The position numbers and the translations under genes were made by a program. Positions 1 to 15,180 of a stretch of DNA of 15,180 nt are shown here, piece by piece (positions within the stretch are counted from its first letter, which is position 1; the number at the start of each line of letters is the position of its first letter). Below the pieces are notes generated by a model. That model saw only the letters and a list, made by a program, of their open reading frames with translations, did not search any database and had not been told where the DNA came from. Source of the stretch: a virus. Location of the stretch: UHGV virus genome UHGV-0058267. One strand, written 5' to 3'.

Positions 1-231
1 CATTACGTCATGAGTGCAACCGCAGAGATCGGGCGTGTTGCTGCAGGTGCGGTATCTGGCGATGTAAAAACCAGTGCAGGTCGTCGTGATGCTATCAGCA
101 GCATTAACTCTGTAACACGACTGATGGCGCTGGCCGCTGTTTCATTGCAGGCCCGTTTACAGACTAATCCTGCGATGGCGAGTGCAGTTGATACCGTGAC
201 TGGCCTCGGTGCTTCATTCGGTTTGCTGTGA
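1..231 (+). CDS. C-terminal part of a phage CII-like regulator (186-type early region); 5' end lies outside the window
   Basis: Frame is open from window position 1 to the stop at 229-231. C-terminal sequence LQARLQTNPAM...GASFGLL resembles the conserved C-terminus of 186-family CII proteins as recalled; sits upstream of the replication module. Confidence 0.5.
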   Translation, partial: HYVMSATAEIGRVAAGAVSGDVKTSAGRRDAISSINSVTRLMALAAVSLQARLQTNPAMASAVDTVTGLGASFGLL

Positions 232-238
232 GGTGCTT

Positions 239-535
239 ATGCTTACGAAAGAACCATCATTTGCATCGCTGCTGGTAAAACAAAGCCCGGCAATGCACTA
301 CGGTCACGGCTGGATCATGGGTGAGGATGGTAAACGCTGGCATCCGTGTCATTCACAAGATGAATTGCTGTCTGAATTGACCACGGGGAAACGGAGAAAG
401 TCAAAATGTATGCAGCGGAAAGTGAAGTGGTTTATCAGTTTCGTTACAGAGGGGAGAGTTATTCAGTACCTGAAGATGATTTGCTCTGTTGTTATCCGTC
501 GTTGTCGGGCGATGGCAGTTACTTTTTCACGCTAA
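239..535 (+). CDS. hypothetical early phage protein; 3' end uncertain
   Basis: ATG at 239 preceded by GAGGTG. N-terminal ~55 residues look protein-like, the distal part is Cys/Arg-rich and overlaps the 406-630 ORF out of frame. Confidence 0.3.
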   Translation: MLTKEPSFASLLVKQSPAMHYGHGWIMGEDGKRWHPCHSQDELLSELTTGKRRKSKCMQRKVKWFISFVTEGRVIQYLKMICSVVIRRCRAMAVTFSR

Positions 536-630
536 AGGATGGGACGTTTTTACGGGGAGAGCAGGTTAAAGAAACGATACGAAAAAATGTATCTCCTCTT
601 GAACGTTACCGTAATAACAAACAACGATAG
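406..630 (+). CDS. hypothetical small phage protein (74 aa)
   Basis: ATG at 406 preceded by GGAGAAAG; balanced amino-acid composition; no recognisable motif. Confidence 0.4.
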   Translation: MYAAESEVVYQFRYRGESYSVPEDDLLCCYPSLSGDGSYFFTLKDGTFLRGEQVKETIRKNVSPLERYRNNKQR

Positions 631-652
631 TTGCGTTTTGGGGATATGAATT

Positions 653-994
653 ATGGCAATTAATGGCGCTGCGGCGACTGTTCCATTAAGCCCCGGTGAA
701 CGCCTGAATGGACTTAATCACATTGCGGAGCTAAGGGCGAAAGTTTTTGGCCTGAATATTGAGTCAGAGCTTGAGCGGTTTATTAAAGATATGCGTGATC
801 CACGGGATATCAATAACGAACAAAATAAACGGGCACTGGCTGCTATATTCTTTATGGCAAAAATTCCAGCTGAACGTCATAGCATCAGCATTAATGAGCT
901 GACCACTGACGAAAAGCGGGAGCTGATTAAAGCAATGAATCATTTTCGTGCAGTGGTGAGCTTATTTCCCAGACGGCTAACCATGCCGAATTAA
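653..994 (+). CDS. hypothetical phage early protein (113 aa)
   Basis: ORF on the same strand as the rest of the early operon; no recognisable motif. Confidence 0.5.
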   Translation: MAINGAAATVPLSPGERLNGLNHIAELRAKVFGLNIESELERFIKDMRDPRDINNEQNKRALAAIFFMAKIPAERHSISINELTTDEKRELIKAMNHFRAVVSLFPRRLTMPN

Positions 995-1061
995 CCAACT
1001 AATGAAATTAATGGCGTAAACCCGCCGGGCATCCCTTTATCTAAATTCAGGAGAATTGATT

Positions 1062-1295
1062 ATGCGTAATATTGAAACCCTCACGACTAAAACCGGACCG
1101 GATGATGCAGGGCTTAATATTTTACTGACAGAGGCTCGTCTGGAAGAACGCCGGGCAAGGGCTGAAGCAATGGCAGCTCGCCTTGATAGTCTGGCGTGTC
1201 ATATTACATCCCGCCAGCTAAACCACGTCGAAGCGGCAGAACTGCTGCGTGTGACTGCTGAAGCAATCCAGAACGAAGCGCAGGAGATCCACTAA
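1062..1295 (+). CDS. hypothetical phage early protein (about 77 aa)
   Basis: ATG at 1062 preceded by CAGGAGA (the tracked ORF start at 1056 is a TTG); its stop TAA overlaps the start of the next gene (TAATG at 1293-1297). Confidence 0.5.
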   Translation: MRNIETLTTKTGPDDAGLNILLTEARLEERRARAEAMAARLDSLACHITSRQLNHVEAAELLRVTAEAIQNEAQEIH

Positions 1296-1522
1296 TGGCT
1301 GATGCAATGGATCTCGTACAGCAGCGCGTTGAAGAAGAACGCCAGCGCCATATCCGTGCTGCCCGTGCCAAAACGCCGGGCGTGTCCCGCGTGCTTTGCA
1401 TTGAGTGTGAAGCGCCAATTCCGCCAGCACGCCGCCGCGCCATTCCAGGTGTGCAGCTTTGCATTACCTGTCAGGAAATCGCAGAACTGAAAGGCAAACA
1501 TTACAACGGAGGTGCTGTATGA
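1295..1522 (+). CDS. TraR/DksA-family C4 zinc-finger protein
   Basis: Four Cys in CxxC...CxxC arrangement (CIECEAPIPPARRRAIPGVQLCITCQ), typical of phage TraR-like proteins; stop overlaps the Dam start (ATGA at 1519-1522). Confidence 0.7.
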   Translation: MADAMDLVQQRVEEERQRHIRAARAKTPGVSRVLCIECEAPIPPARRRAIPGVQLCITCQEIAELKGKHYNGGAV

Positions 1523-2376
1523 GCACCATCCTGAAATGGGCGGGAAATAAAACGGCCATTATGGCAGAACTGAAAAAATACCTTCCTGCTGGCCCGCGAC
1601 TGGTTGAACCTTTCGCGGGTTCCTGTGCTGTGATGATGGAGACGGATTACCCCAGCTATTTGGTTGCGGATATTAATCCTGATTTAATCAACCTCTATAA
1701 AAAGGTTGCCGCTGATTGTGAATCGTTTATATCTCGCGCCAGAGTTTTATTTGAGAACGCAAACAGGGAGATGGCTTATTACAACATAAGGCAGGAGTTT
1801 AATTACTCAACTGAAATTACTGATTTCATGAAAGCAGTATATTTCCTGTATCTCAATCGTCACGGTTACCGTGGTTTATGTCGCTATAACAAGAGCGGGC
1901 ATTTCAACATTCCCTACGGTAATTATAAAAATCCGTATTTCCCTGAAAAAGAAATTCGTGCATTTGCAGAAAAAGCCCAGCGGGCAACATTTATCTGCGC
2001 CAGCTTCGATGAAACGCTGGCAATGTTGCACGCGGGAGATGTGGTGTATTGCGATCCGCCGTATGACGGTACGTTTTCCGGCTATCACACTGATGGTTTC
2101 ACTGAAGATGACCAGTATCACCTGGCATCCGTTCTTGAACATCGGTCATCAGAAGGACATCCAGTCATTGTTTCTAACAGTGACACATCCCTGATCCGTT
2201 CGCTGTATCGCAATTTTACTCACCACTATATCAAGGTAAAACGCAGCATCGGTGTGGCAGCTGGCGAGGGTAAATCAGCAACAGAAATCATTGCTGTTTC
2301 CGGGCCGTGCTGCTGGATGGGATTTGATTATTCGCGTGGCGTGGATAGTTCTGCCGTGTACGGAGTACGTGTATGA
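1519..2376 (+). CDS. dam: Dam-type N6-adenine DNA methyltransferase (orphan, phage-encoded)
   Basis: ATG at 1519 preceded by GGAGGTG; N-terminus [11 protein letters not shown] and catalytic DPPY motif ([10 protein letters not shown]); about 285 aa; stop overlaps the gpA start (ATGA at 2373-2376). Confidence 0.85.
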
Positions 2377-4787
2377 GTCATGACGATATGAGCAACTCTA
2401 GCGGCTTTAACGAGGCCGCTGCAGCATTTTCATGGAACGGCCCGAAAAAGGCCATTAACCCTTATCTGGACCCGGCGGAAGTTGCGCCGGAGTCTGCACT
2501 TTCAAACCTGATCACTCTGTACGCTGCCGATAATGAGCAGGAACAGCTGCGCCGCGATGCACTGAGTGAGCAGGTCTGGGAGCGTTATTTCTTTAATGAA
2601 TCTCGTGATCCTGTCCAGCGCGAAATGGAGCAGGATAAGCTCATTAGCCGGGCAAAGCTGGCGCATGAACAGCAGCGTTTTAACCCGGACATGGTCATTC
2701 TGGCGGACGTCAGCGCCCAGCCCACCCATATTAGCAAGCAGCTGATGCAACGTATCGAATACTTCAGCAGCCTGGGCAGGCCAAAGGCTTATTCCCGCTA
2801 TTTGCGTGAGACGATTAAGCCATGTCTGGAGCGACTGGATTGTGTACGTGACAGTCAGCTGTCTGCTTCTTTCCGTTTTATGGCAAGCCATCAAGGGATG
2901 GAGGGCCTGCTGATCCTGCCTGAAATGAGTCAGGATCAGGTGAAACGCCTGTCCACCCTGGTAGCTGCGCATATGAGCATGTGCCTTGATGCAGCTTGTG
3001 GCGATTTGTATGCCACCGATGACGTTAAGCCAGAAGAAATCCGCAAGACATGGGAAAAGGTGGCGGCGGAAACCCTGCGTCTGGATGTCATCCCACCTGC
3101 GTTTGAGCAACTCCGTCGGAAAAGAAACCGCCGTAAACCCGTGCCCTATGAACTCATTCCGGGTTCGCTGGCGCGTATGTTGTGCGCCGACTGGTGGTAT
3201 CGGAAATTATGGAAGATGCGTTGCGAATGGCGGGAAGAGCAGTTGCGTGCTGTCTGCCTGGTCAGCAAAAAAGCATCTCCCTATGTCAGCTATGAAGCCG
3301 TGATGCATAAACGTGAGCAGCGCCGTAAGTCGCTGGAGTTTTTCCGTTCTCATGAACTGGTGAACGAAGACGGCGACACGCTGGACATGGAGGATGTGGT
3401 AAACGCCAGCAGCAGCAACCCTGCGCATCGCCGCAATGAGATGATGGCCTGTGTTAAAGGTCTGGAGCTTATCGCGGAAATGCGCGGTGACTGCGCCGTT
3501 TTCTACACTATCACCTGTCCGTCACGTTTCCATTCCACGCTCAACAACGGCAGACCCAACCCGACCTGGACAAATGCGACGGTAAGACAAAGCAGCGATT
3601 ATCTGGTCGGCATGTTTGCTGCATTTCGTAAGGCAATGCACAAAACCGGGTTGCGCTGGTATGGCGTGCGGGTGGCTGAGCCGCACCATGACGGTACTGT
3701 GCACTGGCATCTCATGTGCTTCATGCGTAAAAAAGACCGCCGCGCCATCACTGCATTACTGCGTAAGTTTGCCATCCGTGTAGACCGCGAGGAGCTGGGC
3801 AACAACACGGGGCCACGCTTTAAGTCTGAGCTGATTAACCCGCGCAAAGGAACACCGACAAGCTACATCGCGAAATACATCAGTAAGAACATTGACGGGC
3901 GTGGTCTGGCTGGCGAGATCAGCAAGGAAACGGGTAAATCCCTGCGTGATAACGCCGAATACGTTAATGCCTGGGCGTCTCTGCATCGTGTTCAGCAGTT
4001 CCGCTTCTTTGGTATTCCGGGACGTCAGGCTTACCGTGAACTTCGCTTGCTGGCTGGTCAGGCGGCAAGGCAACAGGGTGACAAAAAAGCAGGTGCGCCG
4101 ATACTGGATGACCCGCGCCTTGATGCCATCCTGGCTGCTGCTGATGCTGGTTGTTTTGCCACCTACATCATGAAGCAGGGCGGCGTACTGGTTCCCCGTA
4201 AATATCACCTTATCAGAACCGCTTATGAAATCAACGAAGAGCCGACCGCCTATGGCGATCACGGCATTCGTATTTATGGCATCTGGTCACCCATTGCAGA
4301 GGGCAAGATCTGCACTCATGCAGTGAAGTGGAAAATGGTTCGTAAGGCCGTTGACGTTCAGGAGGCGGTAGCCGACCAGGGCGCTTGCGCCCCTTGGACT
4401 CGTGGCAATAACTGTCCCCTTGCTGAAAATTTGAACCAACAGGAGAAAGATAAATCAGCAGATGGGGACCCCAGAACGGATATTATCAGCATGGATGACA
4501 AGGAGTTGCACGATTTCCTGCACAGTATGAGCAAAAAAGAGCGCCGGGAACTGGCAGAAAGGCTTCGCCTGGTTAAACCGATACGGCGTAAAGACTACAA
4601 ACAGCGAATTACAGACCATCAGCGACTGCAGCTCGTCTATGAGCTGAAGTCCAGAGGATTTGATGGTAGCGAGAAAGAGGTCGATTTACTCCTTCGCGGC
4701 GGCAGTATTCCGTCAGGAGCAGGCCTGCGTATCTTCTATCGGAACCAGCGTTTGCGGGAAGATGATAAGTGGCGGAACCTGTATTAA
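2373..4787 (+). CDS. A: P2 gpA-like rolling-circle replication initiator (HUH endonuclease)
   Basis: 804-aa ORF; HUH-type motif VHWHLM and paired tyrosines YIAKYISK; size and position match the P2-family A gene. Confidence 0.85.
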
Positions 4788-4879
4788 TTACGCGGGTTAA
4801 CAATTCGTGCTCTAAATAATACCCGGTATATCAGGCTGATGAACGTAAAAAAACGTTTTACATCAGTAAGATTATTGTA

Positions 4880-4899
4880 TACTGTGAATATAAACAGTG
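4880..4899 (+). promoter_or_regulatory. LexA (SOS) box, CTGT-N8-ACAG
   Basis: tactgtgaatataaacagtg: CTGT at 4882-4885, 8-nt AT-rich spacer, ACAG at 4894-4897; lies 40-60 bp upstream of the 4941 ORF within AT-rich promoter-like sequence. Confidence 0.6.
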
Positions 4900-4940
4900 G
4901 TTATATATACAGTATTGCGTGTGGTGTCATAGGAGGAAAA

Positions 4941-5129
4941 ATGCAGGACTATTTTTTGGAGTCTTTGAAGCTCCAGCGCATTGATTTTTTTCTTAAGCTT
5001 GTCGCGGCTAGTGAGTGTAGTGATGAAGAGAAGGGGCTGGCTCTGCAGTGGGTTTCTGAATTGACTGATGAACTCATGGCAAAAATCAGAACTCACGAAT
5101 ACAACCGCTCAATGGATGTCATCAGTTGA
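4941..5129 (+). CDS. small SOS-regulated protein (62 aa), candidate Tum-like antirepressor position
   Basis: ATG at 4941 preceded by AGGAGG; directly downstream of the LexA box; followed 20 nt later by the DinI-like gene. Confidence 0.45.
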   Translation: MQDYFLESLKLQRIDFFLKLVAASECSDEEKGLALQWVSELTDELMAKIRTHEYNRSMDVIS

Positions 5130-5149
5130 GGTGACTTTTATGCGCATTG

Positions 5150-5373
5150 AAATAATGATCGATAAAGAGCAGAAGATTAGCCAGTCTACCCTGGACGCCC
5201 TTGAATCCGAGCTTTACCGCAATCTGCGCCCCCTGTATCCCAAAACGGTAATTCGTATCCGAAAAGGTAGCTCTAACGGTGTGGAACTGACCGGACTGCA
5301 ACTGGACGAAGAAAGAAAACAAGTGATGAAAATTATGCAGAAGGTGTGGGAAGACGACAGCTGGCTGCATTAA
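5150..5373 (+). CDS. DinI-family protein (74 aa)
   Basis: MRIEIMIDK...LDALESEL...WEDDSWLH parallels E. coli DinI (MRIEVTIAK...IDALAGEL...WESADDWF) as recalled; RBS GAGGTGA; LexA box upstream. Confidence 0.75.
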
Positions 5374-5462
5374 GAAACGTTGCTGGCATCAGTACTTGAT
5401 TCTGAAGCCAGCAAGGTTGAACAACGAGCAGGGCGAGGCGTTAGTGTTATCATCAAAGAATT

Positions 5463-6020
5463 TCACATAAACATCTGGATTTGCTCGTTTTTTAGTTGGT
5501 TGATTTTTTCGCGCAATCTGATCTTTTCATCAGCTTTTTCCAAAGAGGCTGGTGACATGCAGTTAATCAAAGCGTCAAGGTGCTCTGGAGATTTGATAAT
5601 AAAGAACTTTTTGTATTTATTAACAAAAACGACAGAGCATTTTTTACGTTTAAGAAGCTCAATCACGTTACTCAGAGTACCCGTGCTCTTCGTATCCCAA
5701 ACCATTAATCCATAATCGGCTTCTTCTGCCATTTTGAGATCTTTCGCAGTGAAAAACGCGCGAGTGCCGGCTGCATGGCTAGTACTTACTACATGTACAG
5801 GCCATGAGCCAAGATTATTGCGCGGTTTTTCTGAGCTACTGAATACTGTGGCTTTTTCACATCCAAGTTCTAGCAATACGCGTTGAACAGATGAATCAAC
5901 ACCATTGGCATCACCAACTACAATACGAAAACGCGAGTTAACAATTTTTTTCAGACGATCCACGATGAGTGTGTCAAGGTTTTTGATGGTTATTGAACCA
6001 GCAACAAATACCGTAGTCAT
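5463..6020 (-). CDS. SLOG/DprA-like Rossmann-fold protein (about 185 aa), candidate nucleotide-binding or processing component
   Basis: Likely start is the ATG at 6018-6020 (MTTVFVAGS...) with GGAG 6 nt upstream. Motifs VFVAGS and GDANGVDSSVQRVLLELG recall the G-x-A-x-G-[IV]-D core of DprA/Smf/LOG-type domains. Starts 2 nt after the upstream gene's stop. Confidence 0.45.
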   Translation of the reverse strand: MTTVFVAGSITIKNLDTLIVDRLKKIVNSRFRIVVGDANGVDSSVQRVLLELGCEKATVFSSSEKPRNNLGSWPVHVVSTSHAAGTRAFFTAKDLKMAEEADYGLMVWDTKSTGTLSNVIELLKRKKCSVVFVNKYKKFFIIKSPEHLDALINCMSPASLEKADEKIRLREKINQLKNEQIQMFM

Positions 6021-6022
6021 CA

Positions 6023-6604
6023 CTATCTCCAAGTCAAAGCTGCAACATAAATGCTTCTAACCTTAGTATAATCGTTTAGCACAGCACAAGCAGCCTCCAT
6101 AGATGCGCCTGTATGGTAGAGGTCGTCAATGATAAGGACATTCCAGTTGCCATTATTCTCAATACTGTCATTAACAGAGAACGAATTACCCAGCGCCGTG
6201 ATTTTCTCTTCTTTTGTATTCAGGTTCTTTAGCGAAGCCCCGCCGGGGGCTTTCAACAAGAGGTCATCGAAGCATGGTTTGCCAACTAGTTTGGCTAGTT
6301 CCTGAGCTATTTCGGTCACTGGCTGGCGTGCACGCTGATTAGATGCAGCCATTGGAACGATAAACCCGACATTGCTGAAATGAGGAAAGGCATGCTCTGC
6401 TAGGCATTGGGCTAAAGGCTTAACTTGTGACCAATCGTCACGGTATTTAAGCTGGAAAAGAGATTCGCCTACCTCAGTACGCTCAGTCTCAAACCGCATA
6501 TGTCCCCACTCATCGTAACCAATGGGAATGCTGCGGATGCTGTGTTTATCCATCGCAAGACCTAATTCCCAATTTCCAACAATCTGTTTTATGTTGACTT
6601 TCAT
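6023..6604 (-). CDS. phosphoribosyltransferase (PRTase)-like protein (193 aa)
   Basis: VLIIDDLYHTGAS fits the type I PRTase PRPP-binding signature (four hydrophobic residues, two acidic, then T-G); first gene of a two-gene minus-strand operon. Confidence 0.55.
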   Translation of the reverse strand: MKVNIKQIVGNWELGLAMDKHSIRSIPIGYDEWGHMRFETERTEVGESLFQLKYRDDWSQVKPLAQCLAEHAFPHFSNVGFIVPMAASNQRARQPVTEIAQELAKLVGKPCFDDLLLKAPGGASLKNLNTKEEKITALGNSFSVNDSIENNGNWNVLIIDDLYHTGASMEAACAVLNDYTKVRSIYVAALTWR

Positions 6605-6951
6605 GGCTCACCGTTTGCTGTGTAAAACACCAAAGACTACCTCTTGTTATATTTGGTGAAAGCGAAAGTTTCATTTTTTGCAGTGGAGATCAAATGTTAC
6701 TCCGTGAACATTTTTAGCATGTGGCCTCGCTACACGGTTTGGCGTAACTACTGCATGTCTATACTGCATGAATCCGCATGATCGTTTAAGGATCGCTCTA
6801 GTTGGGGCCTGCTAGGTATGGCGGGCTTTTGCTTATGTCATGCAGGTGCATGAAAACCACTATATAAAGCGGGCAGGCGTGGCGGGGATACGATTGCGCT
6901 CGCATCCTTTTCGTATTAATCTGATATCAATTTAAAACGAAGAGTTCGCAA

Positions 6952-8055
6952 ATGAAAATTATTTCAATATTTAATAATAAAGGTGGTGTAGGAAAATCCA
7001 CTCTTGGATACCATACTGCGCATGCATTGGCAGAGAAAGGTATTAAAACTTTAATGATTGACCTTGATCCACAGTCGAATCTCACTTTACAGTGTATTTC
7101 TCCTGAGGAGTTAGAAAAGTTATGGCTAGAAGAAGAGCCATTTATTGAGGACTTCCAATCAGCTTTAGAGGAAAGTAAACTTTCGTATCAAGATTTTTTG
7201 AGTAAGCCGAGAAGCATTCATTGCTTATTAAAACCAATAGAAGATGGCGTCTACGAATCTTCTTCACTAAGTTCTGTTTATGAGCTTAATGATAAATTAG
7301 GTATTATTCCAGGTCGTTTAAGTTTGCATAAATATGAGGATAAAATCGCGAAGGGTTGGAGTGATGCCTTCATGGGAGAACCTCAAGCACTGCGACTTAT
7401 TACCAGTATTAGGAACTTATGTCTAGAAGCAGAGGAAAAATTTGGTTATGAAATGGTAATAATAGACACATCTCCTAGTCTCGGTATGCTTAACAGAGTT
7501 ATCATTTCTACATCAACCGGATTTTTTGTCCCATGCATGCCCGATATGTTCTCCACCTTTGGGATTACTAACATAGGAGAGTCATTAAAGAATTGGAAAA
7601 ATCAGTTCGATACCATGTATAAACTTTTGCCTGATAAAAAGAGAAATGTTTTCCCTAAAAACTTCGTTAAGTTTTTAGGTTATACTATTTATAACGCGAA
7701 GAAATATGAAGGCAGAAATGAACTTGATTTAGCGACCGCGCATTACTCATATGTTCAGAAAATTCCCAATGTGATCAAAAAACACATTCCTCAAGAATGT
7801 TATCAAGAGCAAGATCTTGCAGACATTTCACAACCAATTGGTGGAAAATCAGTTATTCACTCGCATAATACTCTTCCTTCTATGTCTCAAAAGTATAGGG
7901 TGCCCATATGGAAAGTTCCTTTCATCCAATCCATGAGCGCAGAAGACAGAGCCACTGTTTCAGGTAATAGACAGACTTTTCTTGACAAGCAGCAGGCATA
8001 TAGTGATTTTGCCGATTCTCTTTTGGCTCGTATTGATAAGATTGGAGAAGAATAG
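6952..8055 (+). CDS. ParA/MinD-family ATPase (367 aa)
   Basis: Deviant Walker A NNKGGVGKST near the N-terminus and Walker B-like MVIIDTSPS; strongly AT-rich coding sequence. Confidence 0.8.
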   Translation: MKIISIFNNKGGVGKSTLGYHTAHALAEKGIKTLMIDLDPQSNLTLQCISPEELEKLWLEEEPFIEDFQSALEESKLSYQDFLSKPRSIHCLLKPIEDGVYESSSLSSVYELNDKLGIIPGRLSLHKYEDKIAKGWSDAFMGEPQALRLITSIRNLCLEAEEKFGYEMVIIDTSPSLGMLNRVIISTSTGFFVPCMPDMFSTFGITNIGESLKNWKNQFDTMYKLLPDKKRNVFPKNFVKFLGYTIYNAKKYEGRNELDLATAHYSYVQKIPNVIKKHIPQECYQEQDLADISQPIGGKSVIHSHNTLPSMSQKYRVPIWKVPFIQSMSAEDRATVSGNRQTFLDKQQAYSDFADSLLARIDKIGEE

Positions 8056-8057
8056 TT

Positions 8058-8735
8058 ATGGCTCTTAAAGAAAAATATGCGGACATTTATAGGCGTCTTA
8101 AAGATGAGATCGATGCCTATGAATATTTCATGAAGAATATTAAAAATTTTTTCGAGTCAACTAAAGTAAAAGCTCATGTCCATTCACTTCGTTTTAGGTT
8201 GAAAGATATTGATCATCTTTTAGAGAAAATAGAAAGAAAAAACCATGAGGATGATCAGTTACCTGAAGCAGAGCGAAAAGGTCATATCACAGCTGAAAAT
8301 ATTTTTAACCGTATAACGGATATAGCTGGAATAAGAGTATTACACCTTCATTTAAGTCAAATGGAAGATATACATCGTGCAATTATGAGGGCAGTAGATG
8401 AAGGGGAGTATGCGCTTTTTGAAGAGCCAAAGGCATATACTTGGGATCCTGAGTCCAAAGTTTATTTTGAGAGTTTGGGTCTTAAGCCTCATGTAAAACA
8501 AAGTTTTTATACGAGCATTCATTATGTCCTGAAACCTAATAGAGAAGGGAGTGTTACTTGTTGTGAAGTTCAAGTCAGAACTCTTCTTGAGGAGGTTTGG
8601 GGGGAAATTGATCATACAATGAATTATCCTATCCAGCATGTCGATGAGAACTGCAAAGAACAGATAAAAATTCTTGCTAGACTGATTGGCGCTGGAAGTC
8701 ATTTAGCTGATTCAATTATGAAACGCTATCAATGA
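8058..8735 (+). CDS. RelA/SpoT-type nucleotidyltransferase (small alarmone synthetase / toxSAS-like, 225 aa)
   Basis: Synthetase-domain motifs in canonical order: R-x-K...K (RFRLKDIDHLLEK), D-x-x-G-x-R (DIAGIRV), Y-x-S-x-H (YTSIHYV), E-x-Q-x-R-T...W...H (EVQVRTLLEEVWGEIDH). Start is 2 nt after the ParA-like stop with GGAGAA upstream. Confidence 0.7.
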   Translation: MALKEKYADIYRRLKDEIDAYEYFMKNIKNFFESTKVKAHVHSLRFRLKDIDHLLEKIERKNHEDDQLPEAERKGHITAENIFNRITDIAGIRVLHLHLSQMEDIHRAIMRAVDEGEYALFEEPKAYTWDPESKVYFESLGLKPHVKQSFYTSIHYVLKPNREGSVTCCEVQVRTLLEEVWGEIDHTMNYPIQHVDENCKEQIKILARLIGAGSHLADSIMKRYQ

Positions 8736-8740
8736 AGAAC

Positions 8741-8761
8741 AGGCAGGAATCATACCTGCCT
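8741..8761 (+). terminator. hairpin between convergent genes, possible bidirectional terminator
   Basis: AGGCAGG (8741-8747), 7-nt loop, CCTGCCT (8755-8761), followed by a short T-containing tract; sits in the 31-bp gap between the RelA/SpoT-like stop and the portal-remnant stop. Confidence 0.3.
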
Positions 8762-8766
8762 TAATG

Positions 8767-9141
8767 TTAAATAAGTTTGTAGTCTTCAAAGTTTATTATC
8801 GGCTCATCTAACCATTTGTTAATCTCCTCAATTCTCTTTTGAAGAGGTTTAAGTTCGTTCCTAACAAAAACCATACTAGCCTTCTCCACATCCCCAAACC
8901 CCCCAACATTATTAGGCATAATCCCCATCATTTGCGGCGGCACGCGGTGCGCAGCCATCATGTCATCGCGGCTGACATTTTTGATATTCAGAAACTCATC
9001 CTTCGCCGCCACCTCTGACAACGGGATAATCTGAAGCCCGTCCTTTTTGCCGTTAGGCGAGTACATAAATAGGTTGCGGAAGTTACCCAGGGCGGCGGAG
9101 CGATGAGTTCTAACGGGATCGTGGTTGATGCGCATCAGCAT
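8767..9141 (-). pseudogene. Q: 3' remnant of a P2-family portal (gpQ-like) gene; 5' two-thirds missing
   Basis: 124-aa frame whose sequence (PNGKKDGLQIIPLSE...MGIMPNNVGGFGDVEKA) resembles the C-terminal region of P2-family portal proteins as recalled. Expected gene is about 340 codons; the frame ends about 40 bp from the divergent gpW start. Confidence 0.5.
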
Positions 9142-9182
9142 ACTGGCGTCCTGAAAGGCGGCGATACAACCGGAGGCCCGGT

Positions 9183-9542
9183 ATGACGCTTTATAGCGGG
9201 ATGAACAATACCAGCGGTAAAGCTATTACTGATATTGACCATCTGCGCCAGTCGGTGCGGGACATTCTGCTGACACCGCAGGGTAGCCGTATTGCCCGCC
9301 GGGAATATGGTTCCCTGCTGTCGGCACTGATAGATCAGCCACAAAATCCGGCATTACGCCTGCAGGTCATGTCGGCAGTGTATGTGGCGCTGAGTCGCTG
9401 GGAGCCACGGTTGACGCTGGATTCCATCACCATCAACAGCAATTTTGACGGTTCAATGGTGGTGGAGCTGACCGGGCGGCGGAATAACGGTGTGCCTGTG
9501 TCCCTTTCCGTATCAACAGGAGCAGAGAATGGCAGTGATTGA
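9183..9542 (+). CDS. W: baseplate protein gpW (gp25-like)
   Basis: 119 aa with GGAGG upstream; size and position upstream of J-I-H match P2 gpW; overlaps the gpJ start. Confidence 0.75.
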   Translation: MTLYSGMNNTSGKAITDIDHLRQSVRDILLTPQGSRIARREYGSLLSALIDQPQNPALRLQVMSAVYVALSRWEPRLTLDSITINSNFDGSMVVELTGRRNNGVPVSLSVSTGAENGSD

Positions 9543-10437
9543 CCTTTCGCAGTTGCCTGCGCCGCAGATTGTGGATGTGCCGAACTTTGAGACGCTGCTT
9601 GCCGAACGCAAGGCAGAATTTGTGGCGCTTCATCCGAAAGATGAGCAGGAGGCTGTGATCCGCACGCTGGAACTGGAATCTGAACCCGTCACCAAATTGC
9701 TGCAGGAGAACGCTTACCGTGAGTTGCTTCTGCGCCAGCGCATTAACGAAGCCGCGCAGGCGGTGATGGTGGCTTACGCGATGGGCGGCGATCTTGACCA
9801 GCTCGCTGCCAACTACAACGTGACACGCCTGACGGTGACGCCTGCTGATAATGATGCTGTGCCGCCCGTTGCAGCTGTGATGGAAAGCGATGAAGCGTTA
9901 CGCCTGCGTGTGCCTGCAGCCTTTGAGGGGCTTTCAGTTGCGGGGCCAACTGCAGCTTATGAATTTCATGCCCGAAGCGCCGACGGTCGGGTGGCGGATG
10001 CCAGTGCAACCAGCCCGGCACCTGCAGAGGTGGTGCTGACTGTCCTTAGCCGCGAAGGCGATGGAACAGCAGAAAAAGACCTGCTGGATGTGGTGGAGAA
10101 AGCCCTGAACAGTGAGAACGTCCGCCCGGTGGCTGACCGTCTGACGGTTCGCAGTGCAGAAATCATCCCGTACCGCGTGGAAGCTACCATTTTTCTCTAT
10201 CCGGGGCCGGAAGCAGAGCCGGTAATGGCAGCGGCAAAAGCCAGCCTGCAGAAGTACATCGCCAGTCAGACGCGTCTTGGTCGGGATATTCGCCGTAGCG
10301 CCATTTTTGCCGCGCTGCATGTTGAGGGTGTTCAGCGTGTGGAACTGGCTTCCCCGCTGGCGGATGTGGTCCTGAACAAAACGCAGGCGGCATCATGTAC
10401 GGAGTGGAGCGTGACCAACGGGGGAACGGATGAATAG
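9529..10437 (+). CDS. J: baseplate assembly protein gpJ
   Basis: ATG at 9529 (MAVIDLSQLPAPQ...) gives about 302 aa, matching P2 gpJ length and N-terminus as recalled; overlaps neighbours on both sides. Confidence 0.8.
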   Translation: MAVIDLSQLPAPQIVDVPNFETLLAERKAEFVALHPKDEQEAVIRTLELESEPVTKLLQENAYRELLLRQRINEAAQAVMVAYAMGGDLDQLAANYNVTRLTVTPADNDAVPPVAAVMESDEALRLRVPAAFEGLSVAGPTAAYEFHARSADGRVADASATSPAPAEVVLTVLSREGDGTAEKDLLDVVEKALNSENVRPVADRLTVRSAEIIPYRVEATIFLYPGPEAEPVMAAAKASLQKYIASQTRLGRDIRRSAIFAALHVEGVQRVELASPLADVVLNKTQAASCTEWSVTNGGTDE

Positions 10438-11035
10438 TCTGCTGCCACCGGGTTCAACACCACTGGAGCGCCGACTGGCACAAACCTGCAGCGGGATTTC
10501 TGATCTGCAGGTGCCGCTTCGTGACTTGTGGAATCCGGCAACCTGTCCGGTCAGTTTCCTGCCTTATCTCGCCTGGGCTTTCTCTGTGGATCGCTGGGAC
10601 GAGGGCTGGACAGAAAGCGTCAAACGCCAGGTGGTGAAGGATGCTTTTTATATTCATCAGCATAAAGGGACCACCAGTGCCGTGCGGCGGGTGGTGGAGC
10701 CGTTCGGATTCCTGATCCGCATTATTGAGTGGTGGCAGACCGGAGAAACACCGGGCACGTTTCGCCTGGATATTGGCGTGCAGGACCAGGGCATCACTGA
10801 AGATACCTATCTGGAACTTGAGCGGCTGATAAGCGATGCCAAACCATGCAGCCGTCACATGACTGGCATGTCCATCAATCTGCAGACCAGCGGTCCGCAT
10901 TGGGTAGGGGCTGCCAGCTATCTTGGCGAAGAAATCACGATCTATCCGTATATCAACGAAACGATTATTTCCGGTGGCACCGCGCATGAAGGCGGGGCGG
11001 TCCATGTTATTGACACAATGAGAGTGAATCCATGA
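10430..11035 (+). CDS. I: tail/baseplate protein gpI
   Basis: 201-aa ORF translationally coupled between J and H (overlap ATGAATAG at 10430-10437); conserved P2-family order. Confidence 0.7.
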   Translation: MNSLLPPGSTPLERRLAQTCSGISDLQVPLRDLWNPATCPVSFLPYLAWAFSVDRWDEGWTESVKRQVVKDAFYIHQHKGTTSAVRRVVEPFGFLIRIIEWWQTGETPGTFRLDIGVQDQGITEDTYLELERLISDAKPCSRHMTGMSINLQTSGPHWVGAASYLGEEITIYPYINETIISGGTAHEGGAVHVIDTMRVNP

Positions 11036-12774
11036 GCACAAAATTTTATACCCTGCTGACGGAGATTGGTGCGGCGAAGCTTGCCAGCGCCACTGCACTT
11101 GGTGTGCCGCTTAAAATTACCCATATGGCGGTGGGGGATGGCGGCGGAGCATTGCCGACGCCGGACGCAAAGCAGACTGCACTGGTAAATGAGAAACGCC
11201 GGGCTGCGCTGAATATGCTTTATATCGACCCGCAGAACAGCAGCCAGATTATTGCCGAACAGGTGATCCCTGAAAACGAGGGCGGTTGGTGGATACGTGA
11301 AGTGGGCCTGTTTGATGAGTCAGGGGCATTGATTGCCGTGGGCAACTGCCCGGAAAGCTATAAGCCGCAACTGGCTGAAGGCAGCGGGCGCACCCAGACC
11401 GTGCGTATAGTGCTGATAACCAGCTGCACGGACAATATCACCCTGAAAATCGATCCTGCCGTCGTGCTGGCAACCCGCAAGTATGTGGATGACAAGGCAC
11501 TGGAGCTGAAGGTGTATGTGGATGATCTGATGGCAAAACACCTTGCCGCACCAGATCCGCATTCACAGTACGCGCCAAAAGCCAGCCCGACATTTACCGG
11601 AACCCCCAAAGCGCCAACGCCAGCGGCAGGGAATAATACCACGCAGGTTGCGACCACCGCGTTTGTACAGGCGGCACTGACGGCTCTTATTAATGGTGCG
11701 CCAGCCACGCTGGACACACTGAAAGAAATAGCCGCAGCCATTAACAATGACCCGAAATTCAGCACCACCATTAACAATGCGCTGGCACTGAAAGCGCCGC
11801 TGTCGAGTCCGGCACTTACCGGAACGCCAACAGCACCTACTGCGGCACAGTCGGTCAACAATACACAGATTGCCACCACGGCTTTTGTGAAATCGGCGAT
11901 TGCAGCAATGGTGGGTTCTGCACCTGCGGCACTGGATACACTGAACGAACTGGCGGCGGCGCTGGGGAATGACCCGAACTTTGCCACGACAATGCTTAAT
12001 GCACTGGCAGGTAAACAACCGCTGGACAATACGCTGACTAATTTGAGTGGAAAGGATGTAGCTGGTCTTCTCACATACCTTGGTTTGGGAGAAGCCAGAT
12101 TCTCTGGTCGTTTGTTAAACACGAATATTTTTAAAAGCTCTGGAAAATATATCCCAACACCAGGGACAAAAAAGATAAGGGTCATTGCCTCTGGTGGCGG
12201 TGGCGGCGGCGGTGGGGTTCCTGAAACAACAGAAAATCAGCAGGCAACAGCCGGAGCTGGATTGAGCGGCGCATTTATTGAAGCATTTTTCGAGGTTGAT
12301 AATGATTTCGAAGTCAACGTTATTATCGGTGCTGCAGGTAAAGGGGGGGGAGCCGGAGGAAATTCAGGTAGTGAAGGTGGCACAACTTATTTCGGTTCCA
12401 TGATAACTGCACCAGGTGGTACAGGCGGTGGCGCGGGGGGAGCATCTGCAAACACATCATATATTCAGGGTATTTCATGGGGTGCCAGTCCGACATCGTC
12501 CGGTACAGTACTAAGAGCATTTCGCTGTAGTGCAAAAACACCAGGAGCAATGGTTATCTCTGTTAAAGCTGTAGCAGGTGGTACCGGGGGGGATACACCA
12601 TTAGGTTCAGGCGGTATAGGTGGTGCAAGTTCTTCATCATTCAGCGGACGTGGTGGTGGTAAAGCTGAGGGCTTTGGTGCTGGCGGAGGCGGAGCCTGCG
12701 CACCTGCTGGAAGTGAGGCTCAATCGGGAGGTGACGGTGCCCCGGGAATAGTTATTGTTGAGGAGTATGCCTGA
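11032..12774 (+). CDS. H: tail fibre protein gpH: constant N-terminal part plus currently expressed glycine-rich variable C-terminal part
   Basis: 580 aa; N-terminus MSTKFYTLLTEIGAAKLASA resembles P2 gpH as recalled; the left inversion site lies in-frame at 12068-12093; C-terminal about 227 aa are Gly-rich and lower in GC. Confidence 0.8.
   Translation: MSTKFYTLLTEIGAAKLASATALGVPLKITHMAVGDGGGALPTPDAKQTALVNEKRRAALNMLYIDPQNSSQIIAEQVIPENEGGWWIREVGLFDESGALIAVGNCPESYKPQLAEGSGRTQTVRIVLITSCTDNITLKIDPAVVLATRKYVDDKALELKVYVDDLMAKHLAAPDPHSQYAPKASPTFTGTPKAPTPAAGNNTTQVATTAFVQAALTALINGAPATLDTLKEIAAAINNDPKFSTTINNALALKAPLSSPALTGTPTAPTAAQSVNNTQIATTAFVKSAIAAMVGSAPAALDTLNELAAALGNDPNFATTMLNALAGKQPLDNTLTNLSGKDVAGLLTYLGLGEARFSGRLLNTNIFKSSGKYIPTPGTKKIRVIASGGGGGGGGVPETTENQQATAGAGLSGAFIEAFFEVDNDFEVNVIIGAAGKGGGAGGNSGSEGGTTYFGSMITAPGGTGGGAGGASANTSYIQGISWGASPTSSGTVLRAFRCSAKTPGAMVISVKAVAGGTGGDTPLGSGGIGGASSSSFSGRGGGKAEGFGAGGGGACAPAGSEAQSGGDGAPGIVIVEEYA
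12068..12093. repeat. left 26-bp invertase crossover site (gix/hix-like)
   Basis: ttctcacatacc-tt-ggtttgggagaa: two 12-bp half-sites around a 2-bp core, fitting the TTnTCnnAAACC half-site pattern of Gin/Hin/Cin/Pin sites as recalled. Inverted copy at 13523-13548, with a 21-bp perfect inverted match (12080-12100 versus 13516-13536). Confidence 0.6.
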
Positions 12775-13040
12775 TGAGTAATTTTGCTCTGATTGAACAT
12801 GGCGTGGTGAAAAATATTATTATCTGGGATGGAGAGGGTGATTTATTCTCTAATTGCGAAATTATAAATATTGATCATATAGATGCAGGCGTCGGTTGGT
12901 TCTATTCTGACGGAGAGTTTATAGCACCACCGGAACCGGAAATGACTGAATATGATGTTGGTAACATCGACGCGGTGATGGAAGCAGATACCAGCACCGC
13001 GCCGGGGGTTATCTGGCCAGTTCCACCTGAGATGGTTTAA
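12774..13040 (+). CDS. small protein coupled to gpH, putative tail-fibre assembly/chaperone protein for the expressed fibre variant
   Basis: Start overlaps the gpH stop (TGATG at 12772-12776) with GAGGAG upstream; 88 aa; function inferred from position only. Confidence 0.4.
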   Translation: MSNFALIEHGVVKNIIIWDGEGDLFSNCEIINIDHIDAGVGWFYSDGEFIAPPEPEMTEYDVGNIDAVMEADTSTAPGVIWPVPPEMV

Positions 13041-13269
13041 TCTCAATCAGAATGGGTTCGCCATTCTCGTTAACAGATATTTCCATTCCTTCAGGGATTT
13101 CAGATGCAGTAAAAAACCAGTTATCTTCTGGTAATTCCACAGCCCCGGTCACGTCATGAAGACCGGGGATTACTTCAGTCAAAGTAACAGGATTAAACAG
13201 GCGCACAATAAACTCTCCAGGAAAAAGCACTTGTTGATGGTCTTCCGTCGTACATCTGGCAGCGGACAT
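13009..13269 (-). CDS. small protein, putative tail-fibre assembly/chaperone protein of the silent cassette
   Basis: Minus-strand ORF converging on 12774-13040 (about 30-nt overlap at the 3' ends). Start codon uncertain (ATG at 13269, GTG at 13230, or the tracked start at 13296); overlaps the end of the silent fibre cassette. Confidence 0.3.
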   Translation of the reverse strand: MSAARCTTEDHQQVLFPGEFIVRLFNPVTLTEVIPGLHDVTGAVELPEDNWFFTASEIPEGMEISVNENGEPILIEIKPSQVELAR

Positions 13270-13534
13270 AAAAACCTGTATTACTGACCTGGTCATCCAC
13301 GATCATTGAAACGTGAACGTTATTAGGTGTGGCCTCGTAATCTGTTCTTATTCTTTCCGCTATGCTGATAAAACGTGAAAGCTTAGGTAGTGCAATTGGA
13401 TAAACGACTTTAGCCAGCCCATTATCATTGGAACCACCAGTTCCAAATACTTCTATTGCACCATCTGACCAGCGTATCCATGCACCATTGACATTAGCTC
13501 CTCGCTGAATGACATATCTGGCTTCTCCCAAACC
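13193..13534 (-). CDS. silent alternative tail-fibre C-terminal cassette, promoterless and start-less in this orientation
   Basis: The minus-strand frame reads ...GLGEAR-YVIQRGANVNG... through the right crossover site, and the same GLGEAR junction is encoded in gpH at the left site (LTYLGLGEAR). Inversion would fuse about 110 alternative codons onto the gpH constant part. Confidence 0.55.
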   Translation of the reverse strand, partial: GLGEARYVIQRGANVNGAWIRWSDGAIEVFGTGGSNDNGLAKVVYPIALPKLSRFISIAERIRTDYEATPNNVHVSMIVDDQVSNTGFYVRCQMYDGRPSTSAFSWRVYCAPV

Positions 13535-13548
13535 AACGTTTAAGAAAA
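13523..13548. repeat. right 26-bp invertase crossover site (gix/hix-like)
   Basis: ttctcccaaacc-aa-cgtttaagaaaa; inverted relative to 12068-12093; about 55 bp upstream of the invertase start. Confidence 0.6.
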
Positions 13549-13603
13549 TGCAGAGATTACGGCTAACTGGCATCATCTCCGGTTTTTATTCAGGGGGATG
13601 ATC

Positions 13604-14170
13604 ATGCTTATTGGCTATGTACGCGTGTCAACAAATGACCAGAACACCGATTTGCAACGTAATGCACTGAACTGCGCGGGATGTGAGCGGATTTTTGAGG
13701 ACAAAATCAGTGGCACTAAGTCCGACAGACCGGGGCTGAAAAAACTGCTCAGGACACTATCGGCAGGAGACACGCTGGTTGTCTGGAAGCTGGACCGGTT
13801 GGGGCGCAGTATGCGGCATCTTGTTACGCTGATAGAAGAGTTGCGCCAGCGTGGCGTGAATTTCCGAAGCCTGACTGACAGTATTGATACCAGTACCCCA
13901 ATGGGCCGTTTCTTTTTTCATGTCATGGGTGCCCTGGCTGAAATGGAACGCGAACTGATAGTTGAACGTACCAGGGCAGGGCTGGCTGCAGCTCGTGTTA
14001 AAGGCAGAGTAGGTGGACGCCGTCCTAAGTTGACCAGCGAACAGTGGGCACAGATTGGGCGTTTACTCGAGGCCGGAGAATCAAGACAGCGTATTGCACT
14101 GATTTTTGATGTAGGCGTTTCTACCATTTATCGAAAATTTCTGGCAAATAAGAGCAATGAATCTCCCTGA
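13604..14170 (+). CDS. serine-recombinase DNA invertase of the Gin/Hin/Cin/Pin family
   Basis: MLIGYVRVSTNDQNTDLQRNAL... is near-identical in its N-terminus to Mu Gin as recalled, with the catalytic Ser in RVSTNDQ and a C-terminal helix-turn-helix region; about 189 aa. Confidence 0.9.
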   Translation: MLIGYVRVSTNDQNTDLQRNALNCAGCERIFEDKISGTKSDRPGLKKLLRTLSAGDTLVVWKLDRLGRSMRHLVTLIEELRQRGVNFRSLTDSIDTSTPMGRFFFHVMGALAEMERELIVERTRAGLAAARVKGRVGGRRPKLTSEQWAQIGRLLEAGESRQRIALIFDVGVSTIYRKFLANKSNESP

Positions 14171-14312
14171 ATCAGCTTTATTTTGATTATCCCTGAAAGC
14201 AGACAAATACCGTCATTTTGTGTGAATAACGGTACAACTGCGCTTAGCTGTTTGTCAGGCACAATCACTTCAACATAGGGCGAAGCCTAATCCAATCAGG
14301 AGGTTCGCCACT

Positions 14313-15101
14313 ATGGCTCAGGATTACCACCACGGGGTGCGCGTTGTTGAAGTCAACGAAGGCACCCGATCCATTACCACGGTGAGCACAGCCATCGTGG
14401 GCATGGTCTGCACGGGCGATGATGCCGATGCAAAAATGTTTCCTCTTAATAAACCCGTACTGATCACTGATGTGCTGACTGCCAGCGGTAAAGCGGGTGA
14501 GTCCGGCACGCTGGCCCGTTCGCTGGACGCCATCGCTGACCAGGCAAAACCCGTGACCGTTGTTGTGCGTGTGCCGCAGGGTGAAACGGAAGAAGAAACC
14601 ACGACCAATATCATCGGTGCAGTGACCGCTGAAGGAAAAAAAACAGGCATGAAAGCCCTGTTATCTGCTCAGACACAGCTCGGCGTTAAACCGCGCATTC
14701 TCGGCGTGCCAGGTCATGATAACAAAGCCGTTGCTACTGAGTTGCTGAGTGTGGCGCAAAGCCTGCGTGGGTTTGCCTACCTGTCAGCATATGGCTGCAA
14801 GACGGTACAGGAGGCGATCACTTACCGTGAAAACTTCAGCCAGCGCGAAGGAATGCTGATCTGGCCTGACTTTACTGGCTGGGACACGGTGCTGAATGCC
14901 GAAGCAACGGCATATGCCACCGCCCGTGCGCTTGGTCTGCGCGCCAAAATTGATGAGCAGACCGGGTGGCACAAAAGCCTGTCCAACGTGGGCGTGAACG
15001 GTGTCACCGGAATTTCTGCAGATGTGTTCTGGGATCTGCAGGACCCGGCAACCGATGCGGGACTGCTTAACCAGAACGACGTCACCACGCTTACACGGTG
15101 A
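14313..15101 (+). CDS. FI: contractile tail sheath protein gpFI-like, apparently truncated or frameshifted at codon 262
   Basis: N-terminus MAQDYHHGVRVVEVNEGTRSIT resembles P2 FI (MSDYHHGVQVLEINEGTR...) as recalled; in-frame TGA at 15099-15101 although sheath proteins are about 390 aa; a different frame stays open from 15095 to the window end. Confidence 0.7.
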   Translation: MAQDYHHGVRVVEVNEGTRSITTVSTAIVGMVCTGDDADAKMFPLNKPVLITDVLTASGKAGESGTLARSLDAIADQAKPVTVVVRVPQGETEEETTTNIIGAVTAEGKKTGMKALLSAQTQLGVKPRILGVPGHDNKAVATELLSVAQSLRGFAYLSAYGCKTVQEAITYRENFSQREGMLIWPDFTGWDTVLNAEATAYATARALGLRAKIDEQTGWHKSLSNVGVNGVTGISADVFWDLQDPATDAGLLNQNDVTTLTR

Positions 15102-15180
15102 AAAGCATCACGGGGGCGTTGCGCCGCTGGGTGGAAGCTAACCCGGAACTGACAGGCACACTGATGAAAGCAGCGGCTGG

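Follow-up and report, generated by a model that had tools for sequence, protein, structure and literature searches.

A probable SOS-controlled tumA–tumB operon in a 186/Fels-2-type P2-like prophage

The region downstream of the replicase gene in the viral genome UHGV-0058267, of which a stretch of 15,180 nucleotides was analyzed (hereafter, the window), is very likely the SOS operon of a 186/Fels-2-type P2-like prophage (Peduoviridae), in which a LexA-repressed promoter directs the production of TumA and TumB; we put the probability of this reading at about 0.9. An earlier note on this DNA had read the region as an operon of the 186 tum type, SOS-inducible and encoding an antirepressor, which is supported by homology, by the geometry of the promoter and by genetics in the Escherichia coli prophage DuoHS. 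The arrangement itself is already described, with those genetics, in DuoHS, which is ~98% identical. The operon lies directly downstream of the gpA replicase gene (2373–4787; Pfam Phage_GPA, E = 3.6e-127), and homologues of its first gene are found immediately 3′ of gpA in every locus examined. Its features are the following.

4857–4862, + strand: −35 hexamer TTTACA, read from the sequence, of the tum (p95-like) promoter
4878–4885, + strand: −10 region, either TATACT (4878–4883, 15-nt spacer) or TACTGT (4880–4885, 17-nt spacer)
4880–4899, + strand: LexA box 1, TACTGTGAATATAAACAGTG, predicted, with core CTGT-N8-ACAG at 4882–4897 and a score of ~21 bits
4895–4914, + strand: candidate LexA box 2, CAGTGGTTATATATACAGTA, which scores 18.7 bits and abuts box 1
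4941–5129, + strand: tumA (ORF1), encoding a putative antirepressor of 62 aa, a homologue of the N-terminal half of 186 Tum
5140–5373, + strand: tumB (ORF2), encoding a DinI-family protein of 77 aa that corresponds to Tum72 and to the C-terminal half of 186 Tum

The promoter resembles p95 of phage 186 (NC_001317), with which it shares a −35 hexamer (TTCACA in p95, TTTACA in the window), a spacer of 17–18 nt and a TACTGT that serves as the −10 while also forming the first half of the LexA box. The −35 hexamer was not called by a generic promoter scan; TT(T/C)ACA is equally spaced from the LexA box in every Fels-2-type promoter and in more distant loci. Of the two candidate −10 hexamers, TACTGT is the one annotated as the −10 of 186 p95. 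The CTGT-N8-ACAG box claimed by the earlier note at 4882–4897 is indeed there, over the −10 region, and CTGTGAATATAAACAG is the sole match to this pattern in the window. Taken alone, the bare pattern is weak since 0.15 matches are expected in a window of equal composition and at least one was found in 30 of 200 shuffles. The window was scored with a LexA position weight matrix for which 26 E. coli boxes served as the training set. On this matrix, the score of box 1 corresponds to the median of the training boxes, while the 99.9th percentile for the window is 3.7 bits and the best site outside the promoter reaches 11.6 bits. Moreover, a high-scoring LexA box is located 35–68 nt upstream of the start codon in all the ORF1 homologues examined (16 further loci, including some whose ORF1 proteins are merely 37–50% identical), it is kept although the flanks diverge, and in all six metagenomic or genomic loci it is the top-scoring site of the whole locus. 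Because of this conservation upstream of ORF1 homologues, we accept box 1 as a real site, to which LexA is predicted to bind. At position 4886, box 1 has a G where Fels-2 and DuoHS have the consensus A.

The earlier note had overlooked a second LexA-like box at 4895–4914, whose core (4897–4912) shares one base pair with that of box 1. The first half of box 2 is degenerate, with GTG in place of the canonical CTG, and we thus consider it a candidate LexA site. It is kept at +15 bp in Fels-2, DuoHS, SopEPhi, Klebsiella ST437phi4.1 and Yersinia MLG42, is weak in SEN8, and is absent from 186, PSP3 and ESSI-2-type phages. The resulting 40-nt dual site is identical at 32–34 of 40 positions to the double SOS operators of ColE1, cloacin/klebicin-type and pesticin promoters (the latter from pPCP1), which likewise consist of two LexA boxes with cores sharing one base pair. 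In colicin operons, such double boxes are reported to be bound by two LexA dimers, to confer very tight repression and to prevent the untimely expression of a lethal function (PMC2994835). By analogy, LexA may bind cooperatively to the double box in the window. However, colicin-type double boxes drive bacteriocin or lysis operons, whereas their counterpart in the window, known from its sequence, would drive a prophage induction switch. Our literature searches on tum with SOS boxes and colicin, and on tumA/tumB, returned nothing relevant, and within the literature searched a colicin-type double operator in Fels-2-type tum promoters is undescribed, 186 and PSP3 having a single box.

The 62-aa ORF that had been noticed downstream of the LexA box is confirmed at 4941–5129, with a ribosome-binding site, GGAGG, at 4932–4936. 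ORF1 matches phrog_698 (E = 3.6e-38) and is 98.4% identical to STM2728 of Fels-2, but public annotations label it “hypothetical protein” or, at times, “levan regulatory protein.” It belongs to no Pfam family and has no sequence match in the PDB. It is one profile comparison that points to homology with 186 Tum: when a 31-sequence alignment of the ORF1 family (A1) was compared with 186 Tum using hhalign, residues 3–44 aligned without gaps to residues 3–44 with 94.6% probability and an E value of 7e-8. BLASTP revealed no similarity of ORF1 to 186 Tum or PSP3 TumA, and the comparison of the ORF1 profile with PSP3 TumA was non-significant (7% probability). AlphaFold2 models TumA as a helical hairpin (pLDDT 87.6), for which a Foldseek search of the PDB returned generic helical hairpins alone, all with E > 2. 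A DinI domain fused after the ORF1-like part was found in none of the 120 listed 90%-cluster relatives and in none of 66 representatives at 50% identity. Homologues of ORF1 without DinI exist in ESSI-2-type phages and in several metagenomic prophages, and free-standing proteins of 63–67 aa also exist that share more than 75% identity with the N-terminal half of 186 Tum. TumA would thus be an autonomous module, with the DinI module common but not universal in the family. 186 Tum is known to bind CI, which it inhibits after SOS derepression of p95 (PMC7708051), and TumA may similarly contact CI directly.

As for ORF2, which had been given as 74 aa, it is actually 77 aa long (5140–5373), and its assignment to the DinI family is borne out by a match to Pfam DinI (PF06183) with an E value of 6.6e-23 and 81.3 bits, against a cut-off of 24.2 bits. 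Residues 14–76 of TumB align to positions 1–63 of the 63 in the DinI profile. The protein is 41% identical to residues 71–145 of 186 Tum and matches phrog_189 at profile positions 71–148 of 151. Aligning the two ORFs to 186 tum products, as had been suggested, consequently places ORF1 (by profile) on Tum 3–44 and ORF2 on Tum 71–145. The two ORFs are in different reading frames, as previously stated and confirmed here from the sequence, with 10 nt between the ORF1 stop and the ORF2 ATG. The TGA of ORF1 (5127–5129) overlaps the GAGG of the ORF2 ribosome-binding site, tumB having its own GAGG and ATG. A hairpin spanning the stop codon of tumA and the ribosome-binding site of tumB (5118–5135) was flagged as terminator-like. 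As a structured coupling hairpin it was rejected, since its stability does not exceed that of shuffled sequence (z = −0.65), and we therefore claim no structure-based translational coupling. From its DinI family membership and from the annotation of 186 Tum72 (“modulates SOS induction”), TumB probably modulates RecA filaments.

Genetic evidence on this operon comes from DuoHS, the prophage of E. coli HS. The window's promoter and tumA are ~98% identical to those of DuoHS and to those of Fels-2, and six of the eight changed tumA codons among the three are synonymous. In DuoHS, mitomycin C-induced lysis and viral foci are abolished both by a tum deletion and by lexA(Ind-) (Phollow study, PMC12055606). 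The gene deleted as “tum” is ECHS_RS04495, a 189-nt ORF after the replicase, whose protein is identical to the window's ORF1 at 61 of 62 residues. Hence, in a near-identical prophage the 62-aa gene is required for induction by mitomycin C, and lexA(Ind-) blocks that induction. The promoter and double box of DuoHS are also near-identical to those of the window, with a single base difference in each of the two LexA boxes, but DuoHS is an intact inducible prophage with other cargo downstream of tumB. Even closer is E. coli CFSAN061762, which is 100% identical to the window over 4840–5440 and carries an apparently intact prophage. The CI encoded upstream in CFSAN061762 is 32% identical to 186 CI over 175 aa and 98% identical to DuoHS CI; cI itself falls outside the window.

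Three other readings of the region compete with a LexA-repressed tumA–tumB operon. That the two ORFs are a fused 186-type tum which was frameshifted or pseudogenized, by sequencing error or recent decay, is suggested by the fact that 186 Tum is a single 146-aa protein whose halves correspond to ORF1 and ORF2, here in different frames, and the earlier note had raised this possibility. We find it highly improbable, however, since the identical two-ORF layout is kept in 1,125 of 5,426 complete E. coli genomes and in 56–66 phage records (Klebsiella, Salmonella, Escherichia and Yersinia), which makes resequencing for a frameshift unnecessary. The separate annotation of tumA and tumB in PSP3, the translation signals that ORF2 possesses, the lack of any ORF1-DinI fusion among the relatives listed and the predominance of synonymous changes in tumA all argue against it as well. 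Slightly less improbable, but still very unlikely, is that the sole effector is the DinI-like protein, as an SOS-dampening dinI with no antirepressor role, ORF1 being a leader peptide or some unrelated small protein. dinI is, after all, a classical LexA-regulated gene, and ORF1 has no Pfam family, an uninformative annotation and a negative BLASTP result against Tum. Against this stand the loss of DuoHS induction upon in-frame deletion of the 62-aa gene alone, the existence of LexA-boxed ORF1 homologues without a DinI gene, the profile match of ORF1 to the N-terminal half of Tum and, in a passage of Lemire et al. (PMC3121763) citing a personal communication, the antirepressor activity credited to the upstream gene of PSP3. 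As for a LexA box that matches by chance in AT-rich DNA, in front of a promoter outside SOS control, the frequency of the bare pattern in shuffles would allow it, but we give this explanation next to no credence: the 20-mer scores like the median known E. coli box, far above the rest of the window, a box occupies the same place in 16 of 16 other loci despite divergent flanks, and the near-identical DuoHS fails to be induced in a lexA(Ind-) background.

A different alternative concerns the consequence of induction and leaves the molecular mechanism unchanged. The window's prophage appears to have undergone deletions and to carry defence-like cargo. When compared with DuoHS and CFSAN061762, its portal gene is joined to the 3′ end of gpV at ~9082–9088, and its tail sheath gene is joined to the tape-measure gene at ~15092. 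Head and lysis genes thus appear to have been lost, and the switch may therefore not yield phage production here. Consequently, the operon could be intact but functionally orphaned, in which case the most that TumA could do would be to derepress early genes (excision, replication and Fil) or act in trans on a co-resident prophage of the same immunity. This is a real possibility, although we regard it as somewhat less likely than the opposite. In its favor, the two junctions imply the loss of the portal, terminase, capsid and lysis genes, and cross-induction of other prophages by antirepressors acting in trans has been documented (PMC3121763). On the other hand, neither junction is contiguous in any of the 5,426 complete E. 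coli genomes, and the junctions may for that reason be artefacts of assembly or peculiar to a strain that was not sampled, while the tumAB region shows no sign of decay and is identical to that of the apparently intact CFSAN061762 prophage.

Under our preferred reading, a LexA-repressed tumA–tumB operon, the switch would work as follows. In an undamaged cell, LexA dimers on the two abutting boxes (4880–4899 and 4895–4914), covering the −10 and the transcription start, would keep the promoter off. DNA damage would activate RecA and thereby trigger the self-cleavage of LexA, upon which the promoter would fire, and the transcript would yield TumA, the predicted helical hairpin, together with the DinI-like TumB. 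TumA would then bind the 186-type CI immunity repressor, a protein expected to lack RecA-dependent self-cleavage, and stop it from binding DNA, with the early lytic promoter being derepressed as a result. TumB, like DinI and 186 Tum72, would probably act on RecA filaments and so on the strength or duration of the SOS signal.

This operon can be placed among known systems. It is similar to p95-tum-orf97 of 186 by its location after gene A, and its presumed partner, to judge from the window's closest genome, would be a 186-type CI. From an internal GTG, phage 186 additionally produces the DinI-like part by itself, as Tum72. However, in 186 both modules are fused in one 146-aa protein behind a single LexA box, whereas the window has two genes behind a double box, and orf97 has no homologue downstream in the window. 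The earlier suggestion of a split variant of 186 Tum agrees with the layout after gpA, behind a LexA box, of tumA/tumB in PSP3 and STM2728/STM2726.1 in Fels-2. This layout is annotated in the GenBank record of PSP3, where tumA is given as “UV induction of prophage,” and is reported for Fels-2. A passage in Lemire et al. (2011, PMC3121763) describes the tum of Fels-2 and PSP3 as split by a stop codon. Nevertheless, PSP3 differs by a TumA too divergent from ORF1 for a significant match, by its single LexA box and by a much longer cI (861 nt), while Fels-2 differs by an orf97-sized gene after tumB and by its lack of the conserved 3′ hairpin element described below. A more distant likeness is with Gifsy-1, -2 and -3 (GfoA, GftA and GfhA), in which a LexA-repressed operon encodes a DinI homologue and a small antirepressor acting on a non-cleavable repressor, but there dinI comes first, the antirepressor and repressor families are unrelated, and the phages are lambdoid (PMC3121763).

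A conserved element is located 3′ of tumB.

5376–5445, + strand: predicted structured element, consisting of a hairpin (~5379–5415) followed by an invariant tail, AAGGTTGAACAACGAG-N5-GCGAGGCGTTAG

Similarity between phages ends at ...GTTAG, which is where the cargo starts (alignments A3 and A4). Pairing is maintained in 95.3% of the hairpin cells, as opposed to 31–48% when the partners are slid, and double changes occur in 52 cells, as opposed to 4–8 with slid partners. On the + strand ~32 cells are G-U, whereas only three would be so on the − strand. Folded as a single sequence, the element has a z score of −2.46. It corresponds to no Rfam family at gathering or permissive thresholds, no tRNAs were found in the window, and the invariant tail has no second copy or complementary target within the window. 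A covarying, strand-specific hairpin followed by an invariant 30-nt tail after tumB is undescribed in the literature searched. Two other identities were considered and rejected. The element, with its GGCGAGGCG motif, is not a cos site because the true cos was identified at 6876–6894 (GGCGTGGCGGGGATACGAT), with ...ATAAAGCGGGCA in front of it, an arrangement shared with the right ends of 186 and PSP3. An integron attC-like site, which the AAC...GTT triplets and the GTTAG boundary might evoke, was dismissed since the second stem is far too short. In phages whose cargo site is empty, the element is followed by ~100 nt of conserved sequence and an intrinsic terminator, forming a ~190-nt 3′ UTR. DinR, a 3′-derived sRNA from the Klebsiella dinI mRNA, offers a parallel, in that a dinI-type transcript under LexA control ends in a functional RNA. 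However, no sequence relationship is seen between the two and the element in the window is without an adjacent U-tract terminator, so that the parallel is an analogy alone. We therefore advance only tentatively, and think it rather unlikely, that this 3′ UTR might be a LexA-controlled phage regulatory RNA like DinR and that its GTTAG end might be the precise point at which defence cargo is inserted.

For one of the commonest prophage types in E. coli, this cassette acts as the trigger of induction; approximately one in five complete genomes carry it, and it occurs in Klebsiella and Salmonella too. The switch is well understood, and what the double LexA operator and the conserved 3′ RNA-like element add to it is small. 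The double operator, if true, would place commitment to lysis late in the SOS response and at a high threshold. Recognizing tumA makes the SOS inducibility of P2-like prophages predictable from sequence and allows inducible 186/Fels-2-type elements to be separated from non-inducible P2-type ones, and it suggests that a single-gene knockout could lock such prophages in lysogeny.

The window represents the early-region end of a prophage of the P2/186 type, in which the replicase gene is followed by an intergenic interval and by two short ORFs, laid out as follows.

2373-4787, gpA replicase gene (Pfam Phage_GPA, E 3.6e-127)
4857-4862, + strand, TTTACA, intergenic, downstream of gpA
After TTTACA, + strand, TATACTGT, running into the LexA box
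4882-4897, + strand, CTGTGAATATAAACAG, core of the LexA box (CTGT-N8-ACAG), hereafter box 1
4932-4936, + strand, GGAGG upstream of the ORF1 start
4941-5129, + strand, ORF1 (tumA), 62 codons from ATG 4941 to TGA 5127-5129
5140-5373, + strand, ORF2 (tumB), 77 codons from ATG 5140

The ORF1 stop codon overlaps a GAGG, and the ATG of ORF2 comes 10 nt past that stop. The coordinates and description of this region in the earlier note are correct, apart from the length of the DinI-like ORF, given as 74 aa and actually 77 aa.

The pattern CTGT-N8-ACAG occurs only once in the whole window by pattern search, which is unconvincing alone because it is insufficiently rare (0.15 matches expected per window; at least one match in 30 of 200 shuffles). 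With a weight matrix derived from 26 E. coli LexA sites, a set that is not curated, the score of the 20-mer at 4880-4899 is ~21 bits, the median of the training sites, against 11.6 bits for the best site of the window outside the tum promoter and 3.7 bits for its 99.9th percentile. What decides the matter is phylogeny. A LexA box of 22-29 bits is present 35-68 nt 5' of the start codon of the ORF1 homologue in every locus checked, that is, in 186, PSP3, Fels-2, DuoHS (the P2-like prophage of E. coli HS), SopEPhi, SEN8, Klebsiella ST437-OXA245phi4.1, Yersinia MLG42, ESSI2_ev015 and Cronobacter ESSI-2, and in six metagenomic or genomic loci whose encoded proteins are just 37-52% identical to ORF1. 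In these six distant loci, the box is the single top-scoring match within 4-6 kb. Since the box is kept across groups between which its flanks are unalignable, it is more than a chance match, and the LexA box that had been proposed at 4882-4897 stands.

Both ORFs were compared with Tum, the 146-aa antirepressor of coliphage 186. ORF2 belongs to the DinI family (81.3 bits against a Pfam cut-off of 24.2 bits) and is 41% identical to residues 71-145 of Tum. ORF1 matches no Pfam family and shows no similarity to Tum by BLASTP, and is a member of phrog_698. Its family is large, with 484 clusters when grouped at 90% identity and 66 representatives when grouped at 50%, and its proteins are almost entirely of 50-100 aa, the longer database entries being upstream mis-starts that read through the promoter. 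In an alignment of 31 diverse members, W37 is invariant and D3, E7, R13, E40, L41 and L45 are nearly so, and this alignment matches residues 3-44 of Tum, ungapped, with 94.6% probability (E 7e-8). AlphaFold2 predicts that ORF1 folds into a two-helix hairpin (pLDDT 87.6), for which we found no informative structural neighbours. Together, the profile match of ORF1 and the identity of ORF2 mark them, at the sequence level, as the counterparts of the N-terminal half and of the DinI-like C-terminal half of Tum, respectively.

A frameshift artefact could in principle produce such a split, and is ruled out by the distribution of the two-gene state. E. coli CFSAN061762 carries the segment 4840-5440 at 100% identity, and the cassette is found at ≥80% identity in 1125 of 5426 complete E. 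coli genomes, with two genes annotated every time, and in 56-66 phage records from Klebsiella, Escherichia, Salmonella, Yersinia and Cronobacter. Moreover, six of the eight codon changes in tumA among the window, DuoHS and Fels-2 are synonymous. The split tum variant suspected earlier is thus genuine, and has the arrangement of the tumA/tumB pair of PSP3 and of the Fels-2 pair. TumA homologues with a LexA box and without any DinI gene occur in ESSI-2-type phages and several metagenomic prophages, where ogr and the portal gene come directly next. In further loci, gpA is followed by a lone gene for a 63-67-aa protein that shares more than 75% identity with the N-terminal half of 186 Tum, again lacking a downstream DinI gene. 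On these gene arrangements, TumA is the autonomous module. Because TumA-like proteins also stand alone, the fusion in 186, the model phage, is one state among several; in 186 itself, the DinI-like part is also made separately from an internal GTG.

This system is already known. At the same position, the PSP3 GenBank record describes tumA as "similar to 5' end 186 tum; UV induction of prophage" and tumB as "similar to dinI and 3' end of 186 tum." A passage in Lemire et al. 2011 (PMC3121763), which cites a personal communication and Bunny et al. 2002, states that tum is split by a stop codon in Fels-2 and PSP3 and that the upstream gene of PSP3 has antirepressor activity. In Fels-2, STM2728 shares 98.4% identity with ORF1, and the DinI-family gene STM2726.1 comes next. 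In the 2025 Phollow study (PMC12055606), a "tum" deletion in DuoHS and a lexA(Ind-) strain were made, and neither lyses or forms viral foci after mitomycin C. The deleted locus is ECHS_RS04495 according to the supplement, which in NC_009800 is a 189-nt "hypothetical protein" gene between the replicase and the DinI-like gene. Its product is identical to ORF1 at 61 of 62 residues, and the promoter region is ~98% identical, so that the SOS-inducible antirepressor operon put forward in the earlier note is backed directly by genetics in a nearly identical element. The operon in the window is therefore a near-identical copy of a described, genetically tested system. The repressor locus lies outside the window; in CFSAN061762, the repressor is a 189-aa homologue of 186 CI (32% identity), 98% identical to that of DuoHS.

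Public annotation of tumA lags behind this knowledge. It is labelled "hypothetical protein" in RefSeq E. coli genomes and most phage records, and some entries of UniRef and of Klebsiella phages call homologues "levan regulatory (domain) protein." In metagenomic data, many gene calls begin 22-39 codons too early, within the promoter.

The promoter contains a further LexA-like site abutting box 1.

4895-4914, + strand, CAGTGGTTATATATACAGTA, box 2 (18.7 bits by weight matrix)

The 16-bp cores of the two boxes have one base in common, and box 2 would be weak on its own because its first half is GTG instead of CTG. It is present at the same offset in all Fels-2-type promoters checked, is weak in SEN8, and is absent from the promoters of 186, PSP3 and ESSI-2-type phages. 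As a query against plasmids, the 45-nt operator matched ~1000 small Col-type plasmids, and in the three checked the downstream gene encodes colicin E1 (N terminus METAVAYYKDGVPYDDKGQ...), a cloacin/klebicin-type bacteriocin, or pesticin on pPCP1. These operators are identical to the 40-nt window site at 32-34 of 40 positions, as near as the tum promoters of more distant phages. Double SOS boxes of colicins bind two LexA dimers and repress very tightly, according to a passage in a 2010 paper (PMC2994835) citing Lu and Chak 1996. By analogy, we infer that the double operator would confer tight, cooperative repression and late induction of TumA. Within an incomplete coverage of the literature, we found no paper linking tum promoters with colicin-type double operators. 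The double operator is a modest lead.

Downstream of the operon, the window contains the following features.

5376-5445, + strand, conserved element directly 3' of tumB: hairpin (~5379-5415), then invariant tail AAGGTTGAACAACGAG-N5-GCGAGGCGTTAG to 5445
5463-6032, - strand, 189-aa partner protein (faint DprA-like match)
6023-6604, - strand, ComF-like phosphoribosyltransferase (PADLOC ShosT E 1.3e-8, PsyrT E 1.7e-7)
6806-6894, + strand, intrinsic terminator-like hairpin GGCCTGCTAG...ATGGCGGGCTTTT, followed by cos
6876-6894, + strand, cos, GGCGTGGCGGGGATACGAT
6952-8735, + strand, second cargo pair, flanked by cos and the portal gene: ParA-family ATPase (367 aa) and RelA/SpoT-domain protein (225 aa)
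~9082-9088, junction 1, portal gene to gpV 3' end (7-nt overlap)
13598-14170, + strand, Hin/Gin-type serine invertase (Resolvase + HTH_7, E 1.7e-52)
~15092, junction 2, tail sheath gene to tape-measure gene

The element is also found 3' of the DinI-like genes of PSP3, 813R9, SopEPhi, Yersinia MLG42 and Klebsiella ST437phi4.1 and, in IMG/VR, of those on over 60 distinct contigs, and is absent from Fels-2, DuoHS and 186; an Rfam search of it returned no family. In an alignment of 28 sequences, pairing holds in 95.3% of stem cells, compared with 31-48% for slid partners, there are 52 double-change cells, against 4-8 in slid controls, and the observed covariation score was reached by 0 of 500 shuffles. 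Since ~32 cells are G-U on the + strand, and just 3 would be on the - strand, the structure is strand specific, in the sense of the tumAB mRNA. The hairpin and tail may serve the SOS operon as an RNA element in its 3' UTR, likewise a modest lead. That the element is a cos site is ruled out by the position of cos, whose 5' sequence, ...ATAAAGCGGGCA, has its match at the right ends of both 186 and PSP3. Phage 813R9 has an empty site: there, 8 nt separate the element from conserved sequence, after which come an intrinsic terminator (GGCCCGCCAG...CTGGCGGGCTTTT) and then cos. The window carries ~1.3 kb of cargo exactly between ...GTTAG and GCATGTCTATAC (~6752), and similarity between phages stops exactly at ...GTTAG, where the cargo starts.

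The cargo pair at 5463-6604, convergent with tumAB, is a candidate Shosta-like defence pair in a hotspot between tumB and cos; the second pair has weak PADLOC candidate matches (PDC-M28B, PDC-S33). Around fil, the segment 371-652 shows no alignment with DuoHS or CFSAN061762, although it is flanked on both sides by sequence 96-98% identical to them, a pattern that suggests local mosaic replacement within the early operon. The invertase adjoins a variable tail-fibre part (~11495-14187) that has no alignment with DuoHS, which suggests an invertible host-range switch. Relative to DuoHS and CFSAN061762, the window has two junctions, neither of which was found in the 5426 complete E. coli genomes. 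At the first, the terminase, capsid and lysis genes are lost, and only the C-terminal 123 aa of the portal protein are left (8767-9141, - strand). The junctions may reflect genuine deletions private to this prophage, or they may have arisen in assembly; in the former case, the prophage under the control of this SOS switch is defective.

Follow-up and report, generated by a model that had tools for sequence, protein, structure and literature searches.

A compact PRTase-SLOG gene pair in the P2 prophage defence hotspot, a probable miniature relative of the ShosTA and PsyrTA toxin-antitoxin systems

The association of a PRTase with a DprA-like protein is established in anti-phage defence. The defence role of two toxin-antitoxin systems composed of PRTase toxins and DprA-like antitoxins, ShosTA and PsyrTA, was validated by Millman et al. 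(2022); deletion mutants of shosA and psyrA were not obtained in that study, possibly owing to toxicity. A 'DprA + PRTase' system of E. coli APEC O1, which is ShosTA, was likewise validated and found to protect against T7 and lambda (Rousset et al., 2022). Structural work on ShosT revealed that residues 1-164 form a HAD-like pyrophosphatase and residues 165-424 the PRTase to which it is fused, and the toxicity was lost in a D331A/D332A mutant. ShosA was found to form a dimer of SAM and DprA folds that binds ssDNA through R139, R234 and R261, and to bind RecA but not ShosT. With RqlHI (PsyrTA), the toxic part was localized to the C-terminal ComF-like PRTase domain, and an interaction between RqlH and RqlI was reported. 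All listed relatives of ShosA carry PF02481. What the DprA-like antitoxin does in ShosTA and PsyrTA is disputed.

Related pairings are known from other settings. ComFC binds ssDNA and, in other species, interacts with DprA. DS-32, a validated E. coli system, comprises a PRTase and a NADAR N-glycosidase-type protein, and Brzozowski et al. (2019), with reference to Burroughs et al. (2015), mention the pairing of YpsA-family SLOG proteins with PRTases.

The gene pair considered here lies on the minus strand of UHGV virus genome UHGV-0058267, and the window (the whole stretch of 15,180 nucleotides that was analysed) represents an E. coli prophage of the P2-like type, which matches E. coli strain CFSAN061762 at 100% identity over positions 5300-7000. 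The RefSeq gene order runs from cI, cII, a Dam methylase, the replication endonuclease gpA and a DinI-like gene to the pair, and beyond it to a ParA-like/RelA-SpoT pair, the portal and the terminase. The locus sits between gpA/DinI and the portal gene, which is the variable 'old/tin' defence hotspot; the P2 hotspot in this interval was defined by Rousset et al. (2022), and the suggestion of a phage defence hotspot in the preliminary description of this DNA is thereby borne out. The features of the locus are as follows.

6605-6875, minus strand: non-coding region upstream of gene 1, presumed to carry the promoter and moving with the cassette
6023-6604, minus strand: gene 1, encoding a ComF-like stand-alone PRTase, the putative toxin (from the ORF, its sequence, AF2, Foldseek, PADLOC and dN/dS)
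6101-6142, minus strand: predicted PRPP-binding loop NVLIIDDLYHTGAS of protein 1, residues 155-168, including the D160-D161 acidic pair and T165-G166
6018-6031, minus strand: coupling junction TGG-AGA-TAG-TG-ATG, read from the sequence
5463-6020, minus strand: gene 2, whose product is a minimal Rossmann protein of the SLOG/DprA-like type and the putative antitoxin or regulator
5895-5915, minus strand: GDANGVD, the SLOG/DprA nucleotide-binding loop 'GxAxGxD' of protein 2, residues 36-42
5466-5495, minus strand: C-terminal tail ..LKNEQIQMFM of protein 2, residues 176-185, a candidate instability tag

The cassette that holds the pair has a GC content of 40-45%, vs 53-58% for the phage core. It is 99% identical in other E. 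coli genomes to approximately position 6904 and divergent beyond, where other strains have a different neighbour, an AIPR gene, the adjoining cassette having been swapped. A sigma-70 consensus scan of the minus strand upstream of gene 1 gave no convincing promoter.

The preliminary description had presented the pair as a candidate undescribed system that could not be matched to a named one. The second part of this claim is not supported; a PRTase with a DprA-like partner is the architecture of both ShosTA and PsyrTA/RqlHI. The first part holds for the compact form, which was found to be neither named nor among the tested systems, but not for the kind, which is known, nor for the pair itself, which has been catalogued: the exact sequences of both proteins constitute system #98 of Table S5B in Rousset et al. 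(2022), and the entire arrangement, including the ParA/RelA neighbours, is given in Table S5A of the same study, the reported domain annotation being LDcluster4/DNA_processg_A. Both sequences are absent from its tables of validated and additionally tested systems, and a literature search, which included searches by accession, found no later paper on the gene pair. The kind is thus that of ShosTA and PsyrTA, and the compact form has been catalogued once and is so far unnamed.

Both ORFs are as first described. Gene 1 extends from an ATG at 6602-6604 to the TAG at 6023-6025 (193 aa), and gene 2 from an ATG at 6018-6020 to a TGA at 5463-5465 (185 aa); the ATG is preferred as the start of gene 2 over an upstream TTG at 6032 because its homologues begin with MTT. 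The genes do not overlap, a spacer of 2 nt (6021-6022) separating the TAG from the ATG, and the GGAG Shine-Dalgarno of gene 2 (6027-6030) is located within the final Trp-Arg codons of gene 1. This junction, ..TGGAGAtaR(n2-5)ATGAC.., is kept in the Klebsiella-like, Terracidiphilus, Neisseria and further loci, and the two genes are translationally coupled. Comparison with a homologue of 89-93% identity gave dN/dS values of 0.051/1.168 (~0.04) for gene 1 and 0.033/0.665 for gene 2, which indicate strong purifying selection on both. Homologous clusters number 741 for the PRTase, counted at 90% identity, and 1810 for the SLOG protein, and are of near-constant length (~193 and 185 aa). Given these clusters together with the dN/dS values, the two are regarded as real genes and not chance ORFs. 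In RefSeq, they are annotated as a 'ComF family protein' (WP_024219116) and a 'hypothetical protein' (WP_096314295), respectively.

The PRTase signature noted from the letters of the sequence was found again at residues 156-168 of protein 1, where positions 6101-6139 encode VLIIDDLYHTGAS. In an alignment of 36 homologues, no variation is seen at D160, T165 and G166 and almost none at D161. An AF2 model of the protein (pLDDT 89.6) has the PRTase fold with each of its signature loops and with a small Cys-free beta meander over residues 1-42 preceding a PRTase core at approximately 43-193. The closest structure retrieved by Foldseek was ComFC of H. pylori (7p0h; E 2.5e-6, TMq 0.64), followed by APRTs and the solved structures of ShosT (8zvd, E 3.4e-5). 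With the PADLOC models, protein 1 matched the toxins ShosT (E 1.3e-8) and PsyrT (E 1.5e-7), aligning to positions 538-681 of the 689 in the PsyrT profile. Both toxin models match all 36 relatives of protein 1, at best with E values of 4e-11 (PsyrT) and 6e-11 (ShosT); the retron PRTase_III-A model matches only one member of the family. Protein 1 is thus homologous to the ShosT/PsyrT clade, and its PRPP loop can be aligned to KILVIDDFCTEGNA of ShosT, a correspondence of motifs for which alone hhalign, with a probability below 3% for protein 1 against ShosT, was used. Sequence-only searches of the PDB, both with the single proteins and with the family profiles, returned matches to the PRPP loop or noise only. 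The NCBIfam comF model (TIGR00201) scored 23.8 bits vs a cut-off of 233.55; no cysteine occurs in residues 1-66, so the four-Cys zinc finger of ComFC is absent, and no helicase domain was found in the protein. Protein 1 is a ComF-like PRTase with its PRPP-binding loop intact.

The description of protein 2 as a SLOG/DprA-like Rossmann protein is likewise upheld, by the GDANGVD motif and by the fold. Its AlphaFold model (pLDDT 94.7) consists of a Rossmann core (approximately residues 1-142) and C-terminal helices (145-184), and the best match in a Foldseek search of the PDB was the antitoxin ShosA (8zva, E 3.5e-5), followed by DprA. The protein has the marks of a SLOG fold: it is Rossmannoid and has both the glycine-rich loop and a helix-cap motif that contains GT, and G36, D37, A38, G40 and D42 of the loop are invariant among 33 homologues. 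In sequence searches the relationship is distant. Pfam and NCBIfam searches with protein 2 itself gave no match, and PADLOC returned PsyrA alone and weakly (E 0.012, profile positions 155-276). Among the 33 relatives, 14 match PsyrA, 9 match ShosA and 13 match Pfam DNA_processg_A, all of these weakly (for DNA_processg_A, E 1.2e-3 at best), and none matches a YpsA or LOG model. The probability given by hhalign for protein 2 against single ShosA sequences and a ShosA family alignment was below 3%, which is below significance, and these alignments serve only to relate motifs: GxAxGxD, P-(K/R)-N and W-x-x-K-S-(x)-G-T are common to the protein 2 family and ShosA, with GDANGVD aligned to SGLAYGID of ShosA. 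On this motif-level alignment of low statistical confidence, R139, R234 and R261 of ShosA correspond to I10, A92 and I120 of protein 2, and the ssDNA-binding arginines of ShosA thus provisionally appear to be missing. No HTH domain was found in protein 2, and its 185 residues leave no room for a SAM domain.

The LOG motif is PGGxGTxxE, in which the Glu is catalytic. Protein 2 carries KSTGTLSN at the equivalent place, and by motif alignment its invariant Asn118 occupies the position of this Glu; a reading of protein 2 as a LOG-type hydrolase was down-weighted for this reason. At the C-terminus, pLDDT drops to 62 in the final ten-residue block, and the homologues share a conserved hydrophobic terminus, Q-x-x-(M/L)-(F/I)-x. 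The tail may act as an instability tag; the instability of ShosA has been reported to be mediated by its C-terminus (Pu, 2025).

Comparison with the named systems shows a common core and a series of missing parts. ShosTA (E. coli APEC O1 / KTE181) consists, as here, of two genes, of which one encodes a PRTase toxin and the other its DprA-like SLOG partner, and has also been found in the P2 prophage hotspot. Its toxin shares with protein 1 the clade and the acidic pair of an intact PRPP loop, and ShosA, the leading structural match of protein 2, shares GxAxGxD and WxxKSGT with it. However, ShosT is 424 aa long and carries at its N-terminus a HAD-like pyrophosphatase that is lacking in the 193-aa protein 1. 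Similarly, ShosA has 327 aa with a SAM domain, Pfam DNA_processg_A and three ssDNA-binding arginines, whereas the 185-aa protein 2 has only the Rossmann/SLOG fold in common with it and scores under the thresholds for ShosA, PsyrA and Pfam DprA. Both proteins have roughly half the length of their equivalents in ShosTA and, since the pyrophosphatase, the SAM domain and apparently the ssDNA arginines are missing here, the mechanism of ShosTA is not simply transferable. With PsyrTA/RqlHI, the likeness is to the ComF-like C-terminal PRTase of the toxin and to the DprA/MoCo-carrier-like (SLOG) region of the antitoxin; PsyrT/RqlH is, however, a RecQ-like helicase-PRTase fusion of 690 aa and PsyrA/RqlI a protein of ~400 aa with a C-terminal HTH, neither of which additional domains is present in this pair. 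ComFC and DprA, which are functional partners, belong to the same two superfamilies as proteins 1 and 2, but ComFC has its zinc finger where protein 1 has the 42-residue meander, protein 2 is without the extra domains and, on the provisional alignment, the DNA-binding residues of DprA, and the gene pair has no competence context.

More distant are the type III retron effectors, DS-32 and OpnC of Ophion. Each has a PRTase effector in an anti-phage system, as is proposed here, and that of DS-32 acts alongside a small protein that is a putative antidote. These PRTases form a different clade from protein 1, as reflected in the solitary PRTase_III-A match among its relatives, and their partners differ as well, being a reverse transcriptase with msDNA (retron), NADAR (DS-32) or rSAM and PHP proteins (Ophion) in place of SLOG. 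Among other SLOG families, YpsA is set apart by the failure of the Pfam YpsA model to match any member of the protein 2 family, the weak matches of which are to DprA, ShosA and PsyrA, and the LOG phosphoribohydrolases by their catalytic Glu.

Conservation of the pairing was assessed with loci from 20 viral contigs (found with the PRTase as query) together with those of Terracidiphilus, Neisseria, a second E. coli variant and a small RepA_N contig. The SLOG gene was found directly 3' of the PRTase gene and on the same strand in all 32 assessable loci, the viral contigs included (20/20). The ends of the two alignments are at most 16 nt apart, with the exception of 37 nt in L014, the most divergent locus, and the order persists down to 47% identity in the viral-contig loci and 29% in L014. 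The surroundings vary greatly. In the window, the cassette lies in the section of the P2 hotspot between gpA and cos, and the pair recurs in the gpD-ogr gap of other P2-like prophages, which is a second P2-like hotspot. Pairs are also found on chromosomes, including those of Terracidiphilus and Neisseria, with sites beside uvrC or scpB; some adjoin integrase-like ORFs (as judged by N-terminal sequences only), and one resides on a 3.65-kb RepA_N contig with little other content. The pair is uncommon in E. coli: among 5426 complete genomes, the variant of the window was present in 16 and the second variant in 8 (~24 together). A 404-aa protein, P0491, was considered as a natural PRTase-SLOG fusion but was not counted, as a TGA falls exactly at the domain junction in the DNA and would have to be translated as Trp for a fusion to result; the repA gene beside it has a TGA 35 codons ahead of its called end, and this locus either uses genetic code 4 or holds two separate genes.

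For the SLOG protein, a profile search of 1.84 billion representatives yielded 2093 relatives, mostly of 150-200 aa, with 274 representatives (50% identity) at E ≤ 1e-30. Some of these relatives carry NADAR, DUF4326, Abi_alpha, HEPN_AbiU2 or antitoxin-type HTH domains as fusion partners, which marks the SLOG clade of protein 2 as a promiscuous module of conflict systems; the first four of these fusions fit a sensor or processing role as much as that of an antitoxin.

Taken with its relatives, the pair is probably a compact two-gene module of the toxin-antitoxin type, of the same kind as ShosTA and PsyrTA and carried as accessory cargo in the P2 defence hotspot. For such a module, we infer a toxicity, its neutralization, a trigger and an anti-phage phenotype along the following lines. 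The PRTase encoded by gene 1 would be the effector; it would bind PRPP and, if unrestrained, would most likely poison nucleotide or DNA metabolism in the manner of the homologous PRTase domains of ShosT and RqlH/PsyrT. The SLOG/DprA-like product of gene 2, supplied in fixed ratio through translational coupling, would hold the PRTase harmless, and phage infection would tip the balance to the toxin such that the infection is aborted. The trigger could be a shut-off of host synthesis, upon which a labile antitoxin would decay, or infection could yield a ligand or ssDNA that is bound by the SLOG domain. As protein 2 has no SAM domain and apparently none of the arginines, the protein-interaction and DNA-binding parts of ShosA being missing, neutralization is more likely to be direct, through binding of the PRTase as has been reported of RqlI and RqlH, or dependent on a ligand than to proceed by the RecA/ssDNA route.

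The preliminary description had instead envisaged an enzyme-sensor or enzyme-effector pair acting on nucleotides or nucleotide-derived signals. In its present form, this reading has the SLOG protein sensing a nucleotide-derived signal or phage ssDNA and activating an otherwise idle PRTase, resulting in the depletion of PRPP or production of an aberrant nucleotide. It is retained as a rival, but an unlikely one: the closest characterized relatives are toxin and antitoxin, with the PRTase of both being toxic alone and the DprA-like partner serving as its antidote, as the unobtainable shosA and psyrA deletions would also have it if toxicity was the cause, and strict coupling and the want of any partnerless PRTase (32/32 paired) are as would be predicted for an antidote. 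An antidote could, however, also be enzymatic. LOG-type SLOG enzymes act on nucleoside monophosphates, and their chemistry is the hydrolytic reverse of the PRTase product. In a manner resembling DarTG, the PRTase would place ribose-5-phosphate on a free base or on one within a nucleic acid, and the SLOG protein would cleave the N-glycosidic bond. The absence of direct binding between ShosA and ShosT would be in keeping with this, as would the NADAR N-glycosidase-type partner of the DS-32 PRTase and the NADAR fusions within the SLOG clade itself. Nevertheless, with an invariant Asn aligned to the catalytic Glu, no LOG or YpsA match in the family, and the non-enzymatic DprA, ShosA and PsyrA as nearest sequence relatives, such an antidote is considered quite improbable.

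That the pair is not toxic but a phage-borne miniature of the competence proteins ComFC and DprA, binding incoming or replicating ssDNA and either passing it to recombination or sequestering it, is suggested by the best structural match of protein 1 and its RefSeq name, by the resemblance of protein 2 to DprA, and by the ssDNA binding of ComFC and its interaction with DprA in other species. This is very unlikely, given that the zinc finger that defines ComFC is absent, the comF model scores a tenth of its cut-off, the ssDNA arginines of DprA are apparently not conserved, its SAM and C-terminal domains are lacking, and the pair travels as mobile cargo of hotspots and a small replicon and not as a member of a competence regulon. 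The prospect of ordinary purine/pyrimidine salvage enzymes, which the preliminary description had itself named as the result of domain searches that would tell against its proposal, is close to negligible. Both proteins are almost invisible to the Pfam and NCBIfam models: Pfam gave Pribosyltran for protein 1 (E 0.01), and neither library gave anything for protein 2. The local matches of protein 1 to APRT, PyrR and HGPRT are weak (E 0.01-1) and span only ~25-50 residues around the PRPP loop. A housekeeping identity was rejected on distribution and context: the genes occur in ~24 of 5426 complete E. coli genomes, and in every case a mobile element carries them and the SLOG partner is present.

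As a probable toxin-antitoxin module, the pair represents a miniature and widespread version of the ShosTA/PsyrTA kind, without pyrophosphatase, helicase, SAM or HTH domains and apparently without the ssDNA-binding residues. Such loci are probably overlooked by present defence finders, since the partner fails both the ShosA and PsyrA models. Should it prove to be a working defence module, the pair would define the minimal functional core of ShosTA and PsyrTA and provide a simpler object with which to find the acceptor of the PRTase and the mechanism of its neutralization. A bolder proposition, which we hold to be unlikely, is that a PRTase with a bare SLOG domain is all that the core of any ShosTA/PsyrTA-type system comprises and that neutralization occurs without ssDNA or RecA, the SLOG protein either reversing or intercepting the phosphoribosyl product or gating the enzyme directly on a nucleotide ligand. 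If true, the mechanistic model of ShosTA would be revised and the acceptor of the toxic PRTase would become easier to identify. Reversal or interception of a product by SLOG would have parallels in the PRTase and NADAR proteins of DS-32 and in DarT/DarG.

Between the PRTase-SLOG pair and the neighbouring cassette in the old/tin hotspot lies a short cos-like sequence, and the relevant features are as follows.

6876-6894, plus strand: cos-like sequence GGCGTGGCGGGGATACGAT, between the PRTase-SLOG and the ATPase-RelA/SpoT cassettes
6952-8735, plus strand: tightly coupled ParA/MinD-like ATPase and RelA/SpoT-domain gene pair, adjoining the PRTase-SLOG pair

GGCGTGGCGGGGATACGAT is similar to the 19-nt cohesive terminus of phage 186; the cos-like pattern gave no matches in 200 shuffles. 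Because the cassettes flank this site and other E. coli genomes cease to be homologous to the window at approximately 6904, the 'hotspot' seems to comprise two variable slots, one on either side of cos. At the site of the ATPase and RelA/SpoT pair, other strains carry an AIPR gene in its place, and the same arrangement with the ATPase and RelA/SpoT pair is tabulated in Table S5A of Rousset et al. (2022). The first gene of this neighbouring pair (36% GC) encodes a 367-amino acid ParA/MinD-like ATPase (AAA_31, E 6.5e-28), and following a gap of 2 nt, the second encodes a protein of 225 amino acids with a RelA/SpoT domain (E 9.6e-17). With PADLOC, only weak matches to PDC-M28B and PDC-S33 were obtained, and the pair may represent a toxic module of the small-alarmone-synthetase type with an unusual ATPase partner.

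Homologs of the PRTase-SLOG pair include the following.

4411-5558 of loci L006-L010: second E. coli variant of the pair, in other E. coli strains
127-2705 of L014: very divergent pair, on a 3.65-kb small RepA_N replicon-like contig

The proteins of the second variant (195 and 185 amino acids) are 57 and 63% identical to those of the window, and their genes are situated between gpD and ogr, another variable spot of P2-like prophages, adjoining a hok-like gene. Eight of the 5426 complete genomes carried this variant, and a plasmid gave one additional match (80-90% identity). Identity of the L014 copy to the pair is 29 and 36%. It has a TGA codon exactly where the PRTase and SLOG parts meet, and repA has one close to its end; the gene caller took both as Trp, and no canonical start codon follows the TGA of the junction. 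L014 may use genetic code 4 and encode a true PRTase-SLOG fusion, or it may carry two separate genes. Elsewhere, the SLOG clade of the second protein is fused to NADAR, DUF4326, Abi_alpha, and HEPN_AbiU2 domains (relatives P0399, P0414, P0471, and P0488), and a conserved linker is common to the two N-terminal fusions, those with NADAR and DUF4326; this suggests that proteins of phage-host conflict can reuse the clade as a regulatory or processing module.

The window matches strain CFSAN061762 (98% identity) no further than 9088, within the region 8767-9182, where the portal gene is reduced to a 124-amino acid C-terminal fragment. The baseplate and tail genes abut this fragment directly, with gpW at 9183, and hence most of the portal gene, together with the terminase, capsid, and lysis genes of the reference, is absent; either the prophage is defective through deletion, or the sequence is a composite. 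Further along are two overlapping features.

12774-14170: candidate invertible tail-fibre segment, downstream of tail-fibre gene H
13598-14170: Hin/Gin-type DNA invertase, N-terminus MIMLIGYVRVSTNDQ

Small, oppositely oriented tail-fibre-tip and assembly ORFs adjoin the invertase, and the segment as a whole looks like an invertible host-range region.

Follow-up and report, generated by a model that had tools for sequence, protein, structure and literature searches.

A ParA-like ATPase gene coupled to a small alarmone synthetase gene in the cargo hotspot of P2-like prophages: a candidate abortive-infection system

The gene pair and its location

The stretch of DNA analysed here (UHGV virus genome UHGV-0058267, 15,180 nucleotides; the window) holds two adjacent genes, at 6952-8055 and 8058-8735, which are cargo of a P2-like prophage of E. 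coli. They encode a ParA-like ATPase and a small alarmone synthetase (SAS). The features of the locus are:

6895-6951, plus strand: short leader from the cos-like site to the ATPase start codon (sequence)
6952-8055, plus strand: ParA/Soj-fold deviant-Walker-A ATPase, 367 aa (ORF, Pfam AAA_31 6.5e-28, invariant residues, AF2 model, Foldseek)
8044-8060, plus strand: coupling junction, consisting of GGAGAAGAA (Shine-Dalgarno-like), TAG (8053-8055), TT and ATG (8058-8060) (direct sequence reading)
8058-8735, plus strand: single-domain small alarmone synthetase with the RelA/SpoT synthetase fold, 225 aa (ORF, Pfam RelA_SpoT 9.6e-17, motifs, AF2, Foldseek)
8741-8761, no strand assigned: G+C-rich hairpin where the SAS and portal genes converge (terminator-like match, minus strand)

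The pair is flanked by a DinI-like gene and cos on one side and by the portal gene Q on the other, the gene order being A, small ORF, DinI, (cos), pair, portal. This places it in the P2 A-Q hotspot, with replication gene A to one side and portal gene Q to the other; the hotspot is rich in anti-phage systems (Rousset et al. 2022, PMC9122126). The G+C content is 0.35-0.37 over 7001-8500, against 0.53-0.59 in the phage genes on either side. Both the hotspot position and the very low G+C content had been pointed out in an earlier note on this DNA, and both hold. A ShosTA/PsyrTA-like pair adjoins the ParA-SAS pair in the window.

The two genes are separated by a spacer of 2 nt, the junction reading GGAGAAGAA-TAG-TT-ATG, and a Shine-Dalgarno-like GGAG is located within the 3' end of the ATPase gene. 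Translational coupling of the ATPase and SAS genes, as proposed in the earlier note, is therefore plausible. The leader gave no match to the sigma-70 consensus on the plus strand and no Rfam match. Judged by its sequence, the hairpin downstream of the SAS gene may serve as terminator for both directions. Neither an RNA element nor repeats were found in the cassette, and no repeat array fit to be a centromere was found at the locus.

The two encoded proteins

The ATPase matches the Pfam families AAA_31 (E=6.5e-28) and CbiA (E=7.7e-13). Among 32 homologues, the deviant Walker A motif K10-G-G-V-G-K15 and T17 are invariant, with S or T in place of S16, as are the D37/D39 motif and the Walker B D172. 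A deviant Walker A with signature lysine, a feature of type I ParABS systems, is thus present. The AlphaFold (AF2) model (pLDDT 87) matches ParA/Soj structures; the best Foldseek match is 3pg5, the uncharacterised DIP2308 (3e-13), followed by Soj, ParA, pSM19035 delta and McdA. The fold, the signature lysine and the catalytic aspartates are common to the ATPase, ParA/Soj and DIP2308. With DIP2308 the ATPase also shares a similar length and its family-specific inserts (approximately residues 45-110 and 250-300), and it has in addition a conserved C-terminal helix. DIP2308 represents a sister family rather than an orthologue, the sequence match (E=2e-32) covering the N-terminal 200 residues only. 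The conserved arginine for non-specific DNA binding in B. subtilis Soj is R189. In a profile alignment to 4pfs, the arginine motif of Soj corresponds to 'MHSHNTL', with a histidine at the position of the arginine, although this mapping is indirect. The assignment of nucleoid binding or surveillance by homology was for this reason set aside, and stays speculative.

The SAS matches Pfam RelA_SpoT (E=9.6e-17). Invariant in 33 homologues are R47-x-K49, D88-x-x-G91-x-R93, Y151-x-S-x-H155 and E170-x-Q172-x-R174-T175. The AF2 model (pLDDT 85) consists of one domain ending in two helices, and the pLDDT drops to 48-55 in the last ~15 residues; although the model has little confidence in it, the C-terminal tail, G213...M221-[KR]-R-Y, is invariant. 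Foldseek retrieved RelP/RelQ at ~1e-9 and CapRel (7ztb) at 1e-6. RelP/RelQ score best, whereas CapRel superposes at lower rmsd, and sequence and fold are therefore not decisive for the substrate. Relatives in the same SAS clade carry fused TPR repeats of sensor type. The ParA/MinD-like domain with intact deviant Walker A and the full set of RelA/SpoT synthetase motifs, which the earlier note had read from the two ORFs, were both confirmed.

Pairing, selection and distribution

A ParA-like ORF is located directly upstream of the SAS gene, on the same strand, in 46/46 genome loci whose SAS is full-length. Represented among them are Proteobacteria, Poribacteria, Lachnospiraceae, Bacteroidetes, Nitrospira, Acidobacteria, Marinimicrobia, Hydrogenedentota and Mycobacterium, and the pair is spread over at least ten bacterial phyla. 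The upstream ParA-like gene was also present in 8/8 viral contigs that include the upstream sequence, and in six further contexts. With 46/46 genome loci and 8/8 viral contigs, the pairing is well beyond chance; the SAS is never lacking from the pair, and the ParA-SAS pair is an obligate unit. In the two-gene class ATPase and SAS co-diverge, their pairwise identities being correlated (r=0.95), and the intergenic gap in 42 related loci is mostly -4 to +5 nt. Both genes are under strong purifying selection, with dN/dS of 0.023 for ParA and 0.040 for SAS, and the cross-phylum identity of both proteins is unusually high (53-73%). The low dN/dS and the invariant catalytic residues indicate that both genes are functional.

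The distribution of the pair is patchy: it was found in 7/5426 complete E. coli genomes, in six of which it is the only cargo of the hotspot. A 48%-identical version occupies the same hotspot in another P2-like phage, where it adjoins the candidate defence gene PDC-S19 (locus L075). Further copies have integrases, AbiGi, MazE-PIN, a type IV restriction enzyme, Ppl or HmaA as neighbours. The pair is kept intact in decaying prophages, namely the window itself and loci L011 and L012. Most neighbours are housekeeping genes, and single chromosomal insertions amid housekeeping genes occur in Neisseria, Methylomicrobium, Halomonas and Poribacteria. Enrichment of the pair in defence islands is only partial, because many copies lie amid housekeeping genes, without a defence or mobile-element neighbour. 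The pair is absent from sequenced phage isolates, where only distant single matches were found, and SAS relatives are nearly absent from plasmids (5/72,556 records).

A second clade of the system has a third gene, X. Its product, which has a basic tail, resembles a winged-helix protein; it had no match in Pfam, NCBIfam or the PDB, and PADLOC gave only a chance-level match to Cas5f (E=0.004). Homology between X and the longer ATPase of the two-gene clade was considered, and none was detected.

In three genomes (L007, L038 and L058) the ParA gene is disrupted while the SAS gene is intact; in L007 the ParA gene is interrupted by an insert of 1.88 kb, with 7 bp of the target duplicated. On this evidence, cells appear to tolerate a SAS whose ATPase partner is defective. 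The SAS of these genomes may be silent through polar effects, and two of the three disruptions could be sequencing frameshifts. The proposal of the earlier note that the ATPase restrains a toxic enzyme, in the manner of a toxin-antitoxin (TA) pair, is not favoured by these loci.

Comparison with described systems

The search against HMMs of defence systems that had been recommended in the earlier note retrieved no model covering the pair. PADLOC-DB 2.0 gave no full-length match above threshold, PDC-M28B (2e-7) covering only 36 P-loop residues, and on the SAS a weak match to PDC-S33 (3e-5) over the catalytic core only; every match in NCBIfam 20 was far under the curated cut-offs. As PADLOC, NCBIfam and Pfam hold no system model for the pair and gave generic domain matches only, its identification with a known defence system in these collections was rejected. 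A full-text literature search, which took in Rousset et al. 2022, Jimmy et al. 2020 on toxSAS, the PANGU preprint, work on an exported synthetase, DefensePredictor, and preprints on metagenomic selection and on a language model, found no study of a ParA and SAS pair, the sole trace being a row in the catalogue of Rousset et al. 2022, where the pair is system #110 (Table S5B, PMC9122126). The same study's tables of tested systems, S2A and S2B, do not contain the two proteins (PMC9122126). In view of the catalogue row, the description of the pair as undescribed does not hold in the strict sense.

System #129 of that catalogue (ATPase + DUF5855) was considered as the same ATPase with a swapped partner. 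This was rejected, as Table S5A gives another ATPase, WP_063123439, for the loci with this arrangement; the identical ATPase sequence given under #129 probably does no more than represent a loosely defined protein cluster. DNA resembling WP_063123439 was not found in complete E. coli genomes, and DUF5855 was not found in phage records.

RelP and RelQ, encoded by stand-alone genes in Firmicutes, are controlled by transcription and allostery and not by an ATPase partner. They are the closest solved SAS structures by sequence and fold (PDB 6ewz, 5dec), and like the SAS described here they are single domains with long N- and C-terminal helices, but their identity to it is only ~16-23%.

The pair resembles the toxSAS TA systems (FaRel, FaRel2, PhRel, PhRel2; PMC7229694, PMC11782079) in being a conserved overlapping bicistron around a small RelA/SpoT synthetase, and in that the synthetase domain has intact active-site motifs. 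The donor-site residues R64, K66, K74, R77, D90, Y128 and E145 of FaRel2 correspond to R47, K49, K57, R60, D88, Y151 and E170 of the SAS. The toxSAS antitoxins are small structured proteins (PMC7229694, PMC11782079); the partners in those systems are such antitoxins or hydrolases, whereas here the partner is an ATPase of 367 aa. No small alarmone hydrolase or known antitoxin domain was found among 130 flanking genes. Furthermore, the loci with a broken ParA gene suggest indirectly that the SAS, unlike the toxSAS enzymes, is tolerated without its partner.

CapRel(SJ46) is a prophage-borne RelA/SpoT-type effector of abortive infection (PDB 7ztb; PMC9712102). The SAS model superposes on its catalytic domain (Foldseek E=1e-6, rmsd 3.7 A), while at the sequence level a PDB search gave no match between CapRel and the SAS at E<=1. 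In CapRel the pseudo-zinc-finger domain serving as sensor and antitoxin is fused to the enzyme. The SAS has no such domain, and control would therefore have to come in trans from the ATPase.

Type I PANGU consists of Pag1A, a YejK-like nucleoid protein, and Pag1B, a GRel synthetase; each gene alone and the pair are non-toxic, and the partner activates an otherwise inert SAS, leading to pppGpp and aborted infection (bioRxiv 10.64898/2026.04.06.716658). It shares with the pair the layout of a two-gene operon in which an alarmone-synthetase effector has a larger, non-antitoxin partner. In contrast to Pag1A, the partner described here matches the AAA_31/CbiA/ParA families and has a Soj fold, and whereas Pag1B binds its partner through an acidic C-terminal domain, the 225-aa single-domain SAS lacks one. 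The Soj alignment gave no sign of DNA binding by the ATPase. For a partner that licenses a SAS, PANGU is the most useful working analogy.

PARIS, in which a phage anti-restriction protein triggers abortive infection (PMC9122126), is likewise two-gene hotspot cargo, from the P4 hotspot, combining an ATPase gene (AriA) with that of a toxic effector (AriB). AriA is an ABC/OLD-type ATPase (AAA_15/AAA_21) and AriB a Toprim (DUF4435) nuclease (PMC9122126, PMC12409363), and neither protein of the pair is homologous to them. The known partners of small RelA/SpoT synthetases of this kind are small antitoxins, the fused domain of CapRel and the YejK-like protein of PANGU. None is of ParA type, in agreement with the earlier remark that the partner is unusual.

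Proposed function and alternatives

ParA/MinD proteins alternate between a monomer and a sandwich dimer with bound ATP. With a probability that we put at roughly one half, the pair is a defence system of the abortive-infection type, in which a dimer switch of the ATPase controls the SAS. The two genes would function as a unit, which travels as an accessory of P2-like prophages and of further small mobile islands. The effector would be the SAS, a pyrophosphokinase transferring pyrophosphate from ATP to an acceptor, at its 3' ribose position. A purine nucleotide could serve as acceptor, yielding (p)ppGpp or (p)ppApp, or else tRNA at its CCA end, and either product would stop growth. The ParA-like protein would be the controller, and is expected to follow the dimer-monomer cycle of its family. 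It would bind the SAS, perhaps via the invariant flexible C-terminal tail, and couple a change in cell state at the time of infection to SAS activity. The ATPase could be triggered by losing the surface to which it binds, by falling ATP or by a phage protein. Growth of the infected cell would cease, and the phage would not spread.

A defence function is suggested by location and by precedent, and we infer both a physical complex and the direction of control. As three genomes have an intact SAS beside a broken ParA, the ATPase probably licenses or positions the SAS, or senses for it, rather than neutralising a constitutive toxin as a classical antitoxin would. Several observations speak for defence: obligate pairing, co-divergence, purifying selection, the hotspot location and retention in decaying prophages, together with the precedents of CapRel and PANGU as SAS effectors and the TPR-fused members of the same SAS clade. 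Against it, a cross-phylum identity of 53-73% is atypical for recognisers of fast-evolving phage proteins, and many copies lie amid housekeeping genes.

These last observations would fit physiological signalling rather than immunity, with the ATPase placing or timing a (p)ppGpp-producing SAS on a cue of cell state (nucleotide pool, chromosome or envelope), thereby tuning the stringent response, persistence or the lysis-lysogeny balance of the prophage. Single chromosomal copies amid housekeeping genes (Neisseria, Methylomicrobium, Halomonas, Poribacteria), the very high conservation under strong purifying selection, and the closest solved structures being the housekeeping synthetases RelP and RelQ are consistent with this, and the winged-helix-like protein of the three-gene class could be a regulator. 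We nevertheless regard it as unlikely. The occurrence in only 7/5426 complete E. coli genomes, the low G+C content, the two diverged versions in the P2 cargo hotspot, and the integrase or defence neighbours at several copies point to a conflict system that moves horizontally and not to core physiology.

Somewhat less probable still is a classical TA or addiction module, in which the SAS would be constitutively toxic, the ParA-like protein an antitoxin sequestering it or controlling its access to ATP, and the pair a stabiliser of the prophage or island, defence being a by-product of antitoxin loss. The bicistronic overlapping layout resembles that of toxSAS operons (PMC7229694), the SAS active site is intact, and the pair moves on mobile elements and persists in decaying prophages, as addiction modules do. 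However, instead of a small, labile antitoxin the partner is an ATPase of 367 aa whose catalytic residues are invariant, and the neighbours include neither a small alarmone hydrolase nor a known antitoxin domain. Moreover, dN/dS and cross-phylum conservation are equally strong in both partners, and loss of ParA beside an intact SAS in three genomes is the opposite of what addiction predicts.

A partition or positioning system, or its remnant, with the ParA-like protein segregating the element and the SAS as an unrelated passenger, is very improbable. In its favour, the ParA/Soj fold has intact ATPase motifs, about a quarter of P2-like hotspots hold a plasmid-type partition system (Rousset et al. 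2022, PMC9122126), and the small basic-tailed protein of the three-gene class could act as a centromere-binding partner, but, in contrast to ParA/Soj partition systems, the E. coli locus has no ParB-like gene and no centromere-like repeat array, the downstream gene is the SAS with no further cassette ORF, SAS relatives occur in only 5/72,556 plasmid records, the SAS is always present in the pair and co-diverges with the ATPase, and the canonical DNA-binding arginine position holds a histidine (by indirect mapping).

Returning to defence of the abortive-infection type, we tentatively advance a wider proposal. A ParA/MinD-type ATPase may have taken on the role of sensor or licensing switch for an effector that is an alarmone synthetase, and the pair may represent a family of immune or cell-state surveillance systems that spans phyla and had gone unrecognised, with a two-gene form and a three-gene form in which X is a DNA-binding-like adaptor. 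The signal would then possibly be a changed conserved feature of the host, read through the ATP-dependent dimer cycle, and not a phage protein.

Significance

Small RelA/SpoT enzymes are emerging as effectors of toxin-antitoxin and anti-phage systems. What keeps a SAS silent and what turns it on is, to our knowledge, understood for few types of partner. ParA/MinD ATPases are known for positioning cargo on the nucleoid or membrane. The strict conservation across many phyla, the strong purifying selection and the easily cloned size make the pair attractive for study. Its function would fill one of the many untested entries in the catalogue of the P2 hotspot, and would give the orphan structure 3pg5 and its relatives a functional context. 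If the proposal is true, the ParA/MinD partner would represent a new control logic, in which a dimer switch of spatial organisation leads to growth arrest by alarmones or tRNA modification.

The ATPase and synthetase genes form a module

Positions 6700-8800 of the window are 100% identical to E. coli strain CFSAN061762 (NZ_CP042901.1), and the window belongs to a P2-like prophage of this species. Two genes are found here in the same orientation:

6952-8055, co-directional with the synthetase gene: ATPase gene, an ORF of 367 aa (AAA_31, 6.5e-28; also CbiA; ParA/MinD-type families)
8058-8735, co-directional with the ATPase gene: synthetase gene, an ORF of 225 aa (RelA_SpoT, 9.6e-17)

The ATPase stop codon and the synthetase ATG are separated by 2 bases, a GGAG is located 10-13 nt 5' of this ATG, and the G+C content of the pair is 0.35-0.37 compared to 0.53-0.59 for the phage structural genes. 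The earlier note had described such a closely spaced, low G+C pair of these two families, and this observation is right in every particular.

The synthetase family has 1682 members in a 90%-clustered collection (E<=1e-5) and 163 clusters at 50% identity among 1.84 billion representatives (E<=1e-30). A ParA-like gene of 363-373 aa directly precedes the synthetase gene in all intact loci examined one by one (Burkholderia, a Desulfotignum-related metagenomic contig, Aeromonas, Methylomicrobium, Neisseria and metagenomic loci). A scan using one genome per species revealed 50 loci, and a ParA-like ORF was found directly upstream and on the same strand in all 46 with a full-length synthetase, the other four being fragments or a distant long RSH. 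The taxa include Gamma-, Beta- and Alphaproteobacteria, Poribacteria, Lachnospiraceae, Bacteroidetes, Nitrospira, Acidobacteria, Marinimicrobia, Hydrogenedentota and Mycobacterium. Furthermore, the synthetase is present on nine IMG/VR contigs, and the ATPase on all eight of these having upstream sequence. Most gaps between the two genes are in the range of -4 to +5 nt, and within the two-gene class the pairwise identities of the ATPase correlate with those of the synthetase (r=0.95). Comparison with a copy of 95% identity gives dN/dS values of 0.023 (ATPase) and 0.040 (synthetase). The ATPase and synthetase are an obligate module.

Conserved features of the two proteins

Among 32 ATPase homologues the deviant Walker A residues K10-G-G-V-G-K15 and T17 are invariant, including the signature lysine K10, while position 16 is S or T. 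The D37/D39 motif and the Walker B aspartate D172 are also invariant, and two inserts (approximately residues 45-110 and 250-300) hold invariant family-specific residues. The top structural match of the AlphaFold model (pLDDT 87) is 3pg5, an uncharacterised structural-genomics protein from Corynebacterium diphtheriae that is a sister family and not an orthologue, followed by Soj, ParA, pSM19035 delta, pNOB8 ParA and McdA. In Soj, one arginine serves non-specific DNA binding. By an indirect mapping, through the profile alignment to 4pfs, this position appears to be a histidine in the ATPase family (motif 'MHSHNTL'), and DNA binding can therefore not be assumed.

The synthetase motifs R47-x-K49, K57/R60/K61, D88-x-x-G91-x-R93, Y151-x-S-x-H155 and E170-x-Q-x-R-T are invariant in 33 homologues. 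In FaRel2 the corresponding residues have been assigned to the donor and acceptor sites. The window synthetase is predicted to be active. Foldseek searches with its AlphaFold model (pLDDT 85) gave RelP and RelQ as best matches (about 1e-9), with CapRel next (1e-6, rmsd 3.7 A). Guanine nucleotides, adenine nucleotides and tRNA are all candidate acceptors; nucleotides are slightly favoured, since the nearest relatives are RelP and RelQ. The last ~15 residues (G213...M221-[KR]-R-Y) are near-invariant yet of low confidence in the model, a pattern typical of a partner-binding tail, which this segment may be. In some members of the same clade, P0305 (619 aa) and P0344 (813 aa), the synthetase is joined to a long stretch of TPR repeats. 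This effector-plus-sensor arrangement suggests that the enzyme serves as effector alongside more than one kind of sensor module.

The genome scan also revealed a second clade with a shorter ATPase (about 335 aa), a synthetase of about 245 aa and a third gene always directly upstream of the ATPase. This variant (loci L042-L063 and L078, e.g. L045:6330-6935) is found in Nitrospira, Bacteroidetes, Acidobacteria, Mycobacterium, Bradyrhizobium and others. The third gene encodes a conserved protein of about 190 aa (alignment A3), here called X. A short helical region at its N-terminus is followed by a Ser/Thr/Pro-rich linker, then by a conserved domain of ~100 residues that from its sequence looks like a winged helix, and finally by a lysine/arginine-rich tail. 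X had no match in Pfam, NCBIfam or PDB, and in PADLOC only a chance-level match to Cas5f (E=0.004). No homology to any part of the longer ATPase of the two-gene clade was found. X could be a DNA-binding adaptor or regulator.

Genomic location and neighbouring genes

In the complete genomes that have the pair, it is preceded by replication gene A, a small ORF and a DinI-like gene, in this order, and followed by portal gene Q. This site is the A-Q hotspot of P2-like phages, which holds many anti-phage systems (Rousset et al. 2022, PMC9122126). The pair is system #110 in the catalogue of that study (Table S5B), and its protein sequences are not in the tables of tested systems. Table S5B has two further, related systems: a single-gene 340-aa RelA_SpoT protein (#128, 20 occurrences), and a DUF5855 protein preceded by the ParA-like ATPase WP_063123439 (#129, 19 occurrences).

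The pair is present in 7 of 5426 complete E. coli genomes, and is the sole cargo in six of the seven. A candidate second, independent defence pair resembling ShosTA/PsyrTA is present in the window and CFSAN061762 and absent from the other six:

6023-6604, minus strand: ComF-type phosphoribosyltransferase (PADLOC ShosT 1.3e-8, PsyrT 1.5e-7)
5463-6032, minus strand: 189-aa protein overlapping the phosphoribosyltransferase, with only a faint PsyrA match (E=0.012)

A cos-like site, GGCGTGGCGGGGATACGAT, is located at 6876-6894, between this cassette and the ParA-SAS pair.

The cos-like site has three mismatches to the phage 186-type cohesive end (chance expectation 0.01), and ~150 bp around it are conserved in >1100 E. 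coli genomes. The minus-strand cassette (5463-6604) and the ParA-SAS pair are on opposite sides of this site and would therefore be at opposite genome ends in packaged DNA, where cos and the portal gene would flank the ParA-SAS pair.

A version of the pair that is only 48% identical occupies the same hotspot position in another P2-like phage (L075:6886-10232), next to a 411-aa DUF3644/restriction-endonuclease-like protein matching the PADLOC candidate defence gene PDC-S19 (3.6e-72). Neighbours at other loci were:

L072: P4-type integrase
L006: AbiGi and MazE-PIN
L003: resolvase
L009: primase island

Most of 130 flanking genes are housekeeping genes and five are integrases; several strongly match defence HMMs (HmaA, type IV restriction enzyme, Ppl, BrxH, DrmA). 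Plasmids and sequenced phage isolates almost entirely lack the pair. It is kept intact in decaying prophages such as the window and in other degraded contexts (L011, L012).

8767-9141: truncated portal gene, C-terminal 124 codons left, joined to the baseplate V/W region

About 7 bp at the portal-V/W junction (about 9082-9088) are present on both sides, and compared to NZ_CP042901 about 9 kb are missing (portal N-terminus, terminase, capsid, lysis and tail genes). The window is therefore from a defective prophage that retained its cargo. Further downstream, the tail-fibre gene (11032-12774) has a glycine-rich C-terminal part with small ORFs on both strands beyond it, and 13598-14170 presumably encodes a serine DNA invertase, its N-terminal sequence being Hin/Gin-like by eye. 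The region 11032-14170 looks like an invertible host-range segment, ordinary for such phages.

Possible function

We give a probability of roughly 0.5 to the pair being an abortive-infection-type defence or broader conflict system, in which the synthetase would act as growth-arresting effector under control of the ATP-dependent dimer cycle of the ATPase. A physiological alarmone-signalling module is an unlikely, though still credible, alternative. A classical toxin-antitoxin pair is somewhat less probable again. The earlier note had proposed that the ATPase senses or restrains the synthetase; we favour sensing or licensing over simple neutralisation, because three genomes have an intact synthetase beside a broken ATPase gene, and because conservation of the catalytic residues is as strict in the ATPase as in the synthetase. 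The three are Desulfotignum phosphitoxidans (insertion), Pantoea and Xanthomonas (split genes). In D. phosphitoxidans the ParA-like gene is interrupted at about codon 43 by an insertion of 1.88 kb (L007:3144-5024). This insertion has a 7-bp target-site duplication and holds two unannotated ORFs of 193 and 133 aa in the opposite orientation, and the synthetase downstream of it does not differ from that of relatives lacking the interruption. Polar effects or sequencing errors could also account for these cases. A partition remnant is highly improbable, as neither ParB, centromere repeats nor plasmid association was found for the pair.

The very high conservation of both proteins across phyla suggests that the input of the pair is a conserved host feature and not a variable phage protein; DNA, nucleotide pools or something else are candidates.

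Known RelA/SpoT-based conflict systems are controlled by small antitoxins or hydrolases in toxSAS TA (PMC7229694, PMC11782079), by a fused sensor domain in CapRel (PMC9712102), and, in PANGU, by a YejK-like nucleoid protein activating a tetrameric synthetase that is inert on its own (bioRxiv 10.64898/2026.04.06.716658). None of these three is controlled by a ParA/MinD ATPase, which bears out the earlier remark that such a partner is unusual. The window synthetase, furthermore, has neither the pseudo-zinc-finger of CapRel nor the acidic C-terminal domain of PANGU Pag1B, and the pair therefore falls outside all three. By analogy, it may nevertheless work like PANGU in that the partner licenses the enzyme.

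As far as the searchable literature shows, the pair is functionally uncharacterised. The finding is real and non-trivial, and the most fitting label for the pair is that of a candidate RelA/SpoT-effector conflict system whose ATPase partner is without precedent.

Follow-up and report, generated by a model that had tools for sequence, protein, structure and literature searches.

A probable short-homology deletion scar joining portal and V gene remnants in a defective 186/P2-like prophage of Escherichia coli

P2-like prophages and the element analysed here

In phages 186 (NC_001317, Eganvirus) and P2 (NC_001895, Peduovirus), a cos site, a terminator and a leftward portal gene are found together with gpA and the W-J-I-H genes, and the block of head, lysis and tail-completion genes is present. 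The region running from gpA across cos to gpQ is described in PMC9122126 as a hotspot for anti-phage genes in P2-like phages, and a two-gene system residing there, consisting of DprA and a PRTase, was validated as protective against phages (Rousset et al. 2022, PMC9122126). Likewise, a more recent study describes defective P2-like elements in which pseudogenised core genes lie beside near-identical defence genes (bioRxiv 10.64898/2026.02.27.708500).

Here, we analysed a 15,180-bp stretch of DNA (hereafter the window), which is an entire metagenome contig (ENA ERZ1310293 NODE_2766; 3.6x coverage, SPAdes-style) and stops short of both attachment sites. From the left, its open reading frames (ORFs) comprise early genes, a Dam methylase, gpA, a DinI/Tum-like gene and low-GC cargo genes; further right come a short minus-strand ORF resembling a portal gene, then gpW, gpJ and gpI, a tail fibre gene, an invertible fibre segment next to a serine invertase gene, and the sheath gene (Table 1). 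This is the gene order of the Peduoviridae (i.e., A, hotspot, cos, leftward portal, then V-W-J-I-H, fibre assembly and sheath), and it identifies the window as an E. coli prophage of a 186/P2-like temperate phage. As in 186 and P2, the window has cos (here a cos-like site), the terminator, the leftward portal gene, gpA and W-J-I-H. Unlike in these phages, the head, lysis and tail-completion block is missing, and cos is separated from the portal gene by 1.9 kb of cargo rather than by 0.17 kb. A scan of the whole window against Rfam returned no family at gathering score.

An intact prophage of E. coli CFSAN061762 (NZ_CP042901.1, 3123336-3164424; L001), which is the best match to the left arm of the window, has the same cargo and lies at the rcdA/ybjL locus, served as reference for the comparisons below. 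The window is collinear with L001 except for two deletions. Our analysis leaves little doubt that interval 8736-9182 is the scar of the first of these, in which one event removed 8,596 bp from a 186/P2-like prophage that had inserted between rcdA and ybjL in the E. coli chromosome.

Table 1. Features of the 15,180-bp window (coordinates are window positions; a dot marks features given without strand).
Feature	Coordinates	Strand	Description
gpA replication endonuclease	2373-4787		Pfam Phage_GPA (PF05840), E=3.6e-127
Cargo pair across cos	5463..6604	-	ComF/PRTase-like protein (193 aa) and 185-189-aa partner
cos-like site	6876..6894	+	GGCGTGGCGGGGATACGAT, with conserved left flank; 16/19 to 186 cos, 14/19 to P2 cos
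Cargo pair between cos and portal gene	6952..8735	+	ParA-like ATPase (367 aa) and RelA/SpoT-domain protein (225 aa)
Hairpin terminator	8741..8761	.	Between RelA/SpoT-domain cargo gene and portal stop codon; position of tW (186) / tQ (P2)
Portal 3' remnant	8767..9088	-	Stop codon and 106 codons, i.e., residues 237-342 of the 342 of the L001 portal; 100% identity
Chimeric 124-codon ORF	8767..9141	-	18 codons antisense to V, then 106 portal codons
Deletion junction 1	9082..9088	.	7-bp microhomology GTTACCC, single copy kept
Baseplate spike gene V, 3' remnant	9082..9186	+	Last 34 codons (residues 159-192 of 192) and stop; 100% identity to L001 V
gpW (gp25-like baseplate wedge), intact	9183..9542	+	Pfam PF04965, E=1.5e-13
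Tail sheath gene, truncated	14313..15101	+	260 of 390 codons, then 2 out-of-frame codons; Pfam Phage_sheath_1, E=7.9e-29

Anatomy of the portal-V junction

Megablast of window positions 8000-10000 against 5,426 complete E. coli genomes revealed two separate sets of matches: query positions 1-1089 gave 100% matches in prophages that carry the annotations 'ParA family', 'RelA/SpoT domain' and 'phage portal protein', and query positions 1083-2001 matched at up to 98.7% in regions annotated 'baseplate assembly protein V', 'GPW/gp25' and 'baseplate assembly protein'. None of the 5,426 genomes spans the junction, and none covers 80% of the query. Consistently, alignment to L001 divided the window into two arms, with window 653-9088 corresponding to L001 12654-21089 (98.1%) and window 9082-15092 corresponding to L001 29679-35689 (97.1%). 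The left arm ends at window 9088 and the right arm begins at 9082; a base-by-base three-way alignment confirmed that the arms overlap by 7 bp, and that the 8,596 bp between the two parental copies of the overlap are gone. In L001, this overlap (GTTACCC) is a direct repeat, one copy lying in the portal gene (21083-21089) and the other near the 3' end of gene V (29679-29685). L001 and the window share the cos-like site, the ShosTA-like and ParA + RelA/SpoT cargo, and the 3' end of the portal gene together with the terminator beside it; over ~4500-9088 the two are 100% identical. Unlike the window, L001 holds both missing stretches, i.e., the 8,596 bp that extend from the portal N-terminus to the V N-terminus and a further 2,995 bp from the sheath C-terminus to the tape-measure N-terminus.

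At the scar, the portal remnant (minus strand) meets the V remnant (plus strand) head-on, followed by gpW, which is the first complete gene past the scar; the V stop codon overlaps the W start (ATGA), and window 9082-9183 translates to the V residues given in Table 1. To the left, a terminator scan resolved the terminator as a stem of 7 pairs with a run of T behind it, on the minus strand. It is identical in sequence in L001, and both 186 and P2 have a terminator annotated at the same place. The same hairpin was recovered as inverted repeat I1 in a repeat search of 8600-9400, which beyond it returned just short matches of chance size.

The portal origin of the minus-strand ORF, which the initial annotation had recognised, was supported by three profile matches: phrog_68 portal (E=1.8e-52, profile positions 230-339 of 344), TIGR01540 (E=1.9e-37) and Pfam Phage_portal (E=1.6e-9). 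The last of these scored 37.9 bits, slightly under the 39.1-bit gathering cut-off, because the portal is truncated; the full-length portal of the relative scored 66.1 bits. In addition, the portal remnant is 60% identical to W of phage 186 and 58% identical to Q of P2, in each case over the C-terminal third. ORF residues 19-124 equal L001 portal residues 237-342 at 100%, so the possibility raised with that annotation, that the frame might not be portal-related, can be dismissed. Several of its details were revised, however. The ~124 C-terminal portal codons that it counted are portal-derived for 106 codons only, the first 18 being antisense to V, since the ORF runs from the portal codons through antisense V to the first upstream ATG. 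The ~40 bp that it placed between this frame and gpW agree with the 41 bp measured from ATG to ATG, but this apparent gap is V coding sequence. Its description of the portal remnant as abutting gpW does not hold, as the V remnant lies between the two; the junction is located 54-60 bp inside the ORF, and the position originally proposed for it was off by 54-100 bp. The alignment to an intact P2/186-family prophage that the annotation had called for is what placed the junction at 9082-9088. Taken as a whole, the 124-codon ORF is an accidental fusion and a junction-specific marker, and it is probably not a functional gene.

The gene content lost with the 8,596 bp was read from the L001 annotation, in which 14 genes are affected. 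On the head and packaging side, these are portal residues 1-236, the terminase ATPase subunit, the GPO scaffold, the major capsid protein, the small terminase and the head completion protein; on the lysis and tail side, they are tail protein X, holin, lysozyme, LysB, LysC, the tail-completion proteins R and S, and V residues 1-158. Loss of the capsid, terminase and lysis module, as initially proposed, was thus borne out by collinearity with L001 minus these 8,596 bp, and as for capsid genes relocated elsewhere in the prophage, the exception then envisaged, no head genes occur between the junction and the chromosomal gene ybjL in relatives that share the junction and extend into the chromosome on the right (L007-L009, see below). 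Since this module is gone, the element is unable to package DNA on its own; more broadly, established P2/186 genetics dictate that it cannot build heads, package DNA or lyse the cell. Late transcription is affected as well. The TGT-N12-ACA dyad is the activator motif of P2-family late promoters, and L001 carries such dyads between its terminase and scaffold genes, upstream of V (29141) and upstream of the sheath gene; the sheath dyad, at 14219, is the only one left in the window. Three late promoters are lost, namely the divergent terminase-scaffold pair and the one upstream of V, and because the dyad upstream of V was deleted, W-J-I-H is without its late promoter. The gene for the late activator, ogr, falls outside the window; relatives with the same junction (L007-L009) do carry it (PF04606).

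How might the deletion have arisen? The 7-bp overlap is the main clue: among 200,000 random junctions simulated on L001, microhomology of at least 7 bp had P=5.6e-4, which marks the GTTACCC repeat as a mechanistic signature rather than a chance match. Tracts of 7 bp are far too short for RecA-dependent exchange. We infer that the deletion arose by microhomology-mediated illegitimate recombination and not by a site-specific or homologous route. More specifically, a parental prophage with the GTTACCC direct repeat in its portal gene and near the V 3' end would have undergone short-homology illegitimate recombination, by replication slippage or repeat annealing, deleting the 8,596 bp and leaving one copy of the repeat. 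The product is 106 portal codons on the minus strand joined to 34 V codons on the plus strand and followed by W; the early genes, the replication genes, the cos-like site and the two cargo pairs were left untouched, and further deletions then eroded the tail genes. A site-specific alternative is at hand within the element itself, where the gene for a Hin/Cin-type recombinase (13598-14170; Pfam Resolvase E=1.7e-52) lies 4.4 kb away and is accompanied by an invertible fibre segment. Serine invertases occasionally act on quasi-sites, which in this case would have to lie in the portal gene and in V. However, the crossover sites of this system (12068-12100 and 13516-13548, with a ACCTTGGTTT-type dyad) are unlike the junction flanks, and no dyad-symmetric 26-bp site of the hix/gix/cix type is visible at the parental breakpoints. 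Moreover, exchange by serine invertases takes place at a 2-bp core and not at a 7-bp repeat, with inversion strongly preferred to deletion. We consider deletion by the invertase barely credible, and retain illegitimate recombination at the GTTACCC repeat as the preferred reading.

Other carriers of the junction and a second deletion

An exact-protein look-up (NCBI, Logan and ENA) returned the 124-aa chimera on 39 contigs; at NCBI, it is labelled 'phage portal protein [Escherichia coli]' (GCZ34142.1). In the isolate assembly GCA_003303855.1 (L007), the chimera lies in a 266-kb contig with E. coli chromosomal flanks, and the flanks of contigs with the same junction (ybjL to rimK) are 99.3% identical to those of E. 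coli AREA_497. Through a look-up with gpA, we also reached an independent metagenome scaffold from another sample (ERZ28575295; L025), which matches window 2108-10783 at 99.94% with 5 mismatches, a match that runs through the left arm and the junction into the window's own right-arm allele. Exact scans of genome, viral and metagenome contig collections with a junction 36-mer/24-mer gave no match; for the metagenome set this negative is weak, since a string taken from this very contig found no counterpart there and the set evidently lacks this assembly.

These carriers bear directly on the possibility of an assembly artefact, by which the portal 3' end would have been wrongly joined to a V-W region or two P2-like prophages merged. 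The following features speak for it: (i) the contig is SPAdes-style at 3.6x coverage; (ii) the matching E. coli genomes carry a median of 2 P2-like places; (iii) isolates that share the junction carry another right-arm allele, and the assembly path could have switched within 130 bp of identical sequence; and (iv) the window's J allele is on no other contig, a look-up of the J protein having returned the window's own contig only. The corresponding W look-up was uninformative on allele linkage, the exact protein being present in 24,489 blocks. Against an artefact, the chimeric ORF recurs on the contigs noted above, including that of an isolate, L025 reproduces the junction, and a contig from the same sample as L025 (L011) has the second junction described below. 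As the 124-aa chimera is possible only with this junction, its presence on 39 contigs, together with L025, makes misassembly very unlikely, and we attach next to no weight to it.

The junction-1 carriers fall into two groups by their tail arm. From position 9218 onward, the window/L025 lineage differs by ~2.7% from L007-L009 and L001, and these same sequences are identical leftward of the junction over more than 6 kb and rightward over 130 bp. Such a pattern could mean that the same deletion occurred twice, independently, at GTTACCC in prophages with different tail alleles; the identical junction beside divergent right arms fits this view, and short-homology deletions can recur at one repeat. 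In contrast, left arms identical over so long a distance and right arms that stay identical for 130 bp past the junction argue against two events, as does the portal-to-V deletion in AREA_497 (L002), which used other breakpoints, so that the site is not an obligatory hotspot. Furthermore, P2-like tail regions are known mosaics, and one deletion with later homologous exchange needs fewer coincidences. We therefore regard a recurrent deletion as unlikely; the simplest reading of the two right-arm alleles is that the deletion happened once and that the tail arm was later exchanged by homologous recombination. As the remnants are free of substitutions, this deletion is recent.

At window 15092, L001 position 35689, within the sheath gene, is joined to position 38684, midway along the tape-measure gene. 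This second deletion comprises 2,995 bp, with a 1-bp overlap that is compatible with chance; lost with it are the C-terminal part of the sheath, the tube gene, E and E', and the tape measure's N-terminal half. Past window 15093, no complete E. coli genome gave a match; the exact sheath-tape-measure chimeric ORF is present on two other metagenome contigs, L011 and L012 (human-gut metagenome). Other carriers of junction 1 have second deletions of their own: the window, L011 and L012 share the one from sheath to tape measure, L007 and L009 have one from fibre gene H to tape measure (3-bp overlap), and L008 has one from W to D (2-bp overlap). In all four junction-1 variants seen, the early region is intact, as are the two cargo pairs. 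The series formed by the window, L007 and L008 offers an ordered view of erosion and could be used to study module exchange with intact phages.

Compared with the intact close relative, essential virion genes are lost or truncated, 14 by deletion 1 and 5 more by deletion 2, and the result is a locked, defective prophage with its accessory genes still aboard. The initial annotation had the element keeping its replication, cargo and baseplate/fibre genes; this stands for replication and cargo, but the baseplate spike V is lost and the tail region is interrupted at 15092. Tail production is also ruled out by deletion 2. The element was considered as an R-type tailocin and this was rejected, because V is cut to 34 codons, the sheath breaks off after codon 260, and deletion 2 took the tube gene, E/E' and half of the tape measure, leaving no tails possible; in addition, the element's own lysis cassette (holin, lysozyme and LysB/LysC) was inside the deleted 8,596 bp. 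A P4-like helper-dependent satellite was rejected on gene content, as each of the window's genes pairs with one at the collinear position in L001, an ordinary prophage; among the ORFs scanned against general Pfam, NCBIfam and PHROGs, none had a match named for Sid, Psu, Delta, Epsilon or primase alpha functions.

The cos-adjacent cargo and comparison with known systems

The P2 cos string quoted in the initial annotation was correct, corresponding to the first 19 nt of NC_001895, and its reported absence from interval 8736-9182 was confirmed, but the annotation had missed the cos-like site further left (Table 1). This site was spotted by visual inspection and by an alignment with the genome ends of 186 and P2; a search of the P2 cos string with up to 3 mismatches allowed did not find it, the site differing from P2 cos at 5 positions. 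Together with its flanks, it matches the circularised 186 end at 51 of 64 positions, ~150 bp around it are conserved in 80 P2/186/Fels-2-like phage records, and it is identical and in the same place in L001. Given this location and its presence in the intact relative, the absence of cos from 8736-9182 is uninformative on the deletion, which left the cos-like site untouched.

Cargo pairs lie on both sides of this site. The ParA-like ATPase matched Pfam AAA_31 (E=6.5e-28) and its partner RelA_SpoT (E=9.6e-17), and PADLOC returned weak matches alone for this pair (PDC-M28B and PDC-S33). Window 4500-9088 has zero mismatches to L001, the pair being intact. The pair across cos matched the PADLOC models ShosT (E=1.3e-8) and PsyrT (E=1.5e-7) as well as TIGR00201 comF (E=3.6e-5), and is a putative system resembling ShosTA or the DprA-PRTase system. 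Cargo between gpA and gpQ beside cos is likewise found in the hotspot and the defective P2-like prophages of PMC9122126 and bioRxiv 10.64898/2026.02.27.708500. In the passages of these papers that were consulted, junction 1 is not described and the ParA + RelA/SpoT pair is not mentioned.

The kept cos-like site and gpA replication module and, in relatives, a kept immunity region were the basis on which packaging in trans was put forward. By this proposal, the cos-bearing remnant would be packaged or transferred by a co-resident or superinfecting 186-like phage. We think it quite improbable. If it were true, the remnant would be a satellite-like mobile defence island derived from a helper-type phage by deletion, and ongoing exchange with intact relatives would account for the two tail alleles found beside one identical junction.

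A further question is why the scar persists, as distinct from what it is. Adaptive domestication would have the deletion spread by removing lethal lysis and virion functions while keeping the cargo, yielding a fixed defence island under host selection, and this would be compatible with a short-homology deletion as the origin of the scar. Intact cargo and early region in all four junction-1 variants, with all three further deletions falling in the tail region, are in line with it, as is the pattern reported for defective P2-like elements (bioRxiv 10.64898/2026.02.27.708500). Yet selection is unmeasurable on remnants without substitutions and the comparison has no statistical power; tail genes make up ~13 of the 24 kb remaining, so that three of three deletions would fall among them in ~16% of cases by chance (our own estimate), and the ParA + RelA/SpoT pair is a putative defence system, its PADLOC matches being weak. 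We consider domestication less likely than not.

On its own, the scar matters little. It does provide a base-resolved example in which one short-homology deletion strips a P2-like prophage of all head, packaging and lysis functions while its cos-adjacent cargo stays. The 124-aa ORF, publicly named 'phage portal protein', can serve as a lineage marker, and tools for annotation or prophage completeness should not count it as a portal.

The defective P2-like prophage of E. coli AREA_497 (NZ_CP123329.1), an unrelated strain, offers a comparison at the same locus. As in the window, a portal 3' remnant there lies head-on to a V 3' remnant, followed by W, J and I, and a second deletion, from tape measure to D, has removed tail genes. 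Unlike the window, AREA_497 kept 231 portal codons and ~52 V codons with an overlap of at most 3 bp, and it carries retron Ec78-type cargo and a portal allele of 85% identity. Its deletion is an independent event, and because breakpoints and cargo differ between the two, decay from portal to V recurs without a fixed hotspot. The scar in the window is ordinary prophage decay of a kind already known.

Gene decay in the window and in other prophages

A second deletion lies at window position 15092, where 2,995 bp are missing and codon 260 of the sheath gene is fused to the middle of the tape-measure gene (ORF 14313-15101), with an overlap of 1 bp at the junction. This deletion took away the C-terminal part of the sheath, the tube gene, E/E' and the N-terminal half of the tape measure, and the same chimeric ORF was found in two other metagenome contigs, L011 and L012. 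A portal-to-V deletion with breakpoints unlike those of the window was observed at the same chromosomal locus in L002, a defective P2-like prophage of E. coli AREA_497 (NZ_CP123329.1; 11988-12836 and 20303-22042), which carries retron Ec78-type cargo and has a separate deletion from the tape-measure gene to D. Thus, the portal-to-V deletion of L002 is independent, and two-step decay of the same shape also arose in this unrelated element.

By gene calls only, the Dam methylase of L007 and L008 (16766-17624), two contigs from isolates sharing the window's portal-V junction, falls into two pieces (247 aa and 29 aa), the window protein being 285 aa; these split calls suggest further pseudogenisation in the L007/L008 sub-lineage.

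Mosaicism, proposed allele exchange and the fibre segment

Relative to L001, an intact prophage of E. coli CFSAN061762 with the same cargo, the early region of the window (500-4500) is 1-5% diverged, whereas 4500-9088 is identical; judged from this alignment pattern, the element is a mosaic. The Fil-like gene region has been replaced, with 282 bp in the window (371-652) versus 32 bp in L001 (12622-12653), and the 282-bp version is common to the window, L002 and L007. Comparing contigs with the identical portal-V junction (the window, L008, L009 and the isolate assembly L007 [GCA_003303855.1]), together with L001, we found two tail-arm alleles, ~2.7% apart among the contigs sharing the junction, whose divergence begins at window 9218, after the first 130 bp of the right arm. 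The presence of two alleles at one junction suggests, at the sequence level, that the tail arm of the defective prophage was swapped with that of another P2-like element after the deletion.

Further to the right, the inverted repeats bounding the tail-fibre segment are 85% complementary. Between them lie the 3' end of fibre gene H, two small ORFs for putative fibre-assembly proteins and, on the opposite strand, an alternative fibre C-terminus.

Coordinates of cargo and tail-fibre features
Feature	Location	Strand	Remarks
ComF/PRTase-like protein + 185-189-aa partner	window 5463-6604	-	
ParA-like ATPase (367 aa) + RelA/SpoT-domain protein (225 aa)	window 6952-8735		cargo operon between cos-like site and portal gene
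Invertible tail-fibre segment	window 12068-13548		33-nt inverted repeats at 12068-12100 and 13516-13548
Alternative fibre C-terminus	window 13193-13576	opposite to fibre gene H	
Hin/Cin-type serine invertase	window 13598-14170		adjoins invertible fibre segment
S-V insertion, L017 (GCA_050112895.1)	1222-3325	-	
S-V insertion, L013	2800-3330	-	
S-V insertion, L016	2189-3349	-	

Cargo genes and hotspot layout

The cargo hotspot is divided in two by a cos-like site, GGCGTGGCGGGGATACGAT (window 6876-6894), which is identical to 186 cos at 16/19 positions, is surrounded by a conserved block (~6752-6904) and lies 1.9 kb upstream of the portal stop codon. On the packaged chromosome, the two cargo pairs would occupy opposite ends, one right and one left.

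In some intact P2-like prophages, additional genes on the minus strand are found between tail gene S and baseplate gene V, those of L017 forming a PARIS-like pair (AAA_15/AAA_21 + DUF4435). This gap, which falls within the stretch deleted in the window, seems to form an additional hotspot for cargo.

The GC content of the ParA + RelA/SpoT operon is 36%, versus ~55% for the tail genes and 51% for the early region, and PADLOC returned only weak matches to candidate families (PDC-M28B, 2.2e-7; PDC-S33, 3.2e-5). The two genes are candidates for an uncharacterised anti-phage pair that might act through alarmone or nucleotide pyrophosphokinase activity.

PADLOC matched the ComF/PRTase-like protein to ShosT (1.3e-8) and PsyrT (1.5e-7), and its partner contains a GDANGVD motif, which we take to be SLOG/DprA-like from its appearance. 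This pair is similar to the DprA+PRTase system that Rousset et al. 2022 (PMC9122126) validated in the same P2 hotspot.

Follow-up and report, generated by a model that had tools for sequence, protein, structure and literature searches.

This stretch of DNA carries what we judge, with a probability of about 90%, to be a site-specific inversion switch of the Gin/Cin/Pin type that exchanges the distal half of a tail fibre of P2 type (gpH). The window analysed (15,180 nucleotides) is a complete metagenome contig and represents a P2/186-like prophage from which two large pieces have been deleted. Two inverted 26-bp sites with identical 2-bp cores are present in it; they enclose two alternative fibre tips, and a gene for a Gin-family invertase adjoins them. 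A sequence-only reading had proposed a Gin/Hin-type tail-fibre switch here; the observation is real and that first reading is supported.

Recombination sites, invertase and probable enhancer region

An inverted-repeat search of the window returned a 33-nt repeat (12068-12100 and 13516-13548, 85% complementary) containing a 21-nt exact core, TTGGTTTGGGAGAAGCCAGAT. When the window was shuffled 100 times, counting only repeats with separate arms and excluding self-palindromes, the longest exact inverted repeat was 16 nt, as against the 21 nt observed. The left, gix-like recombination site occupies 12068-12093 (TTCTCACATACC-TT-GGTTTGGGAGAA, core dinucleotide at 12080-12081) and the right site 13523-13548 (TTCTCCCAAACC-AA-CGTTTAAGAAAA on the + strand, core dinucleotide at 13535-13536). 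Both have a 12-2-12, 26-bp architecture, all four 12-bp half-sites fit TTxTCxxAAAC(C/G), and alignment places the left site in register with Mu gixL and the right site in register with Mu gixR. The TT and AA cores are complementary on the + strand, that is, identical cores in inverted orientation, confirming the earlier claim of inverted 26-bp sites with complementary core dinucleotides. Between the two cores lies the putative invertible segment of 1453 bp (12082-13534). The proposed placement of the sites holds as well, the left one lying in frame in the gpH gene (ORF 11032-12774) and the right one just upstream of the invertase, with 68 bp from its core to the invertase start codon.

Some switches of this kind alternate more than two tips, as do Min of p15B and a three-site P2-like locus of EPEC, and such shufflons are known in P2-like prophages (PMC4272514). 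For the present locus, however, we give this arrangement next to no credence: only two sites in the 15-kb window match the core pattern AAACCNNGGTTT with at most one mismatch, no further inverted-repeat partner of either site was found in the inverted-repeat search of the window, and the segment holds exactly two tip ORFs. With two mismatches allowed, the number of matches to the core pattern in the 15-kb window is at chance level. A third recombination site was rejected, as neither the core-pattern nor the inverted-repeat search of the window yielded one.

The invertase gene (13604-14170, + strand, with an alternative ATG at 13598) encodes a 188-aa serine DNA invertase of the Gin/Cin/Pin family, with matches to PF00239 (E 2e-52) and HTH_7 (E 5e-15). 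It matches the PDB Gin chains 3uj3 and 4m6f at E ~1e-91 over residues 1-184, is 76% identical to Gin, 79% to Cin and 86% to e14 Pin, and carries the VRVST motif with the Ser9 nucleophile aligned to Gin; NCBIfam gave sub-threshold matches only. Fis-dependent invertases have marks that are not conserved in resolvases, namely Lys47, basic residues at 48 and 51 (helix B), Gln151, Arg154 and Leu155 in Hin numbering (PMC3798978), and the present protein has RPGLKKLLR (helix B) and EQWAQIGRLL (helix 1 of the DNA-binding domain, Q..RL) at the homologous positions. It thus unites a catalytic domain and HTH, full-length similarity and the Fis/enhancer-contact residues of a Fis/enhancer-dependent invertase.

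Within the 5' end of the invertase gene, positions 13622-13693 probably form a Fis-dependent recombinational enhancer, to judge by homology. This stretch aligns without gaps to the feature given in the P1 record as 'enhancer of Cin-mediated C-segment inversion' (cin nt 19-90, the same position), with identities of 56/72 to P1, 52/72 to Mu and 63/72 to e14. Synonymous codon identity is modestly raised there, at 54% vs 42% in the rest of the gene, across four non-independent sequences. Known enhancers have a spacing of 48 bp between their Fis sites. Two G-N13-C sequences, picked by eye in the enhancer alignment and so placed only approximately, lie 49 bp apart centre to centre; the first of them is ~96 bp from the site centre, and the corresponding distance in Hin is ~100 bp (PMC3798978). 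Upstream of the invertase no sigma-70-like promoter was found, in a scan whose overall count was at chance level.

By analogy with Gin, Hin and Cin, host Fis bound to the enhancer in the first ~90 bp of the invertase gene would activate the invertase, itself bound to both 26-bp sites; both sites would then be cut at the central TT/AA, the strands rotated and religated, and the 1453 bp inverted.

Two fibre tips and their small downstream ORFs

In the present orientation the tail-fibre gene (11032-12774, + strand) encodes a 580-aa P2 gpH-type protein that matches tail-fibre PHROGs, its N-terminus matching PF12571 (E 3e-64, profile search) and its residues 374-577 matching Gly_rich_2 (PF21722). 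The constant part (11032-12081, + strand) supplies the 350 N-terminal residues, and variable tip A follows (12082-12771). Because the left site keeps the reading frame of the fibre gene, around ...LTYLGLGEAR... of the translation, this constant part (baseplate attachment, shaft) would be joined to one or the other of two tips. From the right site a minus-strand frame runs inward, reading ...NVGLGEARYVIQ... as far as a stop at 13193, and when the segment is inverted in silico the 580-aa fibre becomes an uninterrupted one of 463 aa. That shorter fibre is annotated in strain UC4315, and both forms are annotated in natural isolates. The sequence-only reading had described two fibre C-termini sharing a GLGEAR junction, with very unequal variable parts of about 227 and 110 codons; both orientations are open (580 aa vs 463 aa), and the measured lengths are close to those estimates, at 224 codons for tip A (230 from the core) and 107 for tip B (113 from the core).

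Tip A, currently expressed (12100-12771, + strand), is a predicted glycine-rich receptor-binding-type domain. Its AlphaFold2 model (pLDDT 92.6, pTM 0.88) matches in Foldseek the cyanophage Pam3 fibre (7ypx, E 7e-8), Bxb1 tail-tip chains and, more weakly, the ALK/LTK glycine-rich domain. Tip B, currently silent (13193-13534, - strand), is the alternative C-terminus that would complete the 463-aa fibre once inverted; its model (pLDDT 76.6) matches the foot of the R1/R2 pyocin fibre (6ct8, 6cl6, 6cl5, 6cxb) and AP22 gp53 (4mtm), and a profile search gives a weak match to Gp53-like_C. Judged by these models, both tips resemble known fibre tips, A being Pam3-like and B like the R-pyocin/AP22 gp53 'foot', which suggests receptor-binding-type folds for both. 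A word-indexed homologue search with tip B found close relatives only, and NCBIfam returned no family for the fibre, either tip or the small ORFs. Tip A also contains a run of eight G (12344-12351); that this run adds slipped-strand ON/OFF variation to the tip is a lesser possibility.

A small ORF follows each tip. Small ORF A (12774-13040, + strand, 88 aa) overlaps the fibre stop in TGATG, with GAGGAG upstream, an arrangement by which it appears to be translationally coupled to tip A. It matches phrog_14370, and over residues 4-57 it shares 53% identity with the N-terminus of Goslar Tfa, the match being limited to the N-terminal part. An exhaustive search places its domain in a family of 212 cluster representatives that are either ~60-aa stand-alone or ~130 aa long; a word-indexed search found close relatives only, the wider family being seen only with the exhaustive one. 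In Klebsiella phage Kp4865-2 a similar 60-aa ORF comes after a different Gly-rich tip, with a tblastn match there of 45% identity.

Small ORF B (13009-13206, - strand) has 65 aa when read from the GTG at 13206, which is the likeliest start given the GGAGAG 6 nt upstream, the PGAP call and the start of the PHROG match; alternative ATG starts lie at 13269 and 13296. PGAP calls the 198-nt ORF in identical loci, and the match to phrog_5400 begins at residue 31 of the 95-aa reading, which is the GTG start. The ORF overlaps the stop of silent tip B and shares 32 nt at its 3' end with ORF A; Peduovirus S164 has a relative with 70% identity within its invertible region.

A profile search for Caudo_TAP, taken as far as E <= 10, gave no match for the 88-aa or the 65-aa ORF; Goslar Tfa, TfaP and TfaE, included as controls in the same search, match strongly. 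Both small ORFs therefore look unlike canonical Tfa chaperones such as Mu U/U'. The earlier appeal to Mu G-segment logic stands for the structure of the switch and for the presence of small coupled ORFs; the analogy to U/U' is incomplete, as Caudo_TAP is missing. The ~60-residue domain of ORF A may have a role such as a folding or receptor-accessory factor. Since this domain is found either stand-alone or N-terminal in ~130-aa Tfa, and recurs after another Gly-rich tip in Kp4865-2, it could tentatively, though with considerable doubt, be seen as a minimal partner for glycine-rich tips that does without the Tfa C-terminal domain; if true, invertible segments can hold tip modules that are chaperone-independent or differently chaperoned.

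The two modules exchanged by inversion would then be a glycine-rich tip of ~224 residues followed by the 88-aa ORF, and a pyocin-foot/gp53-like tip of ~107 residues followed by the 65-aa ORF. Transcription of the late tail operon would cover only the tip adjoining the constant part.

Orientation in related genomes and the state of this prophage

The evidence on orientation comes from related loci and, for this contig, from assemblies. Among complete E. coli genomes, loci 98-99% identical to ours have the window orientation in 18 cases and the opposite one in 11, and strain 214-4 carries one copy in each orientation (H6 and H111). Strain UC4315 was derived from UC4224 by lambda-Red recombineering (PMC13340028), and its segment is flipped relative to those of both UC4224 and UC4316; over the full 1453 bp the UC4315 segment, once reverse-complemented, matches that of UC4316 at every position (100% identity), and the window segment differs from these segments at 8 positions. 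Near-identical loci thus flipped during strain construction (UC4224 to UC4315). The sequence-only reading had named the observation of one orientation only as a finding that would speak against a switch; what is found is 98-99% identical loci in both orientations, UC4315 and its parent among them.

Comparison of UC4315 with UC4316 shows that the outer half-sites remain with their flanks, and the exchange point is resolvable only to within the shared 21 bp. An exchange anywhere in these 21 identical bases is compatible with any mechanism that acts on repeats, including RecA-dependent homologous recombination at the inverted repeats, for which the adjacent recombinase would be irrelevant. We nevertheless consider RecA a very improbable agent here: the repeats are built exactly as gix sites are, 12-2-12 and in the same register; as in Mu, the gene for a Gin orthologue, with a probable enhancer region, begins 68 bp away; and both orientations are common among closely related strains, which implies a high inversion rate. 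A length of 21 bp is, moreover, at or below the minimum for efficient RecA recombination. Site-specific inversion by the adjoining invertase is therefore the reading we retain for these loci.

The sequence-only reading had placed the locus in a P2-family context, and P2-type genes and gene order (gpA, W-J-I-H, FI sheath) agree with this, with matches to the P2/186-like set Phage_GPA, 186 Fil, Baseplate_J, Tail_P2_I, PF12571 and Phage_sheath_1. E. coli OkiPb01677 has an intact P2-type prophage to which positions 9082-15093 show 99.3% identity. At one end of this stretch, at ~9082, a fusion joins a portal fragment (8767-9081, - strand) to the last part of gpV; at the other, the sheath gene breaks off at 15093 and is fused to the tape-measure gene. 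The prophage has lost its head, lysis and tail-tube genes and most of gpV, and its sheath and tape-measure genes are each incomplete. As a contiguous stretch the window occurs in no complete E. coli genome, the deletion lineage being absent from that collection. The junction of sheath and tape-measure genes had no exact match in the genome, viral and metagenome contig collections; the truncated sheath protein led to ENA contig ERZ1310293 NODE_2766 as the source of the window. Judged by its gene content, this prophage copy alone would be unable to make particles, and a host-range effect from it alone is unlikely because the head, lysis and tail-tube genes are lost.

The same decay could mean that the switch itself is frozen, its sites and invertase still recognisable, the copy no longer inverting and the glycine-rich tip fixed in the expressed position. 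The two large deletions fit such a history, as does the window orientation of all three metagenome assemblies with this deletion lineage, and the left site is one position off that of the UC4224 lineage, where inversion was seen. Yet an assembly shows the majority orientation only, the invertase ORF is intact and identical at 186/188 residues to that of the flipping UC4224 lineage, the right site equals that of UC4316 at 26/26 positions, and the inner half-sites and the cores are identical as well; furthermore, the defective e14 prophage of E. coli K-12 still inverts (PMC4272514). A frozen locus is thus unlikely in our view, and the switch in this contig is most likely a still-competent relic, like the e14 P segment of K-12, without a phenotype of its own.

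Relation to known switches and meaning

That invertases of the Gin family flip tail-fibre tips is textbook biology, and the locus shares much with the Mu G and P1 C segments. Its invertase is 76-79% identical to Gin and Cin; its 26-bp sites lie in the same register, inside the fibre gene at a conserved ..LGL.. motif; a region homologous to their enhancers occupies the 5' end of the invertase gene; and behind a constant fibre N-terminus two convergent modules, each made up of a tip and the ORF that follows it, change places. As in Mu, the invertase gene follows directly beyond the right site and runs in the same direction, at 68 bp here and 67 bp there (G-segment boundary to gin start). In contrast to Mu and P1, whose segments are about 3 kb long, the segment measures 1.45 kb, the tips (glycine-rich Pam3-like and pyocin-foot-like) are unrelated to S/S', the downstream ORFs of 88 and 65 aa lack the Caudo_TAP of U/U', and the constant part is of P2 gpH type (PF12571) in a P2/186-like genome.

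Among the invertases compared, the closest is PinE of the e14 P segment of E. coli K-12 (86% identity), likewise in a defective prophage, and the e14-like element of ECE218 and ECE228 carries the same cassette as the window at 95% identity, next to pinE. The K-12 element differs in that its segment carries other tips together with tfaP/tfaE, which have Caudo_TAP domains, and its baseplate context is of Mu/e14 type (YmfQ, gp46/gp47-like) rather than P2 W-J-I. The genomic context is shared with the P2-like prophages of EPEC E2348/69, in which an invertase adjoins the fibre gene of a P2-type tail module; inversion of the tail-fibre segment was shown there experimentally, with both orientations coexisting in culture (PMC4272514). 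One EPEC locus, unlike ours with its two sites, has three sites and four variants. The invertible tail-fibre locus of the tailocin carotovoricin Er (PMC4272514, citing PMC100113) has this context too. There is accordingly little mechanistic novelty here, as the same inversion has already been shown in P2-like prophages.

The finding has value for annotation: 'hypothetical' is the PGAP label for both the silent tip and the small ORFs, and PGAP splits or truncates the fibre depending on orientation. In comparative genomics, isogenic strains can differ at this locus without having been engineered there, as UC4315 does from its parent, and such a difference is not to be taken as an off-target mutation. 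For the engineering of phages and tailocins, the locus offers two compact receptor-binding modules on a P2 fibre shaft with a defined GLGEAR junction. In an intact prophage of this type, a lysate would contain two types of particle with different receptors, and host range would be expected to alternate with the orientation of the segment.

Inversion sites, recombinase and enhancer

One inverted repeat stands out in the window: the repeat finder paired 12068-12100 with 13516-13548 over 33 nt (85% complementary), with a 21-nt exact match inside, whereas the longest exact separate-arm inverted repeat in 100 window shuffles was 16 nt. This bears out the inverted 26-bp sites with complementary cores proposed by the sequence-only reading. 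The left site (12068-12093, TTCTCACATACC-TT-GGTTTGGGAGAA) and the right site (13523-13548, TTCTCCCAAACC-AA-CGTTTAAGAAAA) each comprise a 2-bp core with a 12-bp half-site on either side that fits TTxTCxxAAAC(C/G); the cores are identical once the inverted orientation is taken into account, and Mu gixL and gixR align in register with the two sites. Repeat and site-pattern searches found no third site in the window.

A 188-aa serine recombinase (13604-14170, plus strand; PF00239 and HTH_7) starts 68 bp past the right core, compared with 67 bp from right site to invertase start in the Mu record. It matches the Mu Gin crystal chains 3uj3 and 4m6f over its whole length (E about 1e-91) and contains the catalytic Ser9; its identity is highest with e14 PinE (86%), followed by P1 Cin (79%) and Gin (76%). 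It further shares two features that McLean et al. report as kept in Fis/enhancer-dependent invertases and missing from resolvases (PMC3798978): basic residues in helix B (RPGLKKLLR) and a Q..RL motif in helix 1 of the DNA-binding domain. With the annotated Cin enhancer of the P1 record (cin nt 19-90) as reference, 13622-13693 aligns without gaps, and of its 72 positions 56 are shared with P1, 52 with Mu and 63 with e14; the remainder of the invertase gene is 66-75% identical to those relatives. Synonymous codon identity rises modestly in this stretch (54% vs 42% in the rest of the gene). By homology, 13622-13693 is a probable enhancer. The interval that separates the right site from the invertase contains a weak hairpin with a T-run behind it (13565-13584, plus strand; a consensus match only), which might reduce transcription that continues from the late tail operon into the invertase.

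Two fibre tips and their partner ORFs

The 580-aa fibre ORF (11032-12774, plus strand) matches the P2-type tail-collar fibre N-terminus over residues 1-150 (PF12571, E 3e-64) and the glycine-rich domain PF21722 over residues 374-577. The left site lies in frame within it, at ...LTYLGLGEAR, and the minus-strand frame crossing the right site has ...NVGLGEAR YVIQRG... and continues for 107 more codons to a stop at 13193. When 12082-13534 is inverted in silico, an uninterrupted 463-aa fibre results in place of the 580-aa one, in line with the earlier proposal that each orientation encodes a different C-terminus joined at GLGEAR. The variable parts, 224 codons for the expressed glycine-rich tip A and 107 for the silent tip B, come near the first estimates (about 227 and 110).

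The AlphaFold2 model of tip A is confident (pLDDT 92.6, pTM 0.88, 81 homologues used) and is structurally similar to the fibre of cyanophage Pam3 (7ypx, E 7e-8; 7yfw) and to mycobacteriophage Bxb1 tail-tip chains; similarity to the ALK/LTK receptor glycine-rich domain is weaker. For the tip B model (pLDDT 76.6) the similar structures are the 'foot' at the C-terminus of R1/R2 pyocin fibres (6ct8, 6cl6, 6cl5, 6cxb) and AP22 gp53 (4mtm), and a weak Gp53-like_C match agrees with these structural likenesses. Because the models resemble known fibre-tip structures, both tips are plausible receptor-binding domains. Their unequal size comes from two distinct tip folds rather than from decay of one half.

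A G8 homopolymer is located at 12344-12351, within the glycine-rich tip. The E. coli OkiPb01677 prophage (99.9% identical) has G7 there, which shifts the frame and splits the fibre in the annotation, and the UC4224 lineage reads GGTGGGGG at this position; the G8/G7 difference could be slipped-strand variation or sequencing error.

Each tip is followed by its own small coupled ORF, as had been anticipated from the sequence. The ATG of the 88-aa ORF behind tip A overlaps the fibre stop as TGATG, and the best-supported start behind tip B is a GTG at 13206 (65 aa) that overlaps the tip B stop, with GGAGAG 6 nt upstream. The two ORFs are convergent and overlap by 32 nt (13009-13040). Neither matches Caudo_TAP even at E <= 10, while the comparison proteins, Goslar Tfa and e14 TfaP/TfaE, match strongly; by homology, these ORFs are not classical chaperones, the sole departure of the cassette from the Mu model. 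The N-terminus of the 138-aa Goslar Tfa nonetheless resembles the 88-aa ORF, with 53% identity over ORF residues 4-57, and an exhaustive search recovered 212 cluster representatives matching residues 1 to about 60 only, whose lengths cluster at about 55-70 aa and at about 125-140 aa. The 65-aa ORF matches positions 1-66 of phrog_5400 and has a 70%-identical relative within the invertible region of Peduovirus S164. Homologue matches to the 88-aa ORF stop at residue about 60 and leave its final ~30 residues uncovered. Together with the 32-nt overlap, this suggests that the middle of the invertible segment has been compacted or partly deleted.

Both orientations in public genomes, and related cassettes

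A single orientation in deep sequencing, with no inversion by invertase supplied in trans, had been named as evidence against a switch; public genomes, in which both orientations occur, already provide an answer. Among 5,426 complete E. coli genomes queried with 11900-14200, the orientation as found was contiguous in 18 records (96-99.9% identity) and the in-silico inverted one in 11, and strain 214-4 has two copies in opposite orientations (H6, H111). The clearest case is the cheese isolate UC4224 with two strains made from it by lambda-Red deletion, UC4315 and UC4316 (PMC13340028); UC4224 and UC4316 are oriented as the window, UC4315 is reversed. The 1453 bp between the cores in UC4316 are 100% identical to the reverse complement of those in UC4315, the outer half-sites remain with their flanks, and the flanking proteins share identical accession numbers. 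Opposite orientation of an identical segment between unmoved outer half-sites shows that it inverted cleanly within a few laboratory passages. The invertase of this lineage is identical to that of the window at 186/188 positions; the right site is the same, and the left differs at one outer position.

The same cassette, 95% identical, adjoins pinE in an e14-like element of ECE218 and ECE228, and in other P2-like prophages one half is swapped for a different tip and Tfa gene, which together indicate that half-cassettes are exchanged between phage types. In ECE218 (NZ_CP196308.1, locus L004 3715-6081) the e14-like element has a Mu-type baseplate and an stfP marked as pseudogene in the annotation; a P2-like copy in reverse orientation is also present in this genome, and two invertases and two substrates per cell could cross-react. 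Klebsiella Peduoviridae phage Kp4865-2 has the same site architecture around a different glycine-rich tip, followed by a 60-aa ORF at the position where a tblastn search with the 88-aa ORF gave a hit of 45% identity. Its silent half (OK490418.1, locus L010 2750-3100) seems, on inspection by eye, to contain an insertion-sequence transposase fragment replacing the second tip; if that reading is correct, the switch there is one-sided.

A defective P2-like host element

The window is the entire ENA metagenome contig ERZ1310293 NODE_2766 (3.6x coverage), a P2/186-like prophage. The early region (Fil, DUF5347, Dam, gpA, then a DinI-like gene) is followed by a cargo region and, on the minus strand, a fragment from the C-terminal end of the portal (8767-9081). 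At about 9082 this fragment is fused to the final ~100 bp of gpV, beyond which lie W, J, I and H, then the switch and its invertase. The sheath gene is cut off at 15093 and joined to the middle of the tape-measure gene (junction 15092-15093, 2-nt microhomology). This second deletion is probably real, because two further assemblies, produced by different assemblers, contain the identical 262-aa truncated sheath; the arrangement with both deletions was absent from all complete E. coli genomes searched. The element contains no head, lysis or tube genes and is unable to form particles, so alternating host range would be an ancestral function rather than a present phenotype of this copy. Defective e14 in K-12 offers a parallel, its P segment still inverting (PMC4272514).

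In the P2 cargo hotspot, flanked by the replication genes on one side and the portal remnant on the other, 6952-8735 (plus strand) encodes a 367-aa ParA-like ATPase and a 225-aa protein with a RelA/SpoT domain; the pair, with weak matches only to PADLOC candidate systems PDC-M28B and PDC-S33, may be an anti-phage or toxin module. Adjacent ORFs of 189 and 193 aa lie at 5463-6604 (minus strand); the latter weakly resembles phosphoribosyltransferase-type ShosT/PsyrT defence toxins (E 1e-8), and E. coli CFSAN061762 has a relative that carries the annotation 'ComF family protein'.

The Mu-type fibre switch in a P2 context first proposed for this locus holds, given a Gin/Cin/Pin-group recombinase, gix-register sites and both orientations in genomes. 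It works like the Gin/Cin/Pin invertible tail-fibre family and by all testable criteria belongs to it, with Fis dependence and the host-range effect putative. Fibre-segment inversion in P2-like prophages has been shown experimentally in a study that cites the same logic for carotovoricin (PMC4272514). The inversion mechanism in P2-like prophages is thus already known; what is particular here is the cargo, namely one glycine-rich tip like the Pam3 fibre, one tip like the pyocin foot, and short partner ORFs that lack Caudo_TAP.
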